A stretch of DNA of 64,000 nucleotides, from the NCBI GenBank assembly GCA_965203905.1, contig CBDBDQ010000005.1, forward strand, positions 2,528,001-2,592,000, read 5' to 3'. A program made the translations under genes and the position numbers. Below the pieces are notes generated by a model. It was not told the DNA's origin, searched no databases, and worked only from the letters and a program-made list of their open reading frames with translations. Below, piece by piece: positions 1-64,000 of this stretch (positions within the stretch are counted from its first letter, which is position 1; the number at the start of each line of letters is the position of its first letter). Source of the stretch: Spirochaetia bacterium (GTDB lineage Bacteria > Spirochaetota > Spirochaetia > SZUA-6 > Bin103).

Positions 1-13857: not shown

Positions 13858-14304
13858 GTGTCCAGGCGAGCCGGAGTACCGCCGCGGTGGCAGCCGCTCG
13901 ACCAGCGTCTGACCGCCTGGATGAGCCGCCATGGCGTGCCGTTGCTGCGGGTCGCCGTCGGGGTCGTGTTCATCTGGTTCGGAGCGCTGAAACTGTTTCC
14001 GGGGGCAAGTCCGGCCACCGGTCTCATCGTAGCGACCTTCCCGTTCCTGCCGGAACGGTTGTTCCTGCCGTTTCTGGGTTGCTGGGAAGTGGCGATCGGC
14101 TGCGGCTTTCTCAGCGGCCGTTTCCTGCGCGTGACGGTGGCTCTGATGTACCTGCAGATGCTCGGGGCGATGTCGCCGCTGGTGTTGAACTCCGCCGCCG
14201 TATTTGCGCAGCCGCCATTCGTGCTCACGCTGGAGGGCCAGTACATCGTCAAGAACCTGGTCCTGCTGGCGGCTGCGATCGTGATCGGCGCGCGGGTGCG
14301 CTGA
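13858..14304 (+). CDS. DoxX-family membrane protein
   Basis: LLRVAVGVVFIWFGALK ... TLEGQYIVKNLVL. Confidence 0.8.
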   Translation: MSRRAGVPPRWQPLDQRLTAWMSRHGVPLLRVAVGVVFIWFGALKLFPGASPATGLIVATFPFLPERLFLPFLGCWEVAIGCGFLSGRFLRVTVALMYLQMLGAMSPLVLNSAAVFAQPPFVLTLEGQYIVKNLVLLAAAIVIGARVR

Positions 14305-14369
14305 CGGCAGCAGCGGGTCGGTCGCACGGGGTTGGGCTGGACGCTCCGGCGGCGCCGCTGGCGGCCTGC

Positions 14370-14398
14370 TTGACGCCGCTGCATGGCGTATCTATGTT
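14370..14398 (+). promoter_or_regulatory. Sigma70-type promoter of a probable leaderless brx transcript
   Basis: TTGACG (14370-14375)-17 nt-TATGTT (14393-14398), ending 6 nt before ATG 14405. Confidence 0.65.
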
Positions 14399-14404
14399 AG
14401 CCCT

Positions 14405-14827
14405 ATGCCGTACGACCCTGTGCTCGTGCAACCGATGCGCGACGAACTCACCGCGGTGGGCATCGAAGAGTTGGAGACCGCAGAAGCGGTGGACCGCTTC
14501 CTGGCGGACAAGAGCGGGTCCGCCATGATCGTGATCAACTCCGTATGTGGCTGCGCCGCCGGCAGCGCCCGCCCCGGCATCAAGATGGCGCTGCGTCACG
14601 AGGTGACCCCGGACCGGGTCGCCACGGTGTTCGCCGGCCAGGACCTGGAGGCGACCGCCAGGGCGCGCGGTCACATTCCCCATATTCCGCCGAGCAGCCC
14701 ATCGGTCGCCTTGTTTCGCGATGGCGAACTGGTGTTCATGTACCCGCGCCATCAGATCGAGGGACGGCCACCGCAGGTGATCGCCGCGGATCTGATGGAA
14801 GCGTTCGACGAGCACCTCTCCTCCTGA
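14405..14827 (+). CDS. BrxA/BrxB-family bacilliredoxin (YphP/YqiW, DUF1094)
   Basis: VQPMRDEL, INSVCGCAAGSARPG (CGC motif), TVFAGQD, PPSSPSVALF, RHQIEGR. Confidence 0.93.
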   Translation: MPYDPVLVQPMRDELTAVGIEELETAEAVDRFLADKSGSAMIVINSVCGCAAGSARPGIKMALRHEVTPDRVATVFAGQDLEATARARGHIPHIPPSSPSVALFRDGELVFMYPRHQIEGRPPQVIAADLMEAFDEHLSS

Positions 14828-14854
14828 CCTCCCGTTCCGCGAACCCGCGCCGCA

Positions 14855-15139
14855 ATGAGAGATTCCCGGCACGCGGCCAAGGGTGAGTTGCACGGCATCA
14901 CCGTGGTGGTGGACACCACGGGCCCGGAGCTGTATGTCGGTCGCTTCTTCGAACAGCGCGGCGACGGCATTGTGCTGCTCGACGTGGCGCGCCATACCGA
15001 TGGAGCAGGCGGGGTGTCGAAGCAGCAGTACGTGCAGACCGCGGCCCGCTACGGCCAGTGGAAGGAGCACGACCAGGTAGTGGTTCCGTTGCCCGAGGTA
15101 CGTTCGGTGACCCGTCTGCTCGATGCCGGCGCATCGTAG
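14855..15139 (+). CDS. Small hypothetical beta-rich protein (possible Sm-like fold)
   Basis: 94-aa ORF in operon context with strand pattern ITVVVDT/LYVGRF/GIVLLDV/VVVPLPEVRSV. Confidence 0.7.
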   Translation: MRDSRHAAKGELHGITVVVDTTGPELYVGRFFEQRGDGIVLLDVARHTDGAGGVSKQQYVQTAARYGQWKEHDQVVVPLPEVRSVTRLLDAGAS

Positions 15140-15145
15140 CTCCGC

Positions 15146-15733
15146 ATGAGTCGGGTGCTGCTCGGCGCGGCTGTCCTGGTTGTCGCCGCGTGCTCGCGCC
15201 AGCCGCACGTGCGCGAGTATGACGAGGTGGTCATCAAGCCCTCGCCCGTGGTGGCGGCCTTCGACGGCAGTGGTGCCGGTGGCGCTGACGCGGGGCCGTT
15301 GGCGTGGCAGACACCGCCGGCGTGGCAGGAGTTGCCCGGTGACGGTATCCGTCTGGCGGCGTTCCTTCTGCAGCAGGGCGACCGGCGCGCCGAGACCACG
15401 GTGGTGATGTTGGGCGGGGCGGCCGGCGGCCTGGAGGCCAACGTGGTGCGCTGGCTCGATCAGCTCGGGCTGCAACTCGGGAGTGAAGAGCTGGCTCGGT
15501 TTCTCGCCGCCGGCGAGCCGGTAGCCACCCGCGACGGGCTGCGCCTCACGTTGTTCGACTTCACCCGCCTGACGACTGCCGGCGGGGACTCGATGCTGGC
15601 GGCGGTGGGGCCGATGCTCGACCAGACCCTGTTCGTGAAGATGTCCGGGGACGGCGACCTGGTGGCCGCCGCGCGCGGCGACTTCCTGCGCCTGGTCGGC
15701 AGCCTGGGACTGGCCGCCACGGGCACCTCATGA
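15146..15733 (+). CDS. Putative lipoprotein upstream of cytochrome c biogenesis genes
   Basis: Signal peptide with lipobox VVAA-C; WQTPPAW and GGLEANVVRWLDQLGL motifs. Confidence 0.75.
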   Translation: MSRVLLGAAVLVVAACSRQPHVREYDEVVIKPSPVVAAFDGSGAGGADAGPLAWQTPPAWQELPGDGIRLAAFLLQQGDRRAETTVVMLGGAAGGLEANVVRWLDQLGLQLGSEELARFLAAGEPVATRDGLRLTLFDFTRLTTAGGDSMLAAVGPMLDQTLFVKMSGDGDLVAAARGDFLRLVGSLGLAATGTS

Positions 15734-15767
15734 CGGCCGGCCGGCGGCGGCGCGAGCGGAGCGCAAT

Positions 15768-16919
15768 GTGTTAGCCGCCGCCATCAAGCGCTATCCGGTC
15801 CTGCGTCTGCTGATCGATCTGCGGGTCACGGTGGTGTCTCTGCTGTTGCTGTTCGTGCTCACCTTCCTGGGCACCGTGCACCAGATCGACAACGGTATCT
15901 ACTCGGCGCAGAAGAAATACTTCGAGTCGTTCTTCACCCTGGCGGGTGGGTTCGTGCCGCTGCCCGGAGCCCAACTCGTGCTCTGGGTGCTGTTCGTGAA
16001 TCTCGTGGCGGCAACCATCTACCGCTTCGCCTATCGGCTGCGACGGATCGGCATCCTGATCATCCACGGCGGCCTGTTCGCCCTCTTCTTCGGCATGTTC
16101 TTTACCCAGTACTTCGCGCAGGAGTCGTTCCTGTCGCTGCTGGAGGGGGAGGGGGGCAACGTCACCACCGACTACTTCGACTGGGAAGTGGCGGTGTGGG
16201 ATCCCACCGGCGAGACGCGCCACGTGGCCGCCGTCGATGCCCGCGAACTGGAGACCGGCACCACGGTCGAGATCTCTCATTACGGCGTGGCGCTGCTGCC
16301 GCAGCAATACTTCCCCAACGCCCAGGCTTTCAGTCGCGCCGCTGGCACGCCGACACGGTGGATCAACGGTTCCGGTATCGAGAGTCTTGAGGAGGCGCGC
16401 GTGTCACCCGATCCACAGGAGAATTTCCCCGGGGTGACGCTGACGGTGCGCCATGCGGGGGGCAGCGCGGAGGTGTTGCTGTTTGGCGGCGACGTGGGTC
16501 CGGCGTTCGTGCCGGTGGCCGGTGGCCGGCTCGCGGTGTCGCTGCGGCGCAAGCACCATGTGATGCCCCTGATTCTGATGCTCGACGACTTCCGGGCCGA
16601 GTTTCACCCCAACTCCGACACGCCGCGCAGCTTCGAGAGCGACGTTACCCTGCGCACGCCGGAGCTGACCCGCAGCGCGCGGATTTCGATGAACCACCCG
16701 CTGCGCTACGCGGGCTATACCTTCTACCAGGCTTCCTACGCCATCGACGCCACCGGTCAGGAGACCTCCACCCTCGCGGTAGTCCATAATCGCAGCCGCG
16801 TGGTGCCGTACGTCGGCACCGCGTTGGTGGGTGTCGGCCTTGCAATTCACTTCATCCAGACCCTGGTGCTGCGCCGGCGCAGGCGCTCCGACTCCTCGCA
16901 GGCGGCCGGCCGTGTTTAG
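15768..16919 (+). CDS. Cytochrome c biogenesis protein, ResB/CcsB-like
   Basis: N-terminal TMs with LGTVHQ and IIHGG (conserved His); C-terminal PRSFESDV...ISMNHPLRYAGYTFYQAS plus a final TM. Confidence 0.85.
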   Translation: MLAAAIKRYPVLRLLIDLRVTVVSLLLLFVLTFLGTVHQIDNGIYSAQKKYFESFFTLAGGFVPLPGAQLVLWVLFVNLVAATIYRFAYRLRRIGILIIHGGLFALFFGMFFTQYFAQESFLSLLEGEGGNVTTDYFDWEVAVWDPTGETRHVAAVDARELETGTTVEISHYGVALLPQQYFPNAQAFSRAAGTPTRWINGSGIESLEEARVSPDPQENFPGVTLTVRHAGGSAEVLLFGGDVGPAFVPVAGGRLAVSLRRKHHVMPLILMLDDFRAEFHPNSDTPRSFESDVTLRTPELTRSARISMNHPLRYAGYTFYQASYAIDATGQETSTLAVVHNRSRVVPYVGTALVGVGLAIHFIQTLVLRRRRRSDSSQAAGRV

Positions 16920-19038
16920 CGGCCCCCGCCACGGCGCGCCGCGCGCCCGGCTCGCGCTTGCGGCCGGCGTAATGCTCCTGGTCGCGGTAGCCGGAACCGC
17001 GCAGGAGGCTGCCGGCGCCGGCCTGGAAGAGGTGAGGGCGTTCGCACCGGGTGAGTTGCGGGTTGCCGAACTCGCGCCGCTGCGGCGCATCGTGGTGGTG
17101 GAAGGTGGGCGGCCGATGCCGCTGGACAGCTATGCGCGCATCACCTTGCTGCGGCTGTCCGGTCGCCGCAGCTACGACCGGCGCCCCGCCATCGAGTGGT
17201 TGGCGCGGGTGCTGTTCACCCCCAACGAGACCCACGACGACGAGATCTTCGTGGTGGACAATCCGGAAGTGGTCGACGCCATGGGCCTGGAGTCGCGCGG
17301 CCGCGACCGTTACAGTCTCGCATTCCTGCTGCCCGGGCTGCCGGAGCTGGAACGGTTGGCCACGGACGCCGCGGCGATCAGCGAGGAGGGCCGTACCATC
17401 GTGGAGCGCGAGATTCTGCGCCTCTGGAACAACGTCGGTCTCTACGCCAATCTGCTCTCCTCGTTCGCGTTCACCTACCCTCACCGGGACTTCCAGGTTG
17501 ACGATCCGGCGGCAGCGGAGTTGCTCGGGCTGCCCGGTACCGGCACCTACAGCTACCTCGACGTCGCCCTGCGGCGCGCCGAGTTGCGCGAAGCCGCCAT
17601 GGCCGCCGGCGTGGCGCACGCTGCCAGCGGCGCGTTCAGCCGCAGCGATGGGCAGTTGCTGCGCCTCAGCCAGAGTCTCGCCGCGTGGCAGGGCAACTTC
17701 GTGGGCCTGCCGTTGCCGGTCATTCCGGTCGCCGGCTTCGGCGAGGCGCGCTGGCTCACGCCCTGGCAGGCGCTCGACGGACAGCAGACGGCGGGACTCG
17801 GGGCGGAGCAGCTGCGTGCCCTGGAGAGCGAGCTGCTGGCGCTGCGCGACCTGCAGGTGGCCTATCTCGAAGGCCGCGAGTTGCGCTTCGGACTGGCGGC
17901 GCGCCAGTTTACCGACTCGGTGCAACGCCGTACCGCGGCCGAGCTCGAACTCAAGGATCCCGGACTGGAGATCTTCTACAATCGAACCAATCCCTACCTC
18001 GCCGCGCGGCTGGCGTACGGCGCCGGGCTGCTGCTGCTGGCGCTGTCGTTCCTCGGCTTGAGGATCTGGCTGTATCGCGCCAGTCTCCTGTTGTTGCTGC
18101 TCGGCTTCATCCCCCACACCTTCGGCCTGGTGCTGCGCATCCTGATTACCGACCGGCCGCCGGTCACCAACCTGTTCGAGACCTTCGTGTTCGTGGGCTG
18201 GGGTGCGGTGGTATGCGGCGTAGTCATGGAGTATCTGCGCAAGCGCTATCTCGGCGTCTTCTGCGGGCTGGCGGGCGGGTTCGTGTTCTTCCTGCTCTCG
18301 GGCAAGTTCTCGGCCGAGGGCGACACCATGCCGGTGCTGCAGGCGGTTCTGGACACCAACTTCTGGCTCTCCACCCACGTCACGGTGATCACCACCGGCT
18401 ACATGGCCTGCTGCGTGGCGGGCCTGATCGGCCACGTGTACATGCTGCAGGCGGTGTTGCAGGGGCGGCGCGGCGCGGCGTCCGCTCCGGATGCCCGGCA
18501 ACTCGCGCACACCTACCGGACGCTGTTCGGCACCCTGGCCCTGGGACTCACCTTCTCCTTCGTGGGCACGATGCTCGGGGGCATCTGGGCCGACCAGTCG
18601 TGGGGCCGCTTCTGGGGCTGGGATCCCAAGGAGAACGGCGCCCTGCTGATCGTGCTGTGGTGCGCGATCCTGTTCCACGCCCGAATGGGCAAGATGATCG
18701 GCCAGTTCGGAATGGCCGCCGGTGCCGCCCTGCTGATCATCGTGGTGATGCTGGCGTGGTTCGGGATCAACGCGCTCGGGGTGGGCCTGCACGCCTACGG
18801 GTTTACCGACGGGGTTCTGTTGGGGCTGGGCGTGTACAGCGTGGCGCAGGTGGCGTTCGTGGCGGCGATCGGCAGTTGGTATCGCCGGCAGCAGCGTCGC
18901 GCGCCGCAGCCACCGGCACCGCCATCCCCGGGCGCCGGCGTGGCGGCCGCGGGGCACGCCAACGGCGCCGCCCACACCACGGCCCCGGTAGGGGGAAACC
19001 GATCCCCGGGGGTTGCAGCGGCGGCCGCGCACCGGTGA
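16912..19038 (+). CDS. ccsA: Cytochrome c biogenesis protein CcsA/ResC with large N-terminal periplasmic domain
   Basis: RPPVTNLFET, VLDTNFWLSTHV, WWD motif GGIWADQSWGRFWGWDPKENG, GLHAYG. Start (GTG 16912) is uncertain. Confidence 0.92.
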   Translation: MFSGPRHGAPRARLALAAGVMLLVAVAGTAQEAAGAGLEEVRAFAPGELRVAELAPLRRIVVVEGGRPMPLDSYARITLLRLSGRRSYDRRPAIEWLARVLFTPNETHDDEIFVVDNPEVVDAMGLESRGRDRYSLAFLLPGLPELERLATDAAAISEEGRTIVEREILRLWNNVGLYANLLSSFAFTYPHRDFQVDDPAAAELLGLPGTGTYSYLDVALRRAELREAAMAAGVAHAASGAFSRSDGQLLRLSQSLAAWQGNFVGLPLPVIPVAGFGEARWLTPWQALDGQQTAGLGAEQLRALESELLALRDLQVAYLEGRELRFGLAARQFTDSVQRRTAAELELKDPGLEIFYNRTNPYLAARLAYGAGLLLLALSFLGLRIWLYRASLLLLLLGFIPHTFGLVLRILITDRPPVTNLFETFVFVGWGAVVCGVVMEYLRKRYLGVFCGLAGGFVFFLLSGKFSAEGDTMPVLQAVLDTNFWLSTHVTVITTGYMACCVAGLIGHVYMLQAVLQGRRGAASAPDARQLAHTYRTLFGTLALGLTFSFVGTMLGGIWADQSWGRFWGWDPKENGALLIVLWCAILFHARMGKMIGQFGMAAGAALLIIVVMLAWFGINALGVGLHAYGFTDGVLLGLGVYSVAQVAFVAAIGSWYRRQQRRAPQPPAPPSPGAGVAAAGHANGAAHTTAPVGGNRSPGVAAAAAHR

Positions 19039-19105
19039 TTCCCCGCGGCCCGCACGTGGCGACGCTCGTCCCGGCGGCCGTGTTGCGGTACCTTGAGAGC
19101 TAGCG

Positions 19106-19864
19106 ATGGCGCTGGCGCGGGGCACCATGCCCTTTCTCGAACACGCCGCCGAGTTGCGGCGGCGATTGATCATCTCCCTGCTCGCCGTGCTGCTTGCGGC
19201 GATCGTCTGCTACCTGTTCTACGAGCCGGTGCTGACGGTGCTGTTGCGTCCGTTGGAAGCGGTGCCGGACGCAGCCGCCTCCGAGGCTGACGCGGACGCC
19301 GCGTATCTGTTCATCAACACCATCTTCGAGGGCTTTCTGGTACGGGTGAAGGTGGCGCTGATCGCCGGCGCCGTACTTGCCACCCCGGTACACCTCTACA
19401 ACCTGGTGCGCTTCATCTTCCCCGGCCTAACGCTTCGCGAGCGGCGCGCGGTAACGGCCGTCCTGGCGGCTTCCTTCGTGCTGTTGCTGGCGGGTTTTTT
19501 CTACAGCTACTACAGCGTGATACCGCTCTCCGTGCGGTTCCTGGTCAGCGCCGGTTTCATCCCGCCGGGGGTCGGCCTGTGGCTGAACTTTCAGCGCAAC
19601 GTGTTCTTCGTGTTCCAGTTTCTGCTGGTGTTCCTGCTGGTGTTCCAGATCCCGATCCTGCTGGTGGTGCTGATGATGACGGGGGTGGTCACCCGGCGCG
19701 CGCTGTTGCGGGCCAGCCGTTATGCGGTAGTCGGCATCTTCGCCCTGTCCGCGGTAGTCACGCCGCCGGACGTGGTGTCGCAGGTGAGCTTGGCGGTGCC
19801 GATGGTGGGCATGTTCTTTCTATCGATCCTGGTGGCAAAGCTGCTCGGGTTCGGAGCGGAGTGA
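19106..19864 (+). CDS. tatC: Twin-arginine translocase subunit TatC
   Basis: MPFLEHAAELRRRL, FIFPGLTLRERR, FQIP, AVVTPPDVVSQ. Confidence 0.93.
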   Translation: MALARGTMPFLEHAAELRRRLIISLLAVLLAAIVCYLFYEPVLTVLLRPLEAVPDAAASEADADAAYLFINTIFEGFLVRVKVALIAGAVLATPVHLYNLVRFIFPGLTLRERRAVTAVLAASFVLLLAGFFYSYYSVIPLSVRFLVSAGFIPPGVGLWLNFQRNVFFVFQFLLVFLLVFQIPILLVVLMMTGVVTRRALLRASRYAVVGIFALSAVVTPPDVVSQVSLAVPMVGMFFLSILVAKLLGFGAE

Positions 19865-20196
19865 TGTTCGGCCTCGGGGTCTGGGAAATCGCCATGATCT
19901 GCATTGTCGTGCTGGTGTTCGTGCGTCCCGAGGAGTTGCCCCGCGTGATGCGCAAGTTGGGGACGCTGTATGGTCGCGTCACCGGATCGTCGCGCCGCAT
20001 CATGCGGCAACTCCAGTTTCCCCCGGAGCTGGACGATGATCCGCAGCAGGGTGACCCTGGGCACAGCATCGCTCCCGACGGTACCGGGACCGGGGGCAGC
20101 ACAGGCAACTCGGTGCGCGACCCTGAAGGTAAGGTCGGGACCGAACATAGCGTCGAGACCGGGACCGACGACCGCGGGACGCGCAAGGAGGCGTGA
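19864..20196 (+). CDS. TatB/TatA-family subunit
   Basis: MFGLGVWEIAMICIVVLVFVRPEELPRVMRKLG; ATG overlaps the tatC stop. Confidence 0.8.
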   Translation: MFGLGVWEIAMICIVVLVFVRPEELPRVMRKLGTLYGRVTGSSRRIMRQLQFPPELDDDPQQGDPGHSIAPDGTGTGGSTGNSVRDPEGKVGTEHSVETGTDDRGTRKEA

Positions 20197-20200
20197 GAGA

Positions 20201-20410
20201 ATGTTACCTGGTGGTGCAGAGTGGATCATTATCGGCGGCGTGGTGCTGGTGCTGTTCGGCGCCTCGGCGATTCCGCGCTTTGCGCGTTCCATCGGACGCG
20301 CCAAGAAGGAGTTCGAGAAGGGGCAGCACGACGGTGCTCGGGAACAGGCCGAGGGCCAGCAGCCGGAGGCCGGCAAGTCGGCCGACGGCGACGAATCGCG
20401 CGACCCCTGA
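20201..20410 (+). CDS. tatA: Twin-arginine translocase subunit TatA
   Basis: MLPGGAEWIIIGGVVLVLFGASAIPRFARSIGRAKKEF; SD AAGGAGG upstream. Confidence 0.88.
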   Translation: MLPGGAEWIIIGGVVLVLFGASAIPRFARSIGRAKKEFEKGQHDGAREQAEGQQPEAGKSADGDESRDP

Positions 20411-20425
20411 GGCGGCGGACGCCGC

Positions 20426-21673
20426 TCAGTTACCCTGGTCCAGGAGCCGCCGCACCGCATCGAGGATGTGGTGCGCGACCTGTTCCTTCTCCATTGGCGG
20501 CAGCTGCACCGTAGCCGTATCGGGGGCGATCAGCAGCACTTCGTTGTGATCGGAGCCGAAAACGCTGTCGCCGGCGCTGTTGCTGACCTGGTTGGCGACG
20601 ACGAGGTCGACGCCCTTCCGGTCCAGCTTGGTACGTGCGAAGCGCTCCAGGTTCTCCGTTTCCGCGGCGAAGGCGACGATCACCCGCGGGCCCTGCTGCG
20701 CATCGCGCCGCTGCCGTGCCGCCGCGGCCACGATGTCCTCGGTACGTTCCAGTGCCAGCTCGAGGCGGGAGCCGGTGTCCGACTTCTTGATCTTGTGCGA
20801 CGCTCTGCTGGCCGGCCGGTAGTCGGCCACCGCGGCCGCCATCAGCAGCACGTCGTGCGAGGCCAGGCGCGTGCTGACCGCCGCCTGCATCTCGGCGGCT
20901 GACTCCACCGGCGCGAGGTCGATGCCGGCGCAGTCGACAGGTGACGGAGCGGTGGTGACCAGCGTCACCTCGGCACCGCGGTCGCGAGCCGCCCGGGCCA
21001 GCGCGAGCCCCATCTTGCCGCTGGAGCGGTTGCCCAGCACGCGCACCGGATCGAGCGCTTCGCGGGTGCCGCCGGCGGTCGTCAGGCAGCGCACGCCGGC
21101 CAGGTCACCGCGACGCCCCAGCACCCGGCGAATGTGTCCCAGCAGTGCCTCCGGCTCCACCATGCGTCCCGGGCCCCCGGCACCGGAAGCGTGGCGACCG
21201 CTCTCGGGCCCGGCCACTTCCACTCCGTCCTCGCGCAGCAGCGCCACGTTGCGCTGGGTGGCCGGATGCAGCCACATCCCCGCTTCCATCGCCGGCGCCA
21301 GCAGCACCGGCGCGCGCGTGCCCAGCACGGCGAGGGCGAGCAGATCGTCGGCCAGCCCGTGGGCCAGGCGGGCCAGCGTGCGGGCGGTGGCAGGCGCCAC
21401 CACGATGAGGTCGGCGCGTTCCGCCAGCTCCACGTGCGGCAGACCTCGGTCGGCGAACAGGTCGGTGTGCACCGCGCCGCGAGTCAGGCCGGTGAAGGTC
21501 GCCGGCGTGACGAAGCGCGCTCCGGAACCGGTGAGGATCACGTCGACCTCGGCGCCATGCCGCACCAGGGAACTCACCAGTATGGCCGCCTTGTAGGCCG
21601 CGATGCTGCCGGTCACGCCGACCACCACCCGGGCCCCCGTCAACGCCCCGCGCCGGCTCGTTGACGGACTCAT
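20426..21673 (-). CDS. coaBC: Bifunctional phosphopantothenoylcysteine decarboxylase/ligase
   Basis: GVTGSIAAYKA, APATA, APAM, TAGGTREALDPVR, NRSSGKMG, AAVADY, FAAET. Confidence 0.95.
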   Translation of the reverse strand: MSPSTSRRGALTGARVVVGVTGSIAAYKAAILVSSLVRHGAEVDVILTGSGARFVTPATFTGLTRGAVHTDLFADRGLPHVELAERADLIVVAPATARTLARLAHGLADDLLALAVLGTRAPVLLAPAMEAGMWLHPATQRNVALLREDGVEVAGPESGRHASGAGGPGRMVEPEALLGHIRRVLGRRGDLAGVRCLTTAGGTREALDPVRVLGNRSSGKMGLALARAARDRGAEVTLVTTAPSPVDCAGIDLAPVESAAEMQAAVSTRLASHDVLLMAAAVADYRPASRASHKIKKSDTGSRLELALERTEDIVAAAARQRRDAQQGPRVIVAFAAETENLERFARTKLDRKGVDLVVANQVSNSAGDSVFGSDHNEVLLIAPDTATVQLPPMEKEQVAHHILDAVRRLLDQGN

Positions 21674-22452
21674 GCGACTGCTGCCGGTGAGCGGTTGAGC
21701 TGGTAGACGATCTGCAGGCCCTTGAGGGTGATCCACGGGTCGATGTGCTCCACCACGTTGGTCTCAGCGGCGATCACCTCGGCCAGGCCGCCGGTCCCGA
21801 TCACCTGCATTCCGGAACCCAACTCCGTGCGGAAGCGGGCCACCATCCCCTCCACCAGTGCGACGTAGCCGTACACCAGGCCCGACTGCATGGCGTGCAC
21901 GGTGTTGCGGCCGATGGTGGCGGGTGGCGGGCGCAGCTCTACCCGCGGCAGGCGCGCCGTGTGGCCGGCCAGAGCCTGCAGCGAGATCTCCAGGCCGGGA
22001 GCGATGGCGCCGCCGACGTACTCGCCGGCGGCGTTGATGGCGTCGAAGGTGGTGCCGGTACCGAAATCGATGATGCAGGCGGGCGCGCCGTAGTAGCGGC
22101 AGGCGGCGGCGGCGTTGCAGACCCGGTCGGCGCCGACGTCGCGCGGGCTGTCGTAGCGCACCTTGACGCCGGTTCTCACGCCGGCGTCCACGATCAGCGG
22201 CTCGGAACGGAACATGCTCTGCGCCAGCTCTGCGAACGATGGAGTCAACGGCGGCACCACGCTGGCAAGCGCCACGCCGTCGATGATCGTGGGATCGAGG
22301 TTCGCCGCGGCGAACATCCCGGCCACCAGTACGCCGTACTCGTCGGTGGTGGCCGCGGTGCGGGTGTGAATGCGCCAGCTGGCCCGCAGCAATTCACCGT
22401 CGAACACCCCCAGCACGATGTTGCTGTTGCCGACGTCGACGCCGAGGAGCAC
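21670..22452 (-). CDS. coaX: Type III pantothenate kinase
   Basis: LLGVDVGNSNIVLG, SVVP, GADR, DFGTGTTFD, GGAIAPG, TGG; GTG start overlaps the panC stop. Confidence 0.95.
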   Translation of the reverse strand: MLLGVDVGNSNIVLGVFDGELLRASWRIHTRTAATTDEYGVLVAGMFAAANLDPTIIDGVALASVVPPLTPSFAELAQSMFRSEPLIVDAGVRTGVKVRYDSPRDVGADRVCNAAAACRYYGAPACIIDFGTGTTFDAINAAGEYVGGAIAPGLEISLQALAGHTARLPRVELRPPPATIGRNTVHAMQSGLVYGYVALVEGMVARFRTELGSGMQVIGTGGLAEVIAAETNVVEHIDPWITLKGLQIVYQLNRSPAAVA

Positions 22453-23384
22453 TATCCGGCCACCTGTTGGGCACCGCTCCGCCGGGCGTGCTCCGGCTCG
22501 CTGGCGCTGGCGCCGGTCGCCGCGCGCTGCTCCGGTTCCGCGAAGTCGTCGGGCAACAGCACGTTGTCGATCAGACGGATCCCGTCCACGCGGGCGGCCA
22601 GTGACACCAGGGCGCGGCGGGTTGAGGCAGTGGGCTCCAGCTCCTGCATGGTCTCGGGGTCGGCCAGGCTGAGATACTCCAGCTCCACGGCGGCGGCTGC
22701 GATCGGAGCGCCGGCCTCGCGCAGCAGCACTTCGCGCCGCCGCTCGCCGGCGCACCAGCAGCGCCCCGCGGCCGCCAGTCCCCGGTAGAGGGCGGTGGCG
22801 CGCTGCCGGCCGGAGGCGTCCAGCATGGCGTTGCGCGAGCTGAGGGCCAGGCCATCCGCCGTCCGCACCGTGGCACAGCCGACGATGCTGACCGGCAAGC
22901 CGAGGTCCGCGGTGAGCCGGCGCACGACCGCCAGTTGCTGGGCGTCCTTGCGCCCGAAGTAGGCGCGCTGCGGCTGGAACAGCACCAGCAGCTTGGCCAC
23001 CACGGTCGCAACGCCGGAGAAGTGGCCGCGGCGGGCGGCACCCTCCAGGGGCTTTGACAGCTCGCGCACCTCCACGAAGGTCTGGTAGCCGGGCGGGTAC
23101 ACCTCCTCGGGGGGCGGGGTCCAGACCAGGTCCACGCCCAGCTCGGCGAGCATGGCGAGATCACGTTCCAGGTCGCGAGGATAGGCCGCGAGATCGGCGC
23201 GGTCGTCGAACTGCGTGGGATTGACGAAGATGCTCGCCGCCGTGTGGTGGCATTCCCGCGTACTGCTCCGGACCAGGGCGGCGTGGCCGGCGTGCAGGGC
23301 GCCCATGGTGGGAACCAGCCCGAGGATGCCGGACAGCCGGCTCCGTTCGGCACGCACCGCGGCGGCGCTGGTGACGACGCGCAT
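22452..23384 (-). CDS. panC: Pantoate-beta-alanine ligase
   Basis: VPTMGALHAGH, SIFVNPTQF, HFSGVATVV, FGRKDAQQ, DGLALSSRN, RLIDN. Confidence 0.96.
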   Translation of the reverse strand: MRVVTSAAAVRAERSRLSGILGLVPTMGALHAGHAALVRSSTRECHHTAASIFVNPTQFDDRADLAAYPRDLERDLAMLAELGVDLVWTPPPEEVYPPGYQTFVEVRELSKPLEGAARRGHFSGVATVVAKLLVLFQPQRAYFGRKDAQQLAVVRRLTADLGLPVSIVGCATVRTADGLALSSRNAMLDASGRQRATALYRGLAAAGRCWCAGERRREVLLREAGAPIAAAAVELEYLSLADPETMQELEPTASTRRALVSLAARVDGIRLIDNVLLPDDFAEPEQRAATGASASEPEHARRSGAQQVAG

Positions 23385-23387
23385 CTT

Positions 23388-24350
23388 TCAGTCCCCGGTG
23401 GCACTGACCGGCGCGGCTCGTGGCGCCGGCACCTCGGTCGCGGGAGCGGTACGGCGCTGGTCGACTTCGGATGCCGGGGGCGCGGGGGCTGGGCCATCGG
23501 CTCCCTGGAGTCGCTCGTGGAGGGCGTTGAGCTCGGCGCGTTCCATCAGGTAGGAGTGCTCACGGTCCGGAAACTGCCCGCCGCGCACTTCCGCGCAATA
23601 GCGCGCGAGGGCGTCGCCGATCTGTGCGCCGACATCGCCGTACTGCTTCACGTAGCGCGGCGCCTCGCCAGTATGCATCCCGATCACTTCATGGTAGATC
23701 AGCACCTGGCCGTCGCAGGCAGCACCGGCGCCGATGCCAATGGTCGCGACCGGCACCCGGCGGGTAATCTCGGCGCCGATCTTGCGCGGCACCGCTTCCA
23801 CCACCATGGCGAAGCAGCCGGCCGCGGCAACCGCCTGGCCGTCGCGAACCAGCTGCTCTGCCGCCGCTGCCGTTCTGCCCTGCACGCGATAGCCGCCGGT
23901 CAGGTGCTCGGACTGCGGCCCCAGACCGACGTGGCCCATTACCGGAATACCGGCTGCTACGATGGCGGCGATGGTGGCAGCGCGCTCCGTGCCGCCCTCC
24001 AGCTTTACCGCGGTGCAGCCTCCTTCCTTGATCAGGCGTACGGCGTTGGCTACCGCGCTTGGCACGTCGGTTTGGTAGGAGCCGAACGGCATGTCGCCGA
24101 CCACCAGCGCCGCCGGTTGCGCCCGGCTGACCGCGCGGCAGTGGTGCAGCATCTCCTCCATCGTGACCGGCACCGTGCCGGGATACCCGAGCATGAACGG
24201 GCCGAGGCTGTCCCCCACCAGGATCATGTCTACCCCGGCACGGTCCGCGAAGCGGGCGCTGTAGTAGTCGTATGCGGTGATCATGGTCAGGCGCGGTGCA
24301 TCACCGGTGCGCTTGGTGATGTCCCGGATCGTGACCTTCTCGCGTTCCAC
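23388..24350 (-). CDS. panB: 3-methyl-2-oxobutanoate hydroxymethyltransferase
   Basis: MITAYD, ILVGDSL, GDMPFGSY, VKLEGG, MGHVGL, IGIGAG, DGQVL; GTG start with SD AGAGGA. Confidence 0.96.
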   Translation of the reverse strand: MEREKVTIRDITKRTGDAPRLTMITAYDYYSARFADRAGVDMILVGDSLGPFMLGYPGTVPVTMEEMLHHCRAVSRAQPAALVVGDMPFGSYQTDVPSAVANAVRLIKEGGCTAVKLEGGTERAATIAAIVAAGIPVMGHVGLGPQSEHLTGGYRVQGRTAAAAEQLVRDGQAVAAAGCFAMVVEAVPRKIGAEITRRVPVATIGIGAGAACDGQVLIYHEVIGMHTGEAPRYVKQYGDVGAQIGDALARYCAEVRGGQFPDREHSYLMERAELNALHERLQGADGPAPAPPASEVDQRRTAPATEVPAPRAAPVSATGD

Positions 24351-24469
24351 GGCGGTTCCTCTGCCATCGGCCTGACGCACGGACACCCGACTCTCTTCAA
24401 TTATCGGCAGAGGCGCAGCTATGGCTTGTGGACGGGCGAGAGGACGGAGCGAACAGCACTTCGGCTGGG

Positions 24470-24596
24470 CGTTGCATCCGCGTCGTCCCGGTTATCTCCA
24501 ATCCAGGCAACGGCACACGCCTTGCGAGCGTCGCGTAGGTTTCGACCTGTCGTTCACTGCCGCCGCATCGCAGGTGCACCGCTAGCGGTCAGTGAC
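24470..24596 (-). ncRNA. Structured cis-regulatory leader resembling the pan RNA motif
   Basis: Minus strand reads ...GATGCGGC...AGGTCGAAACCT-ACGCGAC-GCTCGCAAGGCGT-GTGCCG...CTGGAT...ACCGGGAC, with short hairpins, in the 5' UTR of panB. The family match is from memory and was not tested with a covariance model. Confidence 0.6.
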
Positions 24597-24602
24597 GCTC
24601 AC

Positions 24603-24632
24603 AACCTAACCAACGGCATACTCGCCTGTCAA
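24603..24632 (-). promoter_or_regulatory. Sigma70-type promoter of the pan/coa operon
   Basis: Minus strand TTGACA (24632-24627)-18 nt-TAGGTT (24608-24603), directly upstream of the structured leader. Confidence 0.6.
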
Positions 24633-24789
24633 CACTGCGGGAGGAACCGTTAGGAACCGTGCTCTCGAAGCTACCTCCTTATGAAACATGAAGTTATCGC
24701 TACGATCCGAGTGTCGGCTTGACGGATCGCCGGGTGCGGCGTAACGTGATGGTGGAGTGAGGCAGGCAGGATTGCCGTCCGGTGACGAC

Positions 24790-26358
24790 ATGAACGGGGG
24801 CGCGGTCATCGAGGTGCTCGATACGACGCTGCGTGACGGCGAGCAGATGCAGGACGTGAGCTACACGCCGGGGGAGAAGCTCGCCATCGCCAAGGTTCTG
24901 CTGGAGGACGTGCGGGTCGATCACGTGGAGTTGACCAGCGCGCTGGTCAGCGACGGCGAGCGCGACGCGGTACGCCAGGTGATCTCCTGGGCCGCCGAGC
25001 ACGGGCGCGCGGACGCCATCGAGGTGCTTGGGTTTACCGACGTGAATCGCTCCGTCGACTGGATCCGGGACCTTGGCTGCACGGTGATGAACCTGCTGGC
25101 CAAGGGCTCGCTGCGCCACGTCACCACGCAACTGCGCAAGCAGCCCGCCGATCACTTCGGCGACATCGCGGCGACCGTTGCCTACGCCGGCGATCATGGC
25201 GTGCGTTGCAACATCTACCTCGAAGACTGGTCCGGCGGGATGCTCGACTCGCCGGACTACGTCTACACCATGCTCGATGAACTGAGCAGCGCCGGCCTGT
25301 GGCGCATCATGCTACCGGACACCCTCGGGCTGCTGGCGCCGTGGCAGGTAGGGCGCTTCGTCGGCGACCTGGTGCGGCGTCATCCGGAGTTGAGCTTCGA
25401 CTTCCATGGGCACGACGACTACGGCATGGCGACCGCGAACACGCTCGCCGCGGTGGAAGCGGGGGTTACCTGCGTCCACTGTACCGTGAACGGCATGGGT
25501 GAGCGGGCCGGCAACACCCCGCTGGACGAGGTGGTGGTGGGCATTCACGACTTCCTGGACCGGCGAACCCGGATCGACGAGACCAGGCTGATCACCGCCA
25601 GTGAGCGCGTGGAGGTGTTTTCCGGGCGCAGGGTACCCTTCAACAAGCCGATCGTGGGCCCCAACGTGTTCACCCAGACCGCCGGCATCCACGCCGACGG
25701 CGATCACAAGGGAGACCTCTACGCCAGCCGACTGTCCCCGGAACGGTTCGCCCGCCGGCGCCGCTACGCGCTCGGCAAACTCAGCGGCAAGCGCAGCCTG
25801 GAGTTCAACCTGACCGATCTGGGAATCGAGTTGGACGAGGAACAGTCCCGGCTGGTGCTGGAGCGTATCAAGGAACTCGCCGACAGCAAGCAGACCATCA
25901 CCCAGGACGATCTTCCATTCATCATCTCCGATGTGCTGGAGACCCCCCACGACCGCACCTTCATCCTGGAGAGTTGCGTGGTGGTGTCCAGCATCGGTCT
26001 CAAACCGGTGGCGACGATCAAGGTCTCCCACCGCAACGCCGCCGGAACGTTCGACGAGTACGAGGCCAGCAGCCAGGGCGACGGCGGCTACGATGCGTTC
26101 ATGAACGCCGTTCGCAGTATTGGCGGCGAGCTCGGACTTTCGTTGCCGCGGCTGGCCGATTACAACGTGTCGATTCCGCCCGGTGGCAAGTCGGACGCCA
26201 TCGTGCAGTGTTCCATCACCTGGCTCCACCCCGATCGTCCGGGTGAGGTGTTCAACACCAAGGGCGTGCACAGCGACCAGGTGCTGGCGGCGGCCCAGGC
26301 CACCGAGAAGATGCTCAATCTGGTGGCATCCGGAACCCTGGCCCCGGTCTATGGCTAG
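24790..26358 (+). CDS. cimA: (R)-citramalate synthase, Leptospira/Bacteroidota type (LeuA superfamily)
   Basis: LDTTLRDGEQ, NLLAKGS, NIYLEDWS, LPDTLG, HGHDDYG, GERAGN, TQTAGIHADGD, YALGK, regulatory-domain GDGGYDAF. Confidence 0.85.
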   Translation: MNGGAVIEVLDTTLRDGEQMQDVSYTPGEKLAIAKVLLEDVRVDHVELTSALVSDGERDAVRQVISWAAEHGRADAIEVLGFTDVNRSVDWIRDLGCTVMNLLAKGSLRHVTTQLRKQPADHFGDIAATVAYAGDHGVRCNIYLEDWSGGMLDSPDYVYTMLDELSSAGLWRIMLPDTLGLLAPWQVGRFVGDLVRRHPELSFDFHGHDDYGMATANTLAAVEAGVTCVHCTVNGMGERAGNTPLDEVVVGIHDFLDRRTRIDETRLITASERVEVFSGRRVPFNKPIVGPNVFTQTAGIHADGDHKGDLYASRLSPERFARRRRYALGKLSGKRSLEFNLTDLGIELDEEQSRLVLERIKELADSKQTITQDDLPFIISDVLETPHDRTFILESCVVVSSIGLKPVATIKVSHRNAAGTFDEYEASSQGDGGYDAFMNAVRSIGGELGLSLPRLADYNVSIPPGGKSDAIVQCSITWLHPDRPGEVFNTKGVHSDQVLAAAQATEKMLNLVASGTLAPVYG

Positions 26359-27781
26359 CGTGACCTCCGGGCGCAAACTGTGGGACAAGAACGAGCCGCT
26401 GGACGCGCTCATCGAACAGTTCACCGTGGGCGACGACTACCGGCTCGACCGCGCCCTGGTGGCGGCGGACTGCGTGGCTTCGCTGGCCCATGCCACCATG
26501 CTGGCGGCGATCGAGGTAATCACGCCGGCGCAACTGGAGGAACTGCGGGGCGCCCTGCTGGAAGCTCTGGAGCTGGCCCAGCGCAGCGCCTTTACCATTG
26601 AACGGGCGGATGAAGACGGGCACACCGCGCTGGAGCGGTTCCTCACCCAGCGTACCGCCGCCGGCGCCAGGATCCACACCGGACGGTCACGCAACGACCA
26701 GGTGATGGCGGCGCTGCGGCTGTACGGGCGCGAGGCGCTTACCGAGCTGCAGCACTCCGTGCTCGATTTGGCGGATGCACTGTTCGCCTTCGCCGTCCGC
26801 TACGAGCGCAGCCCCATGCCCGGCCGCACCCATACCCAGGTGGCGATGCCATCGACGCTTGGGGTGTGGGCGGCAGCCTTCGCCGAGGAGCTGCTGGATG
26901 ACCTGGCCCTGGTGGCCACCTGCTACCGGCTGACCAACCGGTCGCCGCTGGGATCTGCCGCCGGCTATGGAGCGCCGCTGCCGCTCGATCGCGAGCAGGT
27001 GGCCGGCCTGCTGGGATTCGAGGGGCCGGTGCACAACGTGCTGGCGGCCGCCAACAGCCGCGGCAAGCTGGAAGCCGCAACCCTCGACGCGCTCGACCAG
27101 GTGGCCATCACCGTGAGCCGGCTGGCGCAGGACCTGATCCTGTTCTCGCTGCCGGAGCTCGGCTACGTGACCTTGCCGGCGGAACTGTGCACGGGCAGCA
27201 GCATCATGCCGCACAAGCGCAATCCGGACGGCCTGGAGCTGGTGCGGGCGCGGGCGGCGGCGGTGTCGGCACTCGCCGGCGCCGTCAAGGGAATCGTGCG
27301 CAACCTGCCCAGCGGCTACCACCGTGACCTGCAGGAGACCAAGCGGCCCTACCTGACGGCCCTGGATACGGTGATCGGGCAGGTGCTGGTCATGACCCTG
27401 ACGGTCGAGCGGCTGCAGGTCAGCGAGGCGGCGCTGGCCCGTTCGCTTACTCCGGAGCTGTATGCCACCGATGCCGCATTCGCGCTGGTGCAGCAGGGCG
27501 TGGCGTTTCGCGATGCCTACCATCAGGCGGCGCAGGGCGCCGCGCTCGCCGGTGCCAACGACACCGGCGGCGCGGCCACGCCGGCGACAGGGGCGGCGTT
27601 GGCGGCCAGGACGGCCACCGGGACGGCGGGCAACCTGGGCCTGGCCGAGCGCCGGCGTCTGGTGGCGGCGGAACGGCAACGGGTGACGGACGCCGCGGGC
27701 TGTGCCGCCGCGCCGCTGACCGCGCTCATGGGACGGCCGGTAGCGGTGTACCGGAATCCGTGGCGGGACGCCGACGCATGA
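26351..27781 (+). CDS. argH: Argininosuccinate lyase
   Basis: KLWDK, IHTGRSRNDQV, MPGRTH, SPLGSAAGYG, GSSIMPHKRNPD, LPSGYHRDLQ, FRDAY. Confidence 0.94.
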   Translation: MASVTSGRKLWDKNEPLDALIEQFTVGDDYRLDRALVAADCVASLAHATMLAAIEVITPAQLEELRGALLEALELAQRSAFTIERADEDGHTALERFLTQRTAAGARIHTGRSRNDQVMAALRLYGREALTELQHSVLDLADALFAFAVRYERSPMPGRTHTQVAMPSTLGVWAAAFAEELLDDLALVATCYRLTNRSPLGSAAGYGAPLPLDREQVAGLLGFEGPVHNVLAAANSRGKLEAATLDALDQVAITVSRLAQDLILFSLPELGYVTLPAELCTGSSIMPHKRNPDGLELVRARAAAVSALAGAVKGIVRNLPSGYHRDLQETKRPYLTALDTVIGQVLVMTLTVERLQVSEAALARSLTPELYATDAAFALVQQGVAFRDAYHQAAQGAALAGANDTGGAATPATGAALAARTATGTAGNLGLAERRRLVAAERQRVTDAAGCAAAPLTALMGRPVAVYRNPWRDADA

Positions 27782-29121
27782 GCGGCAGGGGGCGGGCGCC
27801 GCGGCAGAGCGCCTTTCTGGTCGGCCTGCAGACCGCGCCCGCGGGCGCCCCGGAGGCGGCAAACGGCCGCGCCGCTGCGGTTGCCGGCAGCGCTCCGGAG
27901 GCCGCGCAGTGGGATGTCGAACAGTGTCTCGAGGAGTTGGCACGGTTGGCCGACAGCGCCGGGCTGCGGGTCGTGGGTCGCACCTGGCAGCGTCGTGCCC
28001 AGCCGGATCCGCGGACCTACCTGGGCGGCGGCAAACTCGCCGAGGTGGTGGCTGCGGCGCGCGCGGTGGGGGCCGACGTGGTGCTGTTCGACGACGAGTT
28101 GACGCCGTCGCAACTGCGCAACGTGGAACACTCCCTCGGCGAAGAGCTGCCGGTGGTCGATCGCACCGCGCTGATCCTCGACATATTCGCCCGCCATGCG
28201 CGCAGCCGGGAGGGCCAGCTCCAGGTCGAGCTGGCGCAGCTCGAGTACCGGCTGCCGCGCCTCACCCGGCTGTGGACGCACCTGGCCCGGCAGGCGGGCG
28301 GCCGTGCCGGCATGGGAGTGGGGGTGCGCGGCCCGGGCGAAACCCAGATCGAGGTCGACCGGAGGCGCATTCGCCAGCGTCTGGGCGCGCTGCGCACCCG
28401 CATCCGCAGCCTGGCGCATCGGCGGCGCCACGGCCGCGCCCGCCGGCAGCAGTCCGGCAGCCCGGTGCTGGCGCTGGTCGGGTACACCAACGCCGGCAAG
28501 AGCACGCTGATGAATCGGCTCACCGGAGCGGGGGTGCACGCCGCGGATCAGCTCTTCGCCACCCTCGATCCCACCACCCGGCAAGTGGATCTGGGAGACG
28601 GGCGGCGAGCCCTGCTCACCGACACCGTCGGCTTTGTCCACAAGCTGCCGCATCAGCTCGTGGCGGCGTTCCGCGCCACGTTGGAGGAAGTTGCCGGGGC
28701 GGACCTGTTGCTGGTGGTGGCAGACGCCAGCGACCCCAGTCGCCGCCATCAGCAACAGGCGGTGGCGGAAGTGCTGCAGGAGATCGGCGCCGCCGCCATC
28801 CCGCGTCTGACCGTTCTCAACAAGATCGACCTGGTAGAGCGGGACTCCCCGTTGCGGCTGCGGCTGGATGACGCGATGCCGGTCAGCGCGGTGACCGGTG
28901 AGGGTATCGACGACCTGCGGCGCGCACTGCGGCAGCACCTGTCCGCGGACCACGTGCACGTGGAGGTCAAGGTCCCCTACGCCGAGTCGCGGCTGCTGGG
29001 GCTGCTGCGCGCCGCCGGTCGCATCGAGCAGCAGGAAGCGGCGGCGGACGGCTATCGCGTAACTGCGGTGGTGCCGCCTCGTCTCGCCGCCACGCTGCGC
29101 GACGCACTGGCAAGCCGATGA
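27778..29121 (+). CDS. hflX: GTPase HflX
   Basis: DRTALILDIFA, LQVELAQL, GPGETQIE, GYTNAGKST, LFATLD, DTVGF, NKID. Confidence 0.96.
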   Translation: MSGRGRAPRQSAFLVGLQTAPAGAPEAANGRAAAVAGSAPEAAQWDVEQCLEELARLADSAGLRVVGRTWQRRAQPDPRTYLGGGKLAEVVAAARAVGADVVLFDDELTPSQLRNVEHSLGEELPVVDRTALILDIFARHARSREGQLQVELAQLEYRLPRLTRLWTHLARQAGGRAGMGVGVRGPGETQIEVDRRRIRQRLGALRTRIRSLAHRRRHGRARRQQSGSPVLALVGYTNAGKSTLMNRLTGAGVHAADQLFATLDPTTRQVDLGDGRRALLTDTVGFVHKLPHQLVAAFRATLEEVAGADLLLVVADASDPSRRHQQQAVAEVLQEIGAAAIPRLTVLNKIDLVERDSPLRLRLDDAMPVSAVTGEGIDDLRRALRQHLSADHVHVEVKVPYAESRLLGLLRAAGRIEQQEAAADGYRVTAVVPPRLAATLRDALASR

Positions 29122-29828
29122 GTGAAGAACGTATCGTCCTGATCGAGGACGACCCCGCGGTGGCGAAGGGGCTCAGCTTCGCCCTGGAGCAGGAAGGATA
29201 CGCCGTCAGCTGGGCCGGAGACGGTTCGCAGGGGCACCGGATGGTGGCCCATCAGTCTCCGCATCTGATCATCCTCGATATCCGCCTGCCGGACACCAGC
29301 GGCTTCGATCTGTGCCGGAAGCTGCGCCAGGAGGGATTCCGCCAGCCGATCCTGATGCTCACTGCGCGCGACGAGGAGGTGGACAAGGTGCTCGGCTTCG
29401 AGTTGGGCGCCGACGACTACGTGGTCAAGCCATACCAGTTGCGGGAGTTGCTGTCACGCATCCGCGCCCTGCTGCGCCGCGCCTACGGCGAGCTGTCCCG
29501 GCGCAGCAGCAACGAGAAGATCACGTTCGACGACGTAACCATCGACCTGGAGTTGCTGCAGGTGTATCGCGACGGCCGAATCGTGTATCTCACGCCCACC
29601 GAGTTCCGCCTGCTGCGCTACCTGGTCTCCAATCCCGACCGGCCGGTGACTCGCGACCAGATCCTCGAGGCGGTGTGGGGATACCACGCCGAGGTGGGCT
29701 ACGATCGCACGGTGGACGTCCACATGCGCCACCTGCGGGAGAAGCTGGAACGCGATCCCACCCATCCGCGGCGTCTCATCACGGTACGCGGCCATGGCTA
29801 CAAGTTCGCCCACACCGCTGTGCCCTAG
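29118..29828 (+). CDS. OmpR/PhoB-family response regulator
   Basis: IEDD, ILDIRLPD, LTARDEE, GADDYVVKP, LTPTEF, RTVDVH, TVRGHGY. Confidence 0.96.
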   Translation: MSEERIVLIEDDPAVAKGLSFALEQEGYAVSWAGDGSQGHRMVAHQSPHLIILDIRLPDTSGFDLCRKLRQEGFRQPILMLTARDEEVDKVLGFELGADDYVVKPYQLRELLSRIRALLRRAYGELSRRSSNEKITFDDVTIDLELLQVYRDGRIVYLTPTEFRLLRYLVSNPDRPVTRDQILEAVWGYHAEVGYDRTVDVHMRHLREKLERDPTHPRRLITVRGHGYKFAHTAVP

Positions 29829-30020
29829 CGCCAGCTCGCGGCAGCCCGTCCGCGGTCCGCAACGCCGCCTGATCCGGCGTGCGTGGATCTGGCCGCCGGT
29901 CGGCTCGGCCGGGTATCTTGTGGGGAAGAGTGACCATGCGGAGAGGAGGGTGGTTCTTTTCCTGCTGGCCGCAGCGAGCCTGCTGGTGGCGGAAGCACTT
30001 GAGAGAGAGGGCGCCTGACT

Positions 30021-31883
30021 ATGCGAGGTAGGACGCTGGCCGGCGCATGGGCCCGACGGTTGTCGTCGATCCGCGGGCGTCTGGTGCTGAGCTTCATCCT
30101 GATCGCCCTGGTCGCCATCGGCATTGTCGGCGGCGTCTCGGGGGTGCTGGTCAAGCACTTCGTGGAGCGGCGCGAGAGTGCCTATCTGGAGTCGAACGCA
30201 TCCACGGTGGCGCAGCGGGCGCTGTCCCTGATGGTCCCCGTAGTGAGGCCCATCTCGCTCGGTGACCTGGTTCGGACCGCGGCGTTCATCAGCGACTCGC
30301 GCATCCGGATTCTGGATCGGGAGCAGCGGGTGCTGGCCGACTCCGGCCCGCCGGGTGGCTCCGAGGACATCTGGGTACGGGTAGTGGCGACCATCAACGT
30401 GGGCGACACGGTGGTGCGTCACCGAGTCTGGATTCCGGTCACTTCCGATCCCATGCAGATTGCCCGCCTGCGCCGTTCACTGCCGATTCTGGAACGCCGT
30501 GGCGATGCCCAGGCACTGGTGGTCCGGCGCCGCAGCGGGCTGTGGGGGAGCTTCATCGAGTTTCAGGACTACGACGGTCCGTTGCTGGCGGCGATCGCAC
30601 GTGAAGATGCGGCTCCCGTAGACGACACCATGCGCAACATCCACGTCGAGCCGATCGGCGATCCCACCAGTCCGGTCGGCTACGTGGAGATTGCGCGCAG
30701 TCCCGATCTGCCCGGCGAGGCGCTGGAGACGTTCATCGCACCGTTCATCATCGCCGCGCTCGCGGCCACCATTCTGGCGGCGGTCCTGGGGTTCGTGTTC
30801 GGGCGCCGGCTGACGGCCCCCATCGAGGGGCTCACCGCGTCCGCGGTACGCATGGGGTCGGGAGACCTGGCGGCACGGGCGCCGTCCATCGGCGACGGCG
30901 AGATCGGCGAGCTCGGGCGCCAGTTCAACGCCATGGCCGGCAAGCTGGAGTCGACGGTGCGCAGCCTGCGCCAGGAACGTGACGTGCTGCGTCGCTTCGT
31001 GGCTGACGCATCGCATGAGTTGCGCACCCCGGTCACGGCGCTCAAGACCTTCAACGAGCTGCTGCTCGACGGCGCCCAGCGCGATGCCGGGGCGGCGGGG
31101 CGGAAACCGGCGGCGGACGTGGTGTCGGGCGTGGACGGCGTCACCGCGCCGGTAACGGGTGCCGCGGAACCGGAGCCGCGAGACGCGGACGGCGGCGGCG
31201 GCGTTCGTCCCCCGTGGCGGCGACCGGTGGCAGCCGCGGCAGCCTTGGCGGCGGGGCTGGGAAGAGCCAGCCGCCGCTGCGGCCGGAACATCGACGCGCA
31301 GACCCGTATCGAGTTTCTGAACGACAGTCGTCGCCAGATCGAGCGTATGGAGTGGATCGTCGAGAACCTGCTGAATCTGTCACGCCTGGAGGCGGGAGTC
31401 ACCGGCAGCCAGTCGCTGCAGGTGACCCTCGGCGACCTGGTGCGCGGTGCGGAGCGCCGCGTCGCGCGTGCGGCCGCGGCGTCCGGCGTCCACCTCGCAG
31501 TCGAACTGAACCCGGCGGACGAGGCGCTCGATCTCGACTCGGCGGGGCTGGAGATCGCCCTGGACAACGTGATTCAGAACGCGATTCGATACGGCAGCAG
31601 CGGCGGAGAGGTACGAATCCGGGCCTCCGATGAACGTGGCTGGGCCATGGTCCAGGTACGCGACCGTGGACCCGGCATCGCCCCCGAGGACCTGCCGCAC
31701 ATCTTCAACCGCTTCTACCGCGGCAAGCAGACCGGGGCCTCCGGTACGGCCGACGGCAGCGGGTTGGGGCTGGCCATCGCGCGCGCGGTGGTGCTTGCCA
31801 ACGGCGGCAACATCAGCGCTGCCAACAACGACGACGGTCCCGGCGCCACCGTTACGCTGCACCTGCCGCTGCGCCGCGTCTGA
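30021..31883 (+). CDS. HAMP-containing sensor histidine kinase
   Basis: Two TMs, HAMP, H-box DASHELRTP, N-box NVIQNAIRY, DRGPGI, FNRFYR, GSGLGLAI. Confidence 0.94.
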   Translation: MRGRTLAGAWARRLSSIRGRLVLSFILIALVAIGIVGGVSGVLVKHFVERRESAYLESNASTVAQRALSLMVPVVRPISLGDLVRTAAFISDSRIRILDREQRVLADSGPPGGSEDIWVRVVATINVGDTVVRHRVWIPVTSDPMQIARLRRSLPILERRGDAQALVVRRRSGLWGSFIEFQDYDGPLLAAIAREDAAPVDDTMRNIHVEPIGDPTSPVGYVEIARSPDLPGEALETFIAPFIIAALAATILAAVLGFVFGRRLTAPIEGLTASAVRMGSGDLAARAPSIGDGEIGELGRQFNAMAGKLESTVRSLRQERDVLRRFVADASHELRTPVTALKTFNELLLDGAQRDAGAAGRKPAADVVSGVDGVTAPVTGAAEPEPRDADGGGGVRPPWRRPVAAAAALAAGLGRASRRCGRNIDAQTRIEFLNDSRRQIERMEWIVENLLNLSRLEAGVTGSQSLQVTLGDLVRGAERRVARAAAASGVHLAVELNPADEALDLDSAGLEIALDNVIQNAIRYGSSGGEVRIRASDERGWAMVQVRDRGPGIAPEDLPHIFNRFYRGKQTGASGTADGSGLGLAIARAVVLANGGNISAANNDDGPGATVTLHLPLRRV

Positions 31884-31886
31884 CGC

Positions 31887-33347
31887 TCAGGGCAGCAGGG
31901 TCGTGCCCATCAGGTAGCGGTCGCACTCGCGCGCGGCGCCGCGTCCCTCCATGATGGCCCACACCACCAGGCTGGCGCCGCGGCGGATGTCGCCGGCGGC
32001 GAACACGCCTTCCACGTTGGTGGCGAACTTGCCGTAGGCGGCGGCGGCGTTGGAGCGGTCGTCACGCTCCAGGCGAAGCTGCTCCAGCACCCGGTCCTCC
32101 GGGCCCAGGAATCCCATCGACAGCAGCACCAGTCCTGTCGATATCGCGCGTTCGCTGCCGGCTACCGGCTGCGGTCCGCCGCCGCTCCATTCCACGTCCA
32201 CCAGGTGGGTGGCGCTCACCCGGCCGCCGGCGTCGCCGGAAAAGTGCTGCGCGGTAACGCTGTAGACCCGCGGGTCCCGGCCGAAGGCGGCGGCAACCTC
32301 CTCCTGGCCGTAGTCGGGGAGCGAGGTGCGTCCGAACTGCGGCCACGGCAGGGCGGCCGGGAACTCGGGCACGATCTCGATCTGGGTCAGCGAGCGGCAT
32401 CCCTGGCGCATGGCGGTGCCGACGCAGTCGGTACCGGTGTCGCCGCCGCCGATCACCAGCACGTCCTTGCCGGCGGCGTCGATCGTGGGGCGCCCGCCGG
32501 CGCCGTCGAGCAGCCAACGGGTATTGACCGTGAGGTATTCCATCGCCTGGTGGATGCCGTCGAGCTCGCGTCCGGGGATCGGCAGGTCACGCGGCTTGGT
32601 GGCGCCGCAGCACAGCACTACCGCATCGAACCGTTGCCGCAGCTCCGGGCCGGGAAGGTCGCGCCCGACCTCGACGCCGGCGACGAACTCCACGCCGGAG
32701 TCGCGCATCAGCTGTACGCGCCGGTCGACCAGGTGCTTCTCCAGCTTCATGTTGGGGATGCCGTACATCAGCAGGCCGCCGATGCGGTCGGCGCGCTCGT
32801 AGACCGTCACCAGGTGCCCCGCCTTGTTGAGCTGGTCGGCGCAGGCCAGCCCGGCGGGACCGGAGCCGACCACCGCAACCCGCTTGCCGGTGCGCACCGC
32901 GGGCGGCGTGGCGCGCACCCACCCCTCGTCGAAGCCGCGCTCGATGATCGCCCACTCGGTGTTCTTGATGGTGACCGCGGGCTCGATGATTGCCAGCACG
33001 CAGGCCGACTCGCACGGTGCAGGGCACACCTTGCCGGTGAATTCCGGGAAGTTGTTGGTCTTGTGCAGCCGCTCCAGGGCGTCCTGCCACAGGCCGCGGT
33101 ACACCAGGTCGTTCCACTCGGGGATCAGGTTGTTGAGCGGACAGCCCACCGTCTGGCGGGTGTCGGCGCGTCCGGCGCCCGTGTGACAGAACGGTGTGCC
33201 GCAGTCCATGCAGCGCGACGCCTGCGCCTGCAACTGCCCCTCGGGGGCGTGGCCGTGGAAGTCCTGCCAGTCCGCGATCCGCTCCGCCGGCGCCCGGTCG
33301 GGCGGCAGACTGCGTTCTATCTCCTTGAATCCGGTCGGTTTACCCAT
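31887..33347 (-). CDS. gltD: Glutamate synthase small subunit
   Basis: [55 protein letters not shown]. Confidence 0.97.
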
Positions 33348-33366
33348 GGCGGTTCGTGTCGTCTGC

Positions 33367-38064
<4,698 letters not shown>

Positions 38065-38267
38065 GCTATATTCCGCTCGTTTCGTCCTTCTTCGGGAGCG
38101 GTTACCACTATCCTCCGATTTGGTCAGTACAGGGAAAGACGGGTGCAGCCACGCCACGCGCTACTGCTGCGGCAGGTGCCGCGTCGTCTCGTGCGCCGCG
38201 TTCAACTCGCGCTGCGCGCGCCTCCGGCATACGCGCGACCGCGGTCGGCCACGCCGCCAGAGACGCT

Positions 38268-38297
38268 ACCATACGTGAATTACCCGAATCTCGTCAA
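38268..38297 (-). promoter_or_regulatory. Putative gltB promoter (about 195-nt 5' UTR)
   Basis: Minus strand TTGACG (38297-38292)-18 nt-TATGGT (38273-38268) in a locally AT-rich patch. Confidence 0.5.
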
Positions 38298-38388
38298 TCT
38301 TTTTCCGGGAGACATCGGGAGACGGTGAGCACTCCGTAGCCGGGCGGGTTTGCAGCGCGGCGGCCGGTGGGGCGAGGGCCAGTCGGTT

Positions 38389-39153
38389 TCACGCGCCGGG
38401 GGAGTCAGCGCGGTGCCAGATGCCGGCCGCAACGAGCTCGGCGGTGGCGCGATCGGCCCAGCCGCGGTTGGCGGCGGGACTGGCCGGACTGGGATGCAGA
38501 ATCTGCACCCAGCACGGGCGTTCGGCGGGGGTGATCCGCTCGGCGACGCGTTGCGCGGCGTGCGTCGCGAAGGCACCGACGCCGACCAGCCAGCGCGGCC
38601 GCAGCTGGCGGACCAGGTGCTGCAGGTGGTCGTCGCACAGCGCCAGCAGCGGCTCACGTTCGGCCGCCGGCAGCTTTTCGGGGGTGCGGTTGCGCCCGGA
38701 CGCTTCGAGAAACATCAGGGGACAGTAGTTGACCACGTAGTGGTGGCGGAAGAAGCTCTCCGGCTGCCCGAAGCGGTCGCGGAACAGGCCCCACAGGCGG
38801 CTGCCGCTCACCTCCCGCCGGCGGCAGCGGAAGCCCTCGACCGGGCGCCGCGGATGGGAATTCTCCGGGGTGCGGACCTGGCAGTCGATCCCCAGCCACT
38901 CGCGTACCAGCCCCACGTCTCCGAACGGCACGCCGGTCTGCGCCATCCCGAACGGTCCCGGATTCATCCCCAGGAACAGGGTCCGGGCGTGGCGCGGTGC
39001 GTAGCGTTCGACATAGGCGCGGAATCCGCACCAGGCGTATTCCAGCGGCGCATACACGGTGTGGACCGGGGCGGCGAAGCGCAGTCGCGAGAGCGCGGTT
39101 GCCAACTCTCGCGCCGCATCCAGCAGTGGCGCCGCGGCGCCGCCGCCGGTCAC
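38389..39153 (-). CDS. SMUG1-family (family 3) uracil-DNA glycosylase
   Basis: GMNPGPFGMAQTGVPFG, EVSGSRLW, NYCPL, HPSPASP. Confidence 0.93.
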   Translation of the reverse strand: MTGGGAAAPLLDAARELATALSRLRFAAPVHTVYAPLEYAWCGFRAYVERYAPRHARTLFLGMNPGPFGMAQTGVPFGDVGLVREWLGIDCQVRTPENSHPRRPVEGFRCRRREVSGSRLWGLFRDRFGQPESFFRHHYVVNYCPLMFLEASGRNRTPEKLPAAEREPLLALCDDHLQHLVRQLRPRWLVGVGAFATHAAQRVAERITPAERPCWVQILHPSPASPAANRGWADRATAELVAAGIWHRADSPGA

Positions 39154-39437
39154 GGGTAGGGCTCCGCGCCGCGGACCTCCGCGGCGGTGCAGGAGCCGCG
39201 GGTGCGGTACTCCGGCTGAGCGGCGACGCTGCGGTGGCCGACCGGCTCACTGTAGGCGCTTGCAAACGGCGCGCGTGGCTGCGGTACGTTCATCGGGGCT
39301 GGGGCCGGATCCTCCTGGGGCGTGACCGTATCCTGCCCGTGCCCGCGCGACAACTCACGGTGCGCGCCGGTGCGCCGGTGGTGGCTTGCGGTTGCCGGCT
39401 TCCTCGGTAACACTGCTCCTCGACCGGCAACCCTACC

Positions 39438-40805
39438 ATGGCCATCAGCAACGACGTTCTGCCATTTCGGGCGCTGCACTACGACCCGCAGCGCGTCGAC
39501 GACATCGGACTGTGCCTGTCGCAGCCCTACGACGTGATCTCGCCGGAGATGCAGGCGGACTACTACCGGCAACATCCCTGCAACGTCGTGCGCCTCATCC
39601 TGGGGCGCCAGCACACCAGCGATACCGATACCGACAACCGCTACACGCGCGCGGCCGCCACCCTCGACGACTGGCTGCGCCGCGGCGTCCTGCGGCACAC
39701 GCGACGGCCGTCGTTCTGGGTGTATGAACAGCAGTTCGACCTGCCGCAGATCGGGAAGCGCCGGGTCACCGGATTCATCGGCCTGGTGCGCCTGCAGGAT
39801 TACGCCGCCGGCGCCATCCTCCCGCATGAAAAGGTAATGCGCGGCGTGGTAGAAGACCGCCTGCAACTGATGCGCGCGAGCAACGTCCAGATGGAGTACA
39901 TCTGGTCGATCTACCAGGATCGGGCCTACGCCATAGACGACGTGCTCGAAGGGGTGGAGCCGGAGCCGCCGGTCATCGATCACCGCGAACAGGTACAGGG
40001 GGTACGTCATCGCCTGTGGCGGCTCACTGACCGGCAGCGCTGCGCCACCATCTCGCGGATGATGCGCGAGCGCACCATCTTCATCGCCGACGGCCACCAC
40101 CGCTACCAGACCATGCTCAGCTTCCGCGACGAGATGCGCCGCCGTCACCCCAACGCCGGGCCCGACGCGCCGTGGGAGTTCATCCTCATGTTCCTGGTGA
40201 ACAGCGAGCATCAGGGCCTGACGATTCTGCCGACCCATCGCGTCCTGCACGATCTGGGCATTGCCGATCGACGTCCGCTGGAAGGGCCGATCATGGAGCA
40301 CTTTCGGGTCAGGAAGTACACCCACACCGAGGCGGGTCGCGGTGAGGCGACCCGGCGCTGGCTGCGCGACCTGGCGGACGCCGAGCCGGGGGAACACAAG
40401 ATCGGGGCCTACATCCGCAACAGCGGCTGCTACTACCTGGCGACGTTGAAGGACGCGGAGGCCTACGAGCAGCTCGTCGACCTGGATTTCTCGTCACGCT
40501 GGAAGCGGCTGGACGTGAACATCCTCAACGTGCTGGTGCTGCAGCAGATCCTCGGCATCACCGAGTCCGAGCTCGACGGCGGCGCCACGGTGAGCTACAC
40601 CAAGAGCATCGACGACGCGTTGGCCGCGGTGGACCGGCGCACCGCCGACGTGGCGCTGTTGATGAATCCCACCCGGCTGGACGACGTACTGGAGATTGCC
40701 CGCACCGGCGAGCGAATGCCGCGCAAGTCCACCTACTTCTATCCCAAGCCGGTGTCCGGGCTGGTGTTCTACCCCATGGGTGAGGTAACCAGGACCGCCA
40801 GGTGA
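39438..40805 (+). CDS. DUF1015 domain protein
   Basis: PFRAL, PYDVI, ILPHE, IADGHHRY, PTHR, MPRKSTYFYPK. Confidence 0.9.
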   Translation: MAISNDVLPFRALHYDPQRVDDIGLCLSQPYDVISPEMQADYYRQHPCNVVRLILGRQHTSDTDTDNRYTRAAATLDDWLRRGVLRHTRRPSFWVYEQQFDLPQIGKRRVTGFIGLVRLQDYAAGAILPHEKVMRGVVEDRLQLMRASNVQMEYIWSIYQDRAYAIDDVLEGVEPEPPVIDHREQVQGVRHRLWRLTDRQRCATISRMMRERTIFIADGHHRYQTMLSFRDEMRRRHPNAGPDAPWEFILMFLVNSEHQGLTILPTHRVLHDLGIADRRPLEGPIMEHFRVRKYTHTEAGRGEATRRWLRDLADAEPGEHKIGAYIRNSGCYYLATLKDAEAYEQLVDLDFSSRWKRLDVNILNVLVLQQILGITESELDGGATVSYTKSIDDALAAVDRRTADVALLMNPTRLDDVLEIARTGERMPRKSTYFYPKPVSGLVFYPMGEVTRTAR

Positions 40806-43345
40806 GCCCGGGTAGGCGCGCGCCGGTGCCGGGGGCGCGGCGCCCACCGCGGGAGGCTGGAGTGGGCGGCGCCGTGGTGCGGGGCGCGGCGGCGTGGCTG
40901 GGGACGTTCTCGGCGCACGACGGGCCGGCGGCGCTGGCGCTGGCGGTGCTGGTGGTGGTGAGCTACTTCCCGGCCCTGCAGGGCGGCTTCGTGTGGGACG
41001 ACGTGATCTTCGCCGAGGAGCCGGTGATCCACTCCCCGGGCGCCCTGCGCAGCATCTGGTTCTCCCCCGCCGAGATCAAGAACGAAGGCCACTACTGGCC
41101 CCTGGTCTACACCAGCTTCTGGCTGGAGCACCGCCTGTGGGGCCTGCGGCCCGCCGGCTACCACGCCGTCAACCTCTTCCTGCACCTGCTCAACTGCCTG
41201 CTGCTGTGGCGCCTGCTGCGGCGCCTTGCGGTGCCCGGCGCGCTGCTGATCGCCGCGGTGTTCGCGGTGCACCCGCTGCACGTCGAGTCGGTGGCCTGGA
41301 TCATCGAGCGCAAGGACCTGCTGTCGGCGCTGTTCTACCTGGGCGCGGTGCTGGCCTGGCTGCGCCTGGTGGAGGTTGCGCGGGTGGGCCACTACCTGCT
41401 GCTGGTGCTGCTGTTCGCGGCGGGGCTGCTGAGCAAGTCGGTGGTGGTGACGCTGCCGCTGGCGCTGCTGCTGGTGCAGTGGTGGCGCCGTGGCCGGGTG
41501 ACGCGGCTGGATCTGCTGCGGGTGGCGCCGCTGGTGCTGCTCGGGGCGGTGATCACGGCGGCGGACCTGGCGTTCTACCGCGGGCGGGAGGTGCTGGAGC
41601 TGGGCTACACGCTGGCGGAGCGGATGCTGATCGCGGGGCGGGCGCTGTGGTTCTACGCCGGCAAGCTGGTGTGGCCGGTGGAGCTGGCGGTGATCTATCC
41701 GCTGTGGGAGATCGACGCGGGGTCGCTGGCGGGGTGGGCGTACGTGGCGGCGGCGGCCGGGTTGGCGCTGGCGCTGTGGCTCGGGCGGGAGCGGATCGGG
41801 CGCGGGCCGCTGGCGGGGGCGCTGTACTTCGCGCTGACGCTGGGGCCGGTGCTGGGGTTCGTGGACTACGGCTACATGCAGTTTTCGTTCGTGGCGGACC
41901 GCTTCCAGTACCTGGCGGGGATCGGGGTGCTGGCGGTGCTGCTGGGGGGCGCGGCGCACGGGGTGGGCAAGCTGGTGGCCGGGGAGCGCACGGGTACAAG
42001 TTTCGCGACGGGGCTGCGCCTCGGGGCGTGTGGGCTGGCAGCGGCGATCGTCGTGGTGGTGCTGGGCACGCTCACATGGCGCCAGGCGGGCATCTACCGC
42101 GACGAAGTAGCGCTGTTCAGCCACATCGTGGCACTCAATCCCGAGGCCCGCGACGCCCACCTCAACCTGGGCAATGCGTTGCTCGAAGCGGACCGCACCG
42201 AGGAAGGTCTTGCCGCCAGCCGCATCGCGGTGGAGCAGCGACCGGAGTCCGCCGACGCGCACTCCAACCTCGGTCTCGCGCTGTCGAATCTGGAGCGATT
42301 CACGGAGGCCGGAGAGTCGCTGCGCCGTGCCCTCGAGCTCGACCCGCGCCACAAGAGCGCACTGCAGAACACCGCGGAGCTGCTCAGGAAGCAGGAACAG
42401 TACGAGGCGGCGGTCGAGGCCTACCAGACCGTATTGGAGCGCGATCGCAGATACGCGCTGGCCTATGCCGGGATGGGAGATGCGCTGTTCAACCTGCAGC
42501 GCTACGAAGAGGCGCTGGCGTCGCTGACCCAGGCCCTCGTCCTGCAGCCGCGCCTGCCGATGGCCGGGGCCATGGAAGTGCTCATGGGTCGGGCATCTCG
42601 GGAGCTGGGACGGCTCGACGCGGCGGAGGGACACTTCCTGCGCGCCATGGAGCTCGATCCGGGCGACGCAACGCCGGTGCTGGACCTGGCCGGGCTGCGC
42701 GCCCAGCAGCAACGTCACGAGGAGGCCGACGAGCTGCTGCGCCGTGCCCGCGAGTTGCGGCCGCACGACCCGGCGACCCTGCAGAACGTGGCCGAGGCGC
42801 TGCGGAAACAGGAGCGCTACGAGGAAGCACTGCCGGCGTACCGCGCGGTGCTGGAACTCGACGCCGACTATGCGCTGGCCCATGCCGGCATGGGCGATGC
42901 GTTGTTTCGCCTCGGGCGTTACGAAGAGGCGCTGGAGGCACTGGCGCGGGCGGCGACCCTGCAGCCGGACCTGCCGATGGCGGGATCTCTGTACCGTCTC
43001 ATGGGCCGCGCGGCGCAGGAATTGGGTCGGCCCGACGCGGCCGACCACTTCGAGCGTGCCGTGCAGCTTGACCCGCGCGACGCGGAGGCGCTCGATCGCC
43101 TGGCGATGCTGCGTTTCGGGGAGCAGCATTACGAGACGGCGTTCGACCTGTACCGGAGCTTGCTCGAAGTCAATCCGGACAACGCGCAGACCCACTCCAA
43201 CCTCGGTGCCACGCTGTACTACCTGGGACGGCCGGAGGAGGCGTTGCAAAGCTTCGAACGCGCCCTCGCTCTGGCCCCGGAGTTGGAGACCGCGCGGACC
43301 GGCCGCGACCAGCTACGCCAGATAATGCGCCAGCAAGCGCCGTAA
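40802..43345 (+). CDS. TMTC-like GT-C membrane glycosyltransferase with C-terminal TPR array
   Basis: GFVWDD, YWPL, FAVHPLHVESVAWI, LLSK, ADRFQY across many TMs, then about 11-12 TPRs. Start is uncertain. Confidence 0.85.
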   Translation: MSPGRRAPVPGARRPPREAGVGGAVVRGAAAWLGTFSAHDGPAALALAVLVVVSYFPALQGGFVWDDVIFAEEPVIHSPGALRSIWFSPAEIKNEGHYWPLVYTSFWLEHRLWGLRPAGYHAVNLFLHLLNCLLLWRLLRRLAVPGALLIAAVFAVHPLHVESVAWIIERKDLLSALFYLGAVLAWLRLVEVARVGHYLLLVLLFAAGLLSKSVVVTLPLALLLVQWWRRGRVTRLDLLRVAPLVLLGAVITAADLAFYRGREVLELGYTLAERMLIAGRALWFYAGKLVWPVELAVIYPLWEIDAGSLAGWAYVAAAAGLALALWLGRERIGRGPLAGALYFALTLGPVLGFVDYGYMQFSFVADRFQYLAGIGVLAVLLGGAAHGVGKLVAGERTGTSFATGLRLGACGLAAAIVVVVLGTLTWRQAGIYRDEVALFSHIVALNPEARDAHLNLGNALLEADRTEEGLAASRIAVEQRPESADAHSNLGLALSNLERFTEAGESLRRALELDPRHKSALQNTAELLRKQEQYEAAVEAYQTVLERDRRYALAYAGMGDALFNLQRYEEALASLTQALVLQPRLPMAGAMEVLMGRASRELGRLDAAEGHFLRAMELDPGDATPVLDLAGLRAQQQRHEEADELLRRARELRPHDPATLQNVAEALRKQERYEEALPAYRAVLELDADYALAHAGMGDALFRLGRYEEALEALARAATLQPDLPMAGSLYRLMGRAAQELGRPDAADHFERAVQLDPRDAEALDRLAMLRFGEQHYETAFDLYRSLLEVNPDNAQTHSNLGATLYYLGRPEEALQSFERALALAPELETARTGRDQLRQIMRQQAP

Positions 43346-43402
43346 TTACTTGTAAGAAAGCACATTCTGCCGTGCCTCCGGGGCCACGCAACGGGTCCTT
43401 GA

Positions 43403-43431
43403 TTGACAGTCGTGGCAGTGCGGCATAGCCT
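43403..43431 (+). promoter_or_regulatory. Sigma70-type promoter of the COG3014-lpoB operon
   Basis: TTGACA (43403-43408)-17 nt-TAGCCT (43426-43431). Confidence 0.65.
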
Positions 43432-43447
43432 GGAATACAAGACACGC

Positions 43448-44887
43448 GTGCGTTTTTGCAGTTGGATCGCCTCCCCTTACGCCCGCACGAGAGCCCCGGC
43501 GCTGGTTTGTCTTGCGGCCGCTCTCTGCGGTTGCGCCGGCATCTCGGAGATTCGCGAGACCGAGTTGTTTCTCGGTGAGTACTTCGCCGGCGAGTACGAA
43601 CAGGCGAGCACGGTCCTCGGCGGCGACTCGGGCCTCGATTACGACGCCGAGCAGCTTCTGACCTCCCTGCACCTGGCCATGGCACTGCGCGCGGCGGGCA
43701 GATTCGCGGACTCGCAGACCGCTTTCGATCGCGCCGAGTCGCAGCTGCTGTGGAAATCGGACGAGATCACCAGCGTCGAGGACCTGCTGGCCGCGGGGTT
43801 CACCCTGGTGGGCAACGATCTGATGGTGTCCTACCAGGGGACGATCTACGACGGCGTTTTGGTCAATACCTTCAAGGCACTGAACGCCATGCATGGCGGT
43901 GACCTGGCGCGCGCCCGCGTGGAGGCGAACCGGGCCGACCAGCGACAGGAGAACGCCGTGCATCAGCTTGCCGCCAAGGTGGCGGCGCTGGGGGGTGGCG
44001 AGGAAGACGAGGAGCAATACCAGGAGCAGGTCAACCGCTCGATGCAGGAGGTGATGGACCCCGAGGGACCGGTGGCCGCGCGCTTGCAGGCGGTGGAGTC
44101 CCTGGGGCGCTACCGCGGGCTGCGTAACCCGTTCACCGACTGGCTGCACGGCGTGTTCCGGCTGGCGTCAGGCGAGGCGAACCGTGCTTCCAACCTGTTC
44201 CGCAATGCCGCAGTCCTCGAAGGCCGGCGCAACAGTCACGTGCTCGCCGATCTGGTGGAGGCCGAGCGGGTCGCGAGCGGCGGAGCACGAACCGATGGCC
44301 GGGTGTGGGTGATCCACGAGGATGGCACCGGACCCTACCTGGAGGCGTTCCGCTTCGACCTGCCCATATACACCGGCGACGGGGTGCTCGTGGTCTCCAC
44401 CGCGTTGCCGGAGTTTCGCCGCGGAGCGCCGGCGGCGGGTTCGCTGCAGATTCACGTAGCCGGACAGGAGTACCAAACCGAGTTGCTTCTGGACGTGGAC
44501 CGCTACGCCGCCACCGAATTCCGGGCCGGCTACGACTCGGTGGTGTTCAAGGCGGTGGCGGGGACGGTGATCCGGAGCCTGATCCAACTGGAGATCCAGC
44601 GCCAGTCGCGCGAGCACGGCGGCCTGGCATCGGTTCTGAATGTAGTAGCTCCCATCGCCAGCGCCGTGGTGACCCAGGCCGACATCCGCATCTGGCGGGC
44701 GCTGCCGCGGTCGATCGGGGTGGCGAGCCTGGTACGGCCGGATGACGGCCGGATGCGGATCAGCGCGGGGCCGGGGGCGGCGCGGGAGCTCATCCTGCCG
44801 CCGGGACGATTCGTCCTGGTTGTGGTAAAGACTATTCGTGCGGACGTGCCACCAGCCGTCCACGTCGCCGCGTTCGGCAATGAGTAA
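43448..44887 (+). CDS. COG3014-family lipoprotein
   Basis: Lipobox LCG-C; SYQGTIYDGVLVNTFKALN, ARVEANR, WVIHEDG, ADIRIWRALP; adjacent to lpoB. Start reassigned to GTG 43448. Confidence 0.8.
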   Translation: MRFCSWIASPYARTRAPALVCLAAALCGCAGISEIRETELFLGEYFAGEYEQASTVLGGDSGLDYDAEQLLTSLHLAMALRAAGRFADSQTAFDRAESQLLWKSDEITSVEDLLAAGFTLVGNDLMVSYQGTIYDGVLVNTFKALNAMHGGDLARARVEANRADQRQENAVHQLAAKVAALGGGEEDEEQYQEQVNRSMQEVMDPEGPVAARLQAVESLGRYRGLRNPFTDWLHGVFRLASGEANRASNLFRNAAVLEGRRNSHVLADLVEAERVASGGARTDGRVWVIHEDGTGPYLEAFRFDLPIYTGDGVLVVSTALPEFRRGAPAAGSLQIHVAGQEYQTELLLDVDRYAATEFRAGYDSVVFKAVAGTVIRSLIQLEIQRQSREHGGLASVLNVVAPIASAVVTQADIRIWRALPRSIGVASLVRPDDGRMRISAGPGAARELILPPGRFVLVVVKTIRADVPPAVHVAAFGNE

Positions 44888-44926
44888 CTTAGGTGCAGGG
44901 AGCACCTCACCGAGGAGGAGGAATCA

Positions 44927-45622
44927 ATGAATCAGAACGGGCAGAGCCTCACGCCGACGACCGATGCTCGGGCAGCGTCGGGCGGCCGGTCGTCGCGGGC
45001 CCCATCATTCATCGGGCTGGCCATCGTCGCCGCCGTGGTAGTGCTGGCCGGTTGCCGAACCACGCCGGTCTATCTGGATACCGAAGGCCCGCCGCCGCAG
45101 CCCGGGGAGACGACCACGCTGGGCCTCGACTATCGCGACTTCGAGTTCGCCGCGGGGGAGGCGGTGGAGTCGTTCCTGAGCAGCCCGCTGTCGCGCAAGC
45201 CCGGCAGTACGGCGCCGTGGGTAATGGCGATCAGCCGCATGATCAACGATACCACGCTCAACATCGACACCGACCAGCTGGTCAAGAAGATCCGGGTCGA
45301 CCTGCTCAACAGCGGGCGCGTGATCGTGACCACCGCGGTGGGTCTGGAGGGACCGGAAGATCCCTTGAGCGCAAAGACCCGTGAGCTGCAGGACTCGGAA
45401 CTGTTCAACCAGGAGACCGTGGCCCAGGACGGCACCATGGTGGCACCGGAGCTGAGCCTCTCGGGCAAGATCATCCAGCGCAGCAACGTGATCGACGGCA
45501 AGCAACAGGTGGACTACTACTTCCAGCTTACCGCGACCAACATCGAGACCGGCCTGGCCTACTGGGAGTTCGAGCAGGTGATCGCCAAGCTCGGCGACAA
45601 CCAGCGGTTCTCGTGGGAATAA
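44927..45622 (+). CDS. lpoB: Penicillin-binding protein activator LpoB-like lipoprotein
   Basis: Lipobox LAG-C; LDYRDF, NDTTLNIDTD, LLNSGR, LSGKI, DYYFQL...TGLAYW; SD GGAGGAGG. Confidence 0.8.
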   Translation: MNQNGQSLTPTTDARAASGGRSSRAPSFIGLAIVAAVVVLAGCRTTPVYLDTEGPPPQPGETTTLGLDYRDFEFAAGEAVESFLSSPLSRKPGSTAPWVMAISRMINDTTLNIDTDQLVKKIRVDLLNSGRVIVTTAVGLEGPEDPLSAKTRELQDSELFNQETVAQDGTMVAPELSLSGKIIQRSNVIDGKQQVDYYFQLTATNIETGLAYWEFEQVIAKLGDNQRFSWE

Positions 45623-45663
45623 TGGCGCGCTGACGGCACGGCGCGCGGCGCCGGGAGTGGTGC

Positions 45664-46587
45664 ATGGATAAGCGGAGGAAACGGTACCCAGCGCGCATGG
45701 CGCTGCTTGTTGGCGGCGGAGTGCTGTGGTGGTTCGTATTGGCGGGCGGCGGGTACGCGCTGACCGCGACGGGACCTGGCGCGGCGGTGGAACGGCAGCG
45801 GCTCGCGGTGCTCGATTTCGCACTGGACGAGGTCTACCTGCAAGGCGTCGGCGACAACCGCGAGCACCGCAGCGGCCGGAGCGTGCTGCGGGGTGGCGCG
45901 GCACTGGATTTCGAGCTGCGACGCGATCTGCGGGAGCGGTTGCGGACTCGGATCGAGGAATTTCTGCTCCCGGGGCAACGTCTCGCGGTGCTCGGTCGTC
46001 GCGCCGCCGAGTTCGGGTCAGTCGCCGTCGATTCCGAGGAGGCGGCGCGGCGTGGCCAGTCGGTGGGCGCCGACCAGGTGCTGTACGGGACCGTGGACCG
46101 CCTCGAGGTGCGGCAACGACGTAAGCGGATCCAGCTTACCGGAGAGATCGTTTCGCACCTGGTGGCTACGGCGCGCGTGCGCTTCTCGGTGCTGGCCGTC
46201 GCCACCCGACAGACAATCTGGTCATCCTCGTTGGAGTTGCAATGGGTCGTCGAGGACGAGCTTCGTCCCGAACGGGTTGCGGATGGACTGCTCGATGAAC
46301 TGGCCGTACGCATTGGGGACGCGGTGTCCGACCTCGGGCAGCCCGAGTCCACCGTGGGCGGCACCAGGATTACGCGCGTGAAACCGAGGCATAGCGTCGT
46401 GCACATGGTCACCGAGTTCGCGGGCGGCGCGGTTCACGGCGGACTGCAGCCGAACTATCGCCGCATCGACGGTGACCGGGACCGGGACGGCCTGCCGGAC
46501 TATCTGAACCGCGATGCACAGACCGGCGACGCCAACAACGACGGTCTCCCGGACTATCTGAACCGGGACAACCTTCGGCGCAGGTAG
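45664..46587 (+). CDS. Exported CsgG/TolB-N-like protein with C-terminal Ca-binding-type DxDG repeats
   Basis: Signal-like N terminus; LAVLDF ... GQSVGADQVLYGTV; tail DRDRDGLPDYLNRD / DANNDGLPDYLNRD. Confidence 0.65.
   Translation: MDKRRKRYPARMALLVGGGVLWWFVLAGGGYALTATGPGAAVERQRLAVLDFALDEVYLQGVGDNREHRSGRSVLRGGAALDFELRRDLRERLRTRIEEFLLPGQRLAVLGRRAAEFGSVAVDSEEAARRGQSVGADQVLYGTVDRLEVRQRRKRIQLTGEIVSHLVATARVRFSVLAVATRQTIWSSSLELQWVVEDELRPERVADGLLDELAVRIGDAVSDLGQPESTVGGTRITRVKPRHSVVHMVTEFAGGAVHGGLQPNYRRIDGDRDRDGLPDYLNRDAQTGDANNDGLPDYLNRDNLRRR
46486..46569 (+). repeat. Two 30-nt direct repeats, 54 nt apart, encoding DGLPDYLNRD
   Basis: GACGGCCTGCCGGACTATCTGAACCGCGAT (46486) and GACGGTCTCCCGGACTATCTGAACCGGGAC (46540). 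Confidence 0.85.
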
Positions 46588-46746
46588 CAGAGCGAGGGTT
46601 GTCGGCGCCGGCGCCGTGGCCGAGCGGGCGGCCGGCGTTTCGTATCAGGTGATTCATGGACGGGTATTCCTGTATTATGGGTGCGGGTTCGCACCCCGTG
46701 ACATCGTGCGATTGGGGACTCCGCTACCGGTTACGGAGGAAGATTG

Positions 46747-48234
46747 ATGCATAGAAAGGGTGCAAGCACCTTGCTAATGGTTGTCGTAAGCGTAGTGGTT
46801 ACTCAGGTCGGCTGCGTCTTTGCGCCGACCCCAATGCCGGCAAGGGATCCCTCACCCGAGGAACGGATGGCGGACCTCGAAACGGAGCTCGGGGTTCTGG
46901 AAGGCGAGCTGGCAGCCGCACAGGCGGAGTTGGACCAATCCAGGGAGACGGTACGGGAGGCCGAGGAATCGGCCACCGAGGCGCAGGCGGAAACCGCACG
47001 TGCGAAGGACGCTGCTGAGGCCGCGGCGAGCGCGGCGCGCGAGGCCCAGGCGGAGACCGAACGGGCACAGGCCGAAGTTCGCGAGGCGCAGGTGGAATCC
47101 GAGCGGGCGCAGGCCGCGGCCAGCGCGGCGCGGGCGGAGAGCTCGGAGGCGCGCGCGGCTGCTGCTGCTGCCGAAGCCGCGCTCGCGAAGGCGATCCGCA
47201 CCCTGACCCAGCCCAATTACTCCGTGGTCGTGCAGGACCGTCAGGGGCGCAGAGTCGAGCTGCTTTCGGGGCTGGATCTGCGAATGCTGAATCTGGACTC
47301 TGCCCTGCTCTCCGTCGCCGGTCCTGACTCCATCTACCTCAAGGGAATCCGCTATGGCTCGGAGGAGTTCAGCGCACGCTTGCGCTACCCCGACCTCGGT
47401 ACGATTTCAGACCTGGACCTGACCACTCCGGCGCTGGATGTGGTGGCGCGTGACGCGCTGGTGGTATCCAACGTGGGTATCGGTGGTGCCGCCTACGCAA
47501 TTACCCTCCAATTCGGAGCCGACGGGACAGTTTCCATCACCCGCCAGGCACTGGGCCACAAGGTCAGGACGGCCGCGGAGCTGCTGCGCGACCAGTTGGT
47601 CGGCGCAGCCGTCGGCAATCGCATCGTGCGCGGCTTCGGCGGGGGCCAGGCGCTACCGGGCGAAGGCGCCTGGTCGCGCACCGCCCCCGGCAGGGTGAGT
47701 CAGACCGATCGGGAAGCCAGTCATGCCAAGTTCGCGATCGGTCCCAGGGCGCTGCCCAAGGCGACCACGTTGTACGGGGTAACCGCCAACGCCGACGGCA
47801 GCGTCAAGGCAGGGTTTGGCCTGCACTTCCTGGCATCCGAAGCGCCGGCCTCGGGCAATACCTGGAACTTCGGGCGTTCCTACCTGCTGTGGGCCACGCA
47901 GGAGCCGGCCTTCTTCGGGACCGACGATACGCAGATACAGCTCTACGAGTCGCAGGACGACAACCGCCTGGTGTGGCGGAAGAGCCGGAGCATCGCCCGG
48001 CCGTTGGCGTCGGGCGTCACTCTGGAAGCTCTCCACGACCCCGGCGACTGCATGGCGATGCCGGGTGACGCGCCGTGCCACGGGTCGATCACCGTGCTGG
48101 CTGACGGCGTGGAGCAGTTCACCGTCCCGGTCTCGGCGGAGGTCGCTCAGGGCGCCGCCGACACGATTGCGCTGCGGGCACTCGGCGGCCCGGCGGAATT
48201 TACCGAAGTGTACGTGATTTCACGCGACCGCTGA
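46747..48234 (+). CDS. Hypothetical lipoprotein: coiled coil, one beta module, C-terminal beta-sandwich; short paralog of the downstream gene
   Basis: SD GGAGGA; MHRKG...TQVG-C; Ala/Glu heptads; SVAGPDSIY; ASHAKFAI; GNTWNFGRSYL shared with 48377..52504. Confidence 0.85.
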   Translation: MHRKGASTLLMVVVSVVVTQVGCVFAPTPMPARDPSPEERMADLETELGVLEGELAAAQAELDQSRETVREAEESATEAQAETARAKDAAEAAASAAREAQAETERAQAEVREAQVESERAQAAASAARAESSEARAAAAAAEAALAKAIRTLTQPNYSVVVQDRQGRRVELLSGLDLRMLNLDSALLSVAGPDSIYLKGIRYGSEEFSARLRYPDLGTISDLDLTTPALDVVARDALVVSNVGIGGAAYAITLQFGADGTVSITRQALGHKVRTAAELLRDQLVGAAVGNRIVRGFGGGQALPGEGAWSRTAPGRVSQTDREASHAKFAIGPRALPKATTLYGVTANADGSVKAGFGLHFLASEAPASGNTWNFGRSYLLWATQEPAFFGTDDTQIQLYESQDDNRLVWRKSRSIARPLASGVTLEALHDPGDCMAMPGDAPCHGSITVLADGVEQFTVPVSAEVAQGAADTIALRALGGPAEFTEVYVISRDR

Positions 48235-48376
48235 CTCTGGCGGCACCGGCAACTCGCGTGCGCAACTGCGGCTGCGCAGACTACCGCACGGTTGCGTTCC
48301 GGGCCATGCTATGTTGATATGAACGTCCCGTCTGGACGGGATTCGGCTCAGCGTTGTGAGGAAGAGGAGAAGGGCA

Positions 48377-51300
48377 ATGCATAGAATAGGGATCGGCGCA
48401 GCTCTGCTTGTCGCTGCGATTTCATTGGTGAGTCAGACCGGCTGTGTGTCTCCGGCCGATGTAGAAGAGGAGGCCGAGGCTCCGGCACCGGTGGAACCGA
48501 AAGCGGCCGACCTGGACACCAAGGTGGCCGACCTGGAAGCGGAAGTCGCCGCGCTCACGGATCAGGTGGCGGCAGCGCAGGAAGACGCAGCTGCTGCGGA
48601 GGAAGACGCAGCTGCTGCGGAGGAAGAGGCAGCTGCTGCGCAGGCGGAAGCGGCGGCGGCAGAGGCGGATGCCGCGACCGCGCAGGCGGCGCTGAGCGAG
48701 GCCGAGGCGATGGCCTCTTCCGCCGAGGAAGCCGCCAGTCAGGCACGTGCGGTAAGCGAGCGTGCTCAGGCCGAGACCCGGCAAGCCCAAGCCGAGGTTG
48801 CGGCATTGCTGGCGGCAGCTCCCGCACCGGGAATCGAGGTCTCCCCTGACCAGATCGATATCAGCTTGCTGGATGTCGACTCGGCGCAGGTGTCGCTGGC
48901 GGGTCCTGACGCCATCTACGTGTCGTCGATCAGGTACGCCGGGCTGCCCTACTCCGCTCTGCTGAGATACCAGGGCGGGACCAGCGCCACGATAGCGCGC
49001 GTCTACGGTCCCAGTGGCGCGCTCATTCCCGATTCGGTCGATCTGTCGCAGACGGTGCTCTCGCTCGTGGCGCCGGACATTCTCGACGTCGCCAACGTGG
49101 GGGTGCACGGTCGCGGCTACTCGGGTCAGCTACGCTACACCGGCGGCAACCAGTTGCAGGTTGCCGGCATTCAGCGGGTCACGCTGCCGCCTACCGCAGC
49201 GCAGCAGATTGCCGGTTTGCAGCAGCAACTGGCCGCCGCGCAGGCAGAAAGCGCCCGCACCATGGACGCACTGGGCGCCGCGGAAGCCTCTGCGCGAGAA
49301 GCGCAGGATGCACTGGCCGTGGCGGAGGCGGCAGCCGCGGCGGCCCATGACGAGGCGGCGGCAGCACGTGGCGAAGTGGCGGCGGCCCGCGACGAGGCGG
49401 CGGCAGCCCGTGACGAAGTGGCGGCGGCGCAGTCCAAGGTGGACATGATGCTGGCGGACGCGTACCAGCCGTCGGCGGTGGCGGTGGCGGCGGACCGGCT
49501 CGACGGGAGTCTGTTGAGCCTGGCGGGCGCGCGCGCGTCGCTGGCGGGTCCGGACCGGGTGTACGTGACGGCGATCGAGTACGCCGGCGAGAGCTATTCG
49601 GCATTGCTGAGGTACCGAGGCGGTACCACGGCGACGGTGGAGCAGGTGTACGGGCCGAGCGGGAAGCTGATTCCGGACTCGGTGGGGTTGGCGCAGACGC
49701 GGCTGGCGTTCGTGGCGCCGGACGTGCTGGACATCGCTTACGTGGAAGTGGACGGCCAGGGATACTCCGGCCAGCTGCGCTACGCGGGTGACAACCGGCT
49801 GGAGGTTGCCGCGATACGGCGCGTGACGTTGCCGCCGACGGCCGCGGAGATGGCCGCGGAGGCGGCCGCAGAAGCGGTCGCGGAAGCGCAGTCGGCGGCC
49901 GACGCCGCGGTAGCGGCGGCGCAGGACAGCGCGGCCGCGGCAATGAGCGACGCGGAGGCGGCGGTGGCCGCGGCGGAAGCGGCCGCGGCGGCTGCCCGGG
50001 ACGAAGCGGCGGCTGCCCGTGACGAAGTGGCGGCGGCGCAGGCCAAGGTCGACATGATGCAGGCGGACGCGTACCAGCCGTCGGCGGTGGCGGTGTCCGC
50101 GGACCGGCTCGACGGGAGTCTGTTGAGCCTGGCGGGCGCGCGCGCGTCGCTGGCGGGTCCGGACCGGGTGTACGTGACGTCGATCGAGTACGCCGGCGAG
50201 GATTATTCGGCATTGCTGAGGTACCGAGGCGGTACGACGGCGACGGTGGAGCAGGTGTACGGGCCGAGCGGGAAGCTGATTCCGGACTCGGTGGGGTTGG
50301 CGCAGACGCGGCTGGCGTTCGTGGCGCCGGACGTGCTGGACATCGCTTACGTGGAAGTGGACGGCCAGGGATACTCCGGCCAGCTGCGCTACGCGGGTGA
50401 CAACCGCCTGGAGGTTGCCGGGATACGGCGCGTGACGCTGCCACCCACGGCGGCACAACAGGTGTCGGCGGCGGAAGCGGCGGCGGCCGAGGCGGTCGCG
50501 GCGGCGCAGTCGGCGGCCGACGCCGCGGTAACGGAGGCTCAGCAGAGCGCGGCCACCGCGGAGGCGGCAACCGCAGCGGCGGAAGCGGCAACTGCAGCGG
50601 CGGAGGCGGCAACCGAGGCTGCGCTGGCACAAGCCGCCGCGGCGCGCGGCGAAGCGGCGGCGGCGCAGGCCAAGGTCGACATGATGCAGGCGGATGCGTA
50701 TCAGCCATCCGCGATAACCGTGGCGGCGGGCCAGCTCGTTCCCGGCCGGTTGAGCTTCGACGCGGCACGCGCGTCGCTGGCCGGACCGGATACGATCTAC
50801 GTCTCGTCGATCATGTACGACGGCCAGAGCTACTCGGCGTTGCTCAAGTACCAGGGCGGCACCACCGCGACGGTGGAGCAGGTGTATGGGCCGCGTGGCA
50901 AGCTGATACCGGACTCGGTGGGTCTGGCCCAGACCCAGTTGGCATTCGCACCGCCGAACGCCTTGAACATCTCCTACGTCGAGGTGGGCGGGCAGGGTTA
51001 CGCCGGGCAATTGCGTTACAGCGGCGGCAATCGGCTGGAGGTAACGGGGATCCAGCGTGTGACCCTGCCGCCGACGGCGGCCCAGCAGGTGGCAGCCGCG
51101 GAAGCGGCGGCGGCCGTAGCGGTAGCCGACGCGGAGGCCACGGCGGCCACAGCGGTAGCCGACGCGGAGGCCACGGCCGCCGCAGCGGTAGCCGATGCGG
51201 AAGCTATGGCAGCAGCAACGATAGCCGACGCGCAAGCCACGGCGGCCGCGGCGGTAGCCGATGCGGAAGCCACGGCAGCAGCAACGATAGCCGACGCGGA

Positions 51301-52504
51301 AGCCACGGCGGCCGCGGCGATAGCCGATGCGGAAGCCACGGCTGCAGCGGCAGTGGCGGATGCGGAAGCCGCCGCCGCCGTCGCGATGAGCGACGCCGAA
51401 GCCGCGGCGTCCGCGGCCCGAATGGCGGCGGCTGACGCGGCCGAGGCGCGCGCCGAGCTCGCGGTCCTGATGCGGGATCTGGAAGGCCGCCGCGTGGTAC
51501 CGACCGCGGTGGATTTCAACCTCGTCGATCTGGATTCCGCGCGGGTATCGGTCGCCGGTCCGGACTCGATCTACGTTTCCGGGATCAGGTACGACGGGGG
51601 CGAGTTCGCCGCCCGCCTGCGCTACACCGGCGCCAGCCGCGGGGTGGTGGAGGCGCTGTTCGATACCAGCTCGGGCGGGCTTCCGGAGCTCGATCTGTCG
51701 GCACCTGAGATGGCGGTGCTCGGTGCCGAGACAATGGTGATCTCCAACGTCGGAATCGGCGGCGTAGCCTACTCCTTTACCCTGCGCATCAGCGGGGATG
51801 GAGGCATCGTGATCTCCCAGCAGTCGCAGGGTCATCCGGTGAGGACCGCCGCCGAGCTGCTCCGGGACGAGCTGCTGAGCTCCCCCGGCATCGCCCGCGT
51901 GGTGAGTGGGGCGGGCGGCGGCCGGGCGCTGCCGGACGAGGGGAGCTGGCTCGCTTCCAGCGCCGGTGTCGTGAGCCAGACCGACGTCGAAGCCAGTCAT
52001 GCGAAGTTCGCGATCCGCAACGTGCGGCAGCCCGCGGTGCCTACCCTGTATGGCGTGTCGGTGCGTACCCCCGGAGCCCAGAAGTTGGGATACGGGCTGC
52101 ACTTCCTGGCCTCGCGCACGCCGCAGTCCGGCAACACCTGGAACTTCGGCCGGTCGTACCTGGTATGGGCCACCCGCGAGCATGACTTCTACGACACGAA
52201 GGCGACGCAGGTGCAACTCTACGAGTCGTTCGACGGCAATCGATTGATGTGGCTGAACAGCCGCAACCTGTTGCAGGGGTTGACGCCCGGCTTGACGCTG
52301 GAGGCGCTCTACCACCCGGACGACTGTCCGGAGCCGATGGGCGGCGCGCCGTGCTACGGATCGATCACCGTATTCGTGGACGGCGTCGAGCAGTTCAAGG
52401 TGGCAGTGTCGGAGAACGTCGCCGGGCAGGCGGCGGATTCGATTGCGCTACGAGCCCTGGGCGGGCCGATCGAGTTTGCCGATCTGTACGTGCATTCGCG
52501 CTGA
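48377..52504 (+). CDS. Large modular repeat lipoprotein (five beta modules on Ala-rich stalks plus C-terminal beta-sandwich)
   Basis: SD GAGGAG; MHRIG...SQTG-C; five SLAGPD/SVAGPD modules; uninterrupted ~1375-codon ORF. Confidence 0.9.
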   Translation: MHRIGIGAALLVAAISLVSQTGCVSPADVEEEAEAPAPVEPKAADLDTKVADLEAEVAALTDQVAAAQEDAAAAEEDAAAAEEEAAAAQAEAAAAEADAATAQAALSEAEAMASSAEEAASQARAVSERAQAETRQAQAEVAALLAAAPAPGIEVSPDQIDISLLDVDSAQVSLAGPDAIYVSSIRYAGLPYSALLRYQGGTSATIARVYGPSGALIPDSVDLSQTVLSLVAPDILDVANVGVHGRGYSGQLRYTGGNQLQVAGIQRVTLPPTAAQQIAGLQQQLAAAQAESARTMDALGAAEASAREAQDALAVAEAAAAAAHDEAAAARGEVAAARDEAAAARDEVAAAQSKVDMMLADAYQPSAVAVAADRLDGSLLSLAGARASLAGPDRVYVTAIEYAGESYSALLRYRGGTTATVEQVYGPSGKLIPDSVGLAQTRLAFVAPDVLDIAYVEVDGQGYSGQLRYAGDNRLEVAAIRRVTLPPTAAEMAAEAAAEAVAEAQSAADAAVAAAQDSAAAAMSDAEAAVAAAEAAAAAARDEAAAARDEVAAAQAKVDMMQADAYQPSAVAVSADRLDGSLLSLAGARASLAGPDRVYVTSIEYAGEDYSALLRYRGGTTATVEQVYGPSGKLIPDSVGLAQTRLAFVAPDVLDIAYVEVDGQGYSGQLRYAGDNRLEVAGIRRVTLPPTAAQQVSAAEAAAAEAVAAAQSAADAAVTEAQQSAATAEAATAAAEAATAAAEAATEAALAQAAAARGEAAAAQAKVDMMQADAYQPSAITVAAGQLVPGRLSFDAARASLAGPDTIYVSSIMYDGQSYSALLKYQGGTTATVEQVYGPRGKLIPDSVGLAQTQLAFAPPNALNISYVEVGGQGYAGQLRYSGGNRLEVTGIQRVTLPPTAAQQVAAAEAAAAVAVADAEATAATAVADAEATAAAAVADAEAMAAATIADAQATAAAAVADAEATAAATIADAEATAAAAIADAEATAAAAVADAEAAAAVAMSDAEAAASAARMAAADAAEARAELAVLMRDLEGRRVVPTAVDFNLVDLDSARVSVAGPDSIYVSGIRYDGGEFAARLRYTGASRGVVEALFDTSSGGLPELDLSAPEMAVLGAETMVISNVGIGGVAYSFTLRISGDGGIVISQQSQGHPVRTAAELLRDELLSSPGIARVVSGAGGGRALPDEGSWLASSAGVVSQTDVEASHAKFAIRNVRQPAVPTLYGVSVRTPGAQKLGYGLHFLASRTPQSGNTWNFGRSYLVWATREHDFYDTKATQVQLYESFDGNRLMWLNSRNLLQGLTPGLTLEALYHPDDCPEPMGGAPCYGSITVFVDGVEQFKVAVSENVAGQAADSIALRALGGPIEFADLYVHSR
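48575..48672 (+). repeat. 21-nt tandem repeat encoding Ala-rich heptads
   Basis: GCGCAGGAAGACGCAGCTGCT / GCGGAGGAAGACGCAGCTGCT / GCGGAGGAAGAGGCAGCTGCT, then degenerate copies. Confidence 0.8.
49385..50450 (+). repeat. Near-identical direct duplication with ~609-nt period inside the large lipoprotein (third, more diverged copy ~627 nt further on)
   Basis: GACATGATG anchors at 49442, 50051 and 50678; ~450-nt blocks (49385-49840 vs 49994-50449) match almost base for base. Confidence 0.92.
51119..51415 (+). repeat. 33-nt tandem repeat, about 9 copies, encoding hendecads AVADAEATAAA
   Basis: GCGGTAGCCGACGCGGAGGCCACGGCGGCCACA and variants recurring every 33 nt. Confidence 0.9.
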
Positions 52505-52526
52505 CCGGCGAAGGTAGGTTCCGGGC

Positions 52527-53867
52527 TCAGGTGCCGGCGGGGATAGCGGTCAGGACCCCGTCGGCCAGGGCCCGGGTGACGGTGACGCGGCGCAGCTCGC
52601 CGGCGGCCGGCCGCTTGGGGACGGGGAACCGGACCCGCAGATACGATTCGCCGTAGCCGGTGGCGATGCCGCCGGTGGTTTCCTCCACCAGCACCCGTTG
52701 CTGGCGGCCACACAGCCGCCGTGCCAGGCGCCGGCGTCCGGCGGCCGCCACTTCGCGTATCGCCGCGCTGCGCTGCGCCTTGACCGGTTCCGGCACGGCA
52801 TCCGCCATTCGCGCGGCCCGCGTCCCTGCCCGTGGCGAGTAGCGGAAGGTGTGGATGTGGCCGAAGTCGACGCTTTCGCAGAGCGCGAGAGTCCGCTCGA
52901 AGTCGGCGTCGGTCTCGCCGGGGAAGCCCACCAGCACGTCGGTGCTGAAGTGGGCGGGAACTCCGCGCCGGTCCCAGGTTGCGCGGATCCGGGTGATCAG
53001 GTCCACGTAGCGGTCCACGTCGTACTCGCGCCGCATGCGCAGCAGCACGCGGTCGGACCCACTCTGCAGGCACAGGTGCAGATGTGGACACAGCTTGTCG
53101 TGGGCGGTGAGATCGATGAAGCGCTCATCGAGCGGATCCGGCTCCAACGAGGAGATGCGGATCCGGTAGTCGCCCGGGAGTTCCAGCAACTCCTGCAGCA
53201 AACGGCTGAAGCTCCAGCCGCACCAGTCGTAGCGGCCGATGTTGACGCCGGTCAGCACCAGTTCGTGGTGGCCGTCCGCAAGCAGGCGGCGCGCCTCCTG
53301 CAGGATGGCGGGGGCGGCGCGGCTGCGGGCCCGGCCGCGCACCGCCGGGATGATGCAGAACGTGCAGTGGTTGTCGCATCCATCCTGGATCTTGATGGTG
53401 GCGCGCGTATGCAGCGGCTGCGGTCCGGGGCGGTAGCCGAACGGATCGGTCGGCAGCGCCGCCGGATCTGCCACCTCGCCGGCCAGATGGGCGGCGACCA
53501 GATCGAAGATCCGGCTCTTGCGGGCATTGTCGACCGCGTAGTCGACGCCCGGCAGGTCGCACGCCACCCCGCCCTGGGCGGTGACGTAGCAGCCGGTGGC
53601 CACCACCAGCGCACCGCCTGCCGCAGCGCCAGGTGCCGAGCGGTCGCTGGTTCCCGGCCCGGGCTGACGAATGGCGCGCCGCAGGGCATTGCGCGACTTG
53701 CGGTCGGCCTGGCCGGTCACCGTGCAGGTATTGACCACTACCACGTCGGGCGACTCGCCGGCACTTACGATGCGATAGCCGGCCGCCAGGAAGCGCGCCG
53801 CGAGGGCGTCGCTCTCGGCGATGTTGAGCCGGCAGCCGAGGTTGGTAAAGGCGATGGAAGGCGGCAT
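52527..53867 (-). CDS. mtaB: tRNA t6A37 methylthiotransferase (MtaB-type radical SAM)
   Basis: LGCRLN, NTCTVT, TGCY, IKIQDGCDNHCTFCIIP, LTGVNIG, VGFPGET, FRYSPR. Confidence 0.9.
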   Translation of the reverse strand: MPPSIAFTNLGCRLNIAESDALAARFLAAGYRIVSAGESPDVVVVNTCTVTGQADRKSRNALRRAIRQPGPGTSDRSAPGAAAGGALVVATGCYVTAQGGVACDLPGVDYAVDNARKSRIFDLVAAHLAGEVADPAALPTDPFGYRPGPQPLHTRATIKIQDGCDNHCTFCIIPAVRGRARSRAAPAILQEARRLLADGHHELVLTGVNIGRYDWCGWSFSRLLQELLELPGDYRIRISSLEPDPLDERFIDLTAHDKLCPHLHLCLQSGSDRVLLRMRREYDVDRYVDLITRIRATWDRRGVPAHFSTDVLVGFPGETDADFERTLALCESVDFGHIHTFRYSPRAGTRAARMADAVPEPVKAQRSAAIREVAAAGRRRLARRLCGRQQRVLVEETTGGIATGYGESYLRVRFPVPKRPAAGELRRVTVTRALADGVLTAIPAGT

Positions 53868-53890
53868 CGGCCGCGTAAGGCGGAGACGGC

Positions 53891-55138
53891 TCAGGCGCTG
53901 CGACCGGGCAACGCCGAGGCGCCGGATTCCTGTTGGTAGTGGCTGAAGAAACGATGCAGCCTCGCGGTCACCTCGGTGATCTGATCGACCCGAGGCAGAG
54001 ACACCACGCGGAAGTGATCCGGGCGAATCCAGCCGAAGGCGCTGCCCTGGACCAGCAGCACTTTCTCCTCCATCAGCAGATCCAGGATCAGCCGCTCATC
54101 GTCCAGAATCCCGAAGCGGTCGGTATCCACCTTGGGAAACAGGTAGAACGCGCCCTGCGGCTTGACGCAGCTGATTCCGGGAATGGAGGTCAGGGCGTCG
54201 TACAGCGCGTTGCGCTGCTGCGTCAGCCGTCCGCCCGGGGCGGTGAGCTGATTGATGCTCTGGAAGCCTCCCAGCGAGGTCTGGATGGCGAGTTGGCCGG
54301 GTACGTTGGCGCCCAGCCGCATGGCGGAAAGGATGCCGAGGCCCTCGATGAAATCGCGCGCCGCATGCTTGGCGCCGCTGAGGAGCATCCAGCCGGAACG
54401 GTAGCCGGGGATCCGATAGGTCTTGGAGAGACCGTTGAACGTGGCGATGAGGATGTCGTCGGCCAACAGCGCCAGGGGGGTATGCCGCACACCGTCGTAC
54501 ACGATCTTGTCGTAGATCTCGTCGGCGAACAGCACCAGCCGGTGCTCGCGCGCCAGCGCCACGATTCGCTCCAGGCACTCGCGCGGGTACACCGCACCCG
54601 TTGGGTTGTTGGGATTGATCACCACGATGGCACGGGTACGGGAGGTGATCCTGGAGGCGATGTCGGCGGTGTCCGGCGCCCAGCCCGACTCCTCGTCGCA
54701 CAGGTAGTGCACCGCACGTCCGCCGGCGAGGTTCACCGCCGCGGTCCACAGCGGATAGTCGGGGGCCGGTAACAGCACTTCGTCGCCATCGTTGAGCAAC
54801 CCCTGCAGCGCCATGGTGATCAGCTCGCTGACGCCGTTGCCGAGGAAGATGTCGTCGATCTGCACCCGCGGCACGCCGAGCGCCTGGTAGTGCTGCATCA
54901 CCGCCTTGCGGGCGGTGGACAACCCCTGCGACTCGCTGTAACCCTGCCCCTGGCTGAGATTCGCGATCACGTCGTGGACGATCTCCTCGGGTGCTTCGAA
55001 ACCCCACGGCGCGGGATCGCCGATGTTGAGCTTGGCTACCCGGAAGCCTTCCTCCTCCAGGCGCCGCGCAGCGGCCAGAATCGGACCACGAATGTCGTAG
55101 CGCACGTCCTTGAGCTTGTCCGATTTCATCAGTTGCAT
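53891..55138 (-). CDS. alaA: Glutamate-pyruvate aminotransferase (AlaA/AlaT, class I PLP)
   Basis: YDIRGP, KLNIGDP, GNGVSELI, PDYPLWTA, NPNNPTGA, DEIYDK, FNGLSK. Confidence 0.92.
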   Translation of the reverse strand: MQLMKSDKLKDVRYDIRGPILAAARRLEEEGFRVAKLNIGDPAPWGFEAPEEIVHDVIANLSQGQGYSESQGLSTARKAVMQHYQALGVPRVQIDDIFLGNGVSELITMALQGLLNDGDEVLLPAPDYPLWTAAVNLAGGRAVHYLCDEESGWAPDTADIASRITSRTRAIVVINPNNPTGAVYPRECLERIVALAREHRLVLFADEIYDKIVYDGVRHTPLALLADDILIATFNGLSKTYRIPGYRSGWMLLSGAKHAARDFIEGLGILSAMRLGANVPGQLAIQTSLGGFQSINQLTAPGGRLTQQRNALYDALTSIPGISCVKPQGAFYLFPKVDTDRFGILDDERLILDLLMEEKVLLVQGSAFGWIRPDHFRVVSLPRVDQITEVTARLHRFFSHYQQESGASALPGRSA

Positions 55139-55333
55139 GGCGTAATCCCTCGTCTGGCACGCATCCGGCCGACGGCACCCCATGGCGGGCCGTGGCCGGC
55201 GGTACATCGCCGCCGGCTGATCCGGGGCGTTGGAAGAGCCAAATAATACCGCTTCCCGCGCCTGTCGGCTACCGACAAACAGCACTCACTTGCTCCGCTT
55301 GACCCGGTGGCGCCGAGCGGCGCTCATTGGGGC

Positions 55334-57112
55334 ATGCTGCTGGCCGAGCCGCTGCCGCGCCGGATCCTCGCGTGGCGACTGAAGGGTGCCGGGTTCGAGC
55401 ACCTGGGCGCCGACGGTGGTCCGGACGAGGTGCCGTTTCCCGCCTACGACGAGGGTGACGTCATCGGTCGCGTGGAGGCGGTCGGCATCTGCTACTCCGA
55501 CGCCAAGCTGGTGCACGCCGGCGGCTCCCACCCGCGCCTGCGCGGGCGCGACCTGGCGGCGGCGCCGGTGACTCCCGGGCACGAAGTGACGCTCACAATG
55601 GTGGGGGTGGGTGAGCGCCGCCGCGGCCAGGTGCGGCTCGGCGCCCGCTACATCCTGCAGCCGGACGTGTACTACCGGGGCCGCACCCTGGCGGTAGGCT
55701 ACCAGCTCCCCGGAGCGCTGGCGCAGTACGTGGTCCTGGGACGCGAGGTGCTGGACGGCGACGAAGGATGTTACCTGGTGCCCCTCCCGGAGCAGGTCGG
55801 CAGCGTGGAAGGTGCGCTGGTCGAGCCGTGGACCTGCGTGCTGGCGGCGTACCAGATCGCCGCCCGCACCCACCTGCGCAGCGGCGGCACGCTGCGCCTG
55901 TACGGGTTCGCCGGGCAGCCGGCACTCGACCTGGCCGGCAGCACCTTCGGTGCCGTACCGGAACGGCTGGGAGTACCGGTGCCGCCCGCCGACCCGGCCG
56001 CGCCGCCGCCCCGGCAGGTCATCGCCAGCGGGCTGAGCCGCGCCAACCGCGAGGCACTGGAGGCCTGGGCCGACGCGCGGGGCGTGCCGGTCGTGTGGCA
56101 GGACGGCGCGCCACCGCGCGGCGCCGACGACGTGGTGGTCGCCGGTATCCCTGCTCCCGCGGACTGGATGGCGCGGCTGTTCGCGGCGCTGCCGCGGCAC
56201 GCGGTCGTGAGCCTGCACCTGCAGCCCGGTTTCACCACCGCCACGACGCTGGCGTGCGACATCGGCCGCATCCATTACCAGGGGATCCGCCTGGTGGGGC
56301 GTTGCGACGGCAACGTGGCGGCCGCCTACGCCGCTGCCACGCGCCGGGAGTTGGCGCCGGGCGGCCGCGCCTGGTTCGTCGGCGGCGCCGGGCCCATGGG
56401 ACAGATGCACGTGCTCCACGCCCTGGCACGGCAGCGACCGCCGGCCACGGTGGTGGTCACCGATCGGTCGCCGGTGCGGTTGCAGGCGCTGGGCGAGCGG
56501 GCGGCGGCGCTGGGACTGCGGGCACCCGTTCTGCTGCCGGTGGGCGGGGCGCGGCCGCCGGTCGACGCCGAGTTGCGGCGGCTGGCACCGGACGGCTTCG
56601 ACGACGTGGTGCTGCTGGCGCCCTCCGCCGCGGCCGCGGAGCACGCGGCCCGGTTCCTGGGCGCGGCCGGCTACCTGAACGTGTTCGCCGGGGTGGCGGA
56701 GGGCAGCGTTGCGCACCTCCCGCTGTGCTCGATTGCCGCCGGGGCACGGGTCGCCGGGACCACCGGCTCGCCGCTGGCCGCCACCGTGCAGACCCTGGAC
56801 CTGGTGGCCGCGGGCGCACTGCGTCCCGGCATGGTCCTGGGCGCACTGGCCGACCTCGGGCACGGGCGCGCGGCGGTGGAAGCGGTGGCGGAGGGGCGCA
56901 TCGCGGGCAAGTTGGTGCTGCTGCCCTTCGCCCGCGAGCTGGGTCTGCAGACCCTCGATGCCCTGGCCGCCGGGAACCCCGCCTGGCGCCGTGCGCTGGC
57001 CGGCGGCCGTCACTGGTCGCGCGCCGCCGAGCGGTTGTGCGCGGCGGACCAGGGCTACCCGGCCGGCGGCACGGCCTCGCAGCCGGCGGCCGGACAGGCA
57101 CCGGCTTCGTAG
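55334..57112 (+). CDS. Enlarged Zn-dependent MDR dehydrogenase (L-sorbose-1-phosphate reductase-like)
   Basis: GICYSDAK, PGHE, QPDVY, LVEPWTC, Rossmann GGAGPMG, GFDDVV, NVFAG. Confidence 0.75.
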   Translation: MLLAEPLPRRILAWRLKGAGFEHLGADGGPDEVPFPAYDEGDVIGRVEAVGICYSDAKLVHAGGSHPRLRGRDLAAAPVTPGHEVTLTMVGVGERRRGQVRLGARYILQPDVYYRGRTLAVGYQLPGALAQYVVLGREVLDGDEGCYLVPLPEQVGSVEGALVEPWTCVLAAYQIAARTHLRSGGTLRLYGFAGQPALDLAGSTFGAVPERLGVPVPPADPAAPPPRQVIASGLSRANREALEAWADARGVPVVWQDGAPPRGADDVVVAGIPAPADWMARLFAALPRHAVVSLHLQPGFTTATTLACDIGRIHYQGIRLVGRCDGNVAAAYAAATRRELAPGGRAWFVGGAGPMGQMHVLHALARQRPPATVVVTDRSPVRLQALGERAAALGLRAPVLLPVGGARPPVDAELRRLAPDGFDDVVLLAPSAAAAEHAARFLGAAGYLNVFAGVAEGSVAHLPLCSIAAGARVAGTTGSPLAATVQTLDLVAAGALRPGMVLGALADLGHGRAAVEAVAEGRIAGKLVLLPFARELGLQTLDALAAGNPAWRRALAGGRHWSRAAERLCAADQGYPAGGTASQPAAGQAPAS

Positions 57113-57477
57113 CGTGCGGTGGCCGCGGCGTCGAAGCCGAGCGTCACACCCGGCGGCAGGCGCCGGCCGCACCACCGGCAGTGCAGGGGAAACACCCGCA
57201 GCCGGCGGCGCAGGGCAAACGTGACCGCGGCGGCGCCCGCGAGGAGCGGTGCAGCAGTCCAGTCCGGGCTCCGCAGCCGCTCCAGCAACAGGACCGCGAC
57301 CCAGGTACCAAGGACCACCCCGGCCAGGAGCAGAGTAGCGACCCGTCGGGCGTCGCCGGGACTCGAGTGGGTGCCATCTGGCGCCGGCCGCGTCCTGGTG
57401 AGACCGCGTTGCAGCAGGTTGACGACCAGTACCGCAATCAGCAGGAACGGCAGTACGCGGGCAAGGATCTCCAGCAT
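57055..57477 (-). CDS. Small membrane protein with C-terminal Cys cluster
   Basis: Three hydrophobic segments, then HCRWC and CPAAGC; co-oriented 15 nt after the glycosyltransferase stop. Confidence 0.65.
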   Translation of the reverse strand: MLEILARVLPFLLIAVLVVNLLQRGLTRTRPAPDGTHSSPGDARRVATLLLAGVVLGTWVAVLLLERLRSPDWTAAPLLAGAAAVTFALRRRLRVFPLHCRWCGRRLPPGVTLGFDAAATARYEAGACPAAGCEAVPPAG

Positions 57478-57492
57478 CGTGCGGGAGCCGAA

Positions 57493-59052
57493 TCAGCTCT
57501 CCATCAGCAGTCGCAGCGTGGCGGGGCCGGCGAAGAACCGGCGTACCGCCTCCGGCTGCACGGTCACATCGGGGGTGGCCGCTGGCGCGCCAGTCCGACC
57601 GACTCCTAGCGCGGCGGCGACCCGTCGGGCGAACGCGGCTTCTCCGAACAGCTCGTCGATCTGCCGGTCGCGGGCCGGGGGTTGTGCCGGTGCGGTCCGC
57701 AGTGCCGCCAGCAGCGGCGCGTTGGCCTGCTGCAGCTCGCGCAGCAGCCCGCGATCGCCGGCGCGGCGCAGCAGGTCCGCCTGCCCCGCCACCCCGAGGA
57801 ACGCGAAGTCGACGCGGTCCCGGCTCAGGACCCGTTCCATCTCGGCGCGCAACCGGTCTTCCCAACCGGCCGGAAGCAGGTGTGCGGCGCGCTCGATGCC
57901 GCGGCCGTACGCCTCGCGGAGCGCGCCGCGCGCAGCGGCCGGCAACGGACACTGCACCGCGTCGTAGATGGTTGCCGGATAGCCCTCCAGCAGCGTGGCA
58001 AGGTCGTCGAGCACCGGCAGGCGCCGCGCCAGCAACGGCCGCCGCCACTGCAGGGCGTTGACGAACTGAAACCCGAAACCCTCCTCGACGGACGGTGACA
58101 CGATGCGCTGTGCCGCCGTCAGCAGCGTCTCGAAGCTCAGCCCGCACGCCTCCAGCCGCTCGCCGACCCCGAACAGGCCCGGGATCGTCCCGTCGGCGAA
58201 CAGCTCCTCGACCTGGCGCGAGTAGGGTGTCTCGGCGGCGGAGGAGGCGGGCAGCGTAACGATCAGGTCGGCACCGGCCAGGCGCGCCAGCAGTCCCGCC
58301 TCCAGCACGTTCTTGCGCCGGCGCACGCGTACCGGGTACAGCCACAGCGGGCGGCGCGCAGCGTAGCTGCCGCTGCCGAGTGATTGCGCCGCGGCGGCGC
58401 GCGCCAGAGCGGCGCGGGCGGCCTGAGCCGGCGCCGTGTCTGGTGCCGGCAGCGGCGCTACCGGCCGCACCGGATTGGCCAACAGCACGACGCGTTCGGC
58501 AGCCAGCCCGGTGGCGGCCAGGGCCGCGTGGTCGCGGCTGTTCAACACCGCGAAGCGAACGTTGGCGGTGGCCGGGTAGGGCGAGGCTGGAACCTCGCGC
58601 AACAGGCGCTGCAGGTTGGCCGGGCGGGCGCACTCGGGGAAGTCGTGGATCTGCAGCAGCATCGGTTGGCCGGCCGCGGCTGCCGCCAGCACCGCTCCCG
58701 TGAAGCGGGTGTTCTTGGCCAGGTGGTGGTTGTGCACCCACCACACGCCGTCCCCGTAGCGCCGTCGCAGCAGGTCGGCGAGCTGCCGCTGCTCGAGCGC
58801 CGTGGCAGGGGCGGTGTCGTAGCCGACCGCCTCCAGTCGTTCGTGGTTGACCCGGGGAACGCCGGCGGCGCGCGTGTCCGGACCCGGCAGCACGCCGTCC
58901 GCCGGTCCCGCGGTGACCACCGTGATCCGGCGCAGGGCGGGAAACAACGCGGCATGCGCCAGCAGGGCGCGCAGTCCATCGCGGATTACCGTGGTCACGC
59001 CACCCGGAAGGAGGTGGTAATGGAAGATATACAGGTGCCGGAGCGGCTGCAC
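57493..59052 (-). CDS. GT-B fold glycosyltransferase (GT4-like)
   Basis: IFHYHLLPGGVTTVI, HNHHLAKN, IHDFPE, YPVRVRRRKN, SPSVEEGFG. Start reassigned to GTG 59052. Confidence 0.78.
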   Translation of the reverse strand: MQPLRHLYIFHYHLLPGGVTTVIRDGLRALLAHAALFPALRRITVVTAGPADGVLPGPDTRAAGVPRVNHERLEAVGYDTAPATALEQRQLADLLRRRYGDGVWWVHNHHLAKNTRFTGAVLAAAAAGQPMLLQIHDFPECARPANLQRLLREVPASPYPATANVRFAVLNSRDHAALAATGLAAERVVLLANPVRPVAPLPAPDTAPAQAARAALARAAAAQSLGSGSYAARRPLWLYPVRVRRRKNVLEAGLLARLAGADLIVTLPASSAAETPYSRQVEELFADGTIPGLFGVGERLEACGLSFETLLTAAQRIVSPSVEEGFGFQFVNALQWRRPLLARRLPVLDDLATLLEGYPATIYDAVQCPLPAAARGALREAYGRGIERAAHLLPAGWEDRLRAEMERVLSRDRVDFAFLGVAGQADLLRRAGDRGLLRELQQANAPLLAALRTAPAQPPARDRQIDELFGEAAFARRVAAALGVGRTGAPAATPDVTVQPEAVRRFFAGPATLRLLMES

Positions 59053-59086
59053 GGCCAGAATATAAGCGCTGCTTGCCGCTCGCGCC

Positions 59087-60112
59087 ATGGAGTGGCTACA
59101 GTCCGGACACGGTGCGCGCCGCCGCCACCGGGAAGGACGGAGAGTCATCTCGCAACGTCGTATCGTCATTGTCGACAACCGTTTCGTGGCCTACGAGGAA
59201 GAACGCCGGGTGCTTGCGGGCCTCGGCGACATCGTCGTCGCGCGGCTGGAGGACGACGCCGAGATACCGGCCGCGGTGCGCGGCGCCGACGCCGTCATCA
59301 TCAACCTGCAACCCCTCGGTGCCGCCGCGATTGCGCAGATGCACGGCTGCCGGGTGATTTCCCGCTACGGCATCGGCTTCGACAACATCGACCTGCCCGC
59401 GGCGACCGCCGCCGGCATCTGGGTGAGCACCGTTCCCGACTACGGCTGGGAGGATGTCTCCGACCACGCGCTGGCACTGTTCCTGGCCTGCGTGCGCAAG
59501 CTCACCTTTGCCGATGCCGCCGTGCGTGGCGGGCGCTGGGGCGTGCCGCGCAACCGGAAGTCGTACCGCATCCGCGGCAAGGTGTTCGGCCTGGTGGGGT
59601 ACGGGGGCATCGGGCGGGCCCTGTTCCGCAAGCTCGGCGGCCTCGGCCTGGAACGTATCCTGGTGGCCGACCCCTACGTGCCCGACGCCGAAATCGAGGC
59701 GGCAGGCGGTGTACCGGCGGATCTCGACGCCCTCCTGCGCGAGTCCGATTTCGTGTCCCTGCACGTGCCGCTGAGCGCGGCAACCCATCACCTGATCGGG
59801 GCCGACCGGCTCCAGGCGATGCGTCCGAGCGCCATCCTGATCAACACCTCGCGCGGCAGTCTGGTGGATGAAGCCGCGCTGGCGGCGGCGTTGGCGGACG
59901 GCACCATCGCCTACGCGGGGCTCGACGTGTTCGAGGAGGAGCCGCTGCCGGCCACCAGCCCGCTGGTGCGGTTGGACAACGTCATTCTGAGCGACCACGC
60001 CGCCTACTACACGGAAGAGTCGCTGGTGGAACTGAAAACCAAGGCGGCGCGCAACGTGCGCGAGGTGTTCGAGGGGCGGCCGCCGCTGTACCCGGTCAAC
60101 CGGATTGAGTGA
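59087..60112 (+). CDS. D-isomer-specific 2-hydroxyacid dehydrogenase (CtBP/SerA-like)
   Basis: RYGIGFDNID, VPDY, GLVGYGGIG, SLHVPL, INTSRG, LDVFEEEP, HAAYY. Start is uncertain (see findings). Confidence 0.93.
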   Translation: MEWLQSGHGARRRHREGRRVISQRRIVIVDNRFVAYEEERRVLAGLGDIVVARLEDDAEIPAAVRGADAVIINLQPLGAAAIAQMHGCRVISRYGIGFDNIDLPAATAAGIWVSTVPDYGWEDVSDHALALFLACVRKLTFADAAVRGGRWGVPRNRKSYRIRGKVFGLVGYGGIGRALFRKLGGLGLERILVADPYVPDAEIEAAGGVPADLDALLRESDFVSLHVPLSAATHHLIGADRLQAMRPSAILINTSRGSLVDEAALAAALADGTIAYAGLDVFEEEPLPATSPLVRLDNVILSDHAAYYTEESLVELKTKAARNVREVFEGRPPLYPVNRIE

Positions 60113-60211
60113 CGGCAGCCCGGCGAACCGCGGCTAGTCCAAAACCATGTTCAGCAGATGACCAGTGCACCCGTTGCTACGGTCTCTGGCGCTACGGAGT
60201 GCCCGTGCGTA

Positions 60212-63100
60212 CTATTCGGTGGAGCCGGCGGCGGCCGCGTCCTCGGGCCGCAGCACCACGCGCACGTACCGGTCTCGGCGCAGGTAGCGCTGTGCCGCGG
60301 CCGTGATCTGCTCCAGTGTCAGCTCGTCGACGCGCTGTTCGAAGTGGGGGATGACACGGAATTCTTCGCCGCGCTCCACCACCCGCTTGATCTGCGCCAG
60401 CCAGAAGTTGTTCCTCCGCAACTGCTCCTCGCGGGTGGCGCGCAGCAGTTCCTTGGCCCGGTCCAGGTAGCTCTGGTCGACCCCGTCGTTCACCCAGTCC
60501 GCGGTGGCGAACACCTCTTCCAGCAGCTCCTCCGTACGTTCGGGATCGCTGCCGAAGTAGACGTACACCCGATACTCCGGGTCCGGCATCAGGTATGCCG
60601 CGGCGCCGACGCTGATGGAGTAGGTGCTGCCCATCTCCTCCTCGACCCGCTCGCGCACCCGGATCTGGAAGATCTCGCTCAGGGCCGCCAGCGCCATCGC
60701 CTCCGGACGGCTCCACTCCATCTCGCCGGCGTAGACCAGTTGCGTGATGCTGCGTGGCTCGATGCCCATGTGTACGGCACGATCCTCCACCCCCGCCGGT
60801 GGGTCGATTCCCAGGTCCAGCCACCGCTCCTGGCGGCCGGCCGCCGGCAGGGAGGCCAGGTAGGTGGCGGCCAGCGTGCGCAGCCGATCCCATTCGAACG
60901 CCCCGACGATCACGAAGGTGAAGTCGCCGAAGTCCTGGAACCGATCCGCGTAGACCGCGGCGGAGCGTTCCAGGCTCAGCTCTTCCAGCACCTCGAGGGT
61001 GAACGGCCGGGCCCGGAAGTGGTCCTGGCTCAGCGCGCTGCGCACCGTGTCGGCGAACACCGCGTCCGGCTGCGAGCGCCGGTTCTCTATCTGGCTGCGC
61101 AGGCGCGAGGAGTAGGAGGCGAAGAAGGTGGGGTCGAGCCGCGGCTCGATAGCGTACAGCGTGACGAGCTGAAACAGCGTCTCCAGGTCTTCCGGTGAGG
61201 CGTTCCCGGAGAATCCCTCGAACAGCCTGCCGATGTAGGGCTCGGCTTCGGCCGTGTTTCCGGCCAGCAGCTTCTCCAGGGCGACCTTGTCGTGGACGCC
61301 CGCGCCGCTTCCCGCGACGATCGTGGCGGCGGTGATGGCGGCGATGAAGTCGCTGTCCGCCACCAGCGACGTGCCGCCGGGACTGGTGGCCGTGAGCAGC
61401 ACCTCGTCGTTGCGGAAGTCGGTCTGCTTGGCAATCACCGTGACCCCATTGGAGAGGGTCCAGCGCACCGCGTCGATCGACTCCAGCGGTTGCTCGGAGG
61501 TGATGGATCCCGGCTCCGGCAGCTCCGCCAGGAGCGGGATGTCGCTCGCCAGATCCTCGTACGGGGCAACTTCCAGGTCGCCGGCGTTGATCAGCTTGGC
61601 CAGCATCGCCTGCTCGGCCTCCGGACCGGAGGCGACGGCTTCCGGCCCGCTCACCAGGGTCACCGTGCTCTCCAGCGTGCGCCACGGCTGCGCCAGTCGG
61701 TTCACTTCCGGCAGCGTGATCTCGGGCAACAGCCGCTGGTGCAGTTCGTACTCCGCGTCGATCCCGGGCACCGGCTCATGGTCCAGAAAGTGACGGATAT
61801 ACTCCTCGGCCAGCCGCACCGACGGCCGCTGGTCCCGTTCCAGCCAGGTGCTTTCGATGCTGCGCAGCAGGTTGGCCTTCTCGCGCTCCAGCTCGGTCGC
61901 CGTGAACCCGTAGCGCAGGATGCGCTGCATCTCCTCCAGCACGGTGTCCAGCCCGCGTCCGACGCCCTCCTCGTCCAGCCGCGCCGAGGCGTACAGGACC
62001 GAGGTGTTGGCCAGAAACAGCCCGCGTCCGAACCAGGCACCGAGGAACGGCGGGTCGGCCACCTGGGTGCGCTCGAACAGGCGCGCATTGGCCATCATCG
62101 AGAACAGCGACTCCGCCAGCAGTTGCCGGTAGGCGGCCAGGTTCTGGCCGGTCTCCGCGGGCATCTTGACGTAGATCCGCAGCGTGGTGACGCTCAGCTC
62201 CGGATCGGTGTCGATGCTGATCCGCGGCTCGGCATGCGGCGGGAGCGGATACTCGGGACGCACGGTGGGCGTCTGCGGGCGCGCCGCGCGTGCCTGGGTG
62301 GCCGCTCCTTCCGGCGGCGGCGCGAAGTGTTGGCGGATGGTCTCCACCATCTCCGGGCCGTCGAAGTCGCCTACGGCAATCACCGCCATCAGGGCGGGCC
62401 GGTACCAGCGCTCGTAGAAGCCGCGCAGGTCGTCCGGAGTGGCGGCCTCGATCACCTCCGGCAGGCCGATCGGCAGCCGTTCCGAGTAGCGGGAGTCGCC
62501 AAACAGCACCGGGTACTGCAGATCACTGATGCGCGCGGCGGCACCGCGGCGGGTGCGCCACTCCTCCAGCACCACTCCGCGTTCCTTCTCGACTTCCTCG
62601 GGATCGAGGGTCATGGCGTAGGCCCAGTCGCTGAGGATCTGGAACGCGGTCTCGGTCACCTCGGGATCGTCGGTGGGGATCTCGATCTTGTAGACGGTCT
62701 CGTCGAACGAGGTGTAGGCGTTCAGGTCGGGGCCGAACTTGGAGCCGATCGACTCCAGGTACTCCACGAGCTCGTTGCCCGAGAAGCGTTCGGTGCCGTT
62801 GAACGCCATGTGCTCCAGGTAGTGCGCGAGTCCGCGCTCGTGCTCCTCTTCCAGCACCGAGCCGGCGTGCACCGCCAGGCGCAGCTGGGCGCGGTTGCGT
62901 GGCTCGGAGTTCTCCTTGACGTAGTAGGTCAACCCGTTGCTGAGCGTGCCGGTGAGCGCCTCGGGGTCGAACGGCAGGTCGCTTTCCGGGGCCTGGGCCG
63001 AGGCGAGCGAAGCGCCGGCGACGAGTGCCGCGAGCGTGGTGACGAGTCCCGCCCACGGGCGGGCCCGAGCGTGACCGGAACGGGTCGGTTGCGGTTGCAT
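60212..63100 (-). CDS. M16-family zinc metallopeptidase (PqqL-like), exported
   Basis: Signal peptide; LSNGLTYY, GLAHYLEHMAFNGT (HxxEH), NAYTSFDETVY, ERGVVLEEW. Confidence 0.93.
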   Translation of the reverse strand: MQPQPTRSGHARARPWAGLVTTLAALVAGASLASAQAPESDLPFDPEALTGTLSNGLTYYVKENSEPRNRAQLRLAVHAGSVLEEEHERGLAHYLEHMAFNGTERFSGNELVEYLESIGSKFGPDLNAYTSFDETVYKIEIPTDDPEVTETAFQILSDWAYAMTLDPEEVEKERGVVLEEWRTRRGAAARISDLQYPVLFGDSRYSERLPIGLPEVIEAATPDDLRGFYERWYRPALMAVIAVGDFDGPEMVETIRQHFAPPPEGAATQARAARPQTPTVRPEYPLPPHAEPRISIDTDPELSVTTLRIYVKMPAETGQNLAAYRQLLAESLFSMMANARLFERTQVADPPFLGAWFGRGLFLANTSVLYASARLDEEGVGRGLDTVLEEMQRILRYGFTATELEREKANLLRSIESTWLERDQRPSVRLAEEYIRHFLDHEPVPGIDAEYELHQRLLPEITLPEVNRLAQPWRTLESTVTLVSGPEAVASGPEAEQAMLAKLINAGDLEVAPYEDLASDIPLLAELPEPGSITSEQPLESIDAVRWTLSNGVTVIAKQTDFRNDEVLLTATSPGGTSLVADSDFIAAITAATIVAGSGAGVHDKVALEKLLAGNTAEAEPYIGRLFEGFSGNASPEDLETLFQLVTLYAIEPRLDPTFFASYSSRLRSQIENRRSQPDAVFADTVRSALSQDHFRARPFTLEVLEELSLERSAAVYADRFQDFGDFTFVIVGAFEWDRLRTLAATYLASLPAAGRQERWLDLGIDPPAGVEDRAVHMGIEPRSITQLVYAGEMEWSRPEAMALAALSEIFQIRVRERVEEEMGSTYSISVGAAAYLMPDPEYRVYVYFGSDPERTEELLEEVFATADWVNDGVDQSYLDRAKELLRATREEQLRRNNFWLAQIKRVVERGEEFRVIPHFEQRVDELTLEQITAAAQRYLRRDRYVRVVLRPEDAAAAGSTE

Positions 63101-63142
63101 GGAGGAAAAGATACCGGCCGCTTCATGCTATGGTCAGCAGTG

Positions 63143-64000
63143 ATGGCGGAATTTGCGGCTGAGACTGTCGCGGGTGAGCTGCCGGTGGTGGCGATCACGA
63201 TGGGTGATCCCGCCGGGGTAGGGCCGGAGGTGGCGGTCAAGGCGCTGCGCCACGACGTGGTCTGGGAGGCCTGCCGGCCGCTGCTGGTGGGCGATCCCGC
63301 GATCCTGGAGGCCGCGGCCCGCATCTGCGGCAGCCAATGCACGGTGGTGCCGGTGGCGGCTGCGCCGGGAGCCGAGGTGGCGGAGGCGTGGGACCGTGCG
63401 CGCATCAACGTCGTGGCCAGCGGCAGCCTGGATCCGGCCGAGCTGCGCCGCGGCGAGGTGTCGGCGGCGGCGGGCGACGCCGGCTACCGGGCGATCGCCG
63501 GTGCGGTGCGGCTGGCACAGCGGGGACAGGCCGCGGCCACCGTGACGGCGCCGATCCACAAGGAGGCGCTGAACCGCGCCGGTCATCACTTCGCCGGTCA
63601 GACCGAGATCTACGCCCACCTCACCGGCACCCGCGACTACGCGATGCTGCTGATGGCTGGGACCTTGCGCGTGGTGCACGTGTCCACCCACGTGTCGCTG
63701 CGCGAGGCGTGCGCGCGCGTCACCCGCGAACGGGTGGAGAGCGTGATTCGGCTGGCCCACGGTGCCGGGCAGATGCTCGGTTTGCCCCGGCCGCGCATCG
63801 GGGTGGCGGGACTCAACCCCCACGCCGGCGACGGCGGCCTGTTCGGCAGCGAGGAGGCGGACGAGATCATGCCCGCGATCGGCGCGGCGCAGGCCGCCGG
63901 CATCGCGGCGGAGGGACCGCTGCCGGCCGACACCCTGTTCCCGAAGGCCAACGGCGGCTTCTACGACCTGGTGGTGGCCATGTACCACGACCAGGGCCAC
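63143..64000 (+). CDS. pdxA: PdxA-family 4-hydroxythreonine-4-phosphate dehydrogenase (truncated by window end; absent from the ORF track)
   Basis: Manual translation gives AITMGDPAGVGPE, TAPIHKEAL, HVSTHVSL, GLNPHAG, GPLPADT, AMYHDQGH. Confidence 0.93.
   Translation, partial: MAEFAAETVAGELPVVAITMGDPAGVGPEVAVKALRHDVVWEACRPLLVGDPAILEAAARICGSQCTVVPVAAAPGAEVAEAWDRARINVVASGSLDPAELRRGEVSAAAGDAGYRAIAGAVRLAQRGQAAATVTAPIHKEALNRAGHHFAGQTEIYAHLTGTRDYAMLLMAGTLRVVHVSTHVSLREACARVTRERVESVIRLAHGAGQMLGLPRPRIGVAGLNPHAGDGGLFGSEEADEIMPAIGAAQAAGIAAEGPLPADTLFPKANGGFYDLVVAMYHDQGH

Follow-up and report, generated by a model that had tools for sequence, protein, structure and literature searches.

A diverged pan-type RNA element in the leader of a spirochaetal panB-panC-coaX-coaBC operon: a candidate sensor with a probable translational output

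The window analysed here, 64,000 nucleotides of the forward strand of a Spirochaetia bacterium (GenBank assembly GCA_965203905.1, contig CBDBDQ010000005.1, positions 2,528,001 to 2,592,000), carries on its minus strand the genes panB, panC, coaX and coaBC, recognised by their Pfam matches and arranged as an operon whose leader lies directly 5′ of panB (Table 1). The GTG start of panB agrees with the N-terminal alignment. The next genes past the operon, tatA/B and tatC, lie on the opposite strand, and no candidate regulator gene is encoded within the four-gene operon.

The putative promoter places the predicted start of transcription at about 24596, the foot of a hairpin that we call HP1, which gives a leader of about 246 nt. 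A −35 box, TTGAC, is found 5′ of the element in all nine of the genus leaders that reach that far; the leader G003 ends at a contig edge and stands outside this count. A generic sigma-70 promoter scan of the leader returned no sites, because TAGGTT fits TATAAT at only three of six positions. The RNA libraries consist of contigs of relatives only (90–99% alike), from which start, end and strand are not readable, and 24580-24647 is uncovered in all four runs, a gap that carries no meaning. One contig from a relative links 24467-24495 with 24183-24390 over a divergent linker, a weak indication that leader and panB are co-transcribed in that organism. Another spans only 24467-24563, at a depth of 152, where the contig that joins panB has 17.4, and could represent a stable fragment, or merged strains. 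An open reading frame of 60 amino acids within the leader (24397-24579) was considered as a leader peptide and rejected, as the gaps among relatives are not multiples of three and conservation tracks base pairing.

Table 1. Positions of the leader elements and operon genes in the window
Feature	Position	Strand	Description and basis
Putative promoter	24603..24632	-	TTGACA 24632-24627, 18-nt spacer, TAGGTT 24608-24603; from sequence
HP1, pan-type hairpin	24551..24597	-	CGU-CACUG-A-CCG...CGG-CAGUG-A-ACG; bulged A at 24589 and 24554; apical part variable
Small linker hairpin between HP1 and HP2	24537..24548	-	AGGU-CGAA-ACCU; MFE fold; sequence differs among relatives
Variable middle hairpin	24517..24531	-	ACGC...GCGU, GCAA-containing; RNAalifold pairs with some compensatory changes; length and sequence vary
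HP2, pan-type hairpin	24481..24512	-	CGUUG-CCUGG-A-UUG GAGA UAA-CCGGG-A-CGACG; bulged A at 24502 and 24486
Conserved block	24400..24413	-	CCUCUGCCGAUAAU; first 8 nt are the anti-SD segment, also complementary to the HP1 3′ strand
Tentative P0, 3′ strand	24369..24372	-	GGCC; long-range partner GGUC 24547-24544; weak
SD region and panB GTG start	24348..24365	-	GGCAGAGGAACCGCC; GTG 24350-24348; near-identical block in 9 of 11 leaders
SD of panB	24362-24357	-	AGAGGA; sequence
Regulated operon panB-panC-coaX-coaBC (putative)	20426..24350	-	Pfam matches; leader directly 5′ of panB
panB	23388-24350	-	Pfam Pantoate_transf, 355 bits
panC	22452-23384	-	Pfam Pantoate_ligase, 306 bits
coaX	21670 to ~22450 (start approximate)	-	Pfam Pan_kinase, 238.4 bits
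coaBC	20426-21736	-	Pfam DFP, 211.9 bits; Flavoprotein, 111.1 bits

A sequence-only reading of this DNA had described a promoter, hairpins, sequence blocks and a pair of complementary 8-mers, all correctly placed on the minus strand, and had proposed a pan-motif-like leader. Comparison of the leaders strengthens that proposal. HP1 and HP2 each contain a 5-bp segment with one bulged adenine flanking it on either strand, and their RNAalifold topology is that of the Rfam pan hairpin (8 pairs, bulge, 3 pairs, loop, 8 pairs, bulge, 3 pairs). The CUGGAU...ACCGGGAC block at 24506-24485 falls within HP2. The earlier reading took the leader to hold a single pan-like element and overlooked that GUCACUGACCG...CGGCAGUGAAC forms a second one, HP1; its pairing of GCGGC with GUGCCG does not stand, GCGGC belonging to the 3′ strand of HP1.

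Covariation analysis over the eleven leaders of the genus bears out the two hairpins, both of which are present in every leader and carry compensatory changes, at 7 of their 24 pairs together: five of the 11 pairs of HP1, where 98.3% of alignment cells are paired, and two of the 13 pairs of HP2, where all cells (100%) are. Each of the four bulge positions is an adenine in 11 of 11 leaders. When four helices are counted together (37 pairs, with P0 and the SD-covering helix of the earlier reading included), 96.3% of cells are paired, compared with 24–50% when the partners are slid, and the observed pairing values were reached by none of 500 shuffles. G002, which lies outside the model, was found at 41 bits and has the hairpin in altered sequence, CGCCG/CGGCG and CAC/GUG in place of CACUG/CAGUG and CGU/ACG. 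A strict structural descriptor, with a background of 0.23 matches per kb, picks up both hairpins. What is conserved is the helices and their bulges; terminal loops and linker differ from leader to leader in both length and sequence, and a conserved junction or pocket is lacking. The fold energy of the window leader is no better than that of shuffled sequences (z = −0.42, with 63 of 200 shuffles folding at least as well). G-U pairs account for 30 of the 264 hairpin cells, with U-G at two HP2 positions in 10–11 of the 11 leaders, and since the opposite strand would have A-C mismatches at these cells they point to an RNA rather than a DNA element.

The pan motif was defined as a stem with two conserved bulged adenines (Weinberg et al., 2010, Genome Biol 11:R31, PMC2864571). 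An Infernal search with the Rfam pan model (RF01749) matched HP2, and HP2 only, at 17.2 bits over model positions 60-88 of 92; at the gathering threshold of 36.2 bits the leader has no match. HP2 is nonetheless the sole RF01749 match at E ≤ 10 in the 7.99-Mb genome, and its E value of 2.9 carries a factor of 4227 families, which leaves about 7e-4 for pan alone by simple arithmetic. The pan-like block is well beyond chance. The cmscan alignment matches GCCUGGAU and ACCGGGAC of HP2 exactly to the model, both being invariant or nearly so in the 11 leaders, and HP2 carries the sequence signature of the second pan hairpin, GCCUGGAUC...GACCGGGAC.

The leader resembles the catalogued motif in its bulged-A stem, its tandem hairpins and its position 5′ of panB and panC, and HP2 agrees with the model's second hairpin at nearly every base. 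It differs in that it scores below the cut-off with one hairpin aligned, and in that the short, AU-rich linker of the model is replaced by some 40–70 nt containing one or two extra hairpins. By the account of Weinberg et al. (2010; PMC2864571), the genes of classical pan operons are panB, panC and panD (aspartate decarboxylase), whereas the operon here adds coaX and coaBC, and the host belongs to the spirochaete class, outside the three phyla listed there. FlaA, taken as a marker of the phylum, gave no match in the host genome or in any control genome, and was informative only by way of genomes of the same class. The output appears to differ as well: four of five classical deltaproteobacterial leaders (L087, L097, L112 and L170) show by eye a stem followed by a U-run, whereas a generic scan of the window leader gave no terminator-like site. 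An already catalogued motif is present here in a diverged form that standard searches miss, with an apparently translational rather than termination output.

Beyond the genus, the architecture is retained where the sequence is not. The panB leader of a sister genus is unrelated in sequence and has no Rfam match in any of 13 loci; the descriptor nevertheless finds a pan-type hairpin, CCG-GCCGU-A-CCC...GGG-ACGGC-A-CGG, in 12 of the 13 leaders, and there is an additional first bulged-A hairpin. For the remaining families of the order, such a hairpin was picked up by the strict descriptor 5′ of panB in 2 of 27 upstream regions, which equals background; the loci L183 and L188, whose matches fall away from the standard offset, were left out. 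A search of the 26 other genera of the order with model R1 under strict filters gave no match. In other members of the phylum a lone pan-type hairpin stands 94–214 nt upstream of ECF ATPase genes at 10 of 10 loci, and an ECF S-component and coaX follow in two of three extended operons. The one gene common to the panB-type and ECF-type operons is coaX, and CoaX might on that account be imagined as an autoregulator; classical pan operons are described with the three genes named above.

The earlier reading also proposed a helix that sequesters the Shine-Dalgarno (SD) sequence. The 8-mer CCTCTGCC (24413-24406) is indeed exactly complementary on the minus strand to GGCAGAGG (24365-24358), which covers the AGAGGA SD, and the helix is formed in both the MFE and centroid folds of the window leader, in whose ensemble the SD of panB has an unpaired probability of 0.17. 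The same segment occurs in only 4 of the 11 genus leaders, however, with 8 of 8 pairs in G000 and G003, 6 of 8 in G010 and 5 of 8 in G009; there is no compensatory change in the helix among the genus leaders, and the four long leaders give a consensus fold from which it is missing. A perfect complement of at least 8 bp to the SD/start window arose in 198 of 5000 first-order Markov leaders (0.04), and the complementarity is in that sense only mildly unusual. Within the otherwise variable linker, CUGCCGAUAAU is identical in the four long leaders, and the 24413-24406 block pairs with the 3′ strand of HP1 at 7–8 of 8 positions in all four, as against 8 of 8 with the SD region in two of the four.

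Covering of the SD or start codon recurs as a principle, by different helices that are non-homologous between lineages and have no compensatory support. In the Group B leaders the GUG is spanned by a helix of UCCCGGCG with CGCCG(U)GGA, complete (8 of 8) in four of five leaders; UCCCGGCG can pair also with the 3′ strand of HP2 (6 of 6, again in four of five). In G002, GCAUGCGC immediately follows HP2 and is complementary to GCGCAUGC over the AUG. Segments of this dual kind, with a hairpin 3′ strand and the SD/start region as alternative partners, are found in both subgroups; they differ from one lineage to another and pair less stably than the hairpins. In 6 of the 11 leaders the SD has a predicted unpaired probability no higher than 0.32, and in G008 (0.90) and G006 (1.00) it is predicted open. 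No terminators were found in the leaders of the other lineages compared.

A further long-range helix, P0, was proposed from the subgroup folds and G002, and shows one compensatory pair between subgroups (A-U in five leaders, G-C in four). In the eight leaders tested the observed run was reached by 736 to 4742 of 5000 shuffles and is not above chance for any one sequence, and in the genus P0 lies 7–17 kcal/mol above the MFE. The sister genus has a longer version that is fully formed in the MFE fold of 7 of 13 leaders. P0 is a weak and no more than tentative element.

Considering these observations together, we think it reasonably probable that the leader is a divergent pan-motif sensor with translational output, whose effector is more likely to be a symmetric protein than a small molecule. 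The diverged motif would form the 5′ leader of the panB-panC-coaX-coaBC mRNA, with two hairpins at its extreme 5′ end and one or two variable hairpins between them. HP1 and HP2 would be the putative binding site of a trans-acting factor that reports pantothenate or CoA status, in all likelihood an RNA-binding protein of symmetric (dimeric) build rather than a small molecule, and the output would be control of translation initiation at panB. With the sensor hairpins held closed, a downstream segment would be free to cover the SD or start codon; in the window leader this segment would be CCUCUGCC (24413-24406), with the 3′ strand of HP1 as its alternative partner. A translational output is suggested by the lack of a terminator-like site in the generic scan, the low SD unpaired probability and the helices covering the SD or start. 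HP1 is far stabler than the 8-bp alternative and is transcribed some 180 nt earlier, which makes an equilibrium switch through 24413-24406 doubtful.

The preference for a protein over a ligand follows from the location of conservation in helices and bulges with variable loops, from the symmetry of the strands, and from the proposal of Weinberg et al. (2010; PMC2864571) that pan is a motif bound by a dimeric protein. Several of the hairpins do read alike on each strand (CCUGG-A/CCGGG-A, CACUG-A/CAGUG-A and CGCCG-A/CGGCG-A), although this fails in the sister genus (GCCGU against ACGGC), and site symmetry is no more than suggestive of a protein operator. To our knowledge no cognate protein of the pan motif has been described. 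A possible parallel is the thrS operator of E. coli, a translational operator bound by the dimeric protein ThrRS. The likeness lies in two 5′-leader hairpins, control of access to the SD and, as proposed here, recognition by a symmetric protein. The thrS sites are, however, adjacent to the SD while the window hairpins lie 115–245 nt upstream of it, and an RNA rearrangement or long-range contact would be needed to bridge that distance.

A true riboswitch, as the sequence-only reading had it, in which the hairpins, alone or paired, bind CoA, 4′-phosphopantetheine, dephospho-CoA or acyl-CoA and turn translation off, is the foremost alternative and in our view an unlikely one. Besides pantothenate synthesis the regulated genes include coaX and coaBC, and at other loci an ECF importer with coaX, a set that an end-product signal late in the pathway would suit; it lends indirect support to the suggestion of the sequence-only reading that CoA or a late intermediate, and not pantothenate, may be the signal. 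Coupling of the same sensor hairpins to different outputs (a stem and U-run, or SD/start helices) is a modularity that riboswitches show, and there are segments with a choice between a hairpin 3′ strand and the SD/start region. The guanidine-II (mini-ykkC) riboswitch senses a small molecule with a pair of very simple tandem hairpins, and simple hairpins alone are thus compatible with a riboswitch. Its conserved nucleotides, however, lie in terminal loops, which kiss, whereas the loops here vary freely, without a conserved junction or pocket, and the conserved features are bulges within the stem and the sequence of the stem itself. For selective recognition of CoA, a 5-bp helix bearing a pair of single-base bulges would offer a small surface. 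Those who described the motif favoured a protein, and the pan entry under ‘switch?’ in their table is ‘?’ (Weinberg et al., 2010; PMC2864571); the accessible part of their supplement consists of alignments only and makes no statement on tested ligands. The literature since 2010, subscription journals being outside our coverage, yielded no report of a ligand.

Under another reading the leader is constitutive and senses nothing, its hairpins shielding the mRNA from decay that depends on the 5′ end or fixing translation at a low level. HP1 begins within a few bases of the predicted transcription start, six of the 11 leaders have an SD whose predicted default state is paired, the fold energy is unremarkable and the contig of depth 152 could be a stable fragment, all of which would fit. 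A stabilising hairpin has no need, however, of an invariant bulged adenine at four positions, nor of the same architecture with unrelated sequence in the sister genus; moreover, hairpins of this type recur specifically 5′ of pantothenate and CoA genes in several phyla and are coupled to terminators elsewhere. We regard a constitutive role as improbable. It is very improbable indeed that the inverted repeats act in the DNA, as operators of a transcription factor at the panB promoter, rather than as RNA structures. Several stems are nearly palindromic and the repeats lie 6–120 bp beyond the putative −10 box, in a position that would let a repressor block transcription, but the G-U cells are mismatches in DNA as well as on the opposite strand, the bulges are strand-specific, the sequence changes compensate pairing without keeping a half-site, and in the classical copies the hairpins work together with transcript terminators.

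Since 2010 the pan motif has remained an orphan, and CoA is one of the few universal coenzymes for which no RNA sensor is known, two reviews of 2022 knowing of no CoA riboswitch. There is a slim chance that the pan-type hairpins are this missing CoA-pathway riboswitch, the 5-bp helix with its bulged adenines binding CoA, dephospho-CoA or 4′-phosphopantetheine directly; synthesis (panBC), phosphorylation (coaX, coaBC) and uptake (the ECF importer) would then all be shut off through lineage-specific expression platforms. Under the favoured reading of a protein-bound, translational sensor, the locus leaves the CoA-sensor problem unsolved and adds four comparative constraints: the family is broader than the Rfam model detects, with architecture conserved where sequence may be unrelated; the regulated set reaches coaX and coaBC, and elsewhere an ECF importer with coaX, which points to a late-pathway signal; one hairpin can suffice, as at the ECF loci; and the same sensor appears coupled to a terminator in certain lineages, in others to helices covering the SD or start. 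These supply concrete baits and mutants for an effector search.

A pattern search of genome contigs with the HP2 signature returned at least 118 loci. Among the 118 matches listed, those without panB downstream were rejected as pan loci, being chance matches in GC-rich DNA; five have panB downstream.

The leader of the panB-panC-coaX-coaBC operon is a real, conserved cis-regulatory RNA, a variant form of pan, a known orphan motif, with two pan-type hairpins (HP1 and HP2). It occupies a 406-bp gap on the minus strand between panB and a divergent HMGL/LeuA-like gene, and all the elements listed in the sequence-only reading, from promoter to Shine-Dalgarno (SD) complement, were recovered there at the positions given. 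The operon runs panB, panC, coaX (type III pantothenate kinase), coaBC; tatA/B and tatC adjoin its end in convergent orientation, so that it comprises four genes and encodes no regulator. Relatives do not share the divergent arrangement and have unrelated DNA upstream of the leader. 2-Ketoisovalerate is a substrate of both LeuA and PanB.

Features of the leader and its surroundings in the window
Feature	Position	Strand	Basis or remark
Putative promoter TTGACA, 18-nt spacer, TAGGTT	24632-24603	-	sequence
HP1	24597-24551	-	bulged A at 24589 and 24554
Small hairpin AGGU-CGAA-ACCU	24548-24537	-	sequence
GCAA-containing stem	24531-24517	-	sequence
HP2	24512-24481	-	bulged A at 24502 and 24486
CUGGAU...ACCGGGAC block	leader	-	sequence
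Anti-SD 8-mer CCTCTGCC	24413-24406	-	exact complement of GGCAGAGG
GGCAGAGG	24365-24358	-	spans AGAGGA SD, seven bases 5′ of GTG
panB GTG start	24350	-	relatives' frames begin there: M-(E/T/D)-R-(E/D)-K-V-T-I
HMGL-like/LeuA_dimer gene (2-isopropylmalate or citramalate synthase type)	24757-26358	+	divergent from panB
16S rRNA gene, 3′ end	within 1-4420	+	part of rRNA operon
tRNA	801-874	+	rRNA operon
23S rRNA gene	1174-4211	+	rRNA operon
5S rRNA gene	4305-4420	+	rRNA operon

At Rfam gathering thresholds the whole window returned the rRNAs and one tRNA only, with no pan match. A permissive scan of 24250-24850 matched the pan family, RF01749, with a score of 17.2 bits (cut-off, 36.2) and E = 2.9, a value scaled over 4227 families (about 7e-4 for pan alone, by our own arithmetic). 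The model thus missed its threshold but did match the HP2 region (model positions 60-88 of 92, window 24510-24483), and this was its single match at E ≤ 10 in the whole 7.99-Mb genome, so the resemblance to pan is above chance, yet below the family threshold.

At the DNA level the leader was matched in 9 of 10 same-genus genomes, and in none of 30 genomes from 15 other genera; ten leaders were aligned (A1, A2) and then folded. The 5′ part, GU-CACUG-A-CCG...CGG-CAGUG-A-AC, reads as 8 pairs, bulge, 3 pairs, loop, 8 pairs, bulge, 3 pairs, and HP1, the hairpin so formed, has the topology that Rfam annotates for the pan hairpin; the window therefore holds a tandem pan element, its two members separated by a spacer of ~40 nt with two small variable hairpins. 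R1, a covariance model trained on those ten sequences, was run under strict filters on 92 genomes of the order and matched 11, the window's own genome (G000) and 10/10 same-genus genomes, with no match in 26 other genera. The G002 leader, which lay outside the training set, was found at 41 bits, with CAC-CGCCG-A-CCG...GG-CGGCG-A-GUG as HP1 and GUUG-CCCGG-A-UU...AA-CCGGG-A-CGAC as HP2.

Covariation, the check suggested along with the original identification, is present in the alignment of 11 leaders (A6): 5 of the 11 HP1 pairs and 2 of the 13 HP2 pairs are changed on both sides, with 98.3% and 100% of cells paired, respectively, and all four bulge positions are A in 11/11 leaders. Across four helices (37 pairs, including the proposed anti-SD helix and P0, a tentative long-range helix), 96.3% of cells are paired, vs 24–50% when partners are slid by 1–3 columns, and 0 of 500 shuffles match the observed pairing values, a figure that is not a probability since the genomes are related. 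Calling the leader pan-motif-like was therefore right. The hairpins might also be read as DNA palindromes; G-U pairs in 30 of 264 hairpin cells rule this out and make the structure specific to sense-strand RNA.

In the sister genus panB is present in 13/13 genomes, each with a well conserved leader that has no DNA match to that of the window and no R1 match, and in which the Rfam pan model finds nothing even at E ≤ 10. Folding gave a first hairpin GCCG-A-CCU...AGG-CGGC-AA and a second, CCG-GCCGU-A-CCC...GGG-ACGGC-A-CGG. Three bulge positions are A in 13/13, and the fourth is an AA doublet (A in 12/13 and 13/13). A strict descriptor of the structure (3+5 pairs, A, 3 pairs, loop, mirror image) picks up the second hairpin in 12 of the 13 leaders, as well as both G000 hairpins, against a background of 32 matches in 136,284 nt (0.23 per kb). 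The same bulged-A hairpins in leaders of unrelated sequence show that the pan-type family conserves architecture, not sequence. In other families of the order the descriptor found 2 of 27 panB upstream regions (L183 and L188 left out), which equals background. The sister-genus hairpins lie ~150 nt 5′ of panB (L049-L061).

The published table for pan lists Chloroflexi, Firmicutes and delta-Proteobacteria (Weinberg 2010, PMC2864571). None of 151 genomes sampled from the phylum of the window passed the pan cut-off, and 19 had a match at E ≤ 1. Loci were examined for 12 of these; in ten there is a single, strongly conserved hairpin of pan type, GGUUGCUUGGAUC...GACCG(A/G)GACA(A/G)CCGG, and in 10/10 an ABC ATPase ORF starts 94–214 nt 3′ of it. 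By tblastn, panB, panC, coaX or coaBC was found within 1.5 kb in 0/12 loci. The hairpin GGUUGCUUGGAUC...GACCGRGACARCCGG precedes ecfA-ecfA′-ecfT (L015-L021, L023, L024, L026; operons L180, L181, L182). Three such ECF-type operons were extended. Those of G047 and G167 read ecfA, ecfA′, ecfT, ECF S-component (PF12822, 81.9 and 83.6 bits), then coaX; the fourth ORF of G120 had no family match. The ECF ATPases score just below NCBIfam equivalog cut-offs (311 vs 315, 321 vs 330). The ECF-coaX unit looks like a pantothenate-salvage operon, so that in this phylum hairpins of pan type stand before a synthesis operon as well as a likely uptake-and-phosphorylation operon, each with coaX. We found no description of an ECF or coaX association in the accessible part of the pan literature. 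By eye, CGGGGCA directly after the hairpin in L019, L024 and L026 can pair with UGCCCCG ~45 nt on, and UCCCGG beside the SD and CCGGGA in the hairpin 3′ strand are complementary; these are possible switching elements.

FlaA (PF04620), the spirochaete flagellar sheath protein, occurs in 3/3 same-class genomes (G055, G142, G164) and in 0/3 of the window's family (G000, G001, G011), so that the spirochaete placement of the window genome rests on kinship labels, not on FlaA.

The leader had also been credited with an SD-sequestering helix. The MFE and centroid folds of the window leader do include it, together with HP1 and HP2, and its pairing is 8/8 in G000 and G003, but the anti-SD segment is present in only 4 of 11 leaders (5/8 positions pair in G009, 6/8 in G010), the 11-leader alignment holds no compensatory change in it, and the four long leaders do not have the helix in their consensus fold. 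The fold energy is ordinary (-106.6 kcal/mol, z = -0.42), and 4% of simulated leaders contain a perfect complement of at least 8 bp to the SD/start window. Comparison of the leaders thus suggests that the helix is lineage-specific at best. Its core, CUGCCGAUAAU, is identical in the four long leaders amid a variable linker, and the HP1 3′ strand, CGGCAGUG, complements it as well, at 7–8 of 8 positions in 4/4. Five short leaders have no anti-SD segment; in these, UCCCGGCG pairs with the HP2 3′ strand (6/6 positions in 4/5) or, alternatively, with CGCCG(U)GGA, which spans the GUG start (8/8 in 4/5), and the start codon and some of the SD lie buried in their consensus fold. In G002, GCAUGCGC, immediately 3′ of HP2, is complementary to GCGCAUGC over the AUG. 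The predicted unpaired probability of the SD is ≤0.32 in 6 of the 11 genus leaders and ≥0.90 in 2, and in most lineages the SD or the start codon lies inside predicted helices.

P0, which would join bases just 3′ of HP1 to bases just 5′ of the SD, was suggested by subgroup folds and by G002. Forced together with the hairpins, it raises predicted SD accessibility in 9/11 leaders (0.17 to 0.90 in G000), at a cost of 7–17 kcal/mol in the genus. Its compensatory support is one pair, and, taken one sequence at a time, it does not stand out from shuffled windows (736–4742 of 5000 shuffles reach the observed run), so we treat it as tentative. The sister genus shows a longer long-range helix reaching the SD (GAAGGAG), and there UGGGC can pair with GCCCA(UG), an alternative pairing over the AUG.

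The CoA-pathway leader opens at its 5′ end with two conserved, covarying pan-type hairpins and lacks a terminator: a terminator scan of the window leader found no such site. Deltaproteobacterial pan leaders differ in this respect, as a GC stem and U-run precede panB, by eye, in 4 of 5 panB loci among the matches listed. The window leader also differs from known pan in falling below the Rfam threshold, in a phylum unlisted for the motif and in the extra hairpins between its sensor hairpins. Its output is probably translational rather than terminator-based, judging from the leader scan and folds, and the overall pattern is that of one sensor with lineage-specific outputs. HP1 and HP2 would bind a factor reporting pathway status; while they are held closed, a segment 3′ of them would be free to mask the SD or start codon.

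In our view that factor is more likely a symmetric protein than a small molecule, because conservation sits in helices and bulges whilst loops and linkers vary, because the two strands read alike in several hairpins (CCUGG-A/CCGGG-A, CACUG-A/CAGUG-A, CGCCG-A/CGGCG-A), and because the motif's describers held the same view, proposing, in the text on pan, a dimeric protein-binding motif (Weinberg 2010, PMC2864571). Direct sensing of a small molecule, as in a riboswitch, is the less favoured reading, although modular outputs are equally typical of riboswitches, the strand symmetry breaks down in the sister genus, and we have no candidate for the protein. A signal at or beyond 4′-phosphopantetheine is more probable than pantothenate itself, given that coaX and coaBC are among the regulated genes; this agrees with the sequence-only reading, in which CoA or a late intermediate was the possible signal. 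According to two reviews from 2022, no riboswitch for CoA is known. Outside subscription journals, the pan motif is tied to panB or pantothenate in Weinberg 2010 only, whose supplement, as available, gives alignments only for pan; other accessible literature on pan RNA or RF01749 consists of transcriptome annotations and unrelated papers.

RNA libraries match ~5–6% of sampled words, and the contigs obtained from four of them come from relatives. One of these contigs links 24467-24495 with 24183-24390 over a divergent linker, and another, of 276 nt, spans 24467-24567 with flanks matching a G003-type leader. These weakly suggest that leader and panB are co-transcribed in relatives, with DNA carry-over possible. 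A 100-nt contig from one size-fractionated library covers HP2 and the middle hairpin only (24467-24563, minus strand) at depth 152, vs 17.4 for the panB-joined contig, and may represent either a stable piece of the leader or a merger of strains.
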